Origin: Entomortierella parvispora E1425
Taxonomy: Eukaryota > Fungi > Mortierellomycota
Reading direction: 5' to 3'
Length of the DNA stretch: 64,000 nucleotides
Assembly (NCBI GenBank): GCA_020891255.1
Contig: BQFW01000005.1
Location: 372,001-436,000, forward strand
The notes beneath the pieces are model-generated. The model had not been told where the DNA came from, did no database searches, and saw only the letters and a list, made by a program, of their open reading frames with translations. Position numbers and translations under genes: made by a program. Of the stretch, positions 1-64,000 are shown piece by piece. How positions within the stretch are numbered: the stretch's first letter is position 1; each line of letters opens with the position of its first letter.

Positions 1-2508
1 GAATTTCTGAAATCAAGTGTATTTTAGGTAAATTCGCATACAGTGACCAACATTGAGTAAATGAAAGACCAAGGGCATGCCTGCTAACAGCTCTAATTAT
101 TACCTCCGCAACCCACTTCTAGCCGGTTTCATTATGAAGGGATATCTCGGAGGATGGACGCTTGTCATCAAAAGTCTAGGACTCGCCATGTCTGTGGCCG
201 CCAACCTGAGTGTCGGAAAGGAGGGACCTTCGATCCATATTGCCTGCTGTGCTGGTCATGTCGTCTCGAGATTGTTCCCCAAATACCAAAGGAGTAGAGC
301 CAAATCAAGAGAAATCATTTCTGCTTCAGCTGCTGCAGGTGTGGCTGTTGCTTTCGGCGCACCGATTGGTGGTGTTCTCTTCTCATTTGAGGAAATGAGC
401 AACCATTTCCCAGCAAAGACTATGTGGAGAAGTTTCTTTTGTGCTTTGGTTGCGACCGTCACGCTGCAGACCATGAACCCTTACCGAACCGGAAAGTTGG
501 TCATGTTCCAAGTCTCTTATGATCGCGACTGGCACTTTTTCGAGATGATTTTTTTCGTGCTCCTCGGAATCTTTGGGGTAAGCAGACGGCTTTTCAATGG
601 GCACTATGATCGACTCCACTCATAACTTCCCTTCCCTTCTAACTTGTCCATATATCACAATGTAACCGTTGATAGGGTCTCTATGGTGCTCTGATCATCA
701 AATACAACGTCAAAGTGCAGCATGTCAGGAAAAAGTACCTTGCAGACTATGGCGTGATCGAGGCTGCGACTCTGGCGTTCTTGACATGCACATTCGCCTA
801 CTGGAACATTTTCATGAAGATTGACATGGCGGAAAGCATGAATATTTTGTTCCGCGAGTGCGAGGGATCAGAGGATTACATGGGGCTCTGTAAGCCAGAG
901 AACACTTGGAAGATGGTGGCGCTGCTCTTCTTTGCGCTTATCATGCGAATCTTGACTTGTACCATTTCATACGGTGCCAAGGTCCCTGCTGGTATTTTCG
1001 TACCCTCCATGGCCATCGGAGCGTTGTTTGGACGGATGGTTGGTTTGATCGTACGAGCCACCCAGGTAGCCTACCCAGGATTTGTTCTCTTCTCGAGCTG
1101 CAAACCAGATGTACCCTGTATTACTCCCGGGACCTATGCTTTTCTGGGCGCAGCAGCAGCCCTCGGAGGCGTCATGCGACTGACGGTGTGTGTCGTGGTC
1201 ATCATGTTTGAGCTGACGGGAGCGCTCAACTATATCCTTCCAACAATGATCACATTGATGGTGACCAAGACTGTAGGCGATTATTTCGGACGTGGCGGCA
1301 TTGCGGATCGATACATTCGACTGAACGGATACCCCTTCTTGGACAAGGAAGAGCACAGTTTCGGCATTGCAGTCTCACAAGTGATGCAAAAGGACGTCAC
1401 GATCTTGCCGGCATCCGGGACACGGTTGGATCGCGTGGAGAGACTGTTGGCCGACACCAATTACCAAGGATTCCCAATCGTCGAAGATTCGACTTCAAGG
1501 ACCCTGATTGGATACATTGGTCGGCAAGAGTTGCGCTATGTGATTGACAAGGCAAAGAGGACTCGGCAGGTATCTCCAATGGCGCATTGCTTCTTTAGGC
1601 CGGGAAGCATGGAATCGAGGCAACATATGGATCAAGGCGCTCCTGGGTCAATGGGTGGCATGGACCACACAAGCACATCGGACGCCAGAAGACGTGGATC
1701 GATCCATGAGGCTGGTACCTCAAGTGAGCACTTTGAACACGAAACCAACTATGTCGACTTTGGACCATTCATTGATCAGGTATGAGAGTGGAGTTACTTG
1801 AAGCAAGATGTATGTTAAATAGATGAAAAACTAAAACCATTTCTTTCACTCTGATAGACGCCTATTGCTGTGCATCCCAAGTTACCATTGGAGACTGTGA
1901 TGGAATTTTTCAAAAAGATGGGCCCGCGTGTTATCTTGGTGGAGCACCAAGGAAAACTTGTTGGACTGATCACCATCAAGGATCTGTTGAAATATATCAC
2001 AAGGACGGAAGCCCTGGATGAGGAAGAAGAGGAACATGAAATCCCAGGGAGCACCTTTGGTGGGCGATACCGCGGTGGAGATCTAGGAAGCTCTGGTACC
2101 TCTTCCCAGTGGTGGTCTTCGCTCAGCCAACGGCATTCTTCTCAACCACCAAGACGTAGCAGTGCTCCGAGTGGCCACGGTGTTGGAACTCGGGCATCAC
2201 CACCGACTGCCTCCTCTTCACCGGCAGTTGGAAGTGGTGGAGGTCATCATGGAAAGGGAATCCAAGGAACGTCCATCACACGACCTGGCAGAAGCTCTAG
2301 TGTCAGTGGCATGACGATGGCGAGCTCAATAGGGTCGTTCCGCGATAGAATCGAATTGACAGAGCAGGATCATCGGGATATCCTGTTCGACCATGACGAG
2401 TTTGAAGCAGAGTTTGCCGATGATGGTCATCTTGAAAACGACGACGACAACGATCTCTATGACCAGGATGAAGATGAAGTCCAATTGCCAAGCTACGACC
2501 GCAGATAA
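1..2508 (+). CDS. CLC-family Cl-/H+ antiporter (Gef1-like) with C-terminal CBS domains; 5'-truncated by window edge; introns about 28-122, 578-675, 1780-1857
   Basis: Spliced reading gives ISEIKCILAGFIMKGYLG, GKEGP (gating Glu), GGVLFSFEE, GIFVPSM and CBS-type segments (GFPIV, LVGLITIKDLL). GT-AG introns restore the frame. Confidence 0.93.
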
Positions 2509-2743
2509 AAAAACACACTCACACACATTAAAAAAACACACCACTCTCTTCAAATCAAAGAAAAAACCGTGCCCTGAGTTATCTTCAAGTATCGTCGTTC
2601 ATTCAACAACAAACAAAAACAAAAAGACAAAAGACAACAGTCTATGGTCGCGATTATTTTTTTTTAGGTATGGAGGAAGCCATTGTCATCATTCTCTCTT
2701 TAATTTAAAAAAAAAGAGTGGACACAACTATTCAATCCATAAT

Positions 2744-3635
2744 TTACTTCTGGTAGTTCCAGACCATGGACAACACTATTTTGAGAAGAGAGAAAAGGAG
2801 CAAACAAAAAAAAAAGAGTGAGTATTTGTGATCACTGCATGCCTTGTACGACCAAGTAATAAAAAAAACACAAGACAAGAGTACGTACAACCATCCTTGG
2901 TGGCAAGGCGGTTAACGGAGTCATCAGCCTCGGACTGGGCACGGACGTATCCAGAAAGGGCATAGGTGGTGAAGGTGCGGTTGTAGAGACCGTTCTCGTC
3001 AACACCTCCGATGTTGATCTGGACCGAGGCGTGGTCCTTGGCGCCAATGAGGCGGTTAGTGGCGGAGCTGAGAGAATAGAAAAAAGAGGGAATATTGTCA
3101 GTTTCCAAGTTGCATAGTTATTTTTTTCCTGATGTACTGAATATTGAGGGTCATCTGTGGATCGTCCGTTGGATTCTGAAATGATCTCTGACCATGGAGG
3201 TGGATGGATCCTTGCGACTGAACGAGATGATGAAAAGTTGATTTCGGAGTCGAAAGAGTTTGTTGAATTGTTGTGATCCAACGACTTTTGTGATCGAATG
3301 AAAAAACACAGATCAAATGATCATTCATTGCATCTAATCATTGGATCAGTCGTCTGGCACTGACAATGTCGAGATCTTTCCTGTGAGAATGAGATTCAGA
3401 ATTGGTCATGGCGACAGCATTCCGATTCCGAAGACTCATTTCCCATGATCCTGAATTGTTTTTTTTCCCGACTTTTTTTTTTGTCCATGACCGGATGATG
3501 ATCTCTCCAGGGTTGGGGATCCTGATCGTCCTGTCCTTGTGGTCCTTTGATATCCAGTCCAAGTCCAAGAAGAGGGAAAGAGCCATACCACTTGCGGGGG
3601 ACGTAGGTCTCGAGGGTGATCTGGGGAGTCTCCAT
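2744..3635 (-). CDS. RPS21: 40S ribosomal protein S21 (eS21); exons 3635-3589, 3067-2889, 2775-2744
   Basis: Spliced product [34 protein letters not shown]...[18 protein letters not shown] carries the eS21 signature [20 protein letters not shown]. Splice sites are canonical. Confidence 0.95.
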
Positions 3636-4048
3636 TTTGAAAGTAAGAAGGTGGGATCTTTAAAGCAAGAATAAGAGGAAGAATCCAAACAGAGATGCCG
3701 ATCGCTGACAGATTATGAAGGCAAAAAAAAAAAATTGTTTGGGTCATGTGACTTTATCGTGACTGGTGTTAGTTGGATTTAAATATTCGTTATTTCCCAG
3801 CTGTTTTGTTTTTTGGTGGCAACAACCATATCGATTCTCGATGAGTCCTTGACAGAGACAAAGTCTTTCTTTCTCCGCCCCGACCACCACCAGCTGCCCG
3901 CGTCCGTTTGGTTCTTGCTCGACTACCCCGCACTTTCTCGATTTCCTTTTTCTCTTCTCTTCTTTTTTCTCTCCTCTTCTTCTTTCAGTCGTTTGTCTCC
4001 TCAACACTCCTTCCCCTCCTCAATCCAACCCAACTCTTTGTTTTCACA

Positions 4049-5388
4049 ATGTCGGCCGTCGTCACTACCTCATGCCCTGATCTCGAGCTCATTGCCTCTG
4101 GCAAAGTCCGTGATCTCTACCGTATTGATGCCTCCACCTTGCTCTTTGTCGCTACTGACAGAATCAGCGCCTTTGATGTCATCATGGACAATGTAAGTCT
4201 TGGTTCATGCCTGAGTATGACTCACTCTTGCTCATTCTGGCACACGCCGCTTTGAAGTAGACCTTGGGGTCTCACAGTTTGTGTTTATTTGGTTTTTTTC
4301 TCATTCTTTTTTTTTTTTTTTTTTTTTTTTTTGTTTTAATAGGGCATCCCCAACAAGGGAAAGTTGTTGACCGAGATCAGCATCTTTTGGTTCTCGCTCC
4401 TGAAGGATGTCTTGCCCAATCACTTTATCACTGCCAACTTTGACGAGTTCCCTGCCAAGGTTCAGCCTTACCGTGCTCAACTTGAGGGACGATCCATGCT
4501 TGTGAAGTCCCTTCGTGTCCTCCCCATCGAGTCCATTGTCCGTGGATACATCACCGGTAACCTTCCCCGATAAGCTGGAAAGAGTGAATTGGCTCTTGTT
4601 GTTAGTTCACAAAGGACTCACCTAGATGAATTTTTCTTCTCTAATAGGATCTGCCTGGTCAGAGTACAAGAAGAAGGGCACTGTTTGCGACATTCAATTG
4701 CCCGCGGGCATGCAGCAGAGCCAGGCTTTCCCTGAGCCCCTTTGGACCCCCAGTACCAAGGCTGAGATTGGCGACCATGATGAGAACATTCACCCCAGCA
4801 AAGCCGCTGGTATCATTGGCGAGAAGCATGCGGCCGATATGGCCCGTATCTCTGTTGAGCTTTACACCAAGGCTAGAGATTACGCTTTGGAGAGAGGCAT
4901 CATCATTGCCGATACCAAGTTTGAGTTTGGTGTGGATGAGAACGATACCCTGTACTTGATCGATGAGGTCTTGACTCCTGGTAAGCTTCATGGAACACAA
5001 GGAGACAGTGTGAAGAATGACTGGCCGATAGAAAGTATTCGTTTGTTCAGAAAAAACTGACCATGTTCTTGTTTGACTTTGGTAGACTCCTCTCGCTTCT
5101 GGCCTGCGTCCTCCTACAAGTTGGGTGTTGAACAAGACAGGTAAGATATCCGGATCAAACTGCCCTAGAGAATAATGAATTCTTATGAGAAGCCAAGCTC
5201 TGACCATTCACTTCATTAACATGGTCGCTAGCTTTGACAAGCAATACCTCCGCAACTACCTCTTGAACTCTGGATTCGACAAGAACAAGGATAAGGGCAT
5301 CACTTTGCCCGAGGATATCATTGCCGAGACCATGAAGAAATACCAGGAGGCCTACAAGCTTCTTACCGGCAAGGATGCCCAGCTTTAA
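4049..5388 (+). CDS. ADE1: SAICAR synthetase (phosphoribosylaminoimidazolesuccinocarboxamide synthase), multi-exon
   Basis: Motifs [57 protein letters not shown](D)SSRFW and FDKQYLR across GT-AG-bounded exons. Confidence 0.95.
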
Positions 5389-5567
5389 ACTCCAAGCATG
5401 GAAGTAAAGCATTTCATTCGTTTCATATTTTTTTTCGTTCAATAATCAAAACAAGTTCATCAAGGTATATTACAATTTCGAGAGGTTAGAGTACAGGAGG
5501 ATGAAGCGGAATATGAACAAAAAAAAGTGTTGTTGAGAAAGAAACGCAGGAAAAGATGGTAGGGTCG

Positions 5568-6986
5568 TTAGTGATAGAGTCGCACAATGGAGGACCGTTT
5601 CACTTTCCGGTTGCAGCAGGGGCAATTGCCGTACTGTTTCTTGGTTATCTTGAAGAGATTTTCTGCTTCGGGTTCTTCGTCTTTGGTGGGATCTCGCTCG
5701 GAGGCATCAGCATCTGTACCTCCATCGCCTACTGCCGGCGCAGATATTGCCGACTTGGCAGACCCCTTGTTCTTGGCACGACCCTTGCCCCTTCCATTCT
5801 TGCTTGGGGAGACCTTGGTATCTTGGTTGGGTTTGATCTCAGTCTTGGTTATGAACAAGCTGTCTACGCAGTCGCCACAGATGACGTGGCCACATCCCCA
5901 GATGACCCAAAGCTCCGCAGTTTCCACTCCTGAATGCCCGAAGGGTAGTTGACATGCGGGGCAAATCACCACGGTATCAACCGTCAGTGCTTTCGTGAAA
6001 CCTGGCTCTAGCTCGTCAGTGGTATCCGGTCTTGACGCTGCCGCCGCTGCCCTTGCTTCTGCCGCCACAGCCTGGGCTCTATCTTCCATCTCCTGATGCA
6101 GTCGATAGAAATCAATCTCGTCATTGGGATCATCTCGAAACATGGATTCGGATCGTTGTCGGATACGTCTTTCATCTCTTGCACGAACAAACTGGTCAAA
6201 CGCTGAGAGTTGTCCTACACCGACGAGACCCAGCATACCTAAAATAGCATCATCCAGCACTCGGAGAGGTCCACGCCGTTGCCTTTGCCGATTACGTTGT
6301 TGCTGCTGCCGCTGTTGTTGAGGCGGTGCTTGCTCATCGTGCATTGAGTTGTTGTAAGGGTGTGGACGAACGACATGATGATGGTGGTGGTGGTGGTGCT
6401 GTACCCGGCCGCCTGATGCAATAGCCGCTGCGATTTGGGCATCCACAGAATGACTTGCCCTCCTTGCTGCCCGTGCTCGAGCCGTTGCCTCTGCCAGCAT
6501 TGGGTCATGATTCCGACTTGCCTCTGGGTGACCTCTGATATCTGTATCATCGTCTGTGCCAAAGGGATTCTCCAGCTCTTCCCTCCTCCCATTCCTGTCA
6601 TGTCTGCGTGTCACATATTCGTTTTCTTCAATCCGTTGCGGTCGAGGAGCTCTTGGCATCACTGGAACCCTGCCCCAGTTGAAGTAATCGTGTAAACTTG
6701 AAGGTCCTGGCTGTGCGGGGTTCTCTCTGACAAAGAGGACGTCATCGCCATCACCGTCGCTGTCATCTCCACTGCTGATATAGTTGTTGTTGTTACTGTG
6801 GCTGTTGCCGCCATAGTCCGAATCCTCATCGTTGCTATCAATTTCGATGATTTCGACCGATCGAGTAGGGAGCGTCAAAGGGGCTCGAGCCTGAGGCGGC
6901 TCCGGCGGTCCTGTTAAATCGATTGTGGGTGGTGCCCTTGTCCAATCCGGCATGGCCATTTCTCTCTGCTGCTGAATGTCATTCAT
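5568..6986 (-). CDS. C-terminal RING-finger protein with N-terminal SUMO-interacting-like motifs; putative SUMO-targeted ubiquitin ligase (RNF4/Slx8/Rfp-like)
   Basis: CPAC...GCGHVICGDC...CPCC followed by IVRLYH at the C-terminus. Hydrophobic/acidic SIM-like motifs PTIDLT, VEIIEIDSNDEDSD and DDVLFV. Likely start at MNDIQ. Confidence 0.7.
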   Translation of the reverse strand: MNDIQQQREMAMPDWTRAPPTIDLTGPPEPPQARAPLTLPTRSVEIIEIDSNDEDSDYGGNSHSNNNNYISSGDDSDGDGDDVLFVRENPAQPGPSSLHDYFNWGRVPVMPRAPRPQRIEENEYVTRRHDRNGRREELENPFGTDDDTDIRGHPEASRNHDPMLAEATARARAARRASHSVDAQIAAAIASGGRVQHHHHHHHHVVRPHPYNNSMHDEQAPPQQQRQQQQRNRQRQRRGPLRVLDDAILGMLGLVGVGQLSAFDQFVRARDERRIRQRSESMFRDDPNDEIDFYRLHQEMEDRAQAVAAEARAAAAASRPDTTDELEPGFTKALTVDTVVICPACQLPFGHSGVETAELWVIWGCGHVICGDCVDSLFITKTEIKPNQDTKVSPSKNGRGKGRAKNKGSAKSAISAPAVGDGGTDADASERDPTKDEEPEAENLFKITKKQYGNCPCCNRKVKRSSIVRLYH

Positions 6987-7537
6987 TGAGAAGGGAGGGT
7001 GAGGAAAGAAATGAAAGTGGGAAAGAAAGTTAGCTTGTATTTCTTTTTCGGCGAAAAAGAACCAAAAAGGCAAGAAAGGGCGTGGTGGCCCATGTTTCTG
7101 GCTTCTTCTAAATGTGCTGTCCTGGCTTTGACTGGCTGTTCATTTTGCTTACAAATACACGAGGTGTTTGGTTTGACCTTGACATTGGCGATGGATGGAA
7201 TTGTATTCTCCTCACTTTCTCTGTTGCTCTCACTCCTTCCTCCAGGAAATGCTCAGACTTGATTGATCGCGCAGGCCAAGTTTGCTATGCTTTTTTCTTC
7301 AAAGAACAATGGAGAAATGGAGAGGGCAGAGTAAAGAGTACAGGGGACAGGGGACAGGGGACAGGGAACAGGGGACAAGGAAGAGGTACAATGTCAGATG
7401 GGACTGATTAAGAGGTGATGCAGAAGAGCAGTGGATGGGTGGAGGAGAGTCCAAATTCATAGCAGGAGACCTTTTTGACATCGACGATAAATTAAATTTT
7501 ATTCCCAGAACTTTGACGTCACCATATCTTGAATACT

Positions 7538-8430
7538 TTAATCCAGAATTGCGCCCAGCCGTGTTGCCTGCTGCAGCAAGAGCAGCTCCTTGAGCTCCAT
7601 GAACTGACTGTGTGCCTGCTTCTGCTGTTCCGTCAGTTGCTGTTTCAATTGGTCGACCTGCGTCTTGAGATCAGAGATCATTTCCTTGTTCTGCTTCTCT
7701 TGGTCCTCCAACTCCCTTTCAAGCTTTAGTTCCTTGCCCTTCAGGGCTGCCTCGGCTGTGGTCGAGGATCCTGCAACGGCTGTCTCCCCTTCCTCATCCT
7801 TCTTCTTTTCGCTATCTGCCACAGAAGATTTCTCGGCCTTTTCGTCCTGGCTCTCCCCCCTCCCTTCTTCTTTCTTCTCATCCCCATCCTCATCTTCATC
7901 GTCATCATCATCCTCTCCGTTGTCACGCGCCCAACGTTTGAAGATGGAAGGATCCGTCTCACAAACACGAACAACACCCTCAGAACTAGTATCATACTTG
8001 TCCTGGTAGTCCCTGACCTGTTTTTCCGTCGCCGTGTAGTAGATGACACTCGGGAAACAATTATAGGTTTGACGGAACCCGGGGATCTGATAGGACATGT
8101 TCTCGGCCGACTCAATATATCGAAGACGAGACTCGATCCAAACCAAACGCCAGCTGTCTCCTCCTTTGTCAAAGGCCACATTCACCAGCGCTGTTGAGAT
8201 TGTATATAAAACGGAGGAGCAGTTAGAACGATTGTCTGACTAGTTATCGTAGAAACGGTTGAGGAAATGAGTATCGAAATAGGAGAACTTACAAATCAAT
8301 ACGTTCATCATCAAAATGACCGTGAAGAAGAAGAACGCGATCATCAAAACTTGGAATCCGACGTCGTTTTGATTCCCAAACTCATTTTGGACCGGATTGA
8401 ACTGTCCACTCTGGTTTTGTTCAAAAAAAA

Positions 8431-8462
<32 letters not shown>

Positions 8463-11400
8463 GGCGTCAGATCGCTAGAATTGGTCTTTCATCGCTCATC
8501 GTAAAACAAGCCTCCTACGGTCATGAGAAGCCATGCACTCACCATAAAAAAGTACGTCGCCGACACGGCAAAGAAAAAGTTCTTTGGGAAATCGGTACCT
8601 GTGGTGCAGTTGGGCTCCAGGACCAGATCACATCTGCAAGTTGGGTCTGTCGAACACGCCGTTGTGATGTGCAAGGTCGAGATTGCAAAAGCCACGATAC
8701 CGCACGCGAAAACAAAGAAGAATACTCGGATCTCAACAACGGCTTGTTGAATAATCGTCACGTATTTGCACACAGACTTGTTGATCCGCAACTCGAACAG
8801 CAGATGCAAGGACACTGCCAAAACCGAGAAACTGATGACTGCCACACTGCCTTCCCGTTTGTCGTTGTAAATATTCCAGAGTTGTTGTGCACTTCCTCCT
8901 AGAGGCAATGAGAACGTGATTATGTCCAAAAGGTTGTAAAGGGACCTAGAAATGAATCGACTGATGGTTAGAGAGTTGAAAAGGAGGCAATTGAAGATAC
9001 CAACATTCTCAGAGAGAATAAAGTGAGAGCACATGTTCTGGACATACCCTTCGTACTGCTGAAAGTTGTAAATGGCTTGCAAAAACTCGAGCCAGAGAAA
9101 GATGCTGGCTGCAACAATTATGAGAATAAACAGGGCCGCAAGTTGTGAAGGGTCATGGTAATAGACCTGAAGCAGCGCCGCCATCACCACCAATGTGTAA
9201 AAACAGCACTGGCTGACAAACCGAACCATCCAGTAGTTGAAACCGATCGTGTTCCTAGAGGGATTTGTGTGCGTGTCCAAGCCCAATGCACTCGGTTAGA
9301 TAATGAATAGAAAAAAAGAAAAAAAAAAACAGACCCAGGAGAAAACAATGATGATTACCATTTGTACGCGACCAACGCCGCAATGGCAGGATTATCGAAA
9401 TACTCCAAGCTGAAGTCGTAGGATTCCACGTAAGTATGTGTCCTCAGTTGCAGAACACCCATCAACATGTAGTACAAAATCTTCCACGCGTTGGTTTTTT
9501 GATGTTCTTCAACCACGACAGCACCTGTGGCCTCTCCAACCTCCTCCCCCTTGTCATTAGATGTGTCTGGGTTTTCCCCTGCATACAGAGCTTTCTCGCT
9601 AATAGAACGTTTGAACTCGGTGCTCTTTCTGACTGATTTCGATCTGGTCCCAGTTCCAGATTGTGCAGGTCGGTCCTTGTAGTCCCACAAGGCATCAAAT
9701 GAAGCCATAAAGACTTCCTTTGTAAAAGCGTCGTTCGCCGGATCATCTTTTGACTCTGAGAAATGCAATTGCATGATCGGACCCGACATCTTGATCAGCG
9801 GTGTTTTGTCGCTCTTCCAGAATCGAAGCTTCAATTTGGGAGGATAGGCGATGATGTGGTTATTCAAGATATAGTTCCTTTGAGGCGCTGGCAAGTATGC
9901 CACGCGGGCCAACTGCTGGAGAGCCCTTTCTGGGTACAGCTCCATGATCAGACGCATGTTCATGAAGACTGGGCTTAAAAACGACAGGTTCCGAGACTGG
10001 ACAGCGTGCTTGACACAGTAATCAATGATCACCTCTGTCGCCAAACGGGCTGAAGGTTGTTTTTTAACCCTATCGAGCATGATCTTGAGGGGGTCTCCGT
10101 CCATGTCACCATGGACATCAGGAATCCAAGTAATACGGTCCGGGGGAAGCAATTCGACAAAGATCAACTCAAAGAACTCTCTTGTCTTATAACTCCAGAT
10201 ATTGGCTAGTTCGACGATACATGATGTTTCGTTTGTGGTCGCCGGCCGGATCTTGGGCTTCAAGTATTCGATGACCGCACTTCGGCAAGAGACATCCCCA
10301 TCTAGATAGATATCCACCAGCCCTCGCAAACCCAATCGGACGCACTCTTCCTCCGTATATGAATGCTGGTCGTCTGTGCTGTAGGGTATTGACATTGGAC
10401 TAGATGGAACCACTTCGTCGGGCACTTCGGGAGTGTAAGTCTCCCGATCATACCAGACTGGAGGCACCACGTGGACCCTCATTTTTTCTCCGTGGATACA
10501 AGCCATGGGATAGTCGAAGATAGTCTCGCAAATGAAGTCCTTATGATCACTGTCATCCACAAACTTCCAGATCCGTTCCAGAGTGCCAACTTTTTTGTCC
10601 AGGGCAGAAAGCCGCCACACATGGAGGTAGAGGCCCGCCATGAGTACCAGCTTGGATGAAGGCGCATGGAAGAAATAGTGGCAGTTGCGATTGTACGAAC
10701 CATTCACAATCGTTATAGAACCTCCAGTCCTGCCGTTGGCAGTCTCCGAGTGGATGGTAATAAGATCCCTGATTTCACCTCGAGATCGACTGGAAGAACC
10801 CAGGATGCGAAATTTCTCGCCCGCAGTTGACTTGTGACTGTAGTCGCACCCTGCAAACAGCTGAGCATTTACAGCGGCTTCTAACTCACAGGCATCGGAG
10901 CATCCTGCGTAGACTGGCGGAGGCATGAGAAAATTGTTGGCGCGCTTGATCCTGCAAACTGTTCCCTGTTATTTGTCGAGGACAAAAGTTAGTCCTGTTG
11001 GTACAACTTCGACCAACACACTGCTGGGAGCCGAATGTTTCTTATTACCTGACTGCAGCTTAAGATTTGGCTTTCCCGAAGGCTACTCCCCTCCAACTCG
11101 TAGAACGGAGAGATGAAGATGTTCTTCATGATAGCCATGTCTGCGAAGCTGACGAGACTAATGCAATTGGTAAGATAGTCCTCCTCGGCCGTTGAAGCTT
11201 TCTTATTTCGGACACTGAAATGGTTCTGGTGAGTGTTGATCTCGCGAAAGTTTGTGGTTTGGTCGAGTCCAGTCTTGTAGACGCCCAGTTTGATGCCCGT
11301 CATGGTTTGATAAAGCGACAACACCCCCTTCGAAGCAACCAAGGTCATGGATCCGTCCATTGAAAGGACGGTCATGATATCAGATGTGTCTTCATCGACC

Positions 11401-12261
11401 GCAAAATGTGTGACATCCTTGCCTGTCTCGATATCCCAGATCGATACCATGCCGCTGTATCCAGCCCAGGCCATAAACCTCCCCTGGATACTCTCAAGCA
11501 GGGACAAGCGGCTGAGAAGACGATATTCGGACGAGATCCTGATCCTGTGCATCAGCGTCCAACGTTCCGTAGAAGTGTCATATACAGAAATCGTAAGACT
11601 GTCGGAAAAGATGAATCGTTCGTGCTTTTCGTCCATGTTCTTCCTGTCACTGATGTTGAACGATCCATTGCCATACACCTCCCGAAGCTCCTCCTCATCC
11701 TCGCAGATATGTGGAGCTCGCTCCAGCTCCCAAGGCTGAGAGAAACTTCCGTCTGTAGGGGCTTTGGGTCTACAACGGAAGACACTGGACGGAATCGAAT
11801 AATCCTTCTTTTTTTGACTGCCAAACAGTGCAATCTTGGATCCATAATACGAGACGGACAGGCTGACTTCGCCATCCGTGTCGGTTCCGTCTGTAAGCTT
11901 TTTTGGAAACGCAAAGGAGGTGCACGCTAGTGGAATGGTGATCTGTTGAGGCTCGCCACCCGCCGATTCCATCGTCGTCGTAATAGGGGGGGCTGCTTCA
12001 ATATTCCATAGTTCCAAGTTGGCGCAACCTGAAGCGAACGAAAGGGTGACGAGATAAAGTCCTGAATCGGAAACATCGTACGTGTGGACAGTGTACGTCT
12101 GGTCGATCTCTGTGGGCTGCGTGACATTAATGATCTGATCAGGGATACCTTCGCCATAGAGGACCTTATCTGAAATAGAGAGAAAACGTCAATTTGAAAG
12201 GAGAGAATTCGTCAAACATGCAAACATGGCGCGTATGGCCCTTGCACAGAAACTGATTCGG

Positions 12262-12292
<31 letters not shown>

Positions 12293-13294
12293 AAACCCTC
12301 GTCCTTCCACACTTACAATCTCTTTTGCTTAATGGGACATATCGATATGGAGCAACATCAAGATAATGAATTTCCAAGCTGGATTCGGCACTTGACTCGG
12401 CCTTGATCTCGAGATAAACATATCCGCTGCTATCGAGGTAGATTTCATTGCAAAGCTCCAGCTTAAGGTACTCTTGCTCTTTACATTCGTTCAATTCCAG
12501 AAGTGCATCTCCCATCAAGACCACGGAAGTGGCATATGACTATCCAGTCGTGCCAAAAAGTAGATGGGTAGGTTAGCGGACCAAGCAGAGAATACTGGGG
12601 TGGAGATGATCGACCACTCCAATTACCGTAGTCATAACGTTGGTCTCGTTGTTCATTCGATAGACTTCAAAGGTGAGTTTGTTCATGGGATCGACGTTCA
12701 GGTTCTTCAGGGATACACAGATAGTAAGGCAGTACCACCCTGGCGTGATGCCGTCTGGATCCATCACAACCTAGAAAGAAAAAAGAGTCTTGTAAGAGAC
12801 TGTGGTGGTTCAGCTCGATCAGAAGTGTCCAATTGCAGCGCGTCTACATACCGACCACGACGTCTCGAGGCCAAAGCGAACTGTCAGTGGTTTTACTGGA
12901 CTGTCTGATGGGTCGGCGCTCTCATCTCCTGGTGGCCATGCGAAGTACCATCGACGCACAACTGATTCGACACCGAGTAGAGCACACAAAAAAAAAAAAA
13001 AAAAAACAGTCAGAAAGTGGTCTCTTTTGTTTTTTCAGATGGGGTGAGGGACGAATCGTGATCCAATTTGATACCTTCGGGTCTTCTGGTGGTTTCTATG
13101 TATTCTCTCCAGTTGAGAATCTCTTCGCTGACAATTTCAGGTTCGGGTTCATTTTCAGGTTCTTCAGTTTCTGCCTCCTGGACCACTTCTCCAGTCTCCT
13201 TTTCACTCTTTTGAGATCGCTCCTCGGAACTTGCGGCTGGGGGCGTAGCAATGGCAGTCTCCAGCACAATTTTGTCGCCCTCCATTTTGGACAT
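7538..13294 (-). CDS. Large multi-exon TRP-like ion channel: N-terminal beta-rich region, WD40-like repeats, multi-TM channel, C-terminal coiled coil
   Basis: Exonic ORFs at 13294-, 12767-, 12524-, 12017-, 10926-, 9286-, about 8410- and 8185-. WD-like VSIWDIETGK. Channel features: FSLEYFDNPAIAALVAYKW, S5 VFACGIVAFAISTLHI, pore FPKNFFFAVSATYFFM, S6 FFFTVILMMNVLIALVN, then a TRP-box-like WRLVWIESRLRYIESAEN. Start and minor exons are approximate. Confidence 0.75.
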
Positions 13295-14083
13295 TTTGTT
13301 TGTGGTTGTTGAGCCTCAAAATGAAATAAAACAACGATGGTCGACTAGCGACTTGTGGGATTGAGAGGGAGAGGCCAGAGAGTTCGGTATGAGACGAATG
13401 AAGCACAACGGGTGATATGGATGTGTGGAAGAAGGGAAGATTGAGTTGTCTACTATGAGTGGACCGGTGGACTGGGACAAAATGGGAAGAAAGGAAAGAG
13501 AAAGAAAAGAGATGTCGGTTGTCCCGCTACGACGAAAGAAGGAGGAAGTGCTCATGCATGCGATTTGTCCAAGTGCCACAACACCGGGCAACGTTCAACA
13601 TGTTCCTCGGGAGGTCCATGATTCTTTTGAATGGGCTCCACTTCTGAAGGCCCAGAACCCTCACTCTTTTTTTTTCCTTTGCCAAGTTCGATCTCCATAG
13701 GCTTAGAGAATAGAGACCATTGTGCCCAAACCTTAATTGACATTTGCGGTTGCCTTTTCCCCTGCTTTTTCAAATCCCTGCTGCAGATTGCAGATAAACA
13801 CCTGCGCGCCTTCATACATATCGCCAATTGAATCATCAACGAGTTAGAGCATTGCCCAAAGAGAAGGCCAGTGTCCATTGCCAAGCTGTCAACTGACAGA
13901 ACGATACAGATAATAAACCAAGCCAAATAGGCCTGGAACGGCAGAAAGAAGGTCGATGATGGGCGAGGAAACAGCAAGGGCAATGATAAATATGAACAAA
14001 CTCGTGTATTTTCTTTGATTGGAATTGTTTTATGTATGCAAGTGTGTAAGATTGGCGTAGGAGCACTCTCCCATACCTCACTT

Positions 14084-16841
14084 TCACTCTGTGGCAAGCT
14101 GTTGAGGGTCAATGAGCCGCTGATGGTCCTGCTGCTGCCCAACGTCCACAGATCCTCCTTGCTCGGGTAGACTATGACTCATAGAATGGTCCTGCGAGTT
14201 CAGTGTCATGCGAGTGTCGCCATCCTCAACAGATACGTGAGGATTTAAAGATTCAGGTCCAGGATTTGAGGTAGGCTCAAACTCTGCGATTTCTGCAATA
14301 GCCGGTGTTTGGGATTGATAGTTCACCTGCAGGGAGCTGCCTTCCTCTCCTGTTGTGTTCCTGGCATGACCACCAACCGTCATCGGCGGGGGTGTAACCA
14401 CCAACGTTTTCCCAAAAACATCCGCGTGGCTGTCACCTTGTCCGCCGCTATGGTTCGGAGCAAGTCCTTGAATCTGAATGTGGCCGCTGGCAGCACTAGG
14501 TCCACTAGATCCTGAGCCATTTTGAACCATGGGATTCAGTGGTGAATTTGAGTTGGTTCGGCTGCGATGTCGGGTTGGGATCGAAATATTGCGGACAAAG
14601 TTGGAGATGGCTGCCGTTACATGGTTCGATGGGCTGACTGGTACTTGTTGCTGTTGAGTAGGTTGACGGTTGGTAGTTGAAGGGGGGGATCCAAACGCAG
14701 TTGGCCCTGACCGTTGATACGAGCCAGAGTTTGGTGGTGAGGGGGCCATAAAGAAGGCCGATGATGAAAATTGTTGAACTGGGGCATCAGCAGGTACTCC
14801 AGTCTCTGCTTCGGTCGAAATGGATACTGACTGACCTGGCACATCCACATGCGATGATCCAAAGTCGATATGCGCTGGCGCAGTAACATCTGATGGTGGG
14901 TATGTTGGTGTTGGGTCATCCTCGGACTCAAATGGACTAGCACCTTGTTCGCTCTCTATCGAAATAACGTTGCCTTCAACAGGCTGACTCTCATGGTTTC
15001 GAGGCTCCTCCTGATGTTGCTGGGTGTGATTTGAGGCATAGGACTCACTGTTCGGTGGCTGGAAAGTGTGTGCTTGTTCTGATGGAGGGGTGGGTGCGTA
15101 GACCTCCTCTGTGGAAGGATCGGCCATCTGGGGTTCCACTAAAGGCTCATCTTGTGCTATAGGTAACGGTTGAGCCACGACTTCCTGTGCACTGGTAGCC
15201 CTCTCTATGGCAGCCACGGCCTCTGTAGGATGGATTTCAAGTACACAGTAGACTACAGGTCAGGAACGAACAATGTACAAAGAATCCACAGGAAAAGTAT
15301 GAACCGTCATTTCATATGACTGACCACTTTAAAACGCACCTTCAACGGGTACTTCTTCTTCAATCGGATCATCAATCTCGACGCTATCTTCCAGATCTGC
15401 AAACGTTCGGCAAAGAGGGCATTGGAATCCTGGATGATGGGCCATCAACAGTGGTCTGATACACTTGAAATGGTAAACATGGGAACAAGGTGCAACAAAC
15501 AACGACTGAAAGGATGCGATCCTGAATAGACAGATGCAGCAATCGGTGGAGCTCGCGGCGTTGGCGGTCGTCAGTGATCGAATGGCCTTCAGAGTATTTA
15601 ACCTGTCGACAACAGAACATGATCAGAAAGAGATTCTAAACGCAATATGGAGCGCACAAAAATAAAATAGGGAACAGGCTGCATACCGGAATGGGTTTGC
15701 CTGTTGTTGCCATGATCGATTCAGCTCTAGTCGCATCTTTACACATCGATAGATCTCTACATGAATCAAGGGTTAGGCGTCAGTGGTGACAAACAAAAAA
15801 AAAAAAGGAATCAAGACCTGGCCCGGGCGTGGCGTGCTCAGTTGCTGTTATCTAATCAGATGAAATATGCCCCGTTGTGGTACCTTGGGTGCCACCCTGA
15901 TAGTCGACTCCAAGCTGGATCACGTCTCCGTCCTTCAGCTGCGTTGGCTTTGACTCGACTCCGGGAGGGGATAGCCTGGCGTGATTGAGAAAAGTTCCAG
16001 AGGACGACTTTGTGTCGCGGATATAAAACTAGCGGTACGTTTCCCGGCAAAAGGAGAATAGTTGAACAGAAGGTCAGACAGTCTGAACTTTTTTAGCTTG
16101 TGCCGCCCGTGCCCATGTATCGCTCGCCCGCGCCCCTCGTTCGACTCTGTTTTTTTTTTTTTCCATGTTGGGTTTCTGCTTCTCCTGAGCGGGACGAGCA
16201 AAGGCACTGCGCTGTCCCTTCAGATCCTTTGTGAATCAGCACAAGTGACTTTTCTGCCTGCTCCCGTCATGATAAGCTCCAGTCGGACAGTCTCCACTCC
16301 AGTCCGGAGATATACACCTTGGATTCCTCGGTAATGTCGGTCTTTGATATGTTCAACTACCGTCCATCCAGTCGTGTTTCTCTGATGGGGATGATCTGCT
16401 AAGAGACAACGTTTTCCCGACTGTCGTTCATTGCAAAAGAAAAATGGCGGTTCCAGGCGTCATGACAAAAGAGGAATGGGTCTTTTCCCGGCCAGTTCTT
16501 ACTTTGCCCTGGTCAGTGTAAATCTCTGCATGACCACGAGAGACGACCTTGGACTTGAACGTAACTCTGTTGGGCAGCGCTTGCTTGTCAGTGAATCGAC
16601 CAATCTTGAGTACAAAGCCCTGGGGTACATCCTTGTCCACGACTTCGAAATGCAGCGACCGTGGTGCATCTAAATGGGGTACGATGCGGATATGGGGTAC
16701 TGGTGGTGCGGCTGGTGCTGCTGATGTTCCTGCTGCGATAGATGAGCCAGGTTGTTCTTGGGGTTCTGTAGCGCTGTTCATTTGGTGCGCGTGACCATTG
16801 AGATGGTTGGTGCCTGGCTGTGCTTGACTCGGTTGGTTCAT
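14084..16841 (-). CDS. DMA1: FHA + RING-H2 E3 ubiquitin ligase (Dma1/Chfr-like) with long disordered C-terminal tail
   Basis: Spliced FHA: LKIGRFTD...FKSKVVSRGHAEI...FYIRDTKSSSGTFLNHARLS...LKDGDVIQLGVDYQGG. RING: DCCICLFRIASFQSLFVAPCSHVYHFKCIRPLL...FQCPLCRTFADLE (about 15400-15540). Confidence 0.88.
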
Positions 16842-16939
16842 CCTGTGGAATGGCTGTGGGAGTTGAGGGTGCTTACGTATCGGTAGCAAAGAGGGGGGAG
16901 GGTTGGAGTGGGAATGGGAGGGCGGGAAAAGGGAAAAGG

Positions 16940-17190
16940 TAAGAGAGAAGAGAGAAGAGAGAAGAGAGAAGAGAGAAGAGAGAGAGAGAGAGAGAGGCTA
17001 AACAGCAGATGCAGTGAGGACAAGAGCGAAGAAGGGGGCGGCAAATGAGGAGAGGAAAAGAGTTGAATGAATGATGGAAGGAGCAGAACAGACAGACAGA
17101 CAGACAGACAGACAGATAGACAGACAGACAGACAAGCCAAGTCAAGAAGCAAGCAAGGAAGCAAGCAAGCAAGGAACGAAGGAAGGAAGG
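16940..17190. repeat. Compound microsatellite (AGAGA)n/(AG)n, (CAGA)n, (GCAA)n/(GGAA)n upstream of the Dma1-like gene
   Basis: Directly visible tandem units such as agagaagagagaag, acagacagacag and gcaagcaagc. Confidence 0.9.
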
Positions 17191-17781
17191 ACAAGCACAC
17201 AGACTCACAGACTCACAGAACAAACAAGACACAGGATTCTGCGGACGCGTTCTTGGGCCCATCCTTGTCTTTCTTTTGTTCTTTCCATGTCTAACAATCC
17301 CTCCACTCTTCTTACTCTATGTACTCACGCCCAGTGGAGAGAAGCAACCAACCCTCGCTCCTTTGCTCCGACTGCTTCGCCTTAGCTTCGCCAGAAAGAC
17401 CGCCAGGCGGGGCGCGGCTCGTGTGATGGTGACCCGTTCCTATTGGGCCATTCTCCGCTTTTCCCTTTGTCTCCTTCCATCCACGATCCTTCGGATCCCA
17501 CACTCCACTTGCCCACCCTCGGACAAATCATTCATTGCCTGCTGGCCGCTGGCCGCTGAACGGTTTTTATTCTCGTTCAAAGAAAGGTGGACTGACCTGA
17601 CCTGGGGAGCTGCATGAGGATGCAGCACAAAGGCAGGACAATAACAAAACGAGATTGATGTAATATTGCTGCAAAACGCGGGAAGAAAAATAACAGAGGC
17701 CGTCCCTAATCAATGTTTTGAGATGGTTCTTTTTTTTTTTTTTTTAATGAAGAGTGGGGAGTGAGGAGTGAGGAGCGAGGG

Positions 17782-19152
17782 TTATGGCACTACCGCCTTG
17801 TTGGTCGCCACGGAATGGCGACGGTTTGATTCATTGATCGTGAACCTGTGGATATATGGCTTTTCCTCAAGCCTGTCTCTGTTCTTGTTGACCACGTTCT
17901 GGAATGCAATGAGGATCTCGGTCGAGTGGTCCTTTGATAGGTGGTTAGAGTCGCAATGCATCTTGATCTCGACATCCACAAAGAGTGGGTACTGATGAAG
18001 GATAGAAGGTGTCATCTTGGGGTATTAGCACCATCAAGGAAAGAAAAAAATATTTGCCCGCATTCTCACCGAGAGAGAGTGAAACCAAGGGATAATACTT
18101 ACGTCTTGGTAGAACTCGTCTGCACCAAGGTGGACAATCGTCTCGTCATCACAGCAAGTGTCCAACATGAAAACATGGCCACACCGGATGTGAATGAAGG
18201 ACTTTGAGATACCGGACCAGACCTTGGGGTCTTGTCTCAAGTGTTGTTCGATCGACTGGACCGAGCTCTGGATGTTATCCTCAAGGACCGGAATGGAGTC
18301 AGAGATCGTAGGCTCTACCAACTTTTCTGTCAGCCAAGCTTCCAACATGCGACAAATCACATTCGTCTTTGCGTTGCCATGGGAGGCCAGATGTGGAATC
18401 TAGAAGCGTTGGATGATCCAGGAGTGAGCGTAAAATTGTTTGTTAAATTGGAGGACGCGTTTCTTCTTTCTATAGCCAAAACATATCCCTCGAGAAAAAC
18501 CAAAGAAGGGCGCAAAACAAGAACCTACAGCAAGGAATCCACCACCTCGACCAATCCCATCGAAAAAGTAGGTAGTGCGGATGGTCGAGACACTTTTCCA
18601 GTAGTCTTCCTCCATCGTGTTCAAAAAGTACTCATAACTCTCACGATCTTTCTTGGATTGCACAGAGGACGTGATGTTGCTCGAAAAAGTGAACCCAGTC
18701 GGTGTGCTTGATACAGCTCGCATCTCAAGTGGCGACATGGCCGAAGGAGCCGAGCTCGAATGGCGAGACAAGGACAGCTCATCATCGACTTGCTCTTCAT
18801 CACCATCTTGGTCTCTGAACCTTGCCGAGAAGATCTCTTCCTTGTGGCTCTTGTCGTTCTCATAGCCGAGATGGGGGCTCAGCGGAGGCGATGGGATAGT
18901 GATGGCCGCAGATGACGATGCAGATTTGGAGGGCGAGTGCGAAGCGAGATGTGGCACAGACGAGGAGGAGGTGGACCGAGTGGCTGTGGGACGAAGGGCG
19001 GAGGATGAGACTGGTTTTGTTGTGGGCAGCTTGGTCGAGGGCTTCTTGCGGGCTACGGAAAAGGGCATCGTTCGAGGGAGGACATGGTGCATCAGAGGCG
19101 AGGGTGGGGCAGAGGAGCAGAGCGAGGATGATGAAGAATACAAGAGGTCCAT
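17782..19152 (-). CDS. Hypothetical protein: Ser/Pro-rich disordered N-terminus plus an unrecognised globular C-terminal domain; 3 exons
   Basis: Coding-like ORFs joined in frame by a GTAGGT...TAG intron (YFFDGIGRGGGFLA|IPHLASHGNAKTNVICRMLEAWL) and a second intron at about 18100-18020. Family not recognised. Confidence 0.6.
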
Positions 19153-21512
19153 GGTAGAGAGAGAGACAGAGAGAGAGATAGAGAAGACGATTAGGTTGCA
19201 GACATAGAAACGAGATGGCAAGAAAGAAGAAAGAAGCACTGTGGGAAGATAATGAAAGAATGAAAGGACCGAGAACCAAAAAAAGACCCGCGGTGAGATG
19301 GCCGTTGGATTGGCGTGTGTGCGCCGTGCCCCGGGGGTCTCGTGCGCAGCGGACGATCACACCTTGTTTGTTCTGCTTTAGCTCATCTCACTCGCTGGCA
19401 GAGGACGGTCATTCATGGCCGCCCTCTGCTGGCCTCTTGCCGCCATCATCCTATCGTTTTGTTCCCACCATCCGCCTCTCACTGCCATGGACATGGCCAT
19501 GCATGGCTGGCCCCTCGTCCTCAGGGAGGAGAAATACAAAACGCCCATTGACCACTATGTCAGAGGCTTCATTTCCTCCCCTTGTGTCACACCATTTTGC
19601 GCTCTGGACCCGAGGATCTGGAGTGCCCAGGCCAATAAAACGCGCGCATTGGTAATTACGAACGATATCCCGGACCACTTCTTTCTCCCTTGCTCTCTTT
19701 GGGGTAGGGGGGGGGGCAAAGCTTCTCTCTTGCTCTCTCTCGCTCTCTCTCGCCCTCCCTCTGTCTCTCTGTCTCTGTCTCTCTCTAACACACCCTCTGT
19801 CTCTCCGCCCCTCTCTCTTCACCCGTATCGTACGAAAAATGGTCTAGTCCAAGAGACACTTCTTTTTTTCCTTGCTCCTTTTACCAGTCGCCCCATCGTA
19901 CGCCCATCACCACAGCCTAGTTGACCCAATTGTTGTTATCACTGCTGAGAAAGCGTCAGCTCAGAGCCGATGGGTACGCCAATGCTGAAGGGAACTCAAA
20001 ACAATATCTGCTTAGAATCGAGGAGCCCTTGACGTACCTGGCAGCGAGAGTGGTGGTGTGCTTGTGGTGAGAGGAGATAGAAGCATGGCGAAAGAAACAA
20101 GCGTTTGCTGGGCAAAATGCGGAGGATGTTGGCGAGTTGCTGGTTGTTGGGAAGGAGGGAGTTGAGTGTGTTGGAAGGAAAAGGATTGGAAAAAGAAGTC
20201 AGGAACAGCCTCCAATGGTCAAACGTGGGGACAACAAGAGTGGTTACGGAAGAAAGAAGAGGAAATGCGCGCAACCTGATGGAGATGCAGCGCTGATAAA
20301 GAAAAAAAAATCGGTTAGACTGGATGGCAAAAGAAATACGGGAAGGAAGGAGAAGGTGCAAAATGCGCTAATTAAGCCTGCCTCTTTTTTTGCTGGTCAA
20401 GCAACTCAAGGAATGGGGGAAGCAGGATGGTGGGGTCCGATGATCGAGCCTTAATTTGTTCCACTCTCTTTTTTCACCTTGACAGAGTGAAGGTAATGTC
20501 GGTGCTGAAGGACAACGTCGAGTGATCCAGACTTGAACCGGAGAAGCCCGACCTCCCCTATCTTGCCCTTCTCTATCGTGCTCTTTTCACTCTGCCCTGT
20601 TTGGTCTCCTTTTGTTCACCACACCTGTTCTCTCCTACTCGGCCACATCTCGCCATGTTGGCGTTATATTTCAGAGCGGTGCAGGGCTTCTTCTCGAACT
20701 TTCTGGTCCGCCAATGTCGACCGGACCATCCACAACTCCCAGCCTTTTCTTTTCAACCAAATTCTTTCTTTCTTGTCCTTTTTTTTTTCCTTCCGGCCAG
20801 CTCCTTTGAATGGAGGGAAGATCATCTCGTCCACGGGTGAAATGCCACATGAGATAGAACAAAGGTCCATTTGTTCTCTGTAACTGCACCTTTTGTACCT
20901 TTTAGGGATGGGATAGGTTGGGATGTATAAAAAGGGGGTGAGGGGTGAGGACAAAGTCGGGACAAGGGGGTCCATTGTGCATCATCATTCGTCACTGCTG
21001 AGACAGGACATAAGACCATTGCCTCTTTCTTGTAGAGGAAAAGAGCCCCAAGCTTCCTCGTGGACCATGAGTTGTGTTGGACCCTTGAAGTACAATGGTC
21101 ACGCCCCACAACAGCCTGGCTGGGTGGGATAACTATTTTTTCTGAATTTGTGGGGATCTGTTCAACGGTCAGTTCTGTGATAATCTCCACCATTGCGCGT
21201 CATAGTGTGTGCTTGATGACCTTGCTATTTCCTAGTTTTATTCCTGGACGCGACAAAATGGTGGCCGCAGTCGCTGAATAAGGGGGGCGGCTTGCAAGGA
21301 CTTGGGGATTCCCGTACAGCGTACCAGTAAGCCATGTGGCAGTGCGGGCTCAGGAACAAGACAAAAGTAAAAGAAGACAAGATTTGTTTCCTTTCTTTCT
21401 TCCTTCACAAACCAAGAGCTCCTCCACCACCCCAGATCTTGGTTGCTGCAATTAACAAGATCTTCAGGCTCCTGGACTCGAACCTCTTTTTTCCCCAGAG
21501 ATAGAGAATAAA

Positions 21513-24248
21513 ATGGTGAACTTTACAGTCGAGCAAATACGCGATCTGGTAGGAACAAGATGCTTGACTACTCTTTGATTTGTCTTTCACCATTCAGCAA
21601 CATCCACTGAGCAGATAAAATTGGCCAATATACCTTTACAGATGGGCAAGGCGACGAATATCCGGAATATGTCCATTCTTGCGCTCTCTGACCACCAAGC
21701 GACTGAATTGATCAACATCCTAACCGTCTCGGAAGCTCGGATTGATTGCACTGGATATTCAGATCCTACCTGCCTCAAAGACCCAAACCATCTCGACAAT
21801 GAGGACCTGCCAGTGATCACCAAGACTATAACTGCACCTCTGTACTTTGAGGTGGCAGAAGAGACTCTTTCATTAACGAAGCAGCAATCCACCGGTAAAG
21901 CAAATTGGAGTACCATGTCATTCTGATGTTGTATTTGGGAGACCCAGAACTAATCCCCATCATGGTACCACATTGGACAAATAGGTTCTGCTTTCTTTAT
22001 CAACTTGATCGAGCCTCCACGGAACATTGACATCTACAATGAGGTAGCAGCCACGTTTGGTATCGCAGATGGAGCGCTCATTGTCGTCAATTGTGTGGAC
22101 CCAATTCCTTTCCAAATCAGAAACGTGCTGCGCCAGGTTATCAGTGTTCGGGCCAAACCACTTTTAGTCTTGAATCAGATTGAGCCGGCCATCCAAGAAT
22201 CTAATGTGACCCCAGAGGAACTCTACCAGTCTTTTGTTCGAACCATCGAGTCTGTCAACAGCATAGTGGAGACATATCATGTTAACAAGGATGCCTTTGG
22301 GGACGATCTCTTGTTCCACCCAGATCAGTCGACCGTGGCTTTTGCTTCAGGAAAGAGCGACTGGGCGTTCACAATCGACATGTTTGCACAGCGGTACGCC
22401 AAAAGGTTTGGTGTGGACCGTGCCAAGATTGCTCAAAAGTTCTGGGGCGACAGTTACTTCAACATGGCGACCAAGAAATGGGCGACGGAGAGCTTGGATG
22501 CGGATGGCCAGCCTTTGGAGCGCAGCTTTGTCATGTTTATTCTGAACCCAATCTTCAAACTGATGGACGCTATTTTGACTTTCAAGACTGAGGCATGGCA
22601 AGCAATGTTGCAGAAGCTAGAGATAAAGTTGAGCAGGGCCGAGAATGAGCTGAACGGTAAAGCACTCTTGAAGGTGGTGATGAACAAGTTCCTGCCTGCC
22701 AAAGATGCGCTTTTGGAGATGTCTGTTCTCCACTTGCCCTCCCCCGTCACGGCTCAAAAGTACCGAGTGGAGACTTTGTACGAAGGCCCGATGAATGACG
22801 AGTGCGCGGCAGGCATCCGCCGTTGCGATCCAGACGGCCCTCTCATGATGCACATCTCCAAGATGATACGGACAACAGACAAGGGTCGTTTCTACGGGCT
22901 AGGCCGCGTCTTCTCCGGCACGATCCGCGCAGGCGCCAGGGTTCGGATCATGGGCCCCTCACACACAGTCGGCACCAAGACGGATTTATTCCTGAGGCCC
23001 ATGCAACGTCTTGTTCTCATGTCAAAAGGGAACCCACCTGTTGTGGACTGTCCGGCCGGCAACGTGATTGGGGTGGTCGGGGTTGACCAGTTCCTGCTTC
23101 AGTCTGGGACAATCACCAGTTCGGATAGTGCATACAACATGAGGAATATCAAGTTCTCCATTACACCTGTGGTTGGAATCACGGTCGCCCCCAAGGATCC
23201 AAATGATCTGACGAAACTTGTCCAAAGTCTCACTCGCCTCGCCAGATGGGGTTCTGGTATTCAGAGCAGTGTCTTGTTCACGGGGGAACATTTCCTGTCA
23301 GGTCCAGAGGAACAGACCCTCAACCTATGCCTGCAGGAGCTTGAAAAAGATATGGGTGAGGTGCCGATCGTCAAGTCTGAGCCCTTTGTACAATACCGGG
23401 AAACGGTCCAGGCAGAGTCTTCTGCCACTGCCCTGTCCAAGACCCCCAATAGACACTCTCGTTTCTTCATGAGGGCGAGCCCCCTTAGCCAGGAGCTCAC
23501 ATGTGCTATCGAAAGTGGAAAGTTGAACGCCAGAAATGAGTTCAAGGTGTCTGCTCGCGCCCTAACAGAAAATTACGGCTGGAGCAAAATCGACGCGCGC
23601 AACATTTGGGCCTTTGGTCCCGACGCAGCGGGGTCTAATCTTCTCGTCGATTGCACCCATGGTGTGTCCTATTTGAATGAGATCAAGGAGGCTTTTACTA
23701 CGGGATTTAATTGGGCAACGCGCTCGGGTGTCTTTACGGAAGAGCCTGTCCGCGGGTGCAGGTTTAACATCTTGGATGTCGTGATGACATGCGACGCGAT
23801 TCATCGTGGTGGAGGCCAGATCATCCCTGGCAGTCGGAGCGTTATCTATGCGTCCATGTTCCTTGCACAGCCCGGGTTTATGGAGCCCGTATATTCTGTA
23901 GATCTGATCTGTCCTGAGCGCTTCATGTCCGATTTGGCAGCACTCTTAGAAAGGCATCGCGGTGTCGTCCTTGGAGAGGAGGGCTGGCAGTTGGTAAGTC
24001 CTAGAGATCGGGTCCACACGGTCAAAGCCCATTTGCCGGTAGCGGAGTCCTCCGAGTTTCTGGCCGCGCTTTCCAAGGCTCCTGGTGGCCAAGCGGTTGT
24101 TTGTCAAATGGTTTTTGATCATTGGAAGCTGATGCCTGGAGTTATAAATGAGGACCCCCAATTGATCGAGCTCGTGAAGGCGATCCGGAAGCGCAAAGGA
24201 CTGGAAGAAGAACTACCAAAGATTGAGCGTTTCCTGGACAGGTTATAG
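21513..24248 (+). CDS. Divergent eEF2 paralog with degenerate GTPase motifs (predicted pseudo-GTPase); exons 21513-21548, 21642-21894, 21985-24248
   Basis: MVNFTVEQIRDL|MGKATNIRNMS, DGALIVV, WAFTI, GRFYGLGRVFSG, VQYRETV, NIWAFGPD, DAIHRGGGQIIP, FDHWK and IRKRKGL are collinear with eEF2 domains I-V. Confidence 0.92.
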
Positions 24249-24432
24249 AACCACATCCAGAAGGACGAGCCTCAAAATATATGATTGCTATTTTTTGCAT
24301 TTTTGGCTTGTTTTATTGAGCTCTTGAAGCAGCGACTTTGGCAAAGACTTTGTGGTCCGGAAAGCCTGCCGACGATTAGAAATATTTTCTAGTCGTTTTA
24401 TTCTAAAAAAAAGGGGGGGGGGAAATCTACAT

Positions 24433-27400
24433 CTACAGTTTAGAGTATCTCAACAAATCCGCTACTGGGTACGGTGCGCGACTCAACTCGAGTCCAGCCT
24501 TGAATCCGACAATGTCCTCGATGACCTTTGTACCATCCCTCAGGGAACCGGGGGCCAGGAACTCCTCCTCCTCTTGCTGCGTCAGGACTGTCGCTCCATC
24601 CTTGGCGTCCTTGACCTCCTTCTTGACAGGTGGGACCTTCTGGGACTGGATGTGGACAGAAAGCTTTTTAGCCTTGTGGGCGGAGGGCAAGATTGCGCTC
24701 TTGAAAAAGTCGCGGGTCATGGCCAAGCTAGTCTTTCGCATCTCCTCGACCTCATCCTGCAATTCGTCAAAGTCATAGTAACCCGACACGATCTGTCCCC
24801 AGTAGCGGTACGTCTCCTGTCTCAAGTTCTTGTCCTTCTCCAATTTCTTTTGAATCAACGAGTTGACCTGCTTTGCGTACTCTTCTTCTGTCATGTCGTC
24901 CAAGTACTTCTTCATCCTCAATTCCAAAAACTTTTCAATGCGGCTCTCCAAGTGAACAGGGTCGCGCTCTGACTGGAGAATGAATCGAAGGCCAACGGCG
25001 CCAGTCTGCTTACGCACTCCGCTAAAGACCAAATAGCCGAGCTGCTCCTTGGTACGGAGCTGATTGAAACAGGGCTCGTTAATAATCTGAGCCATGATCT
25101 GGATACGTGCCCGGCTCTGCTTGCTGGTGGCGTCCTCAATCTGCAGATAGTATTCCAATCCAGAGTTCACATTATCTGGGTCGGAGACATCCCGCTTGTA
25201 GACAGCCTTGCATTGCTCAGGCAACAAGTGCGAGCGTTGTGACAACAGCTCTGAGGGAACCAAAGCCTTGGGAGACAATCCCTCCTCGATAATTTCTCCT
25301 GCCTTGAGAGCCTCTGCCGCCGCCATGTTACCATGGACCAATCCTTCGATGTGGAGTCTAGCCAAAAGAGAGGGGTAGAACGCCGCAATATCCTCTGGGG
25401 TGATGTCGTGCAATTCCGCCAACTTTTCCTCCTGAGTCCAGAGCTTTTCCTGGGTCAAATATGACATGTAATACATGGCATGCTGATGAGGTGCCTCCAA
25501 CTTGAAGTTTTTGTACATCCTATCCATTTGATCCTGAATCAAACGGAATCGATCTGGGTTGATCTCGAGGTTTCGCATGCGCTCAACGACCTTTTGGAGG
25601 AGGACAGTAGCCTTATCGTTGTAACCCTCGACACTGAGAATCATCCCCTCGACAGTGGTCTCCAATCCATATGACAAACCGGCCAAATCTGCATCGTACG
25701 AGTATTCGTTAAGAGCGTCCTTGAGCAAATTGACGTAAAGTTGAGTCTTGACGTTGTTGCTGGGGGATGAGTAAGACAGAGGAGACTTGAGCTGGAAGTA
25801 CATGTTGACTTTGGGTACCCAAAAGACATCGTCCTTCTTGTGCCAGATCCGTGTCAAAGGAGTGTGCTTCAAAAGGACAGGCGTTTGCTGAGGAGTGGTT
25901 GTTGGCACCTTGTTGGTCTCAAAGTTCTCTGGAATAAAGTCGTTGGGGATGGGCAAGAACAGATCGGGGTTGGGCTCGAGATTGTGGAGGCGCTATGGTA
26001 TTCGAAAGAGTAGAGCACAAGTTAAAAGCCCGTCACTATAGCCGTGACAAGAGCAGAGTAGCATGTTCTATCAACCAAGTCCTTACCTCCAACAGGGCGG
26101 GCGAGACGTTCTCGACGTGGTACTCAGTGCCGTACCATTTCTCCGTCTTTTCGAAAGCGCCACCAGGAACAACAGAAAGATCCTGAGCAACCAGATGACT
26201 CTTCCAAGCGTCGACTTTCAAGGCATCGATACAGGCCATAATCATGTTAGGGTCTGATCCACGAATCAGGTACGATCCAGACAAGGTCCACTCAGGAGCG
26301 TAGCCTCGCTGCATCACACCCGCCAAGCGAGAGACGTATCCTGATGCAGGCGATTTCTCCTTGAATCTAAACGAGGTCGTAGCCAAGGATGCGATCTACA
26401 AACGAAACCAAACTTGGGTCAGTTCCTGTGCCAGGTCATCTTTGCGGTGATCTAATTTGAGAATCGACGTTTACCTCGTCCCAGATGTAAGGTCGGACAC
26501 CCTCACGGCGGAGCATCTGGATATACTGGAAAATGATAGCAGTGACATCCTCGTAATGAGCAAGACCCTCCTTTGTGAGATCGACAGTAATCTTGAAGAA
26601 CTCGAATCCAATGCCTCCATGCGAAGTTCCGGCAGATAAGTTGTTTGCCCAGCCCTTCTTTTTCAGCAAAGAAAGGATTGATCCGCCACCTTCATGTCCA
26701 ATGGCATGGGTGATGTATCGAGCAGGATGAATGGTGTAGTTGGGGTACTGATCTGGGAAAGGAAACTTGATTTCCAATGAACGAATATCCTTGACGGGCT
26801 TGACATAGGTTGTTTTCTAGAGGTAAAAGTAACATGAATATTGTCAATACGAACATGGTCTTAACAAGGGAGGCGTTCGTTTGACTAAAGACGGTGTCCA
26901 TACCAAAAGATCGCCCGTAGTCCATGGGGGGTTCGTGTTTGCTGGAGGCTTGATAGCGAGATTCTTGACATCCGAAAACTTCTCAATCGCCCATGCAGCA
27001 AGTTGATCCAAAGGCTCTATTAAATTTCGCCGAAGAAACGGTGTAAATTTCCGACATTCGAAGGCTTTGCTGCTCTTCTCCCTCTAAATCCGCAACTCTT
27101 ACCTCGACCCAGAATAACGAGCTTCATGATGTTGGCAGAGTAGTACTTTGCATGGAACTTGATCAGCTCGTCTCTGACATCCAATCCTTCCCGACCGGGC
27201 GCATCCTGCAGTGTTTCCAAGTTTCCTGTTCCGAAATTGCTGTAAGGGTGCTCAGGGTTGGAGAGATTTTTCTCCAACTGGAACAATCTCCAGCTATCGC
27301 TCTGCAAGTTCTTCTTGTGTTCCGAATCGACCGCGCGCAGCTCACGGTCCTTGCAGTTTTCGCTAAAAGCAGGCGAAATAAAAAACTGGGCAAAACGATC

Positions 27401-27948
27401 CAAAGCTCCTTCAAGATGGTTGTGGCCCACCTCAAAGTAATAGTTGGTGTTGTCCAATCCTGTAAACGCGTTGGAACTTCCGGAGTGCTGGGCCAAGAAC
27501 TCGCTATACTCGTTCTCGCGTGGATATTTGGCAGTACCCATGAAAAGCAGGTGCTCCAAAAAGTGAGCCAATCCCTGCAGATTTTTCTATTCATCCGAGA
27601 TAGAGATGCAAATGACCATGTTAGCTTCAAGTCTGTGCACGACGTGCTCCGTTTGTGTACTCTGTTCCTGCATCCGTAGTACACACAACGCAGAGTAAGA
27701 GCATTGATGCATATGCGAGTTTAGCTTACAGGGTCGCTCAGATGTCCGACATGAACATCCAGCGCAGCAGCCGACTTGTCGACGTTAGGATCTTGGACAA
27801 GGAGGACCTCCAAATCGTTATGAAGACGGATCAAACGGTAGAGACGGTCATCGTTGAGGGACTGCTCAATTGGCTTTGTAAAGTCAGCATGAGTCTTTTT
27901 CTCGTTCCAGGCATAGCCCTCTGGAAGGGTGATCGTAGTGGCGGACAT
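24433..27948 (-). CDS. Insulysin / insulin-degrading enzyme family M16A zinc peptidase (Ste23-like), multi-exon, C-terminal PTS1 (SKL)
   Basis: Inverted zinc motif [50 protein letters not shown]. Ends RYSKL*. The start Met ([11 protein letters not shown]) is uncertain and an upstream exon near 28150 is possible. Confidence 0.92.
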
Positions 27949-28536
27949 GGAGGAGACTGCGCGAGATAAGCTCAGTCGAGTTGTGTGTTGGAACGCGGGT
28001 AAATATTCAGCTAGGGTGGCCAAGCTATGGACAGGGACCGAGAGTAAAGTGAGAGGTCCGAAGGGAATGCGGCAGGTTAGATGTCGTTCCGGAAGAATGG
28101 CATAGCAGGGACGATGGCGGTCATGCGAGGAAAGCCCGATGTTTACCTTGAGCCAAAATGAATGGTACGGGACTGGAATCTAGCAGCAGAAGCGCGGGCA
28201 AGAGGAGAGACGAATGAAGAGCGGAGGTGAGGGGCTGAAGAAGAAATGGAGATAAGGGAGCGATGCAACAGGAAGAAGTGTTTGCATGCAGCCGATGGAG
28301 ACATGGACAAGGTTGAAAGAAAGACTGCAGAATGGAAGGGAACAAAAAAAAAGAGAGGAAAAAAAAAGAACCCAAAAAGGGATTGCGTGCGCTGCAACAC
28401 GCGACAACGTGACGTGTGTACTAGCTGCAGTACATGCAGCGTGCAGGGAGACAAAGCTGTGTGTGATGTTGCCAGCTTTTTTGTTTTATTACTTGTATAG
28501 GGTGGATGGGTAACGGGGCGTCGCTCTGGATTCGAG

Positions 28537-29451
28537 CTACACCTGGAACGACACTGACCGCTTGCCAGAGCTAGCCTTGGCCTTGGCCTCCTGCTCGGCA
28601 GCGCGGTGCTTGGATTCCTTACGCTTCTCAGTCTTCTTCTTCTTGATCTCCTCAATCTTCTTCTCGATCACGGCCTTCTTGGCCTGCTCGCGCTCTGCCA
28701 CCTTCTTTTCTTTGTCGCTGACCTTGGCCTTGATCTTGCCCTATATGAACACAACGACCACAATAGCCAACAGAACCGGTTAGGATACGGATATGCAAAG
28801 ATCAAATTGTCGTCCATGATCACGACGTGTTCTTGTACAAAGGGACACATCGACACAATTTGCAACTTGCCATATTAGCCTTCTTAATCTCGGCGCGCGC
28901 CTCCTCCTTTCCTGCGATTTGGTCAATGATGCTCAACATTGCGTTCTATCAATTGAAAGAATGGTGAGAATGAGAGTCAATAATCTCGATCCGCAAGAAA
29001 GACAAGCCCATTGATGTCTGGCGATCTTATCGAATAAACCTACAGTGTCCGCAAAGACCTTTCCCTTCTTCCCGCTTGGCTTCTTGATCTTCGGCTTATA
29101 TCCTTTCTTGCCCTTGCCCATCATCTCTGGCTCTGACTCGTCCTCCGAGTCCTCGTCATCTGACTGCTGAGCATATTGTTGGCCCTTGGGTTGTGAATCC
29201 TGTGTTTCCTCCTCATCATCTTCTAATTCCTCCTCATCTTCCTCCACTTCCTCCTCTTCCTCGTCGTCGTCAGAGTCCTGGGATTTAGGGGCACGAACAG
29301 GCTTTGGTGGACGAGCAGCTTTCCGTTGTGCTTTCTTGGAGGGGGTCACTGCTTCCTGTGCTGCTCTTGCCTCTGCCATTTTGACCTTCTTGGCCTTCCT
29401 CCGGGTTGATACAGGTTGTCCTGTCTGGAATTTGCGCTTCTCTACGGCCAT
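28537..29451 (-). CDS. Small acidic/basic nucleolar-type protein resembling 60S assembly factor Loc1; 3 exons
   Basis: K-rich N-terminus and D/E tract, then KKGKVFADT|AMLSIIDQIAGKEEARAEIKK and a K/E coiled coil ending SVSFQV*. The pattern is reminiscent of Loc1; assigned from memory, not from a search. Confidence 0.55.
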
Positions 29452-30903
29452 GTTGATGGTACGATGTCTTCTCGGATGGTTGATGCAGAATGGCTGAAAT
29501 GAGCTGCCTTACCTTCTTTTTTTTTTCTTGTGTGTCCAAGGTAAACAGACTTTGGAGGCGAAGGCTGAAAAAGCAGTCCAAAATTTTTGAGGGTGTGGTT
29601 CTCTTTGCTGCATCAAACGCCCATCAAAAGTTCATTTAAGCAGACATTAACAGACACAACAGCCATGGTAAAGGACAGCAAGCAAAGGAACTGCAGCCAA
29701 ACACGGAGCATGGATGGACAAAGCGAAACCTATCGCCATTAGACTCGACGTGTTTCTGGAAAGGAGAGTTTGCCTTTTGCTAGATGAAACCATTGCTGAC
29801 TGAAAGAAAAAAAACGTGGCAACGTTCCTATGGGTCCTTACGCAAATAGAGTCACACCATCCTTTTGGTCCAAAAGACACAGTCGCCTGCCAGCAAAACA
29901 TACATCGAATGCAACTCTGTTGCTTTAGCCATGGACGGTAAGAGGCGCCGTTATTGACTGAAGACTGTTGTTCCACCTCTTCTTTGGCGGGTGACTAAAC
30001 TGTCTATCCTTCTGCATTATGATGTCCATTTAGAGGTTATTTCGATGTATGAGGAATACTTAAAGGTACCAAAAATGACAGCTTGTTCAGGATCGGACGG
30101 GATCATTAAAGGAAATGCCTGGGAGGATGCATGCTGAACTTTCTTTTTTACGCTGAAAAAAACGTGTCCATAGAAAAAGTTTCCACAGAAGGAGCGGATC
30201 GAGTTTGACGTGAACGAGGTCCTAGATATGGTCTTTCACTTGCCAGATTGTGCCGCCCTAGTGTAAGATATCCATTTGGAATTTGCGAGAAGAAAGAGAG
30301 AAGGAGCCACGGAATGGAATTTGGTGGAAGTATACTTGGACGACTAAAAGACCGCCAACGTTTTTTTCTTCTATGACTGATAGACTTGATCAAAAGTCAG
30401 GGTCTTATGTCCCACACGACAAGTCATGGATCCAAAAACAAGTCGTGGTGCGAGCACAGAGTAGGGCGCGGTAGAGGAGATTTTGAAAGACAATCCCTCC
30501 TCTCTATCATTATTTTCTGTCCACGTCGGAAAAGAATGTTGTGGAACACGACTCTCTGCTCTGTCAATATATCCAGTGGAAAACTCGCCCAATGGCCAAG
30601 GGACAGCAACAAAATCGCCACATAATAAACAACCTTTCAGCAAGTCTGCACTGGCCCCATCATTCTGTATGGCAAGAAAGGGGTGAGTGAATGGCGACAC
30701 TGCGAGTTTGTCACCCCTTATTTTCCCTATTGCTGTAAGAATAAAAAGACATATAAAAGTCGCCTCCTTTGTCTCCTCTTTTTTTCTCTTCTCCCATCCC
30801 AACCCTTCACACACGATCAGCGGAACCAGCACCCAGCGCACAGCACCTAGCACTAACAGTAGCCAGACCAAAGTCTTATCCGACAGAACTTATACACACA
30901 GTC

Positions 30904-31560
30904 ATGACTCGAGCATCAAAGTCGTACCGTTCCGGCACTCCAAAGGAGCCCAAGGAGACCAGGGTAATAACTGGCGAAAAAAACGACTCGCGGTTAATAT
31001 TCTTGACATGACCCTCAAACGACTCATCACATCTTCGCACGATACCTTCCCTAAACAAAAAACCAGATCGAGAAGCAAAAGCGTTTGGCAAACTACAAAG
31101 TCGCAAAGGATCAAGCCAAGAAGGTAATGGGATAGATCATCAACACCAAGACATTCCTCAAGCCCCTTCTCAACTTTTGAACTCCTTCTCAACTGAGAAA
31201 ATTGGCCACACTGGTCTTCTTGACCACCACTTGCTGCCCACAGTTTGATATTATTGTTCTGACAGCCAACATTGTGCACTGTGCCCATCTCTCTTTTTAA
31301 ACTAGTTTGTGATTCCAGGCATCATCGCCGTATTGGTTTGTGTCTTCCTCCTATTTGGAACCATGTACGGATTCCGAGGCACAAAGACGGGATCTCGACG
31401 CCAGCGAGTCAGCGACCTCATGTACAAGAATGCGGCTGATATGCAACTGCAGAAGCAAGACCCCAACTCGCGTCCGATGAGCGACATCTTTAGGGACTTG
31501 GACGACGACGACTTGGCCGTGGAAAAAGCAACAGAGAAAATCACCGTCGACGAGATCTGA
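30904..31560 (+). CDS. Small single-pass membrane protein, SMCO4/DUF4519-like; exons 30904-30963, 31067-31123, 31306-31560
   Basis: Two phase-0 GT-AG introns give MTRASKSYRSGTPKEPKETRIEKQKRLANYKVAKDQAKKFVIPGIIAVLVCVFLLFG...: a basic coiled coil followed by one TM helix, as in SMCO4. Confidence 0.65.
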
Positions 31561-31818
31561 ACAAGAAAACATTGGTCCAGTTCAACAGAGTCGCCACAGC
31601 TACCGCTCAGTTCACTCTCTTTGCACAACACACAAATACGCTCTCGACTCTCTCTCAGACACCTGCACATAGCGATCATAGGATGGGATATATAAAAAGG
31701 GTCTATTTTGATACTATACAGCCTCGACAAGAGGGGATATTCTAAAAGCTACACAATGGCAGTTCTATCTTTTTTGGGGAGGTGGGGTTACATTTGCTGA
31801 CAATCTGTCTTGCAAGAT

Positions 31819-34338
31819 TTACTCGTCATCCTCATCATCGTCCTCGAGAGGCTCGTCATCCTCGACGTTGCGGGTCAAGAGGGACTGGATCAAGGGGAGG
31901 TAAGGGTGCTCACCGCCGACGGGGTTCTGACGCTTGACCTGGTCAAAGTACTTCTCATACACGTTACCGTCATAAACACCCAAGGGCGAGTTGATCATGT
32001 AATCAGAGTAGTTGAAGGCATCGATCAAAGGAATGTACTCTTGACGGACCTCGCGGCAGAAGACGTTGACCTGAGCGCGAACAAAGTCCATCTGCGAAGG
32101 AGTGAAGTAACGGTACTGCAAGAAGAATCCAGCGTTCTGCTCGATCGAGTAGAGACCGTACAAGAAGCAGACCTTGGTCAAGATGGCCTTCAATCCCTCG
32201 GGGGCGCTCTGGACGGCCTGAGCGAAACGACGGAAGACGTAACCGAAAGAGTGGATCTTGGCAGCGGCCAAACGAGCCTGAGAGCACTCCTCGTAAGCAC
32301 CCTCGGGGTTCATGCCCTGCTTCAAGCAGCTCTCGAAATCATCTCCGGCCTTCTTGACAACGTTGGCGGTGACGACGCCCCAAGCCTGCTGAATAATGTT
32401 GAAGTCCAAAATGTCCTCGTTCTTCTTGACAGCGCATCCCTGGGTCAAGAGGGTATCCAAGTGGTTGAGGTAGTCAACTCCCTCAGGCTGGGTCTTGCCA
32501 GCAAGAGCCTCGCGGTAACAGCTGACGAGGTAACGTCCAGACTGGAGGGTCAAGATAGTGTTGTCTCCCTCCCAGGTGCAGTGAACAGCAAAGTCGTTGT
32601 AGGTGGTGGCGAGACCAGTGTAGGCAGAGTAACCGTGACCTCCCAAAGTCTGACGGCAGGCCTCGATGGCGTTCAAGGTCGACCAGGTGCAGAAGGCCTT
32701 GAGACCGGCAGAGGTGGCGTGGGTCTCCTTGAGGGTATCGAGAACCTCCTGCATCGAAGCATCACCAGGCTGAGTCGACTCAAGCTTGTCCATGAGGGAA
32801 TCGTACAACTTCTGAGTCTCGACTCCGGTAAAGTGGAAGGCGTAGGCCTGGGCGAGAAGAGGCATCAGGCGGTACTGGTGGATGGCGTAGTCGATCAACT
32901 TTGTCTCCTGAACATCATGAGGGCTGGAAGCGAACTGGCGACGGACAGCGGCGTAACGACCGGCAATGGTGACGGCCTTCTTGGCAATGTTACCAGAGTC
33001 AACAACCATGGCGACACGTCCCTGGATCAAGGCACCATAGGTCAACTGGGCCATGGGGGGCTCCTTGACATCACCGGCACGCGAGACCTTGGTGTGCTTC
33101 ATCAACATGTTGGTACGGGGGATACGGACGTTGGTAAACTGGATCCAGCCGTTATCAATACCGTCACGCCCCATCTTCTTTCCGATATCACCAATGTTGA
33201 TACCGGGCATGAGAGTGTAGGTCTTGGGGTCACGAAGCTGAACAACGAAGGACTTTGTTCCGTAACGCTTGCCGCGAACAATGAGCTGGGCAAAGACGAC
33301 GGTGTGGGTGGCGGTATGGGCAGCACCTCCGATCCACCACTTGGTGGCGGTGACGGTAGGGGTATGGATAATGAACTGATCCGAGGACTCGTCAAAGGTG
33401 GCGGTGGTCTCGAGTCCAGCAACGTTGGATCCGTGTCCGAGCTCAGTCATGGCAAAGCATCCGACCATGCCGTTCAGGGCCAAAGCACCCTTGGAGACCC
33501 AGTGGGAGAACTGGGCAGAGGTGGCGGATCCTCGGAGAGCGCCAAAGAAGAGACCATAGTGGACACCGAAACGGGTCCAGAAACCAGGGTCGATCAACGA
33601 GATCGTCTGCATGCGCATGGTGAAGATGTGGACAGGCTCGGCAGAGACATAGTGGACGATGGTGCGGAACTAAAATACAAAGGATTCAGGGATTCAGGGT
33701 CAGGGTCAGGGTCAGGATCAGGATGGTACCAGGAGAACGATGATATCTGCGCTCAATTGGAAATATGACAATTTGGGCGTGACCTAATTTGCGTTTCTTT
33801 CAAGATGACACATACCTTCTCCATGGTGCGCTCACGAATTTGGTCCTTGGTGACATCGTACATATCGTACATGCGGAAGGTGGGGTCGCGCTCCAACTCC
33901 ATCATGAACTTCTCTCTGATCTACAGTTACAAAGAGGAAAATGAAGAAGAATGAGTGCCCTGTTTGGTTCCGAAAAGTTTTGCTCTTTCATTCCGTAGTC
34001 AGCAAAGTCGCTTTTTTTTTACCTGGGTGAACTTCTCACCGCCATCCAAGAAGTAGGTCAACTCTCTGACATCGAAGGTAGCCTTCTCGCGCTCCTCAGC
34101 CATGGACTCGATGGGACTATCATATTCAGTGTGAGAAGAAAACCGTCAGACTCAGTTTGAGCACATGGGCACACAGGCGCTTTTGTTGTGATCACAGTCT
34201 TTCAGCCATGAAACACAAGCAGGTACACGCAAGAGTAACTTACGTCTTCTTTCTAGGCTCCTCCTTGTTGGCGCAAGCAGCGACCTGCAAGTGGTTCTGG
34301 ACAAAAGCCAGGCGTTGTGAAGCAGCAGACTCAGACAT
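31819..34338 (-). CDS. Peroxisomal acyl-CoA oxidase (copy 1) with N-terminal PTS2
   Basis: [71 protein letters not shown] and TWEGDNTIL. Strong high-expression codon bias. Confidence 0.95.
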
Positions 34339-36778
34339 TGTAGTTGTGAATGTGTTTTTTGTTTTCGTTCGTGATGAGAAATGGGTCGAGTGAAGAGGCA
34401 CACGGAATGAGGGAAATGAGAGGAGGAGGGTGAGCGAGTGAGCAGAGGTGGAGAAGAACCAAAGTAAAAAATAAAAGGTGGAGAAGTGAGGAGTGAAGAG
34501 TAGGAGAAGAAACGGAGAAATAAAAAAAAAGACGAAGGTGCGGAGAAAGACCCTTTTATATGCCTCTCCACTCTCTCCATCCGGAAGAGCAAAAACGAAA
34601 ATTGTCTTCAGCGCGTGTCTGTGGGATGGGATGATCACATCGGGCGGGAAGGCCTTTCCTTCCTTTCCTCTTTTCCTTGCGGCCTCGCTTTCCTCGATCT
34701 GATCTGTACGACAGACAGCCAGACACCCTAGCCGGAGACCGTTAGAGTTGCTATTTGTTCACTTCAACAAGCATGAAGGACCGTTTTCTCACATTGCTCT
34801 CAGTCGTCTGGCGGCACATTCGCACGTGAAAGTGGATACCCTGGATTTTTTTTTTTTTTTTTTTTTTCATTTTTTGCCATGTGCACATGACTTCCTTCAC
34901 AGCGCCCTGTGCAATAATATCATCGACAAGCCCGAGCCCGACTGCCCGTACCTCTCCTGATCAGCACGCTGCCTTTGCTGCCTGCCAGGTCCCTCTGACA
35001 ACTTTCTTGCTCTCGGCTTCCACCTGCCCTCGTTACTCGCCCTCCTCTTCTTCTCTACCCGAACGAAACCTTGGCCCTTTCGTTGCTGCACCATGACAAA
35101 TGAGAAACAGAGTCCTGGCGTCTTTTAGTTCACTCTTTATTTTTTCCGCTCTGTTCGGTCCTCGTTTCTTGTTCTCTCGATCAGAACTGGCGACCCATTG
35201 AGCCAGGACTGCTATTTGTTCTGTTTTCCAACCGGGGAAGTGAGCACCCTCGATCTGTCTGCTAGCCTTGCCACGCGGGAAAAAAAAAAGTTCTTTGAAT
35301 GGCGAACACATCCTTTAAAGCCAAGTCGGTTCGACCCAAGCGGTGTCCTATTCCCTTCTTCGGATCCAAACAATTAAACGGCGCCTTGGAACGCGAGGGT
35401 GGCGACTACTCCGACCCAATCGTCAAGAAAGAGACTAACCCTTTCGTTCTTCATTCTGAAGGGTCCAATGATCCAAAAATATGGTCAATTGCACTCTCTT
35501 TGAATTTGTTTGTGACAACTTTCGTTCACTGACGTATTGACATGCTGCTGCACAGCATGTTTGTTTGTTCGACTTGCGTTCAAATTCCTATGGGCATTTC
35601 GATGACGCTGATTGGCCAATGGCTCACATCTTGGCTTGGTGGCAAAATGCCCTTCTGCGACTGTTCTGCGGTCCGTTTGCACGGCCCGAGAGACAACAAT
35701 TTCTCTCAAACAGACGAACGTGCACTCTTTCCTTCACGGGCAAACAAGCGACAACTTGGTTGCATTCTTGACCCTGTCGATGCTTCCATTCCTGGTGTGC
35801 AGGGACAACGATCCGGCCCCAAAGACAAATAGCGAGGGAAGCAAGGGGTAACGAAGATTGTTCAGAAGCAGTAAAATAACAAGGGAGTAAAACGATCGTT
35901 TGAGGACTCGAGGGGAAGGGGGGGGGCTCGGGGGGGGGGGGGGTTGCTGTTTACGCACGTAGGAGATCGAGGACACAAACCCGAAGTAGAGGAAGGAAAA
36001 AAACGCAGTGGCCGAGACTGGACCCTTTGGCAACGCAAGGGCCAGCTGGAGCAAACATTATCAATTGAAACGAGTCTGCACAACAACAGAAGTAAACTGA
36101 TCCGGAGTATTGTGAGTAAAAAGCACGAGCATGTCAAGGCAGAAGGAGAGAGAGTGTCAAAGAGGGAAAGAGGAAGACCGAGCAAAGAAGAAAAGAAGGG
36201 CGGTTCTTGGCAGCGTGTCACTAGCGACAGCAGACAGACTTGTTGGGAGTCTTGGCTCCGTCCCCCAGCATTTGCATGGCCCCAGAGGCTGGCCAGTGAT
36301 TCAGACTGCGCACGCTCTGTGCACTTGGCAAAAAAGAAGAGGAAAAGTTTCCTCATCGTTTCCCTGTCCGCTTCCGTCTTTGTCTTTGTCTCCCCCTCCC
36401 CTTTCTTTTTCTTCCCTCTTTCTTCCCGTCTTTCTCTATCTCTTCTTCCCTTTGTCATTCTTCCCCTTCGACTTCGTTCACATCTACATTTACGTTGACA
36501 TCAACAACTCCATTCCCTTTATCCACCTCTCCCTCCCCTCCTTCGCTCGCACCCAACCTCTAATGTAAGTCGCAAGTCGATTGGCTGGCTGCGTAACTGC
36601 CTTGATGTCTCACATGGAACTCACCCATCTTGCTTTGTCATTATGTCCTTTGTAGACCTGCTCCAACTCCAAATCAACTGAACAGCACTGACTGGACTCG
36701 TTCTGCACCCACTACACTCTAAACCCACCCTTTCCCTCAAGCCATCGACAGTCGAACTCCTCAGTCCGCTTTCTCAAT

Positions 36779-39700
36779 ATGGCCTTGCTGGAACAGCTTA
36801 AGAACTTCATCCGCCATGGAAAGAGTGGCAAGGATATGAAACCACGGGACTCTGGTTCATCCTCCTGCGTCTCTTCAAAGTCAAAGTCCCGAACAGGATC
36901 AAGAAACGTCTCACCCTCCAGACATGCTGGCGAACACCAGCACTCGACCTCGGCCTCCTCCTCGTCTGCTGCTCTGAACCAACAGGCTGTCACCGCCGCA
37001 GCCAACTTCAACAACAACAGCACCAACACCGAGGCAGCCTCAAGGATCGTAGCCGAAGAAAAACAGCAAAAGAGCAAGATGCCAAAGTACCCTGGACTCG
37101 AGCGTTATTCGCTTGTCGAGAAAATGGGCGAGTAAGTGCACAGACAATTTCTCCTTCTCCCCCTCCTCCTTGATATCTTATCACTTTTTTTTGATCTTGG
37201 GAACAAACTTTTACTTCTGGGCAGGTGGAGGCGGTGGCGCTGTCCGAGGCCTGGGCTGTAGAGTCGAAAGATATTTTGCTCCCAAGCGTTGGGGGGCCAA
37301 TGGGCAAGGTGTTTTTTTTTCTTTTCTCTCTTTGGTCATTCGTTCCTGACTTGTGGCACCGACCACAGGAGCCCATAGCAAAGAGACGCAGCCAAGGGGC
37401 GATGGTTGCAGGAATTGTTGACGGCAGAAAGATGCCAGGACGGTCAGCGAACCATTGGCATCTAATTCAGTTTTTGGTGAAATGACGACTATGATATCAT
37501 CGCTTCTTTTCTTTTTTTTTTTTATTATCGGCATCATCGATTTTAAAGGTTTATTCTGCGTCGGGCGGGAAATTTCCTTTTTACGAGACAAACAAGAGCG
37601 AGCGGTCGGTGTGAGCGTGTGCTGGAAAAGCCAACAGAAGCGGGGTCTGGCGACTCCACAGGGGTAAAACCGGGGCGCAGGACAGCCCAGCCCAGCCAAG
37701 ACGACGCAGGAAGAAGGATGGAGCGGATCGATGACCGTTTTCTGAAACCATGGAGGATTTGGATCGCCCAGAGTTTAATAATGACTCTGGAACCTGCTCC
37801 TCTGGCGGGGTCTTGTTTTCCCTGTGTATTCCCTCGGCTACAATGCAAGAGCTGGCAGATTCTAACCTCGACTTTTTTTTTTTAACTTTTTTCGTCTAAT
37901 AGTGGTGCCTTCAGCAATGTCTACAAGGCGTACGATACCAAAATGGACCGTATGGTTGCCGTCAAGGTTGTTCGCAAGTTTGAACTCAATGCTCACCAGG
38001 TATTTCCTATTTGCTTTCTACCCCTGCCCTACGTCGTTGTTAACATGGAAAGAAGGAGGAGAAAAGCGAAAGATTGTCGACCCTTTGTTTTCGTTTCTTT
38101 TGCACACCTGAGCTCTTTGTGGATTGAGTCTGGATCGGTCGATCAAAAGGATGGACAAGAGGACATAGGGGACAAGAGGACAAAGGGGACAAGTGGACAG
38201 AAGAGAGAAGACGGATACAACGCACGACAACCGAATTGCAACGCTTTCATACTCACATTCTTGTGCCATGTTTTGGTGCTTCACCCTGCTCGTCCTGATT
38301 TCTTTGTCTACAGAATAAGCATCTCCACCGCGACATGAAAAAGAAGCCTCGCGTCACTGAGGTCAGCATCCTTTAAGCTTTACATCCACTTTCATTTCTA
38401 CCCGTGTGCCTCCTCTCCCCTTACCCCCTCACCCCCTTCACCTCGGCCAGTCAGCCAACAAACGTCTAACCGTGATGCTTGTTGCGTCTTTTCAATTATA
38501 GCGAGCAAATATTCTCAAGGAGGTTCAGATCATGCGCCAGTTGAAACACTCAGGAATCGTCGAGCTGTATGAGTTTTCAGAGTCGAACGAGCACTACTTC
38601 TTGGTCTTGGAGCTGGCGCCAGGAGGAGAGTTGTTCCACCGCATTGTCAAATTGACCTACTTTTCCGAGGAGCTGACTCGTCACGTCATCGTCCAGGTCG
38701 CACAGGCTGTTCGATATCTGCATGAGGAGAAGGGCGTTATCCATCGCGACATCAAGCCCGAAAACATTCTCTTTGAGCCCATCCCTATCATCCCCTCCCC
38801 TCCAGGCGCAAAACCGGATGAGGATGACAAGGAGGATGAGGGTGTCTTCCAGGCCGGTGTCGGAGGAGGTGGAATTGGGCGTGTCAAGATTGCAGACTTT
38901 GGATTGTCTAAGGTTGTTTGGAATGAGCATACGATGACCCCTTGCGGCACTGTTGGATACACTGCTCCAGAGATTGTCAAGGACGAACGCTACTCAAAAT
39001 CTGTTGATATGTGGGCCATGGGCTGTGTTTTGTACACGCTCCTCTGTGGATTTCCCCCATTTTACGATGAGAGCATCCAGGCTCTGACTGAGAAGGTTGC
39101 TCGCGGCCAGTACTCGTTCTTGAGCCCCTGGTGGGACGAAATCTCTTCTCAAGGTATGTGGACTAAAAATGTTTGTAGATCAACGGCGGATTTGATACCC
39201 TTCCACAACCAAACTAATAGCTGAGCTGTTCTCATCCTGCATTAGCCAAGGACCTTATCACACATTTGCTCTGCGTCAATCCCGATGAGCGTTATACCAT
39301 TGACCAGTTCTTGGCTCACCCCTGGATCAAGGCGGGCGAGATGGTCGAGGAAGTCAAGGAACCCGTCACCGAATACATTCCCGAAATCTCGGTCGATTCT
39401 CCAACAGCTGCTCCAGAAAACAAGATTCTTTCGAACGTCGCTGCAATGACACCCAACTATGGCGCACCAAAGACCCCATATAAGCGCAGGGCTGAGAACC
39501 CACTTTCACCCGGAATTGGTCTCAAGGAGGTCTTTGATGTGTCGAATGCTGTCCACCGTATGGAAGAAGAGTCGACTCGCCGCCGCCATGCCGTGCAGTC
39601 TGCCGGACTTCACCCTGTCGATGCCTTGAACACTTCTACCCGTCAGCGTCAAGCCTTTATGTCACAGTTGAACGAGGAAGACGAGATGGACGAGGAGGAA

Positions 39701-40252
39701 GAGGGTTCAGTCTCGGATGGAACTGGATCGATGCTCAGCGATGATGAGGCTGTTGTTGCTGGACTGAGCGATGTTCACATCAGCATTGCCCACGCCCAGG
39801 AGGAGACGACCGTTAAGGATTCGGAGGCTGAGCAAAAAGCTCAAGAGATGAGGATTCTTCTCCAACAACAACAGCATGAGTACCAAAAGGCTCAGGAGTT
39901 GATTGCAGCAGAGCATCACCAGAAGTACCTGGCACAACAACAGGAGGCTGGACACACGATACCCGTCCAGCACTCCTTGCCTGTCAGCACAAGCTCCACT
40001 TCGACCGTGCGCAGCAACCAGGTGGGACCCTCGAAATCTGGACATACAATCAGCAGTTCGACTTCTGCGTCGACTGTGGCATCCACTTCTACCACATCCA
40101 CCTCTCGTCGTCGCCGTGGCGGCTTTGAGTTGAACATGAACCAGGCTACTCTCTTGAACCGACGTGCCAAGAACCACCCACTGGCGGCTGGCCAGACCGT
40201 TGAGGAGCAAGACAAGGCCGCGAGACATGATGCTCCAGTGATGGCAGTCTAA
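36779..40252 (+). CDS. CAMK-group Ser/Thr kinase, MAPK-activated Srk1/Rck2-like, multi-exon
   Basis: MALLEQLKNFIRHGK N-terminus, KMGD|GAFSNVYKA, VAVKVVRK, HRDIKPENILF, acidic insert DEGVF..GVGGGGIG, KIADFGLSK, TPCGTVGYTAPE and SPG..LKEVFDVSNAVHRMEEE. Confidence 0.9.
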
Positions 40253-40359
40253 GGAGCTAATATCGCAGCCATCCCTGCCAAGTGCCTCCATCCTTTCAAC
40301 AATAACCAACTCACCCATGTACCATTAGCCTCTTGTAATTATTAAAACAGTTAATAAAA

Positions 40360-40393
<34 letters not shown>

Positions 40394-40812
40394 CTCAAGG
40401 AGAGTGGGAAAAAATGACAATGCGTTCTAGAGCATGGTAAAAGCTTGATGACGGGTCGAAAGCGGATCTGTTATTCAAAACGGCTCTTTTCTACAGCTTC
40501 CTGCAGGCGTTCTTCTGGAAAAGGAGGATCCGAGTTATCCGAACAGGCTGTGGCCCAATTACACAGTCCAAGATGGGCGGGGGAAGCAATTGAGGATCGG
40601 GTCGAGTGGCGCGAAATGTGGAGAGTCCGTGTGCTCATTGGACGGAGTGACAGCTTGCGGGGCTTAGTATGGCATGTGCTCAGAGCAGGCGATGACACAA
40701 AGGGAAGATACAAAAAGAAACGCAAGAACCCCTCCTTTCTCTCTCTTTTCTCTTCTACTCCACACTTTTCTTCTCTCCCTCTCCACTCTCTCCTCTCCTT
40801 TCTTCTGTGTCC

Positions 40813-42996
40813 ATGACCCTCACTGTCATTCTCCAGCAGGCCCGCCGTGGCGCTGCCAAGGTAATATTCCATTCTGTGTGACCCCGCGTGCATTAGGTGC
40901 CTGGAAAATTTTCTTCCCACGCAAACACACACAAAAAAAAAAGAGAGCTGCGCGAACAGAGGGCCCTGAAGAAGAAGCAACAAGGCGAAAGGGAACTTTA
41001 GTTCTTTCTGGAGAACCTCCCCTTCTCCTCTACCTCCACTCTTTTCGGAATAGCTCTTTCTGGACTTTAAAAAAAAACCATAATCCCTGACGGGATCATA
41101 AAATCTGAAGGTTCCGCTCCATGTGATAATCGTTTTGTCTCTGGCTTTCTCACACGTTGTTTTTCACCCCACATAGCAAGTGACCATCGCCACTTTTACC
41201 ACCACGTTTGGCCGCAACCACTTTTCGACTTTTCGCCCTTCCTTCAAGGATGCCTCGGATGAGGACGGACAGGTCGAGAACTTGAGCAAAGTCTATGGCT
41301 CCGCAGAGGAGGCTGTCAAGGACATTCCTTCTGGATCCACGTTGATGGTCGGCGGATTCGGTCTCTGCGGTATTCCTGAGAACTTGATCGCGGCCTTGAA
41401 GCAGCGTGCGGGCGATTGCAAGGACTTGACCGTCGTCTCCAACAATGCTGGCGTGGACGATTTCGGACTCGGACAGTTGTTGCGCACCAAGCAGGTAAGA
41501 CTCCGAATTTCGAAAGAGAGAAAGAGAGAGTGAGAGTGAGAGAGAAAAAAAAGGGAGAGACTCGTGCGTGGCCTTTGTTGTTTTTTATTGTTTCTTGGAA
41601 TCAAATCAACATCAAAAGAAGAGAGCACAGGAGATCCACGGAAGCACAAGCGGAACAGAAATGAGAGATGGATGAGGGGGTAGATCTGCCTAAAGTGAAT
41701 AGGAATAGAACAGGGTCAACTAATACGTTCTCCTCCGACCTTTTCATCTGGATGTAGATCAAGCGTATGATCAGCAGTTATGTGGGTGAGAACAAGGAGT
41801 TTGAGCGCCAATACCTTTCCGGAGAACTGGAGGTCGAATTGACCCCTCAGGGCACTTTGGCCGAGCGTGTCCGTGCCGGAGGTGCGGGCATCCCCGCTTT
41901 CTTCACCCCTACCGCCTACGGAACCGAAGTCCAGACGGGAGAGCTCGCCATCAAATACGACTCGAACGGCAAGGTCCTCATCAAGAGCAAGCCCCGTGAG
42001 GTGCGCGAGTTCAACGGACGCAAGTACATCATGGAGGAGGCCATCAACGGAGACTATTCCCTCGTCAAGGCCTGGAAGGGTGATGCTTACGGCAACTTGG
42101 TCTTCAAGGGCTCCGCCATGAACTTTAACCCCGTCATGGCCAAGGGATCCAAGAACACCATTGCTGAGGTCGAGGAGATCGTGCCCGTCGGCAGCTTGAA
42201 GCCTGAGGACATTCACTTGCCCGGTATCTTTGTCAAGCGTATCATTCAGGGCAAGTCCTATGAGAAGCGTATCGAGCGTTTGACCTTGACCCAGGATAAG
42301 CCCGTCGGTGTCGAGAAGGTTGTTGCGGATGAGAAGGATGAGGCTGCCAAGAGACGCGAGAAGATTGTGCGTCGTGCCGCCAAGGAGTTCAAGAACGGCA
42401 TGTACGTGAACTTGGGTATTGGTATGCCCATGTTGGCCTCCAACTACCTCAAGAAGGGCGTCAATGTCCATTTGCAGTCTGAGAACGGTATCTTGGGCTT
42501 TGGACCCTTCCCCAAGCCCGGTGAGCAGGACCCCGATCTGATCAACGCTGGCAAGGAGACCATCACATTGTTGCCCGGTGCCTCCTTGTTCTCCAGTGAC
42601 GAGTCTTTTGCCATGATTCGTGGATCCCACGTTGACTTGACCATCCTCGGTGCCTTGCAGGTCTCGGCCAAGGGTGATTTGGCCAACTGGATCATTCCCC
42701 GCAAGATGGTCAAGGGTATGGGAGGTGCCATGGACTTGGTCGCCTCGCCCGAGACCCGTGTCGTCGTGACGATGGAACATTTGGCCAAGGGAGGCAAGCA
42801 CAAGATTTTGGATGACTGCACCTTGCCCCTCACCGGTGTTGCCTGCGTGGACAGAATCATTACCGATCTTTGCGTCTTTGATGTCACAAAGGAGGGCTTG
42901 GTCTTGACAGAGTTGATGGAGGATGTCTCCTTGGACGATGTCAAGCGCGGTACTGGCGCCCAGTTCAAGGTCTCCCCCGATCTTATCCAGAACTAA
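40813..42996 (+). CDS. Mitochondrial succinyl-CoA:3-ketoacid CoA transferase (SCOT/OXCT1-like); exons 40813-40860, 41177-41494, 41758-42996
   Basis: Arg/Ser/Thr-rich presequence-like N-terminus, [50 protein letters not shown] (catalytic Glu) and GMGGAMDLV. Confidence 0.93.
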
Positions 42997-43192
42997 AAAA
43001 AAAAAAATCGATCGTTGCCTGAACTTCCTCGCTATTTTGCTTTGTTTTCGACCTCCCCATTCATTATTCCCTGTAGATATCCCCCTTGCATAAAAAATAT
43101 ATATATGTGCTTCATGTTGATTTCGGTTCATTTTTGGTGGAAAGGGAAGAGAAACGGCAAGGTGAAGATGGCTCGCGTTCATAATGAACGCC

Positions 43193-43224
<32 letters not shown>

Positions 43225-43363
43225 GTGCGCTGAGAGCGTCCACGCGGATCAAGACTTCCCTCTTGGTCCAGACAATGACTTTGATTGATATCTAAGATCC
43301 ATCGCGTTTCTTTATTTTGGTTTATACAAGGGTGTGGGGGTAAAAAAGCTTCAAAGATTCTCT

Positions 43364-45855
43364 TTAGCATTTGCAGCTCTTGTCGCCGGGACGAGGAGCG
43401 TTGACAAGAGGTGCAGCATACTTGTGCCAGTATGCTGGGGGGTCGAATGACTTCTGAGCTGCGTTGACAGTGCCAAAGTAGGCGGGGTAGATGTTTCCAT
43501 CGTACTTGCCAATGGGGGCCTTGATGACAAAGTCGGGGATGGCCCAAGCATCAACCAAGGGCACAGCATCTTTTCTCAAGTCCTTACACTGGTCCAGGAA
43601 CAACTGGCGGACGGCCTTGGCATGAGATCCTTCAAAGTATCCCTCCTCCAAGAAGAGATCCAAATGCTTTCTCAAAGCGAACGTGCTCATCAACTGTCCC
43701 ATCTTCTTGAGCATGAAGTAAGTGGGCTTGGACTTCTCACGATCAATACCGCGCTGGTAAAGGATCAAGAAGTATCTCCAGGCGTGCACGTCAGCCAAAC
43801 GAACCAACTCGGTCTGGTTAGCGTTCCAGGCCTCATCAAAGTTTGCCTTGCCGGCCTCGGCCAAGATGGCGGCAAGATCGGTGGCCTTCTTGGCGCAGGC
43901 CCAAGTCAAGGCATCAATCACAAACTCGTGGCTCAAAAGGTCGCGAGGATCCTGGAGCGTGGTCTTGCTGTTTGCGAGAATCTTCTTGTAGTCGTTGAAG
44001 TAACTGACGGAACCAACAACCTCCTGTCCCTCCTGAGCCCACTTCAATGTTGTGATTAGGTAACGAGCAGACTGCTGCATCAAGACGACGTTGTCTCCAC
44101 CACCAGTCGTTACCACACCGTAATCGCCAATCAAGCCAGCGATCGAGTTGTAGGCCGAGTAAGCATGTCCACCGCAGGCACGACGGCAGTCCTCCAAAAT
44201 CTCGGTCACATACCAAGCCAAAGCACCTTTGAAGCCGGCAGAGACACCGTGCTGATCGGGAATCTCACGCATGAAGGCACCAGCGTCTGTCTGGGCATAC
44301 TCCGCAACCTCGTCCCACTTGTCGAACAATTCGCGATCGACAATATTCAACATGTAAATAAAGGCGACACCTGGCATCAAGCTAGTGTAGTGAGTCTGGT
44401 AGTCCAAAATCTGCTCGTCATGGTTGCCCTGGCGACGGACAGCACCATAGCGGACGGCGATGGTCAAAGTCTGGGCCAAGACCACCTGTGAACCACCCAA
44501 GATTGTGAAACGCTCGGGAATCAAGGTGGCATAGGACAAGATTGGGTTGGGCGAAGGGGTAAACTCTCCTTCAGGGGACATGGAAGCCCACTTCATCAAC
44601 ATGTTCTCGCGAGGGATACGGACCGAGGTGAACTGGATCCAGCCATTGTCGAGACCCTGACGGGAGGACTTGTGTCCGATATCACCGCAAGTCACTCCGG
44701 GCAAGAGACGTCCAGTCTTGGGGTCACGGAGAGGGACAATGAACCAGTTGATACCGTGGCACTCGCCATCGATAACAGTCTGGCAAATAGCGACTAGATT
44801 TTGCAAAGAGCGCGAAGAGCAGGGATTAGATGATGTGGAGTGAGAACCAGGTGTGGAGGTTTAGAGTTGTCACTTTAACCCAAATGACCGCGATCTTTCC
44901 GAGTTGCTTTTTTTTGACAAGAGACGATGATGGCTCCATGGCTCCAGTTTTTGTTGATCCATCTGCTTACCAGTGTGAGTGGCGGTTTCTCCTGACATGC
45001 CGATCCACCACTTGGTGGCGGTCAAAGTAGGCGAGTGGATCACAAACTCGTTGGTGGCGCGATCATAGGTCGAGGTCGTCTCCAATCCACGCAAGTTGGA
45101 AGAATGTCCCAACTCGGTCTATTTTGGACATGTAAGAGGCAGAAGACGTTGTCAGTAACCAAAAGTAGCACCCACCCACAAGCTTGAAGATAGGCTACAG
45201 TGCCCCATCCATAAACCAACATACCATAGCGAAGCATCCGATGACTCTCCAGTTCTCAATGTCGTCCATCCACTTGTCCTGTTGCTCCGAGGTACCAAAG
45301 AGCATGAGGGCTTGCTTGAAGAGCATGTCGTGGACGTACATACGCATCGAGTACGACTCGGAGTAGAAAGCCATGGCCATGAAGAGAGCCTGTCGAAGAC
45401 GAGGATCCTTAATGGTCTTCTTAAGCTCAATCGTACGTGCAATCTGACGCATGGTCTGCTCGCGGTCCTCAGCTCTGGTCAAGTCGTAGTGGTGACCCTC
45501 ACGCATGCGGAGATCGGGGTCGCGCTGGATCATTTGGTAGGCAAGAGACTATACGTTTTTCCGATCATGAAAAGACCGCTGTGTTAGTGCAGATGTCATG
45601 TGCGACCATAGTATTCACTTATTCACTGGCATGCAAAAGTAGTTGTACCAAGGCAGCGACGTTCTCCTTGCCGCGGAGGATGACCTCAGTCATGTCCTCG
45701 ACCTTGAAGGAGGCGTTGGCACGCTCACGAGCCAAATCGGCGGGTCCAGTAGGCTGGTCGTTGTGGATGGCGTGGCGCTGGAAGCATGGCTGGATCGAGA
45801 GGTGTCCCTGGACAGCGGAGAGACGGGCCTTTGCCGAAGAGGATGCAGGCTCCAT
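43364..45855 (-). CDS. Peroxisomal acyl-CoA oxidase (copy 2) with N-terminal PTS2
   Basis: IGCFAM|[68 protein letters not shown] and [10 protein letters not shown]. Confidence 0.94.
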
Positions 45856-47058
45856 TATGAGAATTGATTATGAGCAGAAGAGAAATGAGACAAAAAAAAG
45901 GAATGGACTCGAGGATGAATGGAGAACAGAAACAAACAAGAGAATGGGCCATGCGTGAAGGCAACCCTTTTATTGTCGCAGCCTCCATCACCCTCTCCCA
46001 ACCCCACAACCGACTGGCACCTTAAGGCACAAGCATATGCTCACGACTTCGTCCTTCTCCACGCATGGCTCTCTCGTGCAACAGACGTGAGAGTGCATCT
46101 GTGCCTGCTGCGTCCAATCTGTCACTCCCTTCCGAGAAGTGTCACTTTGGCGCGGCTCACGACCAGGCGCCCCTTGCCGAAAGAACAAATGTAGGGCCGG
46201 AATTCAGACCTTCTCGCTCCCCTGGCCTGTTGAGCAAGCGCCATGTTTCCCCGCCTGCCTAGGGCTTGTCTCCCTATAGTAAAAAACCTTCGCTCCGATG
46301 CTCCAACGCGACCTGCAGCCCCGTCTACGTTGCCCCACGCACTTCAGAACGATCTTGTGCCCATTAACTAATCTTCTCTGACTTTCTAGGACCCCGTGCT
46401 TGTTGTCCCCTTACCCCAGCAGATCTCTTTGTCAGATCTAATGTGCCATCGGTACATGACAAATGGCGATCCTCCTGCAAAGATACCGCCTATGGACAGA
46501 CCCACACAGGCGAAAAAAGCTAGCCGAGGTACCACTTACAGATGGACAGATATACACAAACAACACAGGCATGAGCCGAGGCGATCTTCTTAACTATCAA
46601 TGACCAGTGCCCCTTCTCTTTGACCCTCTCTGAGCTCATGGTAGAGACTAGTCGAGTGATTACACACGGACCAGGAGGCCGTCTACCATGTCGATCGCGC
46701 CGACTATCTGTCGGGGCATGGCTCCGCTCACGCCGACGCATCAATTGGTGGCGCATGTGGATTTTAAGGGTTTACCCTGTGTTCCACTCCCACGGCACGA
46801 GCGCTGGTTGGGCATCAAAAAGTGATCGGGCTTGGATGGGTTTTTTTTTCATTGCGTTCTTTGCTCCCTTTCTTGAACCCCGAGACGATCTCCGGGCACC
46901 ACTGCAGTACCACCCGTTCCCTCTTCTCTAAATACCCACTCCACTTTTCAAACTCCCATCTTTTCTTTTCCTCTTCTCCTTATTTCACTCTCCCTTTCCT
47001 TTCTCGCCATACACATTTTACAGTCACTTCACTCTCGATCGAAAAGATACCCCACACC

Positions 47059-47231
47059 ATGTCGTCCATGCACAGTTCTTCCCTTTTTGACGTTAAAGGC
47101 AAGGTTGTTCTTGTTACTGGAGGTAGCAGAGGGTATGTGAATTCGATCTCGTGTTTTTGATCTCGCATTTTCCTAAAGACCGAACCATTGAGCTGATCGA
47201 CGATTTTTCTCCACAAAAACTTTTCTTTTCA

Positions 47232-47266
<35 letters not shown>

Positions 47267-47989
47267 ATCGGTTTGATGATCGCCCACGGCTTCGTTGCCA
47301 ACGGTGCCAAGGTTTACATCTCCTCCCGATCTGCCGGCGTTTGTGACAAGGTGGCAGCCGAGCTTTCCAAGATGGGCCCCGGTCAATGCATCTCCATCCC
47401 CGCAGATTTGCAGTCTCTGGCTGAGGTCCAACGTCTTGTGGCCGAGATCTCCAAGCATGAATCCTTGGTCCATGTCTTGGTCAACAACGCCGGCGCCACT
47501 TGGGGCGAATCGATCAAAACCTACCCCGATCAAGCATTTGAAAAGGTCATGAACTTGAACTTGAAACGAGTCTTTTCTCTGACCCAGGCCATGTTGCCCC
47601 TTTTGCAAAAGGCCGGTACGAAGGAGAAGCCTGCGTCAATCATCAACATTGGATCGGTCGACGGCATTCATATTCCTACCCAGGAGACCTATGCGTACTC
47701 GGCCTCCAAGGCCGCTTTGCATCAAATGACAAGAGTGATGGCGGGCCACCTGGGAGAGAAGCACATCACTTGCAACGCCATCGCGCCTGGACCCTTCGAG
47801 TCCAAGATGATGGCGGCCACGTTGAAAAATTTCGGAGAGCAGATCGTGTCAAACGTGCCATTGGGAAGGATCGGTCAACCTGAGGATGTCGCTGCCACTT
47901 GTATTTATCTGGCCTCGAGAGCTGGTGCTTATACCACCGGTGCCATTATCCCTGTTGATGGCGGCACCTTGGTCAAGGCCAAGCACTGA
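47059..47989 (+). CDS. Classical short-chain dehydrogenase/reductase (RhlG/FabG-like); intron about 47133-47265
   Basis: VLVTGGSRG|IG Rossmann motif, VNNAG, INIGS, catalytic YSASK and GRIGQPEDVA. Confidence 0.9.
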
Positions 47990-48288
47990 AAAAAGAGATT
48001 GGGAAAGTTGCTCTGATCTTGGCTTGAAAATAATAAATGAAAAACACACCGATCGCCAAATTAAGATTACCGATGAAGTTGTGTTTGCTACTACAGAATC
48101 GAGTGGAGACAAGAGTCGATGATCTGTACTCCTCGATCTCCTTCGTTTTCCATCATGTATCATGCATTGAAGAGGTTTCGCGTTTTTACGGTTTTTTATT
48201 TTTTTTACTGTACAGCTGAAGCGAAGAAAATGTAGATTATTATTGTTTATGACGGGAAACAACAAAGGGCCAATTCACGGGGGCTGAT

Positions 48289-50676
48289 TTACAGCTCGTC
48301 GTGGTTGGGCATGTCCTCAGTGGGGGCAGAGCCAGAGTTACCGGCGGAGCCATAGAGCTTGGAGGTGATGGGGTTAACAATAGCCTCAATCTCCTCCTTC
48401 TTCTCATCGAGCTCCTCCTTGGAGGCGGTGGCGCCCTCAGACTCGAGCCAGGAAACCTTCTTGGCAACCTCGTCCAAGATGGTCTTCTTGTCCTCAGCGT
48501 CAATCTTGGATCCCAACTGGGCGTCGTCGTTGACCTGGTTCTTGATGGCGTAAAGGTAGTTCTCAAGAGTGTTCTTGGACTCGATACGCTCCTTGATGAC
48601 CTGATCCTCGTTGGCGAACTGCTCAGCCTCCTTGATCATGCGCTCAATCTCATCCTCGGAAAGACGGCCCTTGTCGTTGGTGATGGTGATGGTCTCAGTC
48701 TTGCCAGTGCCCTTGTCGGAGGCAGAGACACGCAAGATACCGTTGGCATCAATCTCGAAGGTAACCTCAATCTGGGGAACACCGCGGGGGGCTGGGGGGA
48801 TGTTGGTCAACTCGAACTTTCCGAGCTGGTTGTTATCCTTGGTCATGGCACGCTCTCCCTCGAAGACCTGGATCAAGACAGTCTGCTGGTTGTCAACGGC
48901 GGTCGAGAAGATCTGGGACTTCTTGGTGGGGATACCAGTGTTACGGCCAATGAGCTTGGTCATGACACCTCCGGTGGTCTCAATTCCGAGAGTCAAGGGG
49001 TTGACATCCAAAAGAAGAATGTCAGAGGCCTCAGACTCACCAGCGAGAACACCACCCTGGACAGCGGCACCATAGGCAACAGCCTCATCGGGGTTGATAC
49101 CCTTGGAAGCCTTCTTGCCACCAAAGAACTCCTCAATCAAAGTGATGACCTTGGGGATACGGGTGGAACCACCGACGAGAACAATGTCCTGGATATCACC
49201 CTTGGCGAGACCGGCATCCTTGAGAACCTGCTCGACGGGCTTGATGGTCTTCTTGAAGAGATCCATGTTGAGCTCCTCGAACTTGGCGCGGGACAAAGAC
49301 TCGGAGAAATCGTTACCGTTGTGGAAAGAATCAATCTCAATGCGGACAGACATCTGGGAAGAAAGAGTACGCTTGGCCTTCTCAACCTCACGCTTGAGCT
49401 TGCCCATGGTCTTGAGGTCAGTGGTGATGTCCTCGTTGTTCTTCTTCTTGTAAAGCTTGACAAAGTGCTCAATGACGCGCTGATCGAAATCCTCTCCTCC
49501 CAAGTGGGTATCACCGGAAGTGGCCAAGACCTCAAAGACACCATCATCAATGGAGAGGAGGGAGACATCGAAGGTACCACCACCGAGATCGTAGACGAGA
49601 ATGGTGCGCTCGCCTCCCTTCTTGTCCAAACCATAGGCGATAGCGGCAGCGGTGGGCTCGTTAACAATACGCAAGACGTTCAAACCGGCAATGGCACCGG
49701 CATCCTTGGTAGCCTGACGCTGGGCGTCGTTGAAGTAGGCGGGAACGGTGACGACGGCGTGGGTAACCTTCTTGTCAAGGTAAGCCTCGGCAATCTCCTT
49801 CATCTTCTGGAGGATCATGGCGGAAATCTCCTCGGGGGTGAAGGTCTTGGCCTCACCCTTGACCTCAACCTGGATGATGGGGGCACCGGACTTGGACTTG
49901 ACCTTGAAGGGGAAGTGCTTGATATCGTTCTGGACATCCTTCTCGTCGAAACGACGACCGATAAGACGCTTGGCATCGAAGATGGTGTTGGTGGGGTTGG
50001 CGGCGTACTGGTTCTTGGCGGCATCTCCAACGAGACGCTCATCCTCGGTAAAGGCGACATAGGAAGGAGTGATACGGTGACCCTGATCGTTGGCGATGAT
50101 TTCAACACGTCCGTTCTTGTAGACACCGACGCAAGAGTAGGTGGTTCCAAGATCTATGAAGGAGCGAACCAACAAGGGCGATTAGCTCATCTGGGTCGGT
50201 TTTCATCTGTTTTGTGATCCTGCCCTGTGGTATCTTGGTGGATCCTGGAATGTGTCAACGGTCTAGATGATCGTCCCCCTTGGACTGGCAAGAGACACAG
50301 ATCGGCCGACAACGCATACAACAGATCACTTTTCTGCCCTTGAGCTCCCGAGTATGCAGTGCTGTTGCGATCCAGTACGATCCAGACAGGAGAGTGAGAT
50401 CAACTCCTTCTCGATCCAACGGTTTCCAGACTTTTTTTCTTGTTGGTATCGAACAAGCAATAGATCCATCGCCATAGATCCAGTCCTTGGTAGTGATCAA
50501 GTGCAAAGAACAACGAGACAACCCAAAGTAAGGGAGAGGAGACACTTACCGATACCGATCACGGTGCCGTAGGACTCGCGAGTCTCGTCAGCATCGGCCT
50601 TGACGGTCGTGAGAGCGACCAAGCAGACCAATGCCAGAGTGAAAAGAGCGAAGGCGCTCTTCATGAACTTTGACAT
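48289..50676 (-). CDS. KAR2: ER Hsp70 chaperone BiP; exons 50676-50550 and 50153-48289
   Basis: Signal peptide [29 protein letters not shown]|DLGTTYSCV, Hsp70 signatures and C-terminal HDEL. Confidence 0.97.
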
Positions 50677-50851
50677 GATGGAATGAGAGAGAGGAGGGGG
50701 GATGAGGGGGAGAGAGAGGGGGGGAGGAGAAGAGTGATGATGAAAAGAAGAAAAGAAAAAAAAGAGATGAGACGGACGGGGGCAATATATAATGTTTTGT
50801 TATCAGCTCTATTTTCGTGTGCTGTGTGCCTGTGCCAGAAGGGGACATTCT

Positions 50852-50959
50852 ACGTGTCACGGGCGGAGAACCGCACAGAAGGAAATCATTAGGAAACTGC
50901 ACTGTTATTGATATGGCACCTTGTGATTGGCTGCCAGACCGACTCTGTTGACGTGTCAC
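50852..50959 (-). promoter_or_regulatory. Two GACACGT (bZIP Hac1/XBP1-type UPR element-like) sites upstream of BiP
   Basis: An identical 9-mer ACGTGTCAC occurs at 50852-50860 and 50951-50959, about 176 and 275 bp upstream of the BiP ATG. The reverse complement contains GACACGT, matching the known Hac1-type core. Function is inferred. Confidence 0.5.
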
Positions 50960-51513
50960 CAAACCAGGCACTCGCCTTGCTCCCTTGAATCCCATGCAAA
51001 TTTCACGTACAGTTTGATCGCAGGGACCAATCGCAGCCTCACAGCAGCCATCGGCGCATTCCCAAGGGGCTCTCAATCTCATTCTCCAGGTTGCCACCAA
51101 TCCACCACAAGGTTGCACCACCCACAAACATCAGTTGTTGCAACAATGGCGAAAGGCAAAGGACACCACGACTCGAACAAAGGGTCCATGACAGGGTCAT
51201 GGCTCTCTCTCCTTCGTGGCTGAGTTGGGCCTCATTGAACTTACAGCTTGGGTCGCTCTTTTTTGTATGTACATGTACCTTGCCCTCCTCCTTCTCGCTG
51301 TCGTCTCTTGCCGCTGCCACGTTAGTTCCTCTCGGTTCTTTCTGCTTCCAACCATGAAAACCATATACAGTAGACTACCATGTCTTATTTGCCACTGCTG
51401 GCAGCTTCAAGTTTTATTGGAGACTTGAATAGGATTATAACAACGTGAATTATTAGGGGGTTTTGAAGTATGGCCACCCAGTTTGTGTTTGTTGATATTC
51501 TCTTCTTCTTCTC

Positions 51514-54050
51514 TTAGACTTCAATCGTCGGCTCTGTGGCCTGCTCCCAGAAGCTGATCAAGGACTTAACAGGTGGCTTGGTCTCCGTCTCCCTTCTCGT
51601 AATTGTCCTCAATCGATCAATCTCTGGCCTTGAAACGAATGTGGGAGAGGACGGCTGCTCTTGATGCTGTTGTTGAAGGCTCTCGGCCCTGGCTACAATG
51701 AAAGCCTGGGCACCCATCCGCAACGTCGCTTTTCGTGCCTCCCTCTCTTCCAAAAACTTTTGCTTTTCGCTTGCAGACGAGATGGAGGAACCCTGATGAC
51801 CCAAAGCATGTGGACGGGCTGATCCAGCTTTGCTGCTACCGACCAAAGAGGTAGATACGGAGCGATTGTGCTGCATGGCCTTGGCGCTCAATGATTCGGA
51901 AGAAGGAGCCAAGGTCAAGGACCCTACGCTGCTGACATCAGATGCCGCCATGGACAGTCGATGGGGATGACGATTCGGGACCACACTGGTAATGGTTGTG
52001 GGGGATTCAGCTGTAAGATTGGATGCTGTTGAGGGACTGAGAGTGAGCCTGCCTGACGTTGGCGTCAACATTGGAAGCTTAGGTGCCTGATCTGTCACCG
52101 TCTCAATACGGAGCTTTTCGCGCGCCTTGACTGCATGGCTGCCGCCGTGAGTACTAGTGGGGGGACTAGGAACCTGGCTGGAAACAGCGGTACTGGGCGT
52201 GTTAACGTTGCTAGTAGTGGTGGAAGCAAACGACTGGATGGTCGTGGTGTGGGTCGGCGAGACTACATTGTCCTCTGAACCAGGCTGCTGCTGGTGATTT
52301 TGCAGTAGCTGCGCAGACGAGGGTCGCTTGATGACACCGCGAGCAAAAGTACTAATACGCTTGAGCATTCCCCGAGGGTTTTGGTTGGCCTCTAGTTGAA
52401 GCAAGTATTGTTAGCCATGGTCCTGTATTCCAATAAAATGATCAGAGTGTATCCTTGTCCTACCAATGACACCCTTGACATTCAGCACTAGCTTGTTGAG
52501 CTGAGCAAGGCATGGTCCTGTAAAACTTCCGGAAGGGTCGATTCTCTACTCAGTTGATCAATTGTCCATGCACCGAGTTAACAAAACTGGAAGCTGGCGA
52601 GCAAGGGTAACTCGATGAGGAGAGAGCCAGACAGAGGGAGCGTTTACCTGTAGCCACTCGTTATAGACAGTCAGATGGTCAAAGGGATGGCGAAGGGCTG
52701 TGTCCCACTCGGCAGGGGTATGCCCAGATTTCTATTTTGTAAACAGCGTACGATCTTCGCGTTAGTACATGCTGCTCGCGACACATTGTTGACGCGTCAA
52801 CAAAAATATATGATAGTTGGTAGGTCACCTTGTCGTTTCGGCTTAATTTGAATACAGCGCTCGACAAGTCTCGTCCATGGTCTGCCAAGACTGGCTCCAA
52901 AATGAGCAGCTACGTAAGGAATGCAGAGGAGCAGAAGGAGAGAACGTGTCAGTTTAAAGCCATACAATGGTTCAAACAGCTCCGAGTGATGGCTCTATCG
53001 CAAACAACTTACCAGAGATTTCACGATGTCTGTCGCCCCTCTGACATCTTCCTTGGATGCCACAACATCCTGCAGTGGACAACGGTATTGAGGAGGAGGT
53101 ATATCAGGATCGATGGAGCAGAACAAGGAGAGAAGGGGAGGGCGATTGTAGAGGAGAAGGAGAGAGCCATCGGGACGATGCAATGCAAGGAGAAGGAAAC
53201 ACAACAAGAAATGAACGTTGGTTGCTTAGTTCTTTATCATGAGCCCGAGTGGTCCTTGAATCCTCGAGCACTCAGCAGCTACATAGCTCTGTAGCTCTGT
53301 AGCTTCTTCACAATACGATATCTTCGTTAATGTAGAGAAAAAAGGAGAGCCTGAAAGAAAGAGGAGACGGATGGAGAACAGGGAACCATCGAGGGTTGTG
53401 CAACGATATGTTGGGGAGAAAGAAGAGGACTAGATATTGTGCAAAGTGAATTTCAAGGGGTGCATTGAGCTGGGAAGCGAGGATGCCTTTTAGCCCTTCC
53501 ATGATCACCTTCATATCATGCATTGACGAAATCTCGTTGTCGAATTAGCACCCAAGATCCAGAATTTTATGGGGGAGAGCAGGATCGAGATGGCATGAAA
53601 GAGCTAGTCATGGGGCACGGAGAGTTGAAACTTACATCGTGGAACTTGATGTGGATTCGCATCATGGTTGTCCATCGTTCCACAAGCTCGCGGATTGTGT
53701 TGCTTGCTTTTCTTCCTGCAGCCAACGAGTGGTTTGAGGCGAGGTTGAGGGCATTGCCGACGCGCTGGATGAAGGAGAGGGGATATTGGTTGGTCAAGAA
53801 GGCTCTGACCCTGAACGCGTGATTTCGGGTGATGGCCTCACGAGAAAGGGAGAGTGGTTACCTTCAATGTGGACAGATAGTGCGCTTCTGCGATGACCAG
53901 CTCTGCGATGGTTGTTGTGGGATACCCTCGGGAGTTTTTGCGGAATGGGGTGCTGTTATATGCAGATACAGAGTAGGCGGTCGATACTCCAGAGAACGTG
54001 GAGTCAACCGGTGAGTTGACCGGTGTGACGACGGAGGGGGCGACAGACAT
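51514..54050 (-). CDS. Divergent Dbl-homology (RhoGEF)-like protein with disordered C-terminus, multi-exon
   Basis: IAELVIAEAHYLSTLK resembles DH CR1 and ALRHPFDHLTVYNEWLQ resembles CR3 (L..P.QRL..Y.LLL). Several small GT-AG-bounded exons lie at 52400-54050, followed by a long last exon. Confidence 0.5.
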
Positions 54051-55870
54051 ATTTTCTTTTGAGTGTATTAGGGTATCGGGGGCTGTGGGTGGGAGAGGTA
54101 TGAGGGTGCACTGGACACCAACAGTAGAAAAATGTCGAGGCGGGTGAGTGTATTCTGGTTCTTCTTTTGAGGAGGTAACGTTGCTGCAGGTATAGGTGGG
54201 GTAGGGACGGTGAGACAAGGCAGAACCGGATATTTAAAGGGAATAGAGATGGAGGGGAGGAGAAAGAGAAGAAAGAGAGCAACGACGCCTCGTTTTTCGT
54301 CGAGTATTTGTTCAGTGTTTTCCTCGAGAAGGGAGGCAGGTGGCAACAAAAATCAGATCAATACCCAATACCAAAATGGATCGGAAAGAGGGAGGATGGG
54401 GTGGTGGGGCAGAGGTGCCGCTTGGCACTGACGAGGGGGACTCGGAGACACCACGAGAAAGGGACAGTAGTCTCAGCGAGACCAGTCATTGAGTGAAGAG
54501 GGTCCAGCCTGCGTCCGTGTGTGTCCCAAGGAGGTGCAATTGCGAGGAGGAAGAGCTGGCCAATTTGGTTTTTCTTTTGCAGGAGACAGAGGAGACGAGG
54601 AGGCGAGAGAAAAGGGTAGCACGCAAGGAAGGAGCGAGCCGCATTTGGAGCACATGCGAACCTCCCTATTGTTGTCCCTCCTAAGTGCATACACTGTCAA
54701 ACACGCCTTCCAAGAAAGAGTGAGGGCAGGGACGACGCGAGGGTTCTTGTGGGTCAGATCATCATAGGGGGCGACAGCATGGCAAAGAGATACTTTCCCG
54801 CCACTTCGAAGGAGACAGAGTGAATTCTTCCTTGATCAATTCACTGCTTTCTTTCCTTCCTGGCCCTCGCCCTCATGACAATCCCATAGAATATAGAATG
54901 GGGAATGAAGGAACCCCAAAAGGTTCCCGACCACTGCTTACGGATCACCTCCCCTGATCCTGACCCGAATCCTGAACCCGGTACGTCGCAGTGAAATTTT
55001 CGTGGTGAGGATACCGTGGACAGGATAAAGTCCTTGGAGAGCGTGGTTTTCCTTGGCTCCTGTTGCTTGGCAGGCAGCACGGGAATCATCGACGCGTTTG
55101 TGCGACGACATGGTCCGTCTGGCATGAGGACGTCCTTGACTGCTCTTGCAGTCTGGCCAGAGAGCGCTCGCCGTCCAATTGCTGCTGTCTGTCCACCTGG
55201 CACTTGCAGCCAATAAGGTTCCGAGGTGCTCATTCCACATGAGAAATCATAATTGTGTCTGCTCTGCATTTGCATTGTCCATCACTAATCCTGCTTAAAA
55301 AAGGTTAGCCATCTTCTCCACTTGAAGCACCCACGGGGGGTCCTCTTGGCCGCCTCTCATATGTGTAACTATTATATCTTGAGGCTTGGCAAGGTTCCTC
55401 ACCGGTGCTCTCGTGCTTTGTCATTTGTGGTTGCAATCACACTCTCACAGGCACGGACCAAACATGACCAGAGTGTTGTGGAGTGGAGTGAAGACGAACA
55501 GAGGACTAAAGGCGAGGACTAGACTAGCGGGTGACAGGCACCCTGGTGATGCTTGAGTCCCTTGTTAGGATATATCCAGGTAACAGGTAAGTAGACCCGA
55601 ATGGCAGTCTTTGCACCGTCGACAGGCATTGAGACAGAGGTGTCGGGCTGGTCAAGACTGACATTGGAGAAGTGGCCCCAGCTTTTTGCCCCCATGTGGG
55701 AGACAAGGACAGAAGAACGAACCCTGTGTGCGGCACATGAAATGACGACGTCTTGGCCTGCTGGGGCTCAAAAAAAATTTACGCTTCAATAAAAGGGGAG
55801 GGGATCGACTCTCTTTTTCTTTTCTCTCTCCAACAAACTCCAACGATCTTCCTTTCCTTCCGCTTCGAGC

Positions 55871-57185
55871 ATGTCTTCTTCGTCCCTCAGAGCCAGATCC
55901 ACCGCCACCAAGGCCACCATGTCATCATCACCATCATCCGCTACAGAGGGTATCCACTCGATAACTCCCGCCACCGCCCTGTCCTCCACTCAGTCAGCTG
56001 CGTATGGCTCAACAGAAGACCCGGGAAAGAAGCAAAGCCTGACATGCACCTGGGATGAGCTTCCTCTCTGGATGCGAGATAATCCTGCCATCTGGACTGG
56101 ATATCGCCGCCCCACGCTCAGCTACAAAAAGTGCATTGCTTCCCTAGGCTACCTTCACAACGAGAGTGGTATGCATCATTGGAGAATCCTCAAAGATCTG
56201 ATTAGACCAGGTTGCGTGCCATTCACTCTCTAACAAATAATCTGCTCCTTTCCACTGAATAGTGAACATTTGGTCACATTTGTTGGGTGCCATCGTCTGT
56301 ATCATTGGATCGCCGATAGCCTACTTTAAGATTTTCGGAGTACTGGATACCGTGCACTGGACTGACATCGCTGTCTTTTACATCTTCATGGCTGGAGCCA
56401 TTATCTGCCTGTCCATGTCGGCCAGTTTCCACACAGTTTCCTGCCACTCTGAGCCTGTTGCCCATCAATGGAACAGATGCGACTATGTTGGGATCGTTTT
56501 TTTGATCGTAGGATCATTTTTCCCAGCTATCTTCTATGGTACGTCCTTGGCAAAATGCAGGCTGCTCCATCTTTGGCGATCCTTGACCATTCACTAATCA
56601 CATATGTCCTTTGTTGGCAATCTAGGCTTTTACTGCCACAAAACTTGGCAGATCATGTACATTTCGCTTATCAGTGCTTTTGGTGCCGCCACCATTGTTG
56701 CTGTGATCCGCCCTGAGTTCCGTCAACCTCAGTACCGCTGGATCCGCTCCTGCTTGTTCCTCGCCATGGGACTCTCTGCCGTGTTTCCTGTCATCCACGG
56801 ACTTGTTCTCTATGGAGTAAGAATTGTGTACTAAGCACTCTCCCCCCATGATCCTTCATTGGCGACTAACGTATCCTTTTTTTTTTTTTTTTTTTTCACT
56901 TTTTAGCCTGCCCTCGCTCAAAAGGCAATTGCTCTTAACTATATGATCTGCATGGGCGCCTCATATGTCTCTGGTGCCCTTCTCTATGGAACTCGTACCC
57001 CCGAGCGTTTCTTCCCTGGAAAACTGGCTCACTTCGGCACCTCCCACCAGATCTTCCATATTTGCGTGCTCTTGGGATGCTTGACCCATTTCCTGGGAGT
57101 CACCAAGGCCATGGCCTTTTGGCATGACGCCAACCACAGCTGCTCGATCCCTATTGAGCAGATGCGAACCGCCTTCTTGAACTAG
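55871..57185 (+). CDS. PAQR / adiponectin-receptor / Izh-family 7-TM protein, multi-exon
   Basis: WDELPLWMRDNPAIWTGYR, HNES|VNIWSH, SASFHTVSCHS, WNRCDYVGI, PERFFPGK and GTSHQIFH (Zn-binding His residues present). Confidence 0.92.
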
Positions 57186-57866
57186 AGACTCATCTCCATT
57201 CACTTTCTTTTTGTTCTTTCTGTCAGAATTGGCGGTACAATACCCTTTTCTCTTCCTCTTTTCCTTTGACCTTAATCTACCCGCGCCATGCCGCCTTTAT
57301 ATTAATATCCTAGACGATTATGACCCTCATGACTTCCTGTACCATACTTCCACGCCACAAAATAAATGACCAAAAAGGTTTTGCAGTTATCGTTTTGTCA
57401 ACATGCCGTCTGGGGCTTTATTCCCCAAGGCGTAAAAAAACTCGACTTTATCTTCATCATTGATGCAAAGGGCGAAGAGGAGGGGTTTGAGCAGCTGCCA
57501 AGCCAGTCAAGTCTTTCCCCCTGTTTTTTTTCTCTTCTCTCGCTAAATGATCCCACGGTTCAGCCATGCAAGGCAAAGCTGGGAGGCTAACGGCAATCGG
57601 TTTGTCTGTGCCGTCCCGTTGAACTGGAAGCGAACAAACAATCTCGACTTGGCCTCCAGTATGCCTCTTTCTCCTCTGCTTTTGACACTGCCATCCCCCT
57701 TCTCATCTGTTCATCTTTCACTTTCCATACACACGTCCTTTCCTGTTAGTATCGACGACTTTCGACTTTATACTCTTTGGCATTTTCTCGCTCTACCACT
57801 AATCGTATTGCTTGTCCTTTGTTTCTTTCCAACTGCTAGCAACAGCACCCCAGAACAACACACGTC

Positions 57867-59655
57867 ATGAGAATCGCAAACAAGGTCAAGGCCTCCGCAA
57901 GATACCTTTTCTCCAGCTTGGTGCCGAATCATTCCAAGGTAGTCCCAAGTGACCGTTACAACATCTTACTCCTGGGTGAGACACAAGTTGGCAAGAGCAC
58001 TTTCGTGCCAATATGCCAACCCCAAATACCAATTGAAGCCGGACGCCATCGGGGATGGGTTTAATTCATGCACGAGTGAGGTTGCCTGCCATTCTATTAT
58101 CACCAGCCTGCCTTCCTTCAAGGTGGTCGATACCTCATTGCGGTTGGATCCACATGGCCTCCCATTTCCAGTGGATTATGAGGATATAATGTCAACAGGG
58201 AGTCTCGTCGCCTATGAGAAGATTCTCAACGAACATCAGACTCCTGATGGCGTCTATGAGCTCAAGGTAGATCGACCCGGAAAGCAGCAGATCCGGTTTA
58301 ACTTATACGATTCCCCGGGTCTGAATGACAGCAATCGCAAAGACGAGCTCCACGTCGCGAATATCTTTGACGCAGTGAAGAGAGCCGGTAAAATCCACAT
58401 GGTGCTGATCGTGGTAGGTCAGGGACCTTGTAGTCCGGGGTTGCAGGACGCCATCCGCTGCTACCTTGATATTTTCCCCCAGTTCCAAGATATCATGGCA
58501 ATTGTTCATACCAAGACAAACTACAAACTCCTGCATCCAAGAGACAAGACCGGGTATGAGCGAAAAATGGCTTCAAAAATTGCCAAGCTCCATGAAATTA
58601 TCGGCCGCGAAAATTTCCCTCAATTCTGGATCGATTGCGATCTTCATTGAGACAAACCGGTTCCTCTATGTATTTCACAAAATACAATACAAATGATCCT
58701 TAGGGTTACCATGTCAAACCAGCTGCTTTTACTGGAGGCTGCCACGATCTCTAAAACGCCGCGGATGAAGGCCATTGATAAGTTGGTTGAAGACAAGTAT
58801 GCGGACCTTTCTGAGACCCTGGGAGACACTCTCCAACAGAAGGATCAGGCGCACCGCAAACTAATGTCAGAGGAATTCAAATGGAGGGATGCCATTGCAA
58901 AGAACGAATCCAGTCAGAAGAACGCCGAGGATTTTATCAAGGCCAACGAAACGGACGAAACAGAGTTGATGGATGAGTTCTTGTACACTGACGATTGGGC
59001 ACATTTCCGTATCATCCGCCCTGACACTGTCTGCCTGAAGGAGCAGGCTTTCAAGATTGATGTGTTAAACGTATATCACCACGGTTTCAATGTTGACAAC
59101 GAAGAAGGGGGAGAAGGTTCAACAAAGTGGACCGCTCGATACAAGAGAAAAAGTTACAAGAACGGTGTCTTGCGTGTCCGCTGCTATGTCAAAAAAAGCA
59201 ACTAATACAAGCAGCAGATCGAGGACACTAGAAAGGAGATGGACGACCTTAAAAGGCTCCATAAAGCACTGGTAGAGTCGGCCGAGAGCCAAGCTGAGGC
59301 AAAAAAAGAGATACAACTGGAAGTCGACGAGTTATCGGAGAAGAACAGTTTATACATCCAGATTGTGAAGATCGTCAGAGCAGACCGGATAAGGCCAGAT
59401 CTATTTCGCGCGCTTGCTGAGGCCGGGGCCTATAGGGGCATCCCCGCAGATAATATTCAGAAGGTCGTGCAGGTTCTCACTGACTTCCTCAGCAGACCAG
59501 ATGTCAGCGCTCCGTTCATGGACAAAGGGGGTGCAGTTGTCCACACAGTCGAAGAAGTGCCATATTTGTCGGATCTTGGTGCTGACCATGTCGAAGTTGA
59601 AATACCGGGCAGCTATGTCGAAAAGGACCCAGAAGATGATATACTCTTCTTTTGA
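57867..59655 (+). pseudogene. Disrupted copy 1 of tandem P-loop GTPase/coiled-coil gene family
   Basis: Collinear with the 60059-61849 gene but carries a roughly 10-nt deletion just after GKST (about 58003, frameshift), TGA at 58648-58650 where the paralogs have TGC, and TAA at 59203-59205 where the paralogs have AAG. Confidence 0.85.
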
Positions 59656-60058
59656 ATCCACTACATGTTCATATCAATTAAAAAAACCAATATGCTCTAA
59701 CCAACAATTCAACGACGCCATTCTGCCTTTGTAGTCTGTTAGGACTTCCGATCCTTGGCCACACAGGCGAGAGTTGAAAAGAGGAGAAAGTCTTTTGTTG
59801 CACGGTACTGTGACCTTTGTGTAGGACTTTGCCATCCGTTCCCCACGGATGCAAGGCGAAGCCGGGAATTCATCAGTTCCTTTCCTTTCTCTGTGTGTGT
59901 TTTTTTTTGGATTTTTTTTTTCAGCTGCTCATCCCTTTCTTTTTTTTTTTTTTTTTTTTTTTTTTTGCCGTTCTAGCCCTCTCTTCTTTTCTTCACCCAT
60001 TCTCTTCTTTCACCTTACAACCACTCTTCATCATTTCATTCTTACTCTCCCACGCTCA

Positions 60059-61849
60059 ATGAGTGACATAGATAATAGCAAGCCCTCTATTGAGCACTTT
60101 CAGCCCAGGCGAGCGCAGAACCATACCAAGGTAGTCCCAAGTGATTGTTGCAACATCCTACTCCTGGGTGAGACGCAAGTCGGCAAGAGTACCCTCGTCC
60201 AAGAAATTTGCCAATACGCCAACCCCAAGCACCAAGTGAAGCAGGAGGCCATCGGTGACGGGTTCAATTCATGCACGAGCCACGTTCATCGTTATCCTAT
60301 CATCACCAATCTGCCCTCGTACAAGACTGTTGATAGATATGGGACGAATCCTCGTTTGGTGGATCACAGAGATATACCAACCAGCAGTCTCGAAGACTAT
60401 GACATAGCACTCAATCAATACCAGTGGCCCGACGGTCCTTATGAACTCAAACTGGATACAGCCGACGAACAACTGACTCAGTTCAACCTGTACGACACGC
60501 CAGGTCTCAATGACAGCAGTGGCAACGATGAGCTTCACGCCGCGAATATCTTTGATGCGGTGAAGAGGGCCGGCAATGTCCACTTGGTCCTCATCGCGGT
60601 GGGACAAGGACCCTGTAGTCGAGGGTTACAAGACGCCATCCGATGCTACCTCGATATCTTCCCTCGGTTTCAAGATATCATGGCCATTGTGCACACGAAA
60701 ACCGACTACAAACTTTTGCATCCTCAGGATCCTACGGGGTTTGCAGAGAAGAAGATCGCAAAGACCAGAAGGCTCCATGAGATTATCGGACGCGACAACT
60801 TCCCTAATTTTTGGATCAATTGCGAGCTCCACTGCAGCAAACCGGTTCCCAAATGCCTCACCCAGAATACAATCCAAACAATATTAAGGATTGCCATGTC
60901 GAACCAACCAATCTCGCTAGAAACGATCTTGGTGTCCAAAACACCGAGAATGAGAGCTGTCGATAAGTTGGTGCAGGACAAGTACGGGGATCGGTCCCAG
61001 TCAACAGGGTACGCTCTTTATCATAGAGACGAAAAAGGAAAGAGATTGATGGCAGAGATGTTAAAAAAGATGGACGAAATCGCAAAGAACGAGTCCGATC
61101 AGAGAAATGCCGAAGCCTTCATCAAAGCCCAAGAAACGGACGAGATCGAGTTGATGGATGAGCTCGAGTATAGCGATAATTGGGCACACTTCCGCATCAT
61201 CCGCCCAGGAACAGTGAGACTGAGGGAGCAGGCTTCAAAGATCGACGCGTTGCATGTATTCCATCCTGGGTTTCATCTGGACAATGAGGAAGGAGGCGAA
61301 GGTTCAACAACGTGGTCCGCTCGATACAAAAGATTGAGCTACAAGAATGGTACCTTACGTGTCCAATGCTATGTCAAAAAGAGGAACAAGTACAAGAAGC
61401 AGATCAAGGACTCTAGGGAGCGCTTGGCCAGCTTGAAAGAGGAGAACAAACGAAATATAGAAGCTTACAAGCTTCAAGCCGATTCATCTAAAAATACCGA
61501 GGCGGAGGTTCAGGAATTGGTTCAGAAGAGCGATTTGTATACCCAGATTGTTAAAGTTGTCAGAGAGGACCAGTTAAGACCGGATTTGTTTCGTGCTCTT
61601 GCTGAAGCAGGGGCGTATCAACGCACATGTAGTCCTGCCGACAATATCCAGAAGGTTGTGGATGTTCTCACCGAGTTCCTTAACAGACCAGATATCAATG
61701 CACCGTTTAGGGACAGTGGAGATGAGGTTGTCCAAACCATCGAGGAAGAAGAAGAATCTTTCTCGTACGTTGTAGTTGATGCTGAAGACGTCGAAATGCC
61801 GGACAACTATAGCACGAAGAAATCAGAAGACAAAAATCCCTGTCAATAA
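60059..61849 (+). CDS. Intact intronless TRAFAC-type P-loop GTPase (AIG1/GIMAP-like) with coiled coil and inserted beta-rich domain (copy 2)
   Basis: G1 ILLLGETQVGKST, G2 region GDGFNSCT, G3 YDTPGLND, G4 VHTKTD. Followed by helical/coiled-coil segments and an acidic tail. Confidence 0.8.
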   Translation: MSDIDNSKPSIEHFQPRRAQNHTKVVPSDCCNILLLGETQVGKSTLVQEICQYANPKHQVKQEAIGDGFNSCTSHVHRYPIITNLPSYKTVDRYGTNPRLVDHRDIPTSSLEDYDIALNQYQWPDGPYELKLDTADEQLTQFNLYDTPGLNDSSGNDELHAANIFDAVKRAGNVHLVLIAVGQGPCSRGLQDAIRCYLDIFPRFQDIMAIVHTKTDYKLLHPQDPTGFAEKKIAKTRRLHEIIGRDNFPNFWINCELHCSKPVPKCLTQNTIQTILRIAMSNQPISLETILVSKTPRMRAVDKLVQDKYGDRSQSTGYALYHRDEKGKRLMAEMLKKMDEIAKNESDQRNAEAFIKAQETDEIELMDELEYSDNWAHFRIIRPGTVRLREQASKIDALHVFHPGFHLDNEEGGEGSTTWSARYKRLSYKNGTLRVQCYVKKRNKYKKQIKDSRERLASLKEENKRNIEAYKLQADSSKNTEAEVQELVQKSDLYTQIVKVVREDQLRPDLFRALAEAGAYQRTCSPADNIQKVVDVLTEFLNRPDINAPFRDSGDEVVQTIEEEEESFSYVVVDAEDVEMPDNYSTKKSEDKNPCQ

Positions 61850-62170
61850 AAACGGATCACGTTTTGGCCGGGACTTCACTTACCATTGTACCTTCGCATC
61901 CACGGTCTATCAGAAAGCATTCATGCAAGCACACTCGTACCGAGGACGGTCGAGAACTAAATAGGGGTGGCACACAGACACAGAGTCGCTTTGCCATCCC
62001 GTCGCATTGTGATGCAGGGCGAAGCTGGAAATTCATGTTGTCTTCAGTCGGCTAGCACTGCCTTTTTTTTTTCTCTCTCTCTCTCTTTATTCCCTCTCTG
62101 CAGTTCATCAGTCCATCCTTCTCTCTCACCAAGTCCCTCTTCTCTCCACTTTTTCAAGTGCCTTCTTTCT

Positions 62171-64000
62171 ATGATACACACCATGCAAGCCGCAGACGCT
62201 GCCTCTCTACTGGAAAATTCCAAGGCGGTCCTAAGCAATTGTTGCAACATCCTACTCCTAGGCGAGACACAAGCTGGCAAGAGTACCATTATCCAAGCAA
62301 TTTGCCAATATGCCAACCCCGAGCACCAAGTGAAGCGGGAGGCCATCGGTGACGGGTTCAATTCATGCACGAGCCACGTTGATCGTTATCCTATCATCAC
62401 CAATCTGCCCTCGTACAAGACGGTTGATAGAAATGAGACGAACTCTCCTTCGGCGGCACACAAGGATCCATCTGTCAGCAGCTTCAAAGACTATGACATG
62501 GCACTCAATCAATACCAATGGCCCGACGGTCCTTATGAACTCGAGCTGGATACAGCCGACAAACAACAGACTCGGTTCAACTTGTACGATACTCCAGGTC
62601 TCAATGACAGCAATGACAATGATGAGCTTCACGCCGCGAATATCTTTGATGCGGTGAAGAGGGCCGGCAATATCCACTTGGTCCTCATCGTGGTGGGACA
62701 AGGACCCTGTAGTCGAGGGTTACAAGACGCCATCCGATGCTATCTCGATATTTTCCCTCAGTTTCAAGATATCATGGCCATTGTGCACACGAAAACCGAC
62801 TACAAACTTTTGCATCCTCAGGATCCTACGGGGTTTGCAAAGAACAAGATGGCAAAGACCAAAAGGCTCCATGAGATTATCGGACGCGACAACTTCCCTA
62901 ATTTTTGGATCAATTGCGAGCTCCACTGCAGCAAACCGGTTCCCAGATGTATCACCCAGAATACGATCCACGCTATCCTTAGGACCGCCATGATAAACCT
63001 ACCTATTTCGCTGGAGGCGGCCTTGATCCACAAGACGCCGGCAATGATACGCATGGACGGTTTGATTGAAAGTAGATACATGGATCTGTTCAATTCCATG
63101 GAGGACACTCTCCATCACATGGACGAGTATCAAGTCAGTTTGATGACAGATATGATAAAAAAGATGGATGAAATCGCAAAGAACGAGTCCGATCAGAGAA
63201 ATGTCAAGGCCCTCATCAAAGCCCAAGAAACGGACGAAACGGAGCTGATGGACGAGCTCTTGTATACCGATGAGTGGGGGCACTTCCGTTTCAATCTCCC
63301 CGGCACAATAAGTCTGAGGGAGCAGGATTCCAAGATCGACGTGTTGCATGTATTCCATCCTGGATTTATTCTGGAAAACGAAAAGGGGGGCGAAGGTTCA
63401 AGAACGTGGTCTGCTCGATACCAGAGAAGAAGCTTCACAAATGGCGTTTTGCTCGTCCGGTGCTACATCAAAAAGAGGAACAAGTACAAGCAACAGATCA
63501 AGGACTCTAAGGAAAAGTTGCGAGACCTGGAAGAGGAGCACTACCGGTTGCAAGCATCGCGGGAGGAGAAAGCCGGAGCATCTAAAAAGGTTCAGGCGCA
63601 AGTAGACGACCTGATGGAGAAGAACAGCTTATTCACCCGGATTGTAGAGATTATCAGAGAGGACCAAATGAGGCCAGATCTTTTTCGTGCTCTTGCCGAA
63701 GCAGGGGCATACCAAGGTATTAGTCCTGCCGACAATATCCATAAGGTTATGGATATTCTCACTGAGTTCCTTAGCAGGCCAGATATCAGTGCGCCCTTCA
63801 GAGACAATGGCGATGTCGTTCCCCAGACTACCGAAGAAGGACCAAAGTTGAACTATATGGAAGCCGCCAAGTCGGACGTTTGTGATGATGGAGACGCTAT
63901 TTGCGAGGTCATTGGAGATCTTGCCTTGTCATTGCCGGACCCAATCGCTGCTTCGACCTCGAGCGACTGGGTTGACGAAGATGTTGGTCATCAGGTTGCC
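62171..64000 (+). CDS. Copy 3 of tandem GTPase family; open frame runs off the window end (absent from the ORF track because there is no stop)
   Basis: Manual translation from ATG 62171/62183 gives ILLLGETQAGKST, YDTPGLND and VHTKTD, with no stop through 64000. Confidence 0.8.
   Translation, partial: MIHTMQAADAASLLENSKAVLSNCCNILLLGETQAGKSTIIQAICQYANPEHQVKREAIGDGFNSCTSHVDRYPIITNLPSYKTVDRNETNSPSAAHKDPSVSSFKDYDMALNQYQWPDGPYELELDTADKQQTRFNLYDTPGLNDSNDNDELHAANIFDAVKRAGNIHLVLIVVGQGPCSRGLQDAIRCYLDIFPQFQDIMAIVHTKTDYKLLHPQDPTGFAKNKMAKTKRLHEIIGRDNFPNFWINCELHCSKPVPRCITQNTIHAILRTAMINLPISLEAALIHKTPAMIRMDGLIESRYMDLFNSMEDTLHHMDEYQVSLMTDMIKKMDEIAKNESDQRNVKALIKAQETDETELMDELLYTDEWGHFRFNLPGTISLREQDSKIDVLHVFHPGFILENEKGGEGSRTWSARYQRRSFTNGVLLVRCYIKKRNKYKQQIKDSKEKLRDLEEEHYRLQASREEKAGASKKVQAQVDDLMEKNSLFTRIVEIIREDQMRPDLFRALAEAGAYQGISPADNIHKVMDILTEFLSRPDISAPFRDNGDVVPQTTEEGPKLNYMEAAKSDVCDDGDAICEVIGDLALSLPDPIAASTSSDWVDEDVGHQVA

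Follow-up and report, generated by a model that had tools for sequence, protein, structure and literature searches.

The window analysed here is the 64,000-nucleotide stretch of Entomortierella parvispora E1425 contig BQFW01000005.1 from position 372,001 to 436,000, and all coordinates below refer to it. Positions 21513-24248 of its forward strand hold a three-exon eEF2-like gene encoding 850 aa with a single terminal stop; the product is identical to a database protein (P0001, NCBI GJJ71265.1) annotated as 'elongation factor 2'. Exon 1 (21513..21548) encodes aa 1-12, MVNFTVEQIRDL, a canonical eEF2 N-terminus. It is followed by intron 1 (21549..21641; 93 nt, GT..AG), exon 2 (21642..21894; aa 13-97), which carries what is left of the P-loop (G1) and switch I, intron 2 (21895..21984; 90 nt, GT..AG, phase 1) and exon 3 (21985..24248), which encodes aa 97-850 plus the stop and contains the remaining G domain, subdomain G' and domains II-V. 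All these features lie on the plus strand. The original prediction of a full-length eEF2 paralog with an intact N-terminus and splice sites is borne out by this open 850-aa model with GT-AG introns. The length given for the last exon, 747 aa, has to be corrected: the exon has 754 codons, and 747 aa is the mechanical open reading frame starting from a TTG at 22005. Outside the feature, on the minus strand, lies an exon of an M16 (insulinase-type) peptidase (24433..25956), which serves as synteny anchor and rate control.

According to Pfam, phmmer and AF2, the window protein has the five-domain architecture G(+G')-II-III-IV-V and the fold of eEF2. Pfam matches are GTP_EFTU, GTP_EFTU_D2, EFG_IV and EFG_C; EFG_III was undetected, and only one other part of the protein is more eroded than domain III. 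No new domain or extension has been gained, judging from Pfam and AF2. The AF2 model has a pLDDT of 78.8 and a TM score of 0.87-0.90 to free yeast eEF2 (1zm2/1n0v). With canonical eEF2 (yeast Eft1/2; 1n0v, 7old) the protein shares the five-domain fold, 53-58% identity, the diphthamide His, most of the domain IV tip and G'. It differs from canonical eEF2 in its destroyed G1-G4 motifs, its relaxed domains III and V and a 4-aa insertion in domain V, and its gene lacks codon bias (ENC 58 vs 28) and evolves several-fold faster. Both intron positions are those of canonical Mortierellaceae eEF2; the exon 1/intron position, for example, is the same in the canonical E. parvispora eEF2 (L084) and in a Gryganskiella copy.

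Syntenic orthologs, approximately 73% identical to the window gene, adjoin the same M16 peptidase in two further assemblies (L001 and L002), and a second paralog (copy B, P0034) lies about 41 kb from the window gene (copy A). All four sequences have lost their GTPase motifs, as described below, and are called the dead sequences here. A phylogeny, which had been proposed as a check, placed the window protein inside Mortierellaceae eEF2. In the careful tree, A and B group together (100/100) and the dead clade is nested in Mortierellaceae eEF2 (100/100), with a long stem branch (0.54) and rates that are still high. Because the intron positions are the same and the clade is nested in this way, the sequences indicate an origin by DNA-level duplication of eEF2 within Mortierellaceae. 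Orthology to Snu114 or to Ria1/EFL1 is ruled out by the tree and by the phmmer scores of the window protein, 412 and 208 bits, respectively, vs 832 bits to the eEF2 chain 7old_C.

Another duplicate of this family, a tandem eEF2 copy of Gryganskiella cystojenkinii (P0132, L085:5001-7853), resembles the window gene in its long branch and absence of codon bias. Near-invariant positions are changed 99 times in P0132, and 42 of these changes are in columns where each of the four dead sequences is changed as well; chance would give about 20. It differs in keeping GxxxxGKT, DCPGH and NKVD, having lost only the switch I Thr, and it has only 4 of the 28 derived states of the dead clade discussed below. 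It may be the sister of that clade, as it was placed at 95 in a quick tree that carried a long-branch warning; the careful tree has a polytomy, and P0132 groups with its own tandem canonical neighbour once the dead clade is removed.

Alignment to canonical eEF2 confirmed the predicted losses in G1, switch I, G3 and G4. Near-invariant columns were defined by at least 97% agreement among 143 canonical eEF2 sequences, and because the columns are so uniform, chance is no explanation for the motif changes. The G1/P-loop remnant (21681..21707) reads ALSDHQATE in place of AHVDHGKST, with the Lys and Ser lost; the corresponding peptides are AYPHHGAKE and EYPDHGATE in the orthologs, AQKGHGATE in paralog B and AHSDHEATE in isolate X3. 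The switch I/G2 segment, aa 44-74 (21735..21827), has been replaced, which leaves neither the G2 Thr nor the eEF2 Thr56/57-type site, and AF2 gives pLDDT <50 at residues 50-74 of the replacement. In the G3/switch II remnant (22011..22025), EPPRN stands for DSPGH. Its S107P and G109R changes are common to all four dead sequences; the loss of the G3 His, part of the original prediction, holds for the window copy only, as this His is kept in L001, L002 and paralog B (EPSRH, EPPRH and YPPRH). The G4 remnant (22173..22184) is NQIE instead of NKVD, with K161Q common to all four sequences and the Asp kept in paralog B (NQID).

In the G5 region (22344-22364), SGLHGW has become SGKSDW in the window copy. 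The Ser-Gly is kept, the LHG to KSD change is mild and specific to the window copy, and paralog B keeps SGLHGW. The earlier statement that every nucleotide-contacting motif is eroded is therefore correct for G1-G4 and slightly overstated for G5. None of the intact G1-G4 motifs of eEF2 is present in the window protein, and the same class of loss is seen in the orthologs and paralog B: all four have substitutions at the P-loop Lys and the Ser/Thr Mg ligand, at the Thr of switch I, at both the Asp and the Gly of DxxG, and at the Lys of NKxD. In addition, four changes to Pro at near-invariant positions of the G core are common to them (T54P, S78P, S107P and G136P), and these, like G109R, lie inside the remnants of G1/switch I, G3 and G4 or in the stretches that separate them. 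Alternative splicing could have restored the motifs, but no exon with GK[ST], DxPGH or NKxD was found between 18000 and 24400 on either strand. With its G-domain fold retained (Pfam, alignment, AF2) and its key nucleotide and Mg ligands replaced, the window protein is a predicted pseudoGTPase.

Conservation of the other domains is uneven. The fraction of canonical near-invariant columns kept is 41-45% in the G core, 53-57% in domain III, 80-86% in G' and 78-90% in domain IV. Subdomain G' (aa 216-345, 22341..22730) is the best conserved part. In domain IV, both tip loops typical of eEF2 (DAIHRGGGQIIP and TPNRHS) are present. The first of them is the diphthamide loop, TCDAIHRGGGQIIP (23787..23828), which keeps the target His, at aa 703, and the DxxHRG core and has lost the first His of HxDxxHRG. 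Both dead paralogs retain the diphthamide His together with DxxHRGGGQIIP, and in L001 and L002 the loop is altered to HRGSG. The second, TPNRHS (23442..23459), corresponds to canonical SPNKHN. A domain V segment (23976..24014) contains the 4-aa insertion relative to canonical eEF2, which is common to A and B; AF2 pLDDT is <50 at residues 762-769 of this segment. The five-domain fold, the domain IV tip with its diphthamide His and a highly constrained G' have thus all been retained.

Copies A and B are only 55% identical to each other. At near-invariant columns, A, its two orthologs and B have 28 derived residues in common, K32A, G109R and K161Q among them; because these residues are shared, the motif losses must predate the A/B split and have been kept since. 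The second duplication, which produced the linked copies A and B, came after the loss of Lys and Ser from the P-loop, of Thr from switch I, of Asp and Gly from DxxG and of Lys from NKxD. The search for orthologs with the same motif loss was positive. The clade has a narrow distribution: a search space of 5.8 billion proteins and 1.84 billion representatives yielded members only from E. parvispora and two relatives. A region-restricted word search with residues 1-215 recovered only P0002 and P0003, no ortholog of B was found with B as query, and a profile of the dead G core, run against the 1.84 billion representatives, returned only P0300 (an exon-2 ORF from the L002 species) and unrelated oddities. 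A metagenome scan gave canonical eEF2 and one fragment, L071, which is assigned to the L002 species because it is 99% identical to L002.

The pattern of substitution is that of a protein-coding gene under constraint. Maximum likelihood (GY+F3X4) gave an omega of 0.21 for the whole gene (2ΔlnL 390 vs omega = 1), 0.24 for the G core (2ΔlnL 87.5) and 0.19 for codons 13-96 of exon 2, the G1/switch I remnant (2ΔlnL 49.5); NG86 values were 0.17-0.19. In G', II and IV, omega was 0.10, 0.12 and 0.22, respectively. The domain-wise dN/dS test suggested earlier thus rejected neutrality in every domain (2ΔlnL 19.6-108), the dead G core (0.19-0.24) included. Isolate X3, about 6% divergent, has 186 substitutions and 12 indels, and all of the indels are confined to introns and flanks (among them a 1-nt insertion in intron 1 and three indels in intron 2), with none in the 2553 nt of coding sequence. 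Exon 2 of X3 has 18 substitutions, 8 of which change amino acids, and no indel. The window copy, L001 and paralog B all have an uninterrupted frame of 850-855 codons, although dS is 0.6-1.0 for the orthologs and >2 for the A-B pair. In the L002 ortholog, an in-frame TAG stands in place of the diphthamide-loop Gln codon, which reflects either a recent loss or an error in the assembly. Apart from this TAG, the omega values, the indels and the derived states all indicate that the predicted pseudoGTPase is maintained by selection. The claim that selection for an intact eEF2-like protein, rather than simple decay, explains the gene is upheld by the omega of 0.21, the indel pattern, the syntenic orthologs and the 28 shared residues. 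At least three species-level lineages have preserved the gene intact under purifying selection, its dead G core included.

Constraint is looser than in the neighbouring gene. The M16 peptidase is 92% identical to the L002 copy with an omega of 0.07, compared with approximately 73% and an omega of about 0.2 for the window gene, which evolves about 3 times faster. This peptidase replaced a canonical eEF2 pair as the rate control. The canonical pair (E. parvispora copy a vs the Gryganskiella canonical copy, omega 0.17) crosses paralog types, and it was set aside because of this difference and because strong codon bias depresses dS. ENC is 57.8 for copy A and 57.1 for copy B, whereas canonical eEF2 has 27.7 and the M16 peptidase 47.7. 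As judged from codon usage, the nearly absent bias argues for low expression and against an abundant stoichiometric factor of the hibernation type. Runs X4, X5 and X9, which carry the same species label, contained only short low-identity pieces, derived from other eEF2 copies.

Comparison with known paralogs may provide some clues regarding the function of this protein. Snu114 and Ria1/EFL1 keep the GTP-binding motifs and are without the diphthamide His, and Snu114 has moved from the ribosome to the spliceosome. Both are eEF2-derived paralogs with new roles (PMC4342817). Their duplications predate the last eukaryotic common ancestor, whereas the window paralog is nested inside Mortierellaceae eEF2, and they have extra N-terminal or inserted regions that the window protein lacks. 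The archaeal aEF-2p is, like the window gene, an extra EF-2 paralog on a long branch; it was judged to be a non-translocase of unknown function (Narrowe et al. 2018, PMC6143161). It keeps G1-G5, is predicted to hydrolyse GTP and has lost the loops of domain IV together with their diphthamide His (PMC6143161). The fungal protein, with its G motifs lost and its domain IV loops kept, is the mirror image of aEF-2p rather than a protein of that type. Archaeal aSelBL and pseudoGTPases such as degenerate septins (PMC10731463) are similar in that they keep the fold, have lost residues for catalysis or binding and are maintained in evolution, but they belong to other subfamilies. In the literature searched, no eukaryotic EF2-family member with a dead P-loop was found, although such absence is no proof.

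Taken as a whole, the reading that we consider probable is a lineage-specific, eEF2-derived pseudo-GTPase that docks on the ribosome independently of nucleotide. That the protein is a dead GTPase maintained by selection is, by itself, very likely; that it is a ribosome-docking regulator is a tentative proposal. Deprived of the P-loop Lys, the Mg/gamma-phosphate ligands and the guanine-specificity Lys, it would neither bind nor hydrolyse GTP, and the four Pro changes and G109R probably lock what was the switch machinery into a single conformation. Structure comparison has led to the proposal of a putative groove for the P-stalk on G' of yeast eEF2, and in aEF-2 the C-terminus of the stalk binds to the G/G' groove (PMC5887453); the reference list of that paper cites factor binding by the stalk as nucleotide-independent. 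The retained domain IV tip and putatively stalk-binding subdomain G' fit with docking at the ribosomal factor site, where G' would engage the P-stalk tails and the domain IV tip would reach the decoding centre. Such a protein could not drive translocation or be released by GTP hydrolysis, and because both would be impossible, it may, at low abundance and independently of nucleotide, compete with eEF2, regulate it or hold its place on some ribosomes. A more speculative version would make it the first eukaryotic EF2-family pseudo-GTPase, a nucleotide-free and conformationally locked mimic of eEF2, recruited by the P-stalk, with a possibly diphthamide-bearing tip in the A site, and tuning, pausing or protecting a subset of ribosomes without GTP.

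The protein may instead have acquired a partner outside translation, such as an RNP, an eEF2-specific chaperone or the Dph enzymes, with G' and domain IV forming a new interface. The long stem branch (0.54) with its persisting high rates, the many novel residues that are fixed and conserved, and a low codon bias typical of regulatory proteins are all consistent with this possibility, for which Ria1 and Snu114, born by eEF2 duplication, are a precedent (PMC4342817). However, the parts that are kept best face the ribosome and are specific to eEF2 (the diphthamide loop, the loop of SPNKHN type and G') and no domain or extension was gained, which makes a new partner unlikely.

Retention of the diphthamide His and DxxHRGGGQIIP in both dead paralogs while the GTPase machinery was discarded, together with the 78-90% of near-invariant columns kept in domain IV, would also suit a decoy whose diphthamide loop or drug pockets absorb ADP-ribosylating toxins or eEF2-binding natural products from competing or resident microbes. 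This is improbable: such a sink needs abundance, yet codon bias is near nil; constraint is tightest on G' and domain II, with an omega of 0.10-0.12, and weaker on domain IV, with 0.22; the loop reads HRGSG in L001 and L002, one of which has a stop exactly there; and no toxin or biosynthetic cluster is tied to the locus.

Slow decay of an unprocessed pseudogene, its frame still open by chance or because relaxation is recent, could account for the missing GTPase motifs, the lost codon bias, the in-frame TAG of one ortholog and the roughly threefold faster evolution relative to the neighbour, and RNA evidence was not found (no RNA run is listed for the gene). Against this, omega = 1 is rejected everywhere (2ΔlnL 19.6-108, overall 390), 850-855 codons stay open despite the dS values given above, X3 indels are solely non-coding and derived residues are conserved between A and B. 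With introns at parental positions, an open frame and neutrality rejected, the gene lacks the marks of a pseudogene, and we regard decay as quite improbable. Least credible of all is non-canonical binding of GTP or ATP: the G-domain fold, the G5 Ser-Gly, the G4 Asp (NQID) and G3 His of paralog B and the Lys displaced by one position in L001 (HHGAKE) would allow it, but the key P-loop, switch I, DxxG and NKxD residues are replaced in all four sequences, and G109R and several prolines sit in or beside the former nucleotide-binding motifs.

Translational GTPases are among the most conserved proteins, and their paralogs (Snu114, Ria1, aEF-2p) normally keep the switch and alter the business end. 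The dead eEF2 clade represents the reverse: the switch was removed, while the ribosome-probing tip and the putative stalk-binding G' were kept and two linked copies preserved. The plain label 'elongation factor 2' would mislead the use of EF-2 for copy-number and phylogenetic purposes in Mortierellaceae. If the protein does not bind ribosomes, it would indicate that the scaffold of eEF2 can turn to a new partner within little evolutionary time. If it does, it would be a natural separation-of-function allele of eEF2, with binding and without hydrolysis, and a candidate for a new class of elongation regulators. Should the locked-mimic version also hold, it would constitute a new, genetically separable control of elongation and would provide a natural GTPase-dead eEF2 for finding the translocation steps that need binding alone.

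Alignment to canonical eEF2 confirms the predicted loss of the GTPase motifs in the window gene (copy A). On the forward strand, G1 (21681-21707) reads ALSDHQATE where canonical eEF2 has AHVDHGKST, the RGITIKS region of G2/switch I (21735-21827) is replaced, G3 (22011-22025) reads EPPRN in place of DSPGH, and G4 (22173-22184) reads NQIE in place of NKVD. In the G5 region (22344-22364, +), the change from SGLHGW to SGKSDW is real, but it is mild and confined to copy A; the loss of the G3 histidine is likewise true of copy A only. Alternative splicing does not restore the motifs, as no exon supplying GK[ST], DxPGH or NKxD was found in 18000-24400 on either strand. The diphthamide loop DAIHRGGGQIIP (23787-23828, +) is kept, and so is the second tip loop (TPNRHS vs canonical SPNKHN). 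We defined as near-invariant the 410 columns with at least 97% agreement among 143 canonical eEF2 sequences. The window gene keeps 44% of these columns in the G core, 55% in domain III, 67% in domain V, 75% in domain II and 84% each in subdomain G' and in domain IV, the latter including the diphthamide histidine.

The gene occupies 21513-24248 (+) and consists of three exons (21513-21548, 21642-21894 and 21985-24248, all +) with two GT-AG introns; the spliced frame has 850 codons and a single stop at its end. The last exon has 754 codons rather than the 747 originally reported, a figure derived from a mechanical ORF starting with TTG at 22005. The product is identical to P0001 (GJJ71265.1) of E. 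parvispora, from a 1.91-Mb contig of assembly GCA_020891255.1, which is labeled "elongation factor 2" in NCBI and UniRef. It matches the Pfam families GTP_EFTU (weakly, 29.9 bits), GTP_EFTU_D2, EFG_IV and EFG_C, and in a phmmer search of PDB it scores 832 bits with eEF2, 412 with Snu114 and 208 with EFL1. Its AlphaFold2 model, with a mean pLDDT of 78.8, shows the five-domain eEF2 fold; superposition on free yeast eEF2 (1zm2, 1n0v) gives TM 0.84-0.90. Low-confidence segments are the former switch I (50-74), switch II (108-116), an insertion in domain V (762-769) and three further short stretches (196-200, 485-490 and 796-800).

Orthologs of copy A, 73% identical and with the same exon structure, are present in two assemblies from other organisms, L001 (Logan) and L002 (ENA); L071 (JGI metagenome) shares 99% identity with L002 and therefore represents the same species. 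L001 and L002 both share the motif loss: G1, G3 and G4 read AYPHHGAKE, EPSRH and NQIE in L001, and EYPDHGATE, EPPRH and SQIE in L002. However, in L002, a metagenome assembly, an in-frame TAG (9790-9795) replaces the diphthamide-loop Gln (HRGSG*IIP), which would be due to an error, a polymorphism or a very recent loss; apart from this codon the gene has an open frame, and its evolution is equally constrained. Synteny extends to both sides of the dead eEF2 in L002; in L001 the upstream matches are weak. In both, the downstream neighbor on the opposite strand is an M16 (insulinase-type) peptidase (large exon at 24433-25956, - strand; 87-92% identity). X3, a public run from a further isolate labeled as this species, contains the gene in full, diverged by about 6% at the nucleotide level. 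It has 12 indels, every one of them in one of the two introns or in the flanks; the coding sequence, 2553 bases and 83% of the stretch, has none. Exon 2 has 18 substitutions, 8 of which change the amino acid, and G1 reads AHSDHEATE.

A second dead paralog of E. parvispora, copy B (P0034; 851 aa), has an intact diphthamide loop and the motifs AQKGHGATE, YPPRH and NQID. Both copies are on one contig: B (L003:8001-10743) precedes the start of the window by about 19.6 kb and, by record coordinates, is about 41 kb away from A. The two share only 55% identity, and a search for an ortholog of P0034 elsewhere found none. Searches of 5.8 billion proteins, 1.84 billion representatives and JGI metagenome contigs turned up no member of the dead clade outside E. 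parvispora and two close relatives; for other Mortierellaceae, the annotated proteomes included there showed canonical eEF2 only.

The view that the gene is under selection rather than in simple decay is supported. The Nei-Gojobori method puts omega between the three orthologs at 0.17-0.19 (dS 0.6-1.0), and a maximum likelihood codon model (GY+F3X4), with every region tested against omega = 1, gives 0.21 for the whole gene (2ΔlnL 390). By region, omega is 0.24 in the G core (87.5), 0.19 in codons 13-96, the former P-loop and switch I (49.5), 0.22 in domain IV (74.1), 0.35 in domain III (19.6) and 0.35 in domain V (26.9). The constraint is strongest in subdomain G' (0.10; 100.6) and domain II (0.12; 108.0). 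The M16 peptidase, compared in the same species pair, has omega 0.07 at 92% identity; therefore, the dead eEF2 is constrained, but more loosely. At 28 near-invariant columns, A, B and the two orthologs of A agree on the same changed residue, for example K32A, T34E, T54P, S78P, S107P, G109R, D132N, G136P and K161Q. Since A and B are only 55% identical (dS >2), these states became fixed ahead of the duplication into A and B and have been retained ever since. Such retained derived states are the signature of a new constrained state and not of drift.

The copy arose by duplication at the DNA level and not by retroposition, since both of its introns match those of canonical E. parvispora eEF2 in position. 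In a careful maximum likelihood tree (LG+C20+F+G4 PMSF), A and B are joined (100/100) on a long stem (0.54) and nest inside the Mortierellaceae eEF2 clade (100/100), in a polytomy with two canonical Mortierellaceae sub-clades. Several species in the tree have one gene of each sub-clade, 'a' and 'b'; E. parvispora has both (P0005 and P0051) besides its two dead copies. In Gryganskiella cystojenkinii, a canonical eEF2 (L085:4-4364) stands in tandem with the strongly divergent P0132 (L085:5001-7853; 866 aa, ENC 57), which keeps a GxxxxGKT P-loop, DCPGH and NKVD and has lost the switch I Thr. P0132 would either be sister to the dead clade or have arisen independently, and may represent an intermediate stage or a parallel case.

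According to Atkinson's survey, the eukaryotic EF2 family comprises eEF2, Ria1 and Snu114 (PMC4342817). The nearest conceptual relative of the dead eEF2 is archaeal aEF-2p, but as a mirror image: aEF-2p keeps G1-G5 and has lost the domain IV loops (PMC6143161), whereas the dead eEF2 has lost the G motifs and keeps the loops. Another translational GTPase, aSelBL, has seemingly lost hydrolysis (PMC6143161). An unrelated, differently degenerate eEF2 derivative occurs in a scallop: the 'eEF2-like' protein P0289 (Argopecten irradians XP_069133299.1; 811 aa, 33% identity to eEF2), in which neither the P-loop (now GGADSGILP) nor the diphthamide loop survives. No description of a dead-P-loop eEF2 paralog was found in the incomplete full-text literature on pseudoGTPases and eEF2 or translational GTPases, which does not prove novelty. 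On its sequence, the window gene can be filed as an eEF2-family paralog that falls outside eEF2 by the GTPase criterion and among the pseudoGTPases by sequence criteria. It is relevant to translation and pseudoenzyme specialists, its narrow distribution limiting the interest.

GTP binding and hydrolysis depend on the Lys and Ser/Thr of the P-loop, the Thr of switch I, the Asp and Gly of DxxG and the Lys of NKxD; a G domain that has lost them neither binds nor hydrolyzes GTP. By this established chemistry we infer the same for the window-gene product, and the loss of these residues supports the nucleotide independence originally proposed. The four proline changes shared by both dead paralogs (T54P, S78P, S107P, G136P), together with G109R, occupy near-invariant positions of the G core (21513-22340), either inside the remnants of G1/switch I, G3 and G4 or in the stretches between them, and suggest a rigidified, switch-less G core; the prolines may be a candidate rigidifying signature. 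In archaeal EF-2, the C-terminal helix of the P-stalk binds a groove between domain G and G', and a groove was also proposed for yeast G' (Tanzawa et al., PMC5887453); work cited there describes stalk-factor binding as nucleotide-independent. Our preferred model is that the dead eEF2 is a nucleotide-independent eEF2 mimic. It would still be recruited to the ribosomal factor site and reach the decoding center, without translocation and without release by hydrolysis, and its role would be that of a competitor, a regulator or a placeholder. A look-up of RNA runs gave none for the gene. ENC is 57.8 in copy A and 57.1 in copy B vs 27.7 in canonical eEF2 (47.7 in the neighboring M16 peptidase), which makes it unlikely that the dead protein is abundant during growth. 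Low abundance would be more in keeping with a regulator than with a toxin sink or a hibernation factor acting stoichiometrically.
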